20,000 nucleotides of DNA from an uncultured virus (IMG/VR IMGVR_UViG_3300050343_000171) (Duplodnaviria; Heunggongvirae; Uroviricota; Caudoviricetes; Crassvirales). The DNA is taken from the IMG/VR virus record IMGVR_UViG_3300050343_000171. One strand, given 5' to 3'. The notes under the pieces were generated by a model. The model was not told the origin of the DNA and ran no database searches. It saw nothing but the letters and a program-made list of their open reading frames with translations. Shown piece after piece: positions 1 through 20,000 of the stretch. Position 1 is the stretch's first letter, and the number at the start of each line of letters is the position of its first letter. The translations under genes were made by a program, and so were the position numbers.

Positions 1-755
1 ATGTAAGATTAAATGCTGATTATTCTAATGTAGATAACAATACTCTTTTAAGAGAGTATTATAAACAAGCTAAGTCACATTTAGATTCAAGCGAAATTAA
101 CTTTATGATTGAAGATAATTTTTCATTTGATGAAGAAGTTGATGAAGAACGCGAGGTTCGTAAAAAGAAACTTGCATATAAAGAAGAGGTTGCTAAAGCC
201 CGAAAGCATTTAGATGGTTTAAAAAGTCAATATTACGAGGAAATCAAGTTGAGACCTGGTACGACACAAGACCAAAAAAAGGCAATGGATTTTTTCAACC
301 GCTATAATGAAGAGCAAAACACAGCTCAACAACAACATGAAGATTTTAAATCTGTTACTAATAAATATTTTTCCGATAATTTCAAAGGTTTTGAGATCGA
401 TTTAGGAGAAAAAAAATTTAGATATGGAGTTAAAAACCCTAGTGAAGTTGCAACTAAACAATCAAATATTTCCAACACAATTAAGAAGTTCTTAGATGAT
501 AAAGGTAATGTAAATGATGTTAAAGGTTATCATAAAGCTATGTACGCTGCTGACAATATTGATTCTATTGCAAAACATTTTTATGAGCAAGGTAAATCCG
601 ATGCTACTAAAAATTTAGTTGCAAAATCTAAAAACATATCTGACGACATTAGGCCTACGCCTAGTGGAGACGTATTTGTTAATGGATTAAAAGTTAAAGC
701 TATCAGCGGCCTTGATTCTTCTAAATTGAAGATAAAAACAAGAAAATTTAACTAA
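1..755 (+). CDS. Putative capsid scaffolding/assembly protein, 5'-truncated
   Basis: The frame is open from position 3 (VRLNADYSNVDNNTLLREYYKQAKSHLDSSEINF-MIEDNF...), so the ATG at 105 is probably internal. Charged and helical, with a basic C-terminus (SSKLKIKTRKFN), and lies directly upstream of the major capsid gene. Function inferred from position. Confidence 0.65.
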   Translation, partial: VRLNADYSNVDNNTLLREYYKQAKSHLDSSEINFMIEDNFSFDEEVDEEREVRKKKLAYKEEVAKARKHLDGLKSQYYEEIKLRPGTTQDQKKAMDFFNRYNEEQNTAQQQHEDFKSVTNKYFSDNFKGFEIDLGEKKFRYGVKNPSEVATKQSNISNTIKKFLDDKGNVNDVKGYHKAMYAADNIDSIAKHFYEQGKSDATKNLVAKSKNISDDIRPTPSGDVFVNGLKVKAISGLDSSKLKIKTRKFN

Positions 756-773
756 AAAACAAAACAATTAATT

Positions 774-2294
774 ATGGGACAAATTTCTCCTGTGTTTGGA
801 AGCATTATACCTTCTCAAACTCAATTAGCGCTACAAAACAATTACCTAGCGTTTAATGCTGGTGCAAATGACTTTGCACAACAATACTTACCTGAGGTTT
901 ATGAAGCTGAGGTAGAGAGATACGGAAATAGAACTTTAAATGGTTTCTTACGTATGGTTGGCGCTGAAATGCCAATGACATCTGATCAAGTAATTTGGTC
1001 TGAACAAAACAGATTACACGTGTCTTACACTGGTGTAACTCTCGTTGGAACTGCTGCTGCAAACGGAAATGTATTTACTTTTCCATTAGCTAATGGTGTT
1101 CAAAATGCTATTTTTGCAAACGACACTATTGTTGTAATGAATCCAGCTACTGGTGTTACAATAAAAGGTGTTGTAGGTACTAGCCAAAATATCGCTGGTC
1201 CTCTTGCATCTATTACTGCTTTTACTTTTGTAGGAAACAGCTGGCTTACTTTAGCTGATGCAGGTGTTGCAGCTGGAGCTGCTAACAGATCAACTTCGTT
1301 GAAAATATTTGTATATGGTTCTGCTTTTGCAAAAGGTACATCTCAAGCTACGGCTCAAGGTGCTGCTCCTAATGCTGCATCTTACAAATCTATTCAACCA
1401 CAGTTTACTCAATTTTCTAATCAACCAATTATCATAAAAGATTCGTTTCAAATAAATGGTTCTGATATGTCTCAAATCGGTTGGGTAGAAGTTGCTACAG
1501 AAGATGGTACATCAGGATACTTATGGTATTTAAAGTCTGAGTCTGAAACAAGACTAAGATTTGATGACTACTTAGAAATGGCAATGGTTGAAAGTGAATT
1601 AGCTAGTGGTGCTGGTGCTAACAGTTTTGCTGCTGGTGCAGCTGCTGGAAATGTTCCGGGATATAGTGCTGCAGTTAATGCGCATGGATCAGAAGGTTTA
1701 TTTGCTGCTATTCAATCAAGAGGTAACATACTATCTGGTTTTTCTGGAGGTACTGGTATTTCTGACTTTGATCAAGTTCTTAAGAACTTAGATACTCAAG
1801 GCGCTATCGAAGAAAACATGCTTTTCTTAAATAGAGATCTTGATTTAGAATTTGACGATATGCTAGGGCAAATTTCTGCTGGTTCTTCTGGTGGTACTGC
1901 TTATGGTTTATTTGAAAACTCTGAGGATATGGCACTTAACCTAGGTTTCTCTGGTTTTAGAAGAGGTTCTTATGACTTCTACAAAACTAGCTGGAAATAC
2001 TTAAACGACGCTTCTACAAGAGGTGCTGTTGCGGTTAACAATATCGAAGGTGTATTAATACCTGCTGGAACTTCAACTGTGTATGACCAACAACTTGGTA
2101 CTAACATAAGAAGACCGTTCCTTCACGTTAGATATAGAGCTTCACAAACTGAAGACAGACGATACAAAAACTGGATCACAGGATCTGCAGGTGGTGCTTA
2201 CACTACTGCGTTAGATGCGATGCAAGTTAATTGGTTGACTGAAAGATGTTTGGTTACTCAAGCCGCGAATAATTTCGTATTATTCCAACAATAA
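774..2294 (+). CDS. Major capsid protein (HK97 fold, crAss-like/Bacteroidota phage type), 506 aa
   Basis: Motifs QQYLPEVYEAEVERYGNRT, MTSDQVIWSEQNRLH, GFSGFRRGSYDFYKTSWKYLND and RPFLHVRYRAS resemble capsid proteins of marine Bacteroidota phages (recognition, not a search). Size and position fit, and a strong hairpin follows. Confidence 0.85.
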   Translation: MGQISPVFGSIIPSQTQLALQNNYLAFNAGANDFAQQYLPEVYEAEVERYGNRTLNGFLRMVGAEMPMTSDQVIWSEQNRLHVSYTGVTLVGTAAANGNVFTFPLANGVQNAIFANDTIVVMNPATGVTIKGVVGTSQNIAGPLASITAFTFVGNSWLTLADAGVAAGAANRSTSLKIFVYGSAFAKGTSQATAQGAAPNAASYKSIQPQFTQFSNQPIIIKDSFQINGSDMSQIGWVEVATEDGTSGYLWYLKSESETRLRFDDYLEMAMVESELASGAGANSFAAGAAAGNVPGYSAAVNAHGSEGLFAAIQSRGNILSGFSGGTGISDFDQVLKNLDTQGAIEENMLFLNRDLDLEFDDMLGQISAGSSGGTAYGLFENSEDMALNLGFSGFRRGSYDFYKTSWKYLNDASTRGAVAVNNIEGVLIPAGTSTVYDQQLGTNIRRPFLHVRYRASQTEDRRYKNWITGSAGGAYTTALDAMQVNWLTERCLVTQAANNFVLFQQ

Positions 2295-2302
2295 GATTGC
2301 TT

Positions 2303-2341
2303 TAAAGAGTTAGGCGCTTCGGCGCCTAGCCCTTTATTTTT
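2303..2341 (+). terminator. Rho-independent terminator after the capsid gene
   Basis: Stem GTTAGGCGC (2309-2317), TTCG loop (cUUCGg tetraloop), GCGCCTAGC (2322-2330). Extendable by TAAAG/CTTTA and followed by TTTATTTTT. Confidence 0.85.
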
Positions 2342-2345
2342 ATTA

Positions 2346-2365
2346 ATTATATTATATTATATTAT
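2346..2365 (+). repeat. (ATTAT)4 tandem repeat forming the translation initiation region of the 2364 gene
   Basis: attat attat attat attat read directly; the last unit supplies the AT of the start codon. Confidence 0.7.
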
Positions 2366-3128
2366 GTCAAAGACTAAAAAAACAGAAGCCCCTCAATGGG
2401 AGATAAAGAGTAGAACTTATCTACTATTAAATAACGCAGAGCCGTTAACTTATACATTAGGATCAAAAAATTCAAGAAGATCACCACTTATGTGGTTTGA
2501 TGAAACCACTGGAACTCAAAGAGAAATTAGATATGCAACTAATCAAAATTCATGTTTTGTTGATGAACAAAAAGGTGAAGTTACAATGGGGCACATTATA
2601 TTTGAAGAAGGTGTTTTAACAGTTCCTAAGGAAAAACAAAATTTACAAAAATTATTATCTTTATATCACCCAAGATTAAACAATACTTATTATGAATGGC
2701 AAGCTGATGAAGTTGCTGAAGACGAGCTTGATGATATAAACTTAGAACTTGATGCTATGATGGCAGCAAAAAACATGGATATAGATCATGCTGAAGCTGT
2801 TTTAAGAGTGGAAAAAGGATCTGGAGTTTCAAGTTTAAGCTCTCAAGAATTAAAAAGAGATCTACTTTTAATGGCTAGAAAAAATCCAGAAGGGTTTTTA
2901 GCAATAGCATCTGATGACAATGTTGGTTTAAGAAACGTTGGAATTGTAGCGGTAGAACAAAGCATTTTAAAACTTTCTCAAGATCAACGAGAATTTCTAT
3001 GGGGAAGTAATAATAGAAAATTAATGACTATACCATTTGATGAAAATCCATATTCAGCTTTAGCTGCTTGGTTTAAAACAGATGAAGGTGTAGATGTTTA
3101 CAAAACAATTCAGAAAAAGTTACAATAA
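2364..3128 (+). CDS. Conserved phage protein downstream of the major capsid gene (254 aa), function unknown, probably virion/assembly
   Basis: Uninterrupted ORF with genome-typical codon use and motifs REIRYATNQNSCFVDEQ and PFDENPYSALAAWFKTDEG. Occupies the capsid-adjacent slot seen in crAss-like phages. Confidence 0.7.
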   Translation: MSKTKKTEAPQWEIKSRTYLLLNNAEPLTYTLGSKNSRRSPLMWFDETTGTQREIRYATNQNSCFVDEQKGEVTMGHIIFEEGVLTVPKEKQNLQKLLSLYHPRLNNTYYEWQADEVAEDELDDINLELDAMMAAKNMDIDHAEAVLRVEKGSGVSSLSSQELKRDLLLMARKNPEGFLAIASDDNVGLRNVGIVAVEQSILKLSQDQREFLWGSNNRKLMTIPFDENPYSALAAWFKTDEGVDVYKTIQKKLQ

Positions 3129-3143
3129 CATGTAACTATAATT

Positions 3144-3178
3144 ATAGTGAAGGGTCACTTTTGTGGCCCTGTCATTAT
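3144..3178 (+). terminator. Intergenic stem-loop (terminator or mRNA-processing/stability hairpin)
   Basis: AGGGTCAC (3151-3158), TTTT loop, GTGGCCCT (3163-3170) with one G-U pair. Extends via ATAGTGA/TCATTAT with one bulge. The U-tract is weak. Confidence 0.6.
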
Positions 3179-3194
3179 TAACTAAAATATTAAA

Positions 3195-4145
3195 ATGGCA
3201 ATAAACGTAAATACTGTATACCAAACCGTTTTATTAATACTTAATAAAGAACAGAGAGGTTATATGACACCCGTAGAGTTTAACAAAACAGGTGCTCAAG
3301 CTCAATTAGAAATATTTGAAACATATTTTGACAGCTTAAATCAGCAAATACGTGTTCCACAAACAAATACAGATTACGCAGATAGAGTCGTAAATCTTGA
3401 TGAAAAAATCTCTATATTTAAAAAGTTCGGAACAGCAACTTCAATCTCTTCAAGTAATGTTTTTGAACTACCAGGTTATAATGACTACACATCTGGTTTA
3501 ACTTCTGCATCACAAACATTTAACACTACTGCTGCTACTGCTTACACTTTAACTGGAAACGCTTTAACACTTTCAAATAATGATTCAAGTGTTTCTGTAT
3601 TTTTAAATGGAGTTAAATTGGCACCAAATGCTTTTAGCTTAAGCGGATCTATTATTACATTATCTAGTGCTCCAGCTGCTGGCCAAGCGCTTATAGTAAA
3701 TCTTTATGCAAACGAATTTTATAGACTAGGACAATTGTTTTATACTCCAGGAGCTTTAGATACTCAAGAACTAGAAAGAGTCACTAGATCTGATTTGTTT
3801 CATTTAAATTCATCTAATTTAACTAAACCTTCAACAACATATCCTATATATGTTTATGAAAACAATCAAGTTATTGTTTATCCTATTACAATAACAAACG
3901 GGGTTCAAGCTGCATACATAAGAAAACCAGTACCACCACAATGGAATTTTACTTCAACCGCAGCATCAAACTATCAATATATTTATCAACCTGAAACCTC
4001 TGTTGATTTTGAAATACATTCAGCGGATCAAACAGAGCTTACGTTAAAAATATTATTATATGCGGGTGTTGTTATTGAAGACCCACAAATCGTACAGGTT
4101 GCAGCTCAACAAGTACAACAAGAAAACATTAATCAACAAAGATAA
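3195..4145 (+). CDS. Putative head-tail adaptor/ring (tail tubular A-like) protein, 316 aa, with an inserted beta-sandwich domain
   Basis: N-terminal helical motif VNTVYQTVLLILNKEQRGYMTPVEFNK and C-terminal YIRKP..P.W...DFEIH...LTLKILLYAGV resemble crAss-like ring proteins. Insert VFLNGVKL...ITLSSAPAAGQALIV at about 3500-3710. Confidence 0.65.
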   Translation: MAINVNTVYQTVLLILNKEQRGYMTPVEFNKTGAQAQLEIFETYFDSLNQQIRVPQTNTDYADRVVNLDEKISIFKKFGTATSISSSNVFELPGYNDYTSGLTSASQTFNTTAATAYTLTGNALTLSNNDSSVSVFLNGVKLAPNAFSLSGSIITLSSAPAAGQALIVNLYANEFYRLGQLFYTPGALDTQELERVTRSDLFHLNSSNLTKPSTTYPIYVYENNQVIVYPITITNGVQAAYIRKPVPPQWNFTSTAASNYQYIYQPETSVDFEIHSADQTELTLKILLYAGVVIEDPQIVQVAAQQVQQENINQQR

Positions 4146-4151
4146 TAAATT

Positions 4152-6044
4152 ATGCCTATACCCAATGGAGGTTTAATAAACGAAACCAATAGTCAATATT
4201 ACGCTGGAGCTCAGCAGTTTTACATAAGCACAAGCGGTACTGGTAAGACGTTTACATCGACTTTTGATACTGATTTAGTTTTTGGAGGATCAGATCCTGC
4301 AACCGGAAATTATAACAAGAACAATTTTAAAATGTTTACTAGTCCAAACGCAAATGTATGGACTGAATTATCTCCAATAGGATCTCAAGTTACAGGAACC
4401 GTTGTTAATGCAACTGGTTTTGCAAGCACGTCTGTAGATTTAACCGCTTATAACGAAGCTATACAAAGTGGCATGACCGTGTCTGGTGTTGGTGTAGAAT
4501 CAGCAACAACTGTTCTTAGTGTTATTAATCCTGGAACTTCAATAACGGGAAGTGCTTATGTTCCTTTTGTTACAGGAAACATCGGTTCTATATTAAGTGA
4601 TTATAGTGTTATAATGAATGCAGATATAACAGCAAGTATACAAGCTTTGGGAGCTAATGCTGTTGTTGATGATCCTAATCCTGGAGGTGTAGGAACTTGG
4701 ACAGATTATACACCACCAACTTTTGTACAAACTGTATCTACTAATGGTGGTTTAACCACTATTAATTGGAATAAACTACAAAATGGAACAGGCGTTGGAA
4801 TGCTTATTAGATTTCAACCAGCAATAACAGGTACAACAACCCTTACTTTAGGAACATATGATGCTACTATATTAGCAGGTATGGGTGTAAGTGGAAACTA
4901 TATATCAAATGGAACTATAGTTGTAAGTAATACTAATACAGCGGGGAGAAGTGTTTTGGTTTTAAACAAAAACATGACGCAAAGACCCGATAGTAGTGGT
5001 GTTTATACTTTTTTCAAACAAGAAATTACGCTTAATAAAAATGCTACTGTTGTTGACGCTGAGGTTTTAACATTTTCCAACGTTAATCCTTTCACGATGG
5101 TGAATAATGTTATAACTGTTAACACTGTTTTAGCTGCTGGCACTTATCTTAAAATACAGCTGAATGAAGATACCATGCACGATAGTAATGGTGATTATAG
5201 TTACACAAGACTGTATGACGTTATAGATAATTTTTTAATTGCATATGTAGGAGAAGGTAAACTTATAACAAGTGTAAAAAGATCTGATGTTATATTTCAC
5301 GCTAGAAGAGGATTACAAGAATTTAGTTATGATACGTTAAAAAGCATTAAATCTTCTGAACTTACAGTGCCTTCATCATTAAGTTTAACTATACCTCAAG
5401 ACTACGTTAATTATGTAAAATTATCTTGGGTTGATGAGTTAGGTGTTTTACATGTTATATATCCTACAAATAATTTAAATCAAAGCCCTTATTATACTTT
5501 TAGTCAAGATGACTTAGGTAATCCAATTCAAGATAATAATGATAATAATACAGAAGTTACTTCACAGATAAACCCTGTTTGGAGCAAAACTGATCCTAGA
5601 AGGATTAGCGGAGGATTTATTAATGAATTAAATAATGCCAACGCAGTGTTTGATCGTAGCGTTTATGAAGGTGCTTTAGGTCAAAGATATGGACTAGAAC
5701 CTCAAACTAGTCAAAAAAATGGTTGGTTTAAAATTGATGAAAGAAAAGGTACTTTTAATTTTACAAGTAATTTAGCAAACAGACTTATATTATTACAATA
5801 CATTTCTGATGGTAATGCTTATGATCTTGATACAAGAATACCTAAACTAGCTGAAGAAGCTTTGTATTCTTATATAATATATGCTTTATTATCTACAAGT
5901 ACAGGTATACAAGAATATATAGTAAGAAGATTTCAAAAAGAAAAAAGTGCTAAACTAAGAAATGCAAAAATTAGATTATCTAATCTTAAACTTGATCAAA
6001 TTGTTCAAGTTATGAGAGGTAAATCTAAGTGGCTTAAATTTTAA
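4152..6044 (+). CDS. Putative second ring/adaptor tail protein, 630 aa, with N-terminal beta-rich decoration domains
   Basis: C-terminal core DVIFHARRGLQEFSYDTLKS...LTIPQDYVNYVKLSWVD...LQYISDG...IPKLAEEALYSYI...LRNAKIRLSN, where PxDY is typical of tubular A/P22 gp4-like adaptors. The N-terminal half is Thr/Gly/Val-rich. Confidence 0.65.
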   Translation: MPIPNGGLINETNSQYYAGAQQFYISTSGTGKTFTSTFDTDLVFGGSDPATGNYNKNNFKMFTSPNANVWTELSPIGSQVTGTVVNATGFASTSVDLTAYNEAIQSGMTVSGVGVESATTVLSVINPGTSITGSAYVPFVTGNIGSILSDYSVIMNADITASIQALGANAVVDDPNPGGVGTWTDYTPPTFVQTVSTNGGLTTINWNKLQNGTGVGMLIRFQPAITGTTTLTLGTYDATILAGMGVSGNYISNGTIVVSNTNTAGRSVLVLNKNMTQRPDSSGVYTFFKQEITLNKNATVVDAEVLTFSNVNPFTMVNNVITVNTVLAAGTYLKIQLNEDTMHDSNGDYSYTRLYDVIDNFLIAYVGEGKLITSVKRSDVIFHARRGLQEFSYDTLKSIKSSELTVPSSLSLTIPQDYVNYVKLSWVDELGVLHVIYPTNNLNQSPYYTFSQDDLGNPIQDNNDNNTEVTSQINPVWSKTDPRRISGGFINELNNANAVFDRSVYEGALGQRYGLEPQTSQKNGWFKIDERKGTFNFTSNLANRLILLQYISDGNAYDLDTRIPKLAEEALYSYIIYALLSTSTGIQEYIVRRFQKEKSAKLRNAKIRLSNLKLDQIVQVMRGKSKWLKF

Positions 6045-6047
6045 TAC

Positions 6048-9000
6048 ATGGCAGAAATCAAAAATAGTTTTCTAAAGTCTAAAATGAATAAAGACTTAGA
6101 CGATAGACTAATACCTAACGGTGAATATAGAGATGCGCAGAATATATCTGTAGGTAAATCTGAATCCGACGATATTGGTTCTTTAGAAAATATATTAGGT
6201 AATTTTAAACAAGAAGAGCTTATAGACATTGTCGGAACTAAGTTTGTAATAGGAGTATATGATGATGAGCCAAATGAAAGACTGTATTACTTTATAACAA
6301 CAAATAATTCTCAAAACGTAACATGTAGTTTGTGTAGTAATTTTATAGTTGCTTATAACACTGATGGTTCAACTTTTGGAAATGGTAAAACATATCAAAC
6401 AATAGTTGAAGGATCATTTTTAAATTTTTCCACATTTTATCCTATTGTTGGAATTAATTTAATAGATGATTTATTATTTTGGACTGACAATAGAAATCAA
6501 CCAAGAGTAATAAATGTAACAAATGAATTAGGGTATTATACAAAAGAAACAGATATATCTGTTGCTAAGTTTTCTCCTTATGAACCTATTAGTTTATTAA
6601 AAACTACTACTAGCACGTTTACAAGCCAAGCAACTCCAACAGCAGGTGTTTTTGTTTTAAATATAGCTGCTAATACAAATATAACAGTAGGTATGTATGT
6701 GACTGGTGGTACAACTTTAATAACAGATTTAGTTCAAGTAACAAAAGTTGTTAGCAGCACTCAACTTCACTTAACAGCTACTTTAACAGTTCCTGGAGGT
6801 AGTGGAACGGTTCTTACTTTTACAGGAACCACAATGACAAATGAAAAAAATAATGCTACTTGGCCAGGTGATCCAAATTATTTAGAAGATAAGTTTGTAA
6901 GATTTAGCTATAGATATAGATATGCAGACGGAGAATATTCTGTTTTTGCTCCATTTACTCAACCTGCTTTTATTCCAAAACAAAAAGGTTATTTTATAAA
7001 TGGTAACGAAAAAGATGCTTATAGAAGTACTATTTTAAGTTGGATGGAAAACGAAATTCAAAATGTAGAACTTTTAATTCCTTTGCCAGATATAGGTTCA
7101 AATATAAAAGGAGAAAACCAAGCGCCTTTTGGTAGTTATAAAATTAACGAAATAGATATTCTTTACAAAGAGTCTGATGGTCTTGTTGTTAAAGTTTTAG
7201 ACACTATATCTTCTTCAAACTTTGCAAATCTTACGACTAATGTTTATACATATAATTATCAGTCTACAAAACCATACAAAACTTTAACGGAAGCGCAAAC
7301 AATAAGAGTTTATGATCAAGTACCCACAAGGGCTTTAGCTCAAGAAAGCTCTGGTAATAGAGTTATTTATGGAAATTTTTATGATAAATATAGTCCTCCA
7401 TCAAACGGTATATCATATAAAGTAGGTGTTAATAAAAAACAAATAAGTAATGATTATCAAAACTTTATTGAATATCCAAACAGCACGTTAAAGCAAAATA
7501 GAAATTATCAAGTTGGTTTTGTGTTAGGTGACAAGTTTGGAAGACAAACATCAGTTTTGTTATCTAATGAAATATCTGAATCTCAAACAATAAACGGTGT
7601 AAAATTTGGTTCTTCAACAATTTTTACTCCATATGATACTCAAGCTGAAGATGTTAAAGCTTGGTTTGGTGATGCTTTACAAGTGTATTTAGAAAATTCT
7701 ATTCAAGCTGGTGGAACTGACACTTATATAAGTGGACCAAGCAGTATAAATACGCCTAACACTGAAATAGGTAGTGATCCTGGCTTGTATGCAATGGCAA
7801 AAAATGGTAACACAGGTTTTAACGCCGCTGCTGGTTCTTCTGTGGCTGGAAAAGTTTACACGTTTACTTTAACAGGTGCTGCAACTGGTGTTCCAGTAAC
7901 TGGAGATTTTCTTAGAGGAGAGTTTACAGACTATGTTAAAGTTTTAAGTGCACCTAATGATGGCGCAACACCACCAGTTTATACCGTAACATGTGACGGT
8001 GATGTTAATACAAAGCTATATTCTTTAACTGTTCCTGCTACTAATCCTGATCCAAAATATTGTTATAAATTAAATGAAACAGGTTGGTATTCATACAAAG
8101 TAGTGGTTAAACAAAATGAACAAGATTATTACAATGCATATCTTCCGGGTGTATTAAATGGTTACCCTGCTCAAATAACAACATTACCAAATCCAAATCC
8201 AGGTAATGTTGAATTACCAATACCTTTTCCTGTTAATGAAGAAGGTAAAACTGCTAATATTGTTTTAATAAATGATAATATAAATAAAATACCTAGAGAT
8301 CTAGCAGAAGTTGGTCCTGATCAAAAACAATTTTCTAGTTCAGTTGAGTTATATGGTAGAGTTAATAATACTGCAACATCAAATGTTCAGTTTTATCCTG
8401 GTAACTTTTCTGATACAGCTATAAGCATATCTACAGCGGATGATTCTAATATGGTTCCAAACACATTAACAACTGTTGGTCAAGGAAATTTATATCAAAT
8501 TGATACAAATCCGTTAATAGCAAGAATATCTACATCTTTACCTATAGGTGTTACCACTGCTACTATGACACAGCAATTAGCCGTATATGAAACACAACCC
8601 GTAGAATCTATTTTAGATTTATACTGGGAGTCAACAACTACAGGTTTAATATCAGATTTAAATGCAGACATTAATAGTGGTTTTAATGGTGCTGTTGGTT
8701 TTTCTACATTTACATACGCTCAGACAGAACTTAATCCTACTGGTTTTAACGTTTTAAGCGCTGCATTTTTTCCAGTTAATGCAGCTGGAACCAATATAAC
8801 AACAGCTACACTTGATCCAACTACTTTTTCGGCAGTTAATTTTGCTGGTGTTGCTCAAGATTTTGTATTAACTGACAACGCTGGTAACCCTCCTTCTAAT
8901 ACATATAATGGCCCTTGGCAAATAAAAACAACAAATAATTTTGTTTACAATGCGGCATTTGCAGGGACTGGAGTTGGAACAAGTGGAAGTACTCAATTTT

Positions 9001-10571
9001 CTAATGGTCAAAGGTTTAAATTTACAATGACTTTTGATGTTAGTGGTCAAACTAGCACATTAAGCTTTTTTGGAAACTTAACAAATTTAGCACCTTCTTT
9101 TACAGGTGTTTCTTTAAATCCATTTACTGTTGCATCAAGCGCTACAAACCCTTTGCGAAGATCAGGATCGTCAAGTCCTGTGTTACAAGGTGTTAATGGT
9201 GCTCTTACCTCGCCAACAACAAATTTAAAATTTAGCATATCTTCTCAACCTTCTGGTAATTATTTTTCAATAGATGCTGCAACTGGTGAGCTAAGTAAAA
9301 ATCAAAATACCCCAGTTGGCGCTTATAGTCTTAGCGTTTTAGTTCAAGACGCTTTTGATACTAGCATAATACCAGGAGTTGGTTTAGGTCAAGGTTCTCT
9401 TTCTAGTTCTATTGGAACTTTAGTTGTTACAGTGGGTCAAGCAGCTTTAAATGCGGGTGCTATATCACCTTGTATTGATCCTAGTGTTACTCCAACAGCT
9501 GCTAATACAGTTGTTGTACCAAATATATCAACAACAATTAATGCATGTTGGTATCTTTCTGACAATACTTTAGTAGGTAATACAAATCCTGCAACAAATG
9601 ATTTTGAAGGAACTGGTTATCCAGGATCAAACACTGTAGCTCCTCAAAATGGTGGACAACCTTGGAGACTAGGTAACAGTGCAGCTGGTAAATCAGACGT
9701 TAAATCAGGAACTATTGTTTTTTCAATAAATACTACACAAAATAAAACAACTAACGATTTAAGTATTTTATCTACTAGTGTTGATAGTTTTACAGTTTGG
9801 AAAAGAACTCCTGCAATTGGCGGAACACCCGCAACTACTTGGGTTAAAGCAACAGATATTAATAATAGACAACAAAATCCTTTAGAACAAAGTTTGCTTT
9901 TAACAAACACAGCTATTAATACTAAAAAATATGGTCAATATATTTTTGCTTTTGAAGCACCTAGTACTAACAGCGAAGAGTATGCTATAGTTGCAACTAG
10001 CATTGAGTGTATAAATGCAACGGTTGCTGGTGAATTTCCACAAGTAACAGTAAATTCACAAGATTTATATAATGATTCATGTGTTATTATACCTGATGGA
10101 ACAGGAACAAATTATGGTACAACAGCTGCAACTACACCTAAAAGCTATAGATACAAGGTAGGAACACCTAATGGTAATAGTAATATAGGTGCTCCAGGTG
10201 GTGGTGCTGCTGGATCTGTTAATCTTTTTGCTTTTACACCTTATGGAGAATATGTAAAACAATTTTACACAACATATCAATTAACTGCAGAACCAAACTG
10301 GACTAACGCAGCTGGATCTCCAGGTAATGTTGCATATGATACAAATGGAAATAATATTGCGTACCCTTGGAACGCTGTTTCAGTTGTTACGTCTACAACA
10401 CCTGCTTTTAGCACTATGACTGATTACCAAGATTATAATTTTTCAGCACGAATGATTGTAAGCGGTGGAGTGATGACGGTTACTGGTGGTAATGTTGGAA
10501 ACTATGGTAACACTACTGGTGCTGGAGGTACTGTTAACCCATTATTAAGAATTTTAGGTGGTACGAGTTAA
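6048..10571 (+). CDS. Tail stabilisation/nozzle (muzzle) protein, N-terminal part, plus a long beta-rich C-terminal extension with a cadherin-like domain, 1507 aa
   Basis: N-terminus KMNKDLDDRLIPNGEYRDAQNI...GSLENILGN, plus LLFWTDNRNQPRVIN, KFVRFSYRYRYADGEYSVFAPFT, SGNRVIYGNF and STLKQNRNYQVGFVLGDKFGRQT, resembles P22 gp10-like stabilisation proteins of crAss-like phages. Confidence 0.7.
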   Translation: MAEIKNSFLKSKMNKDLDDRLIPNGEYRDAQNISVGKSESDDIGSLENILGNFKQEELIDIVGTKFVIGVYDDEPNERLYYFITTNNSQNVTCSLCSNFIVAYNTDGSTFGNGKTYQTIVEGSFLNFSTFYPIVGINLIDDLLFWTDNRNQPRVINVTNELGYYTKETDISVAKFSPYEPISLLKTTTSTFTSQATPTAGVFVLNIAANTNITVGMYVTGGTTLITDLVQVTKVVSSTQLHLTATLTVPGGSGTVLTFTGTTMTNEKNNATWPGDPNYLEDKFVRFSYRYRYADGEYSVFAPFTQPAFIPKQKGYFINGNEKDAYRSTILSWMENEIQNVELLIPLPDIGSNIKGENQAPFGSYKINEIDILYKESDGLVVKVLDTISSSNFANLTTNVYTYNYQSTKPYKTLTEAQTIRVYDQVPTRALAQESSGNRVIYGNFYDKYSPPSNGISYKVGVNKKQISNDYQNFIEYPNSTLKQNRNYQVGFVLGDKFGRQTSVLLSNEISESQTINGVKFGSSTIFTPYDTQAEDVKAWFGDALQVYLENSIQAGGTDTYISGPSSINTPNTEIGSDPGLYAMAKNGNTGFNAAAGSSVAGKVYTFTLTGAATGVPVTGDFLRGEFTDYVKVLSAPNDGATPPVYTVTCDGDVNTKLYSLTVPATNPDPKYCYKLNETGWYSYKVVVKQNEQDYYNAYLPGVLNGYPAQITTLPNPNPGNVELPIPFPVNEEGKTANIVLINDNINKIPRDLAEVGPDQKQFSSSVELYGRVNNTATSNVQFYPGNFSDTAISISTADDSNMVPNTLTTVGQGNLYQIDTNPLIARISTSLPIGVTTATMTQQLAVYETQPVESILDLYWESTTTGLISDLNADINSGFNGAVGFSTFTYAQTELNPTGFNVLSAAFFPVNAAGTNITTATLDPTTFSAVNFAGVAQDFVLTDNAGNPPSNTYNGPWQIKTTNNFVYNAAFAGTGVGTSGSTQFSNGQRFKFTMTFDVSGQTSTLSFFGNLTNLAPSFTGVSLNPFTVASSATNPLRRSGSSSPVLQGVNGALTSPTTNLKFSISSQPSGNYFSIDAATGELSKNQNTPVGAYSLSVLVQDAFDTSIIPGVGLGQGSLSSSIGTLVVTVGQAALNAGAISPCIDPSVTPTAANTVVVPNISTTINACWYLSDNTLVGNTNPATNDFEGTGYPGSNTVAPQNGGQPWRLGNSAAGKSDVKSGTIVFSINTTQNKTTNDLSILSTSVDSFTVWKRTPAIGGTPATTWVKATDINNRQQNPLEQSLLLTNTAINTKKYGQYIFAFEAPSTNSEEYAIVATSIECINATVAGEFPQVTVNSQDLYNDSCVIIPDGTGTNYGTTAATTPKSYRYKVGTPNGNSNIGAPGGGAAGSVNLFAFTPYGEYVKQFYTTYQLTAEPNWTNAAGSPGNVAYDTNGNNIAYPWNAVSVVTSTTPAFSTMTDYQDYNFSARMIVSGGVMTVTGGNVGNYGNTTGAGGTVNPLLRILGGTS

Positions 10572-10606
10572 TAGTAATAATGTTAAAAAATAAGTGATAA
10601 TAAATT

Positions 10607-12709
10607 ATGGCGGCAACACTTGAATTAAAATATTTCAACTCCTTTTGGTTAAAGAGATTAAAAACAATGGAGCCAGTACGTTCAACTACTACTACAGGTA
10701 TTGTTGCGATAAGTATAACAAATCCTAATCAAACACAATTTAAATTACAACTTGGTAATGATCAAATAAACGTAGGAGATAACGTTCTTAAAAATAATAG
10801 TATTATAACTAAAATTACATCTATACCTAGTGGTGTAGGCCAAACAGATCCTCCTACTATTTTTAATTGCGATAGTTTAGGTTCTACGCTTTTAGCTGTT
10901 GGAGATATTTTAACATTTAAAGTAAGAGCTGGAAATAGTGGAGCTGGTGTTACAGCTATACAGATTAATGCAAGCAAACAAGTTGGTCCTGGCCAAACAG
11001 TTAGTGGATTTCCTACAGCTGGAGGTTCACCTGCTAGTGGTAAAATAATTTCTTACACATACAGCGCAGGTGGTACAACAGATTTTGTTATAGATACACC
11101 TGTCAATGTTGGCACAGGTATATCATTGGATTTTACAGATCTTAATGATTTTTCATACATACCTAAGCTTTATAATGGAGATATTGTGAATGATTGGTAC
11201 ATAGAGGAATCTAGAATAAGAGCTGGTTATAATAACACGTCGGTTGATCTAGGTGTTAAAGCTTATATAGTAGAAGATAATCCACAACAACAGCATAGAT
11301 TTAATTCTATGATATATTCAGGAGTTTTTAACTCTAGAACTGGTGTTAACAATACAAATCAATTTTCTGTTGGAACAGATATAACAAGAAGCTTAAATCC
11401 AATTTACGCATCAATTCAGAAGCTATACGCAGAAGATACAAACTTAATTATATTTCAAGAAGAAAAAGTAAGTAGAGCTTTAATTGATAAAGATGCAATA
11501 TTTTCTGCAGAAGGTATGCCAATTACTACATCTGGAGCACAGGTAATAGGGCAAGTTGTAGGTTATGCAGGAGAATATGGTATATCAAAAGATCCACAAA
11601 GTTTTGCGGTATATGGTTATAGAAAATATTTTACTGACAGAAAAAGAAACTGTGTTTGTAGGTTGTCTAAAGATGGTATAACTGAAATTTCTAGTTACGG
11701 TATGCATGACTTTTTTAGAGATGAATTATCTAAATCTTCAGTAAATAATGTAGTAGGAGCTTGGGACATGCATACTAAAAATTACGTTTTATCTATACAG
11801 CAACAACAAGGTGGTCAAGTTGGCCAAAATGGAGGATCTGCAGCCGCTGCAGGTGATAGTGTAACTGTTACGCTTAACGCACAAATTGGTCCTATTGTAG
11901 CGGGAGATAACATATATAGTTATACTACTTCTGGTCAAATAACAGGAGAATTTTATGGTACTATAACTAGCGTGACAACAATAGGTAGTCCAGGTAATCC
12001 TGCAATTTTTGTTGCTAATTTAACAAAACAAATACCAGCACTTCAGGTTATTATATGTTGGAGAGAGCCATTTTCTACAGTTATGTTTGATGAAACTGTT
12101 TTAGGTTGGACAAGTTTTATAAGCTTTAAACCATCAACAATGATTAGTAGTGGTGCTAATTTTTATTCCACTTCTAGCACTGGATCAGCAGTATATAAGC
12201 ATCATACTCTTAATTCAGATTATCTAAATCAATACGCTAATTTTTATGGTGTTACAAATAATTCATCAGTAACGTTAGTTTTAAATGCAAATCCATCTGT
12301 TGTTAAAAATTTTAAAACAATAAATTATGAAGGCGGTACAGAATGGGAAATGAATTCTTTTACTGCTTCAGAAGTTTCTTCAGCAATTACACCAACGCTT
12401 AGTTCAACAAACGTTAAAACTACAGGATTACCTGTTTTTAAATATTATCAACCCTTAACTTTAAATGATTTAGAAACTAGTTTATGGGCTAATACTTTTA
12501 AAAGAAAAGAAAATAAATATTTTGCTAATATAGTAAATAGTACAGAAGTACAAAACGCTGAGGTTATATTTGGTCAAAACATAGGTGGAGTAAAAGGATT
12601 TTTTGCTGAAACTAAATTTGTATTAGATAATAATAAAGGTAACGTTGGAGGTTATGGTAAAAAAGAATTATTTTCTGTGTCTTCTGAAATAGTAGAATCA
12701 TCATATTAA
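10607..12709 (+). CDS. Tail stabilisation/nozzle protein, C-terminal part, 700 aa
   Basis: Beta-propeller-like motifs SIQKLYAEDTNLIIFQEEKVSRALIDKDAIF, YAGEYGISKDPQSFAVYGYRKYFTD, CRLSKDGITEISSYGMHDFFRD, GWTSFISF, KNFKTINYEG and a terminal ELFSVSSE. Confidence 0.7.
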   Translation: MAATLELKYFNSFWLKRLKTMEPVRSTTTTGIVAISITNPNQTQFKLQLGNDQINVGDNVLKNNSIITKITSIPSGVGQTDPPTIFNCDSLGSTLLAVGDILTFKVRAGNSGAGVTAIQINASKQVGPGQTVSGFPTAGGSPASGKIISYTYSAGGTTDFVIDTPVNVGTGISLDFTDLNDFSYIPKLYNGDIVNDWYIEESRIRAGYNNTSVDLGVKAYIVEDNPQQQHRFNSMIYSGVFNSRTGVNNTNQFSVGTDITRSLNPIYASIQKLYAEDTNLIIFQEEKVSRALIDKDAIFSAEGMPITTSGAQVIGQVVGYAGEYGISKDPQSFAVYGYRKYFTDRKRNCVCRLSKDGITEISSYGMHDFFRDELSKSSVNNVVGAWDMHTKNYVLSIQQQQGGQVGQNGGSAAAAGDSVTVTLNAQIGPIVAGDNIYSYTTSGQITGEFYGTITSVTTIGSPGNPAIFVANLTKQIPALQVIICWREPFSTVMFDETVLGWTSFISFKPSTMISSGANFYSTSSTGSAVYKHHTLNSDYLNQYANFYGVTNNSSVTLVLNANPSVVKNFKTINYEGGTEWEMNSFTASEVSSAITPTLSSTNVKTTGLPVFKYYQPLTLNDLETSLWANTFKRKENKYFANIVNSTEVQNAEVIFGQNIGGVKGFFAETKFVLDNNKGNVGGYGKKELFSVSSEIVESSY

Positions 12710-13120
12710 ATGAAATTAAATATAAGAAAATTAAAAGATTCTGATTGGAATACTTTAGTAGAACTTTGGAATGGTTGGCCTGAATGGGTTAATCATCCTA
12801 CAAAAGATATGTTGCCAGAAAATGGTACAGGTGGTTTTATAGTTGAAAAAAATAAAACACCTATTGTAGCTGGATTTATGTATACAACAAATTCTAAAGT
12901 TGCTTGGTTAGAGTGGATTGTTTCTAATGTAAACTACAAAAGCAAAGATAAAAATGATGCTATAAAATTATTAATCGCAGGAATAGAACATGTAGCAAAA
13001 GAAAGTGGTTTTAAAATTATACTTAGCATTGGAAGAAATAAAAACTTAATAAACACTCACAAAGAAATAGGTTATCAAGTAGATGATAAACCATCTTATG
13101 AAATAATAAAAATAATTTAA
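12710..13120 (+). CDS. GNAT-fold (acetyltransferase-like) virion assembly protein, 136 aa
   Basis: GNAT pattern IRKLKDSDW...GFIVEKNKTPIVAGFMY...AWLEWIVSNVNY...LLIAGIEHVAKESGFKIILS...HKEIGY. Sits between nozzle and ejection genes, as T7 gp13 and P22 gp14 do. The start abuts the upstream stop (TAAATG). Confidence 0.75.
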   Translation: MKLNIRKLKDSDWNTLVELWNGWPEWVNHPTKDMLPENGTGGFIVEKNKTPIVAGFMYTTNSKVAWLEWIVSNVNYKSKDKNDAIKLLIAGIEHVAKESGFKIILSIGRNKNLINTHKEIGYQVDDKPSYEIIKII

Positions 13121-13122
13121 TT

Positions 13123-13944
13123 ATGGCAGCATTTACAGCAATTGCAGGCACAGCATTAAGTGTAGTTGGTGGAGCGGTTCAAGCTAACCAAGGTAGAAAA
13201 GCGGCAAGAAGAGCAAGGGCAGCTCAGCAAGCTGCTCAAATTAAAATGGAAGCAATTAAAAGAAGACGTACTCCAATTACAAATCCTTATGCAAACACAA
13301 AAAATTTATCTAATTTAGCTACAGATCTTTCTGGACAAATAAATAATCCTTTTGCTAGCTTAGGCGTTGCTACTCAAGCAGCAGAAATACAAATGGAACA
13401 AGCAGATATTGCTTTAGCAAACACTTTAGATACGTTAAGAGCAACTGGTGCAAGTGCTGGTGGTGCAACTGCTTTAGCTCAAGCTGCTTTGCAAAGTAAA
13501 AAAGGTGTTTCTGCTAATATTGAACAGCAAGAAGCTACAAACGAAAAACTAAAAGCACAAGGAGAACAACAGCTTCAGCAAATGAAAATGTCTGAACAAC
13601 AAAGATTACAAAATATTGCTATATCAGAAGGACAAAGACTACAAGCCGCTGATGCACAAGGTAAGCAGTTTATGTTTAGTGCTAATGAACAAAGAATAAA
13701 TATGGATCTTAACAGAGCCGCTGGTCAAGAGCAGCAAGCTTCACAAAATCTTATTGATGCAAACACTGCAACAGCTGCAGGATATGGTTCAGCATTAAGC
13801 GCTGTTGGCACAATCGCTGCCGCATCTTTAACCGGAAGAGACACAACGGGTCAAGTTAGTTTTAAACAGTATCAAGCAGCTCCTGGAAATTATGGAAAAA
13901 GTAGAGCAGATTATAGAGCAGCTGGTAAAAAAATAAAGAATTAA
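13123..13944 (+). CDS. Putative small ejection (internal virion/pilot) protein, 273 aa
   Basis: Hydrophobic Ala/Gly N-terminus (MAAFTAIAGTALSVVGGAV), Ala/Gln-rich coiled coil and a second small-residue hydrophobic segment (GYGSALSAVGTIAAASL). Composition and position resemble T7 gp14 and P22 gp7. Confidence 0.7.
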   Translation: MAAFTAIAGTALSVVGGAVQANQGRKAARRARAAQQAAQIKMEAIKRRRTPITNPYANTKNLSNLATDLSGQINNPFASLGVATQAAEIQMEQADIALANTLDTLRATGASAGGATALAQAALQSKKGVSANIEQQEATNEKLKAQGEQQLQQMKMSEQQRLQNIAISEGQRLQAADAQGKQFMFSANEQRINMDLNRAAGQEQQASQNLIDANTATAAGYGSALSAVGTIAAASLTGRDTTGQVSFKQYQAAPGNYGKSRADYRAAGKKIKN

Positions 13945-13956
13945 AATAAATACAAC

Positions 13957-15723
13957 ATGGGAGCATATGATAATCCACAAATTTTACGTGATACATCTTT
14001 AAACGTTTATGGTAAAGCTATAGAAAATTTAGGTAAAAGTGTAGCCGCAGGTTTATTAGCTCAACAAAAAGCTAGAAAAGCTAGAGCTGCATCAGCTGAA
14101 AAAAATAAATTAAGAGTTCAAGGGGCTCAATCTAAAATAGCAAACCTTCAATGGAAAAACGCTATTACTAATCAAGGTAATTATAAAGGTAAAAAAGAAG
14201 GAGATTTATGGGAAGCATATTTAAGAAATGTAAAATACTTGTTAGAAGGTGATGGAACTTATAAAGGTTCTATTGCTGCGGCAACTGAAAATGAAACAAA
14301 CCCTAATATAACTAAAGAACAAAGATCAGCAAATCAAGCTATAATAAATCAAGCTAATATTTATCAAACAAATGCAATTCAAAATAATTCTTATGCCATA
14401 GGAGATTTAATTGATTTTGATGGTGTTGGGGAAGCTGGTATGCTAAGTACTCATTATTGGGCTGGTGATGGCGAACTAGAGCAAGACATAAGCATGATGA
14501 CAGCTTTTGGTTTAAAAAATTTATCAATAGAAGGTGCGTCTTACTCGCGTGATCAACTAATAGGAGATGGTAAATCAATAGAACAAGGTGGTAATGGTTT
14601 TCCTAGTGGTGCATCAATACTTTCAGTGGAAACTACTATAAAAAAAGGTTCGGAAGCTTGGAACGAATTAAGTGATGAAACTAAAGAACATTTAGAAAAA
14701 AATAATTTTAAATTATCATTCAAAAAAGATTTTGCAAGCTTAATAAACGTAGAAGGAGAAAACATTACAGGCGGCTTAATAAGACAAATAGGCGAAACAA
14801 TAAACACTGGATCTATAAATGAAGCCTCTGGTATTACTGCAGATGGAGAGATAGATGGTTTATACATTATGGGTGGAAAAGGAGCTACAGCAAATGTTGT
14901 TACTCAAGTTGAAGGAAAATCTAGAACCATTGGATATGAAATAGTAGATCAAAACATGATAAGAGCTAATGAAACTCTTAATGGAGAAATTGATTCTACC
15001 ATTGAGGTAATGTTAAATAATCCAACAAAAGATCCAAACGCTATAGGTGATTTAAAAGCTCAAATGCAAAACACATTAAAAATGGGAACTGATCCTTGGA
15101 ATATAGTTGTTAATAGAAATGGTGAAGAAATTATTGTAAATAATTTTAAAGACTTTAGTGATCTTACGTTACCTGAAAAAGAAAATATTTTAAGAGAAGA
15201 ATTATACGAAAAATATACTGAAGATACATTTTCAAAAATAGACTCTTCGCGTTTTAAAGATTTAAAGTTTGACATCCAACAATTTGTTACAAAAAACAAT
15301 AACGGTATAGAACCTGATCCTGATGAATTTATTTATTTAAAAGAAAAGTTTAGTCAAGTTAGTAAAGCTGAAGATCAAAATATATATATGCAAAGTGTTG
15401 CTAAAAACATACTTGAATTAGAGATTACTCAAAACCGTGATATTCCTGGAGCAATTGAACCAAAACAAGAGTGGAGCGCTACCAACGTAGGTATACATGA
15501 AAATTATTTAAAAAATGAATTAGGTTTAGAAGCCGCAAGTGGTGAGACAGCAAGAACAAAAGTAAGAGAGCAGTTAAAAGCAGAAGCAAAAGCTGCTGCA
15601 ATTAGAGGTGAAACAGTAAAAACAGAAGATGAAATAAATGCGGAAGTTAATAAAGTAGATTTGCAATCTTTATGGATTAGAAACCCTAAAAATAGAAAAA
15701 TGGGAAATGCAACCATCTTATAA
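13957..15723 (+). CDS. Putative second ejection/internal virion protein, 588 aa as read; may truly end at 15847 through a +1 frame change
   Basis: Long ORF between the small and giant ejection genes, with an amphipathic N-terminus (YGKAIENLGKSVAAGLLAQQ) followed by a coiled coil. Function inferred from synteny. Confidence 0.6.
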   Translation: MGAYDNPQILRDTSLNVYGKAIENLGKSVAAGLLAQQKARKARAASAEKNKLRVQGAQSKIANLQWKNAITNQGNYKGKKEGDLWEAYLRNVKYLLEGDGTYKGSIAAATENETNPNITKEQRSANQAIINQANIYQTNAIQNNSYAIGDLIDFDGVGEAGMLSTHYWAGDGELEQDISMMTAFGLKNLSIEGASYSRDQLIGDGKSIEQGGNGFPSGASILSVETTIKKGSEAWNELSDETKEHLEKNNFKLSFKKDFASLINVEGENITGGLIRQIGETINTGSINEASGITADGEIDGLYIMGGKGATANVVTQVEGKSRTIGYEIVDQNMIRANETLNGEIDSTIEVMLNNPTKDPNAIGDLKAQMQNTLKMGTDPWNIVVNRNGEEIIVNNFKDFSDLTLPEKENILREELYEKYTEDTFSKIDSSRFKDLKFDIQQFVTKNNNGIEPDPDEFIYLKEKFSQVSKAEDQNIYMQSVAKNILELEITQNRDIPGAIEPKQEWSATNVGIHENYLKNELGLEAASGETARTKVREQLKAEAKAAAIRGETVKTEDEINAEVNKVDLQSLWIRNPKNRKMGNATIL

Positions 15724-15847
15724 CTCTTTTAGTAATAAGTCTTTAAGAAAAACTATTGAAAGATATGTATTTAACAGAACTGCTGCTGAACAAAAAGAAT
15801 TTAGGAATTATTATACTAACCAAGATAGAGCAAAATTACCAGATTAA
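15659..15847 (+). CDS. Open +1-frame segment: C-terminus of the 588-aa gene, or a separate 46-aa ORF starting at ATG 15707
   Basis: No stop between TAG 15656-15658 and TAA 15845-15847. Reads ...KWEMQPSYNSFSNKSLRKTIERYVFNRTAAEQKEFRNYYTNQDRAKLPD* and ends 13 nt before the next ATG. Confidence 0.65.
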   Translation: MCNLYGLETLKIEKWEMQPSYNSFSNKSLRKTIERYVFNRTAAEQKEFRNYYTNQDRAKLPD

Positions 15848-15860
15848 ATAAAATTAAATT

Positions 15861-18800
15861 ATGACTATATACAAGTACAAAGATTTTACTTATTCTCAAG
15901 AAGAAATTGACGAAAAAGTTAATAGCTTAGGAACTACTTTAGAAGAATATTTAATAAAAAATCCTGAAATAAAAGCTGAAAAAGAAAACGAAGAAATAAT
16001 TGTTGATGAAGAAGTTTCTCCAGATTTTCAAACGGACACCGCAACAAGCGCGGATGTGGTGTCGACAGATGTTGTAGCGCCAATAGTGAATACGGAATTA
16101 GACTTGGTAGATACTTCTTCGGTTTCATCAGATCCTAATGTTGTTTTAAGTAAAAAAGAATTTGAAAGCATACTTCCTGAAGGTGAAGATGTTGCTAATG
16201 AAGACAATATAAAAAGAGATTTAAACTCTATATTTAAAACCAAAGGTGTTGGAGTAAAAGTAGATATACCATTTAAACCAGGTCTTGATGTAATTTCATT
16301 AACTAATATTGAAACTGGAGAAACAACAGAAATACCTTTGTTTAAAAATGTACGAGGAAATACTCAAGGCTCAATGCAGTTAATTAAAAACCCTGAAGCT
16401 TATGATCAAATAGCTGAGTTTTTAAAAAATAATAGTAAAACATCTAGTCTTGTAGGTAATGTTTACAAGAACACGGGTCTTGCTCCAGAAGATTATTTTA
16501 CAGATGAACAACCAGATTTTAATCCAAATATGGATTCTGTTTCTACTCAAATAGAGCTATCGGACAGTTCTAGTGCTGTTAAATACGATGCTGATCAGAT
16601 GAATGCTATAGCTGATAATGCTGCAGAAAACTTTATTAATGCTTTTAAAGATCCTAGCATTGTAGGTTTAAACCTTAAAGATGATAGAATTGCCAACTAT
16701 AATTACAGCGATGATGAAATGAATAAACTTATTGATGCTGTTTATGAAGATGTTAAATTAGACACTGAATTAAATTTTTCTAAAAGAGATTTTGCAAAAC
16801 TATATGGAACAAAAAGTAATTTAATAAATACTTTTAAAAGAACTGCAGCGATAGAAGAAACTAGAAATAATATTTATAAAAATAATAAAGAATATTCTCT
16901 TGAATCAAGAACTGATTTTAAAAACGAATCACATGCTGCTAGATTAAAAGATACAAATGAATTTGAAACAAAACTATACGAAATTAATAGATCTATATTA
17001 ACTACAAATAAAAAAATTAGTGACTTAAAAAGTCAATTGCTTCAAGGTCCACCTGAAAAAGTTTCTAATGGAGACAATTTTGATGAAAAAAAATGGTATG
17101 ATAGCATTCAAATTCAAATAGAAACAGAACAAGATAAGATTAAAAGTTTTGGTAAACAAATAAATACTAATGCTAGGCTTGCCGCAAAAGCTTACGCTAA
17201 CTCAGAATCAAGACAAATTCAAACCCCAGGTGGAATTCTTAAAACTATAGGTTATAAAGAAGCGTACGATCAAAAATACAAAGAATTATCAGATTTAAAT
17301 TTCGTTAGTGGTAAAGATGCTTTTACTAGAGCTGAGGAAAGAAAAACAAAAGGAAACATATATAATCAAAGTTATGATTCAATGCAGTCTTCTCTTTCAG
17401 ATTACATAACTGGATTAAGAGTTATAGATAGAAGTTTAACAACTCAAGAGGGCGCAGAATTATTTGCAGACACAAAGTATACTGAAAAACTAGATATACT
17501 GACTGATGGTAGAAATGAAAATATTAGATTTAAATTTGGAGCAGTTCCTTATAGTAAAAAATCTATGATGAGTTATCATGGTTTTACTGCAGATGAAAAA
17601 ACTGGTTATTATGATATTTCTGTTTTTGACTATCAAAGACTTTTGGGTAATACCTTGACTACAACTATAATTAGCGACGACGATAAAAACAAAATAAAAA
17701 TATTTAAAGATAATTTAGAAGCTGTTGATGGAGAGCTTGATGCTGTTTGGGAAACTATTTATTTAAACAAAGATATTCAAAACATAAAATCAGATAGTAA
17801 TCTTGCTATTTTTGGTGGTGCTGCTATAGAAGCTTTAGCTGATACTGTTGGCCTTGATTATGACGCAGGAGGTACGATACAATTAAAAAGAAATGTTGAG
17901 GCCCTTAATTTAGAATACAACGAGGTATATGCGCAAGACATTATAGATGGTAAAATGCCTGCCGCACAGTTTACTCCTGAGCAATTAGAAGCATTAAAAA
18001 TTACTTTTGGTCCAACTTTTGCTGAAATGGCTGGAGGATTTGTACCATTGTTTGGTGAAATTATGGCTTTAACAGCTGTAACAGGAGGTGCTATGAATTA
18101 TTTAGGCGCTGCTAAATGGATACAACAAGCATTAAAATCTGGATCAACTTGGGAAAAACTTAGCGCTACAATGGTTACAGGTGGTGTTGAAGAAGCAAAA
18201 ATGAGGTTGTTAGGTTTTCCACCTGGAACTGGAGCTATATTTGGTGTTAGTGGTGTGTTAGCCAGAGGAGTTAGAATATCAAACTCTGCTGGAGGACAAT
18301 CAGTTATGGATCCATTTTTTCAAAACGGAATAAAAACAGCTGTAATGGGTGTAGCGGCTTCCGAAGCTAGTCATATTTTAGAAAAACAAATAGAAGATTT
18401 AAAAGGAAACGAAAATTTCATGGCTGCATTTAATGAGCTTTATGGAGACATGGACGAAGTATCTAAAAGAGTTGCTTTAAATGGTTTATTATTTGCTAGT
18501 ACTGGTGTTTTTCACATGAAAGGAACTGATTTTATTGGAACAAATCAAATAAATAAAACAATAAGAGATTTATATACTAAAAGAATTGCTTTAACAAAAG
18601 AAGCTAAACTAACTGGCCTTGAAGGTAAAACACTAGAAATGGTCGATAGAAAGCTAACTAATAAAGAAAAAAAATTAGTAAAATCTTATGATCAATCAAT
18701 AAACAATTTACAAAAAGTTGTTGAACTTAGAAATGGTGGTGCTTTAATTAGTATAGATGATCCAAACTTACAAAAAACTTTACAAACAAAGTCAATGGAT

Positions 18801-20000
18801 CCAATCACTAATATTCTAAAAAAAGGTGGTGGTGATATTAAATCAGGCGTTTTAACTGTTGTTTCAGATGCAAAAGTTGCAAGAGAAAAATTATGGGATG
18901 CTGATAAAGGTGTGGAAGTTCCTGCTAGATTTAATTCGATCTTCGGAAATGGAAAATATGAAGTATTAGTTAATAAAAGATTGGCTAATAAAATGATAGA
19001 AGAAGGGGTTGTTGGTAGTATTCAAGATTTAGTTAATCATGAAATGACTCACTACGTTAGAAGTGTTACTAATAAAAAATTTCCTAATTCTCAACCTAGA
19101 ATTGTAGGTGATGTTATGAACAGACTACCTAAAATGAGTCCTGAAAGTATTGAAGCAGCTGGACTTCCTAAAGGAGGCTTAAGAAGGTTTAGAGTAATAA
19201 TGGAAAAAGCGTATGAAAAAGATGGTGTTGCTATGTCTGAAAATATGTCAAAAGAAGAGCAGTTAGCTTATGTAGTTCAAATATTTTCTAGACCAGAGTT
19301 ATATTATACAGCTGAAGCCCCTAATTTTATTACTGAAGTAATAAAAGATATTAAAACAAACTTTGATCTTGTAGGTTATAAAGGTAATCCTCCCACAAAA
19401 GCTTCGGAAATACAAAGTTATTTCTTTGAAGCATTAAGGGAAATGAAAACTGGTAAAGCTCAGAAATTTGTTGACATGTTAGCGCCAGAGATGAATGCTT
19501 TTAAAGACAGAAACATACAGTTTGTAGAAAGAGGTAATGGAACTATAGGTATTGTAGTAGATGAAAAAACTACACAAAGAGATTCTAAATTAATTGAAGC
19601 TGAAGAAACTGCGGTTAAAAAAGAAAGCTACACTGTAACTAACGAACTGTTTAAAGATAGAAAAGGTTGGAATGACGGTAAACCTACAAAAGAATTTTTA
19701 AAGACTTTAGAAAACGAAAAAGATAAAGCTTTAATATTAAAAGCTGCACAACCTGTTTTTGCGGCTTCAATGAAAAGATTGTATACAAGAACTTTAGAGG
19801 GTAATCGTGAGGGTGTAACTTATGAGCAGTTTAAGAAAGATCTTGAACAAGAGTATTATCAAAGATTTTTAGACTATGATGTTTCAAAAGTTGGGGAAAA
19901 AAATTTGCCAATAGCCGAACAAACAAGTAATTTATATAACTTAAGAATAAACAAACTGGGTACTGAGCAGTTTAAGCAAACCAGCTTCACATCAAGTATT
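15861..20000 (+). CDS. Giant putative ejection/polyvalent virion protein (at least 1380 aa, 3'-truncated) with a hydrophobic segment and a zincin HExxH motif
   Basis: Translated by hand: MTIYKYKDFTYSQEEIDEKV... with no stop up to the window end, which explains its absence from the ORF track. The start context TAAATTATG matches the genes at 4152 and 10607. HEMTH at 19038-19052. Confidence 0.85.
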   Translation, partial: MTIYKYKDFTYSQEEIDEKVNSLGTTLEEYLIKNPEIKAEKENEEIIVDEEVSPDFQTDTATSADVVSTDVVAPIVNTELDLVDTSSVSSDPNVVLSKKEFESILPEGEDVANEDNIKRDLNSIFKTKGVGVKVDIPFKPGLDVISLTNIETGETTEIPLFKNVRGNTQGSMQLIKNPEAYDQIAEFLKNNSKTSSLVGNVYKNTGLAPEDYFTDEQPDFNPNMDSVSTQIELSDSSSAVKYDADQMNAIADNAAENFINAFKDPSIVGLNLKDDRIANYNYSDDEMNKLIDAVYEDVKLDTELNFSKRDFAKLYGTKSNLINTFKRTAAIEETRNNIYKNNKEYSLESRTDFKNESHAARLKDTNEFETKLYEINRSILTTNKKISDLKSQLLQGPPEKVSNGDNFDEKKWYDSIQIQIETEQDKIKSFGKQINTNARLAAKAYANSESRQIQTPGGILKTIGYKEAYDQKYKELSDLNFVSGKDAFTRAEERKTKGNIYNQSYDSMQSSLSDYITGLRVIDRSLTTQEGAELFADTKYTEKLDILTDGRNENIRFKFGAVPYSKKSMMSYHGFTADEKTGYYDISVFDYQRLLGNTLTTTIISDDDKNKIKIFKDNLEAVDGELDAVWETIYLNKDIQNIKSDSNLAIFGGAAIEALADTVGLDYDAGGTIQLKRNVEALNLEYNEVYAQDIIDGKMPAAQFTPEQLEALKITFGPTFAEMAGGFVPLFGEIMALTAVTGGAMNYLGAAKWIQQALKSGSTWEKLSATMVTGGVEEAKMRLLGFPPGTGAIFGVSGVLARGVRISNSAGGQSVMDPFFQNGIKTAVMGVAASEASHILEKQIEDLKGNENFMAAFNELYGDMDEVSKRVALNGLLFASTGVFHMKGTDFIGTNQINKTIRDLYTKRIALTKEAKLTGLEGKTLEMVDRKLTNKEKKLVKSYDQSINNLQKVVELRNGGALISIDDPNLQKTLQTKSMDPITNILKKGGGDIKSGVLTVVSDAKVAREKLWDADKGVEVPARFNSIFGNGKYEVLVNKRLANKMIEEGVVGSIQDLVNHEMTHYVRSVTNKKFPNSQPRIVGDVMNRLPKMSPESIEAAGLPKGGLRRFRVIMEKAYEKDGVAMSENMSKEEQLAYVVQIFSRPELYYTAEAPNFITEVIKDIKTNFDLVGYKGNPPTKASEIQSYFFEALREMKTGKAQKFVDMLAPEMNAFKDRNIQFVERGNGTIGIVVDEKTTQRDSKLIEAEETAVKKESYTVTNELFKDRKGWNDGKPTKEFLKTLENEKDKALILKAAQPVFAASMKRLYTRTLEGNREGVTYEQFKKDLEQEYYQRFLDYDVSKVGEKNLPIAEQTSNLYNLRINKLGTEQFKQTSFTSSI
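16022..16080 (+). promoter_or_regulatory. Candidate -1 ribosomal frameshift cassette (shifty site, spacer, stem-loop/pseudoknot)
   Basis: A_GAT_TTT at 16022-16028 in the 0 frame, 6-nt spacer CAAACG, and a 9-bp stem GACACCGCA (16035-16043)/TGTGGTGTC (16055-16063). Loop GCGC (16048-16051) can pair with GCGC (16077-16080). Confidence 0.55.
16028..16138 (+). CDS. Overlapping -1 frame segment (36 aa), putative transframe C-terminus
   Basis: SNGHRNKRGCGVDRCCSANSEYGIRLGRYFFGFIRS* (TAA 16136-16138). The frame is closed upstream by TGA 16007-16009 and contains no ATG. Confidence 0.5.
   Translation, partial: SNGHRNKRGCGVDRCCSANSEYGIRLGRYFFGFIRS

Follow-up and report, generated by a model that had tools for sequence, protein, structure and literature searches.

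A probable programmed -1 ribosomal frameshift signal near the 5' end of a giant virion-protein gene in a marine phage and its relatives

Introduction

The question raised by this locus is whether one very large phage gene specifies one protein or two. The window, by which we mean the whole stretch of 20,000 nucleotides that was analysed, comes from a marine phage and contains the beginning of a giant virion-protein gene. A preliminary description of this DNA proposed that some ribosomes shift into the -1 frame soon after starting on this gene, producing a short transframe protein at a fixed ratio to the giant one. Here, we weigh that proposal against other explanations of the same sequence, mainly by comparison with homologous loci.

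Results

The giant gene starts at ATG 15861, and its full-length relatives encode proteins of 2,913-2,964 aa (about 2,950). Its first residues are predicted to form a small folded domain, which is the sole part kept between distant giant proteins and which the short transframe product would share with the giant protein.

15861..20000, plus strand: giant virion-protein gene, frame 0, of which the 5' 1,380 codons lie inside the window
15861..15983, plus strand: N-terminal small domain, aa 1-41 (beta-beta-alpha-alpha-beta), from AlphaFold2 and conservation

AlphaFold2 gives pLDDT values of 82-89 for residues 1-40 and values near 50 for frame-0 residues 42-110, and the overlap between the two frames sits inside this predicted disordered frame-0 linker. 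Comparison of the N-terminus with PHROGs produced nothing convincing (the best match was phrog_3212, E = 0.009, aa 1-39), a fold search with the N-terminal model reached Z scores of at most 3.1, and the ESM Atlas returned no usable match.

The sequence that follows this domain is anomalous. Recounting 16032-16081 gave 30 G+C in 50 nucleotides, the 60% GC first reported. Of the 6,328 sliding 17-codon windows drawn from 11 ORFs, the one at codons 57-73 is the most extreme for both rare codons and GC: it ranks lowest in mean log relative codon frequency and highest in GC, and its GC3 is equalled by only three of those windows. The -1 frame does open only after TGA 16007, runs 36 codons and has no ATG, and GTG and TTG are missing as well.

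16007..16009, plus strand: TGA, -1 frame stop and upstream bound of the -1 open window
16022..16028, plus strand: putative shift site A_GAU_UUU (AGATTTT), whose functional core would be the U_UUU tetramer at 16025-16028
16029..16034, plus strand: spacer CAAACG, 6 nt (ACAAAC-like and 5-8 nt in relatives)
16028..16135, plus strand: predicted -1 frame tail, 36 codons, SNGHRNKRGCGVDRCCSANSEYGIRLGRYFFGFIRS
16136..16138, plus strand: TAA, -1 frame stop

Openness over 36 codons is unremarkable by itself (of 858 -1 runs in the window, 9 are at least that long); resampling of synonymous codons with the window's usage gives a probability of ~0.001 that the -1 frame stays open for at least 36 codons, in the window and equally in its close relatives L002 and L003. 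The slip site is non-canonical, as had been cautioned: A_GAU_UUU departs from the X_XXY_YYZ heptamer in that P-site GAU is unable to re-pair on AGA, leaving at best an in-phase U_UUU tetramer. In-phase N_NNU_UUU occurs at 123 sites across the window's ORFs.

These features might be explained with no second product at all, if frame 0 simply encodes a conserved acidic peptide, the GC-rich hairpin has some other use (for instance, in stabilising the mRNA or in pausing ribosomes while the N-terminal domain is handled co-translationally), and the open -1 frame is a by-product of G/C-ending codons. The rare-codon cluster does immediately follow the N-terminal domain, -1 runs of at least 36 codons are not rare, as counted above, and the frame-0 sequence DFQTDTA..ADVVSTDV..NTELD is kept in all 7 close proteins. 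What speaks against it is the behaviour of the motif in homologues, described below, and it is in our view a very unlikely account.

The proposed stimulator, a 9-bp stem lying 6 nt past the heptamer with a 4-bp loop pairing, was located in full.

16035..16043, plus strand: stem 1, 5' arm GACACCGCA, pairing with 16055-63
16048..16051, plus strand: stem 2, 5' arm GCGC, inside the stem 1 loop
16055..16063, plus strand: stem 1, 3' arm TGTGGTGTC, pairing with 16035-43
16077..16080, plus strand: stem 2, 3' arm GCGC (5-8 bp in relatives, e.g., GGGTGC with GCACCC)

Stem 1 of the window has a predicted energy of -14 kcal/mol over its 9 bp, and the z-score of the hairpin is -2.7 when 42 nt are considered but ~0 in contexts of 72-121 nt. 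In an 11-sequence alignment, 92.5% of stem 1 cells are paired (15-67% in slid controls) and five of its eight pairs have changed on both sides; none of 500 shuffles reached its paired cells, its both-side-changed cells or its covariation score, while the figure of five double-changed pairs taken by itself was equalled in 22 of the 500. Stem 2, treated in the same way, has 80% of its cells paired and three of five pairs changed on both sides, and the two stems together reach 87.4%, compared with 18-56% in slid controls; here too, the paired cells and the covariation score exceeded those of all 500 shuffles. Both stems thus show the compensatory changes that had been suggested as a check. Because MAFFT placed the stem arms of different clades out of register when 38 sequences were aligned, pair counts for this larger set come from an alignment-free scan: stem 1 of at least 7 bp was found in 32 sequences, stem 2 of at least 5 bp in 27 and both in 22, against shuffle expectations of 4.3, 3.2 and 1.2, respectively. 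The spacer is 5-8 nt long in all 38. Stem 2 is at its shortest, 4 bp, in the window. An Rfam scan with E up to 10 gave sub-threshold chance matches only, and a promoter and terminator scan gave nothing above expectation.

The shift site itself is also kept. Since alignment of the upstream 273-aa protein, tried as an unbiased search query, was too divergent, the N-terminal 39 aa upstream of the site were used instead, and they alone retrieved a set of 30 new loci. Among these, 27 have a -1 peptide ending in YG[IF]x..G[RK][YW]FFG, 15-22 codons past an in-phase slip site, the sites being GGGAAAG (16 loci), GGAAAAG (6), ACTAAAG (2), AAAAAAG (1), GGATTTT (1) and AGTAAAG (1); 17 of the 27 thus have a canonical heptamer (GGGAAAG or AAAAAAG). 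The commonest, G_GGA_AAG, we take to be the heptamer of lambda. The other three loci (L026, L053 and L054) are without the -1 motif, which some relatives can therefore dispense with. In eight earlier loci, seven have a canonical heptamer at the homologous site, and all seven in-phase GGGAAAN among their 7,495 codons lie at the shift site; the codon preceding GGA ends in G regardless of the residue (GAG, AAG, CCG, TTG). The comparison with homologues by which the preliminary description could have been refuted thus comes out for it: an in-phase site, the spacer, both stems, an open -1 frame and a conserved -1 peptide have all been kept.

The window's own site occupies the homologous position of the relatives' G_GGA_AAG, G_GAA_AAG or G_GAU_UUU. 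The last of these is found in L002 and L003 and, independently, in the unrelated L048, which has a different N-terminal type; the window differs from all three at the first base (A). Its heptamer is the weakest within the phage family, a variant that has taken the place of the canonical G_GGA_AAG in this lineage.

Nucleotide and translated searches (blastn and tblastn) with the region and the first 500 aa found 0 matches in cultured phages, frame-0 N-terminal queries found no relatives among viral and genome contigs, and an exact search with the stem-region nucleotides gave 0 matches in either contig set. Cultured relatives include Cellulophaga phage phi38:1, Flavobacterium elemo phages and Maribacter phage Panino. 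Four cultured relatives were picked by capsid similarity from 85 capsid-related records, the Cellulophaga phi13:2 / phi46:3 / phi19:3 group (24% capsid identity) lying outside these four. All four have, at the same place, an in-phase A9-A11 run followed by a basic, aromatic -1 tail of 28-47 codons. In Panino, the N-terminal ORF and the giant ORF lie in different frames on either side of the A9 run, and the start of the giant gene appears to have been mis-called on account of the frameshift.

Runs of this kind raise transcriptional slippage as another route, in which RNA polymerase adds or drops a base and a share of mRNAs carries the -1 phase. A9-A11 runs are long enough to be classic templates (PMC5009743), and the separation of the two Panino frames by such a run would suit this mechanism. 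However, the window offers only T4 and most relatives GGGAAAG, which is too short for polymerase slippage, and a covarying pseudoknot 5-8 nt downstream is a hallmark of ribosomal shifting. One RNA-library contig covers 15887-16037 with no indel, although contigs lose rare variants, and these data, being contigs over parts of the region, are blind to expression, strand and rare indels. For the window, we regard polymerase slippage as highly improbable.

Amino acid conservation in the -1 frame, another check that had been suggested, also favours the proposal. It was measured in a short motif of the tail.

16088..16123, plus strand: conserved -1 motif EYGIRLGRYFFG, a predicted beta-hairpin; frame 0 reads NTELDLVDTSSV

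Across the 27 loci (23 distinct motif sequences), amino acid identity in the motif is 0.653 in the -1 frame vs 0.369 in frame 0, and the ratio of synonymous to nonsynonymous single-base codon differences is 895 to 322 in the -1 frame vs 183 to 943 in frame 0; the motif was located by searching the -1 frame with a regular expression, and pairwise substitution counts are phylogenetically non-independent. Most changes in the motif thus leave the -1 residue as it was and alter the frame-0 residue, a spectrum that disfavours the reading with no second product. The same reading is at odds with pattern searches, in which a degenerate DNA pattern for the -1 peptide found nine viral contigs and a looser pattern for the frame-0 peptide found one, with the confinement of in-phase GGGAAAN to the shift site, and with the -1 stop, kept 3-9 codons past the motif. 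The length of the -1 open frame is near-constant among homologues (31-40 codons), and all 11 of the sequences compared lack ATG, GTG and TTG in the open -1 frame ahead of the motif, which leaves this frame with no start codon of its own.

An antisense gene would be a different source of constraint: a minus-strand ORF at 16028-16243 (71 aa, TTG start) lies in the -1 codon phase and stays open in L002 and L003 as well as in the window. We find this scarcely credible, since variation piles up at -1 position 3; on the antisense strand this is position 1, where a change nearly always alters the residue; the slip site, the stem and the position of the stop have no logic on that strand, and the start is unconserved.

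The 92-aa transframe product predicted from the sequence agrees with the preliminary description: 56 shared residues and a 36-residue tail. The predicted tail is basic and aromatic, and its last 16 residues, EYGIRLGRYFFGFIR, form the predicted beta-hairpin (pLDDT ~87 for the motif hairpin). On the alignments, its conserved part is the C-terminal EYGIRxGRYFFG; the Cys-rich first half is poorly conserved and is probably a reflection of the GC-rich stems. Comparison of the tail with PHROGs produced nothing convincing. A tblastn search of cultured phages with the L006 tail gave noise only (25 records, all with E of at least 6), and the same tail had 0 candidates among proteins of at least 84 aa, which is weak evidence against an annotated unshifted fused form.

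It could be argued that the window carries a relic, i.e., that the ancestral family frameshift is real but that A_GAU_UUU no longer shifts above background and the -1 frame is decaying. The heptamer begins with A in the window where L002, L003 and L048 have G, stem 2 is at its shortest, and the feature has been wholly lost in three relatives. Nevertheless, the window, L002 and L003 all have an intact -1 tail of the usual length (36-38 codons), their motifs are identical except for L/I, and several of the differences between them fall at frame-0 position 2, where they are silent in the -1 frame. The independent use of G_GAU_UUU by L048 and the ability of U_UUU with a pseudoknot to shift in E. 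coli (PMC4066793) also argue against decay, and we consider a relic unlikely.

Discussion

The findings above make it likely that the site in the window is a programmed -1 ribosomal frameshift signal. Comparison shows conservation of, and selection on, both the signal, found in dozens of related phages, and the predicted -1 peptide throughout a phage family related to Flavobacteriia podophages; that the slippage is ribosomal we infer. The proposal of one gene with two products, a giant and a short transframe protein, is supported by the homologues. Ribosomes starting at ATG 15861 would arrive at GAU_UUU (codons 55-56) and be held there by the H-type pseudoknot 6 nt downstream. A minority would move one base back, with A-site tRNA-Phe re-pairing from UUU to UUU, and would then translate 36 -1 codons and end at TAA 16136. 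The two products, of ~2,950 aa and 92 aa, would have in common a 56-residue N-terminus made of the small folded domain and an acidic linker.

When tetramers were combined with a pseudoknot in E. coli, shifting ranged from 0.26 to 5.6%, in the order A_AAG >> U_UUC > U_UUU (PMC4066793), and shift efficiency is probably low in the window's lineage.

The giant-gene site belongs to a known kind of recoding, the bacterial-type -1 frameshift, and several systems offer parallels. In E. coli dnaX, a -1 shift occurs at A_AAA_AAG with a downstream stem-loop, while Thermus dnaX relies on transcriptional slippage on an A-run, and the gamma product adds only ~1 new residue. The tau/gamma pair thus resembles our case in having a truncated frameshift product and in the alternation, during evolution, of a heptamer and structure with an A-run. 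Unlike dnaX gamma, however, the predicted short protein has 31-40 new residues with a conserved motif under selection, which suggests that the new tail may itself be functional.

The lambda tail chaperone gpG/gpGT likewise involves a -1 shift in a phage structural module, with a common N-terminus and a fixed ratio, and is kept across tailed phages (PMC5009743). There, the host gene is the tape-measure chaperone and the shift, near its 3' end, yields a longer product, whereas here the host gene encodes a giant virion protein of podovirus-like phages, the shift is at codon 35-57 of ~2,950 and the product is far shorter; the giant-gene site also has a covarying pseudoknot, unlike the lambda system. 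OrfA-OrfAB of IS3 and IS911 similarly combine a bacterial-type heptamer or an A_AAG/U_UUU tetramer with a downstream pseudoknot, and U_UU[U,C] tetramers are in natural use in IS elements (PMC4066793), but in these elements the shift fuses two ORFs into a longer transposase, unrelated in sequence and function to the giant-gene signal. Finally, G_GAU_UUU, the heptamer of L002, L003 and L048 and one base (the first) off that of the window, is known from plant umbraviruses and dianthoviruses, including pea enation mosaic virus 2, where it is the shift site (PMC5009743 and PMC4737148). Those are RNA viruses that make their polymerase by the shift on eukaryotic ribosomes, in contrast to a phage; we found no phage case of this heptamer in the literature, nor a published description of a giant-gene frameshift, and the signal appears to be undescribed so far.

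Taken as a whole, we would give even chances to a broader reading, in which the 5' end of the giant gene is recoded to make an unrecognised small virion or assembly protein, composed of an N-terminal docking domain and a basic beta-hairpin tail, throughout a wide marine and freshwater family related to Flavobacteriia podophages (Callevirus, Elemovirus, Panino-like and many uncultured phages). On this reading, the routes to the product are interchangeable: an H-type pseudoknot behind G_GGA_AAG or G_GAA_AAG, a U_UUU tetramer (which would be the first G_GAU_UUU-type site in a phage) or A9-A11 runs, which may act through polymerase slippage. The shared N-terminal domain would set a fixed stoichiometry of short to giant protein. 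Our guess is that the short protein acts through that domain as a fixed-ratio partner or adaptor in virion assembly or DNA delivery.

If correct, this would join tail chaperones and capsid extensions as a third well-supported class of conserved frameshift in the structural genes of phages, and would be the first in a giant virion protein that is probably internal or ejected. The small protein would have been missed by current annotation in every genome examined, cultured phages included. The family would also be a natural experiment in which slippery sites and stimulators are swapped while the product is retained, an exchange useful to frameshift predictors, whose training has drawn mostly on tail chaperones, and would make the loading or deployment of giant internal proteins accessible to testing.

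The preliminary description called the host gene an ejection gene. Size and gene order agree with this, but a family match for an ejection role is absent and the role is read from gene order: the giant protein has matches to 0 Pfam families and a single PHROG match (0.028), and its relatives are annotated only as "structural protein." The gene closes the structural module and is preceded by one whose protein has a C-terminal domain resembling the crAss muzzle. Its late position after the tail genes, the length of ~2,950 aa and a membrane-spanning-type segment, a hydrophobic Gly/Ala-rich stretch at aa 720-750, are suggestive of an internal virion or ejection protein. The upstream 273-aa ORF weakly matches the "pilot protein for DNA ejection" PHROG (E = 6e-4).

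The giant gene and its surroundings

The main finding of this analysis is that the phage family to which the window belongs very probably encodes, near the start of its giant gene, a −1 frame peptide that is reached by frameshifting. The observation from which the preliminary description had proposed programmed −1 frameshifting is confirmed, and comparative evidence now supports that reading. The window, at 32.6% GC, is a structural module from an AT-rich phage, and it occurs in sequencing runs of seawater and marine viral metagenomes. Identities of 36-46% link its capsid protein to those of Maribacter phage Panino, Flavobacterium elemo phages (Elemovirus), Cellulophaga phage phi38:1 and Calle (Callevirus), and a freshwater podovirus-like genome, and the ORF at 10607-12709 has a crAss muzzle C-terminal domain. 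The giant gene begins at ATG 15861 and continues past the window end, its product being 2,913-2,964 aa long in six full-length relatives. Searches of Pfam gave this protein no family, and those of PHROGs nothing convincing, so the name "ejection protein" is putative, suggested by a position after the tail genes, the size and a hydrophobic segment; its relatives are annotated only as "structural protein."

The signal in the window

Every element of the signal first described from the window alone was found in the sequence (plus strand):

16007-16009, TGA stop of the −1 frame
16022-16028, heptamer AGATTTT, in phase A_GAU_UUU
16032-16081, GC-rich segment (30 of 50 bases G+C)
16035-16043 with 16055-16063, 9-bp stem (stem 1), 6 nt 3' of the heptamer
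16077-16080, GCGC, able to pair with the GCGC of the loop (stem 2)
16136-16138, TAA ending the 36 codons of the −1 frame, whose open window has no start codon

The suspected excess of rare codons was equally real, since the region ranks lowest in mean log relative codon frequency and highest in GC among 6,328 sliding 17-codon windows across the window's 11 ORFs. With the protein fixed and codons drawn according to usage in the window, an open −1 frame of at least 36 codons persisted in about 0.1% of 20,000 resamplings, and in two homologous DNAs it likewise stayed open in about 0.1%. Taken one by one, the features of the window are weak: 9 of its 858 −1 runs are equally long, its ORFs hold 123 in-phase N_NNU_UUU sites, and the hairpin z-score, −2.7 in 42 nt, is about 0 in longer contexts. 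The opposite strand holds one further ORF, which most likely arises simply because the −1 phase has no stops:

16028-16243, minus strand, 71-aa antisense ORF in the codon phase of the −1 frame, terminating exactly at the slip site

Conservation of the −1 frame

Marine virome contigs with unrelated flanks match the window only at 16087/88-16127/32 (40-46 bases, 80-85% identity). They come from two marine runs, one of them a viral metagenome, and one contig is 6,775 nt long at a depth of about 50. The 40-base piece encodes NTELDLVDTSSVS when read in frame 0 and EYGIRLGRYFFGF when read in the −1 frame; this short match was what revealed the wider family. Nine IMG/VR contigs matched a DNA pattern back-translated with degeneracy from the −1 peptide EYGIRxGRYFFG; a looser one built likewise from the frame-0 peptide matched one. 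In all nine, a long ORF begins 59-83 codons upstream, and its −1 frame contains the motif, within a 37-48-codon open window that closes 3-6 codons past it. These contigs represent eight distinct loci selected on the motif alone, of which seven have an in-phase GGGAAAN (GGGAAAG in five, GGGAAAT and GGGAAAC in one each) and the eighth GGAAAAG. Exactly seven in-phase GGGAAAN occur in the 7,495 ORF codons of these loci, all at the slip site, and the codon preceding GGA ends in G, be the residue Glu, Lys, Pro or Leu.

A second sample, drawn independently of the −1 frame, came from searching IMG/VR with an alignment restricted to the N-terminal 39 residues, all encoded before the slip site; it comprised 37 loci, 30 of them new after removal of four seed contigs and three exact duplicates. 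The motif, written as [YF]G[IVF]x[VILFA]G[RKSGN][YWFHC]F[FI]G, is present in 27 of the 30, with −1 tails of 31-40 codons, and lies 15-22 codons 3' of an in-phase site that is GGGAAAG in 16 loci, GGAAAAG in six, ACTAAAG in two, and AAAAAAG, AGTAAAG and GGATTTT (L048) in one each, the sites of L038, L039 and L051 being assigned by eye. It is absent from the remaining three loci (L026, L053 and L054), L053 retaining a degenerate trace of it after a −1 stop. Over the motif region in these 27 loci, which have 23 distinct sequences, the −1 frame has an amino-acid identity of 0.653 and frame 0 one of 0.369, and base differences at −1 codon positions 1, 2 and 3 are 0.245, 0.176 and 0.538. Of the codon differences that involve a single base, 895 are synonymous and 322 nonsynonymous in the −1 frame, versus 183 and 943 in frame 0, in pairwise counts whose pairs are phylogenetically non-independent and with a motif located by a −1 regular expression.

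A conserved pseudoknot

In an 11-sequence MAFFT alignment, 92.5% of stem 1 cells are paired (15-67% in slid controls) and five of eight pairs are changed on both sides. The paired cells, the both-side-changed cells and the covariation score were each reached by 0 of 500 shuffles, and the five double-changed pairs by 22 of 500. In stem 2, GGGUGC-like bases of the stem 1 loop have GCACCC-like partners 7-21 nt downstream; pairing holds in 80% of cells, and three of five pairs are changed on both sides, as in GCGC with GCGC in the window versus AGUGC with GCACU in its close relative L002. Both stems also emerged from an alignment-free scan.

Alignment-free structure scan of 38 sequences against 30 rounds of dinucleotide shuffles
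Structure; sequences; shuffles
Stem 1, at least 7 bp, 5-8 nt after the heptamer; 32/38; mean 4.3
Stem 2, at least 5 Watson-Crick pairs; 27/38; mean 3.2
Stems 1 and 2 together; 22/38; mean 1.2, maximum 4

The stem arms are wholly different among clades (GACACC/GGTGTC, GGTGTTGC/GTAACACC, CCACAAC/GTTGTGG, CCTGCTGC/GCAGCAGG and GCCGTTG/CAACGGC), and three loci (L004, L006 and L007) form 11-bp hairpins with folding energies of −19.8 to −22.7 kcal/mol. For the L034-L037 group, a clear stem 1 is missing at 5-8 nt from the slip site, so its stimulator may differ. In this clade (locus 1617-1709), GGGAAAG and the −1 motif are present, with the tail ATGRGRGRDHRKPKSKARYGFVFGSWFFG.

The probable shift site of the window

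In the window and its close relatives, (G/A)_GAU_UUU stands in place of the family's G_GGA_AAG, at equal distance from stem 1. As initially cautioned, the heptamer is non-canonical: re-pairing is possible for the A-site tRNA only, which makes it a U_UUU tetramer site. Such U_UU[U,C] tetramers are reported to be used by IS elements, and six tetramers tested in E. coli upstream of the IS3 pseudoknot are reported to shift at 0.26-5.6%, in the order A_AAG >> U_UUC > U_UUU (PMC4066793). G_GAU_UUU is a known viral shift site, reported for pea enation mosaic virus 2 (PMC5009743; PMC4737148).

L002 and L003, two DNAs from one metagenome scan with 87% and 42% amino-acid identity, respectively, both read GAG GAT TTT (G_GAU_UUU), preserve the stem with G:U pairs where C has changed to U, and have −1 frames open for 36 and 38 codons. 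L002 is a mosaic in which 308 nt around the giant-gene start (2149-2456) are 94% identical to L003 (2958-3265), whereas downstream it departs from L003 and matches the window at 93%. Recombination joined the two parts where the dual-coding region ends (about window 16120), and these sequences therefore amount to about two independent lineages. Because tail and motif are intact in all three, and L048 carries G_GAU_UUU independently on a different N-terminal type, the site of the window probably still works, most probably at low efficiency; that the window's own site shifts appears likely on this comparative evidence.

Cultured relatives were sampled as four of 85 capsid-related records, one each of Panino, Elemovirus, Callevirus and MW202828. 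All four have an in-phase run of 9-11 A at codon 33-64 of the giant gene, followed by a 28-47-codon −1 ORF with a tail that is Lys/Arg-rich, then aromatic. It reads ...IKLGRYSI... in MW202828 and ...WGIRGRKWFIGF... in Panino, in both cases recognisably the same motif. At such A9-A11 runs, polymerase slippage could provide the second product; for the window, which has only T4, it is very improbable. In Panino, the annotated giant ORF and an N-terminal ORF meet at the A9 run with a phase difference of one base; this points either to a sequencing error in the run or to a giant protein that can be made only by slippage. Its annotation there is as follows:

PP540027.1 (Panino, L014), locus 21700-22050, minus strand, containing the N-terminal ORF (MEDELMSFEQF...), which begins directly after the upstream gene
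PANI_CDS0069, annotated giant ORF (1,829 aa, labelled "tRNA methyltransferase"), whose GTG start looks wrong
CDS0070, small opposite-strand ORF called across the N-terminal ORF stretch

Predicted products

AlphaFold2 (11-row alignment) predicts a small beta-beta-alpha-alpha-beta domain for frame-0 residues 1-41 (pLDDT 82-89) and disorder for residues 42-110, which places the overlap in a predicted linker, its usual position in overprinted genes. The last 16 residues of the −1 tail form a predicted beta-hairpin (block pLDDT about 87); the first, Cys-rich half shows no conservation, and one locus (L008) has no Cys in it. Distant giant proteins share little outside their first 80-90 residues, which fits an N-terminal module that would have a common partner. 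The short protein could be a fixed-ratio adaptor acting through the shared N-terminal domain; PHROG, ESM Atlas and fold searches returned no fold or family match for it. The shared N-terminus has one weak match:

15861-15983, plus strand, N-terminal 39 residues; phrog_3212 (E = 0.009), proteins of about 84 aa with no function assigned, close in length to the transframe product

Other phages might have the short protein in free-standing form. We found no description of a giant-gene frameshift in the openly accessible full-text literature, and the words "ejection," "internal virion" and "podovir" are absent from the accessible parts of the text of a 2016 recoding review. As a mechanism, frameshifting of this kind is canonical; what appears new is the gene, its product and a phage site of the G_GAU_UUU type.

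Other features of the module

18018-18150, plus strand, hydrophobic Gly/Ala-rich stretch of the giant protein (aa 720-750)
19038-19052, plus strand, HExxH of the giant protein (HEMTH, aa 1060)
12710-13120, plus strand, 136-aa ORF between the muzzle-like gene and putative internal proteins, matching phrog_17252 (E = 3e-32)

Six relatives retain the HExxH as HEMTH, HEMVH, HEFAH or HEYAH, possibly a zinc-peptidase-like site, although without a family match. The MW202828 ORF at the position of the 136-aa ORF is annotated as an N-terminal acetyltransferase subunit, and such an acetyltransferase-like small gene is unusual within a structural module.
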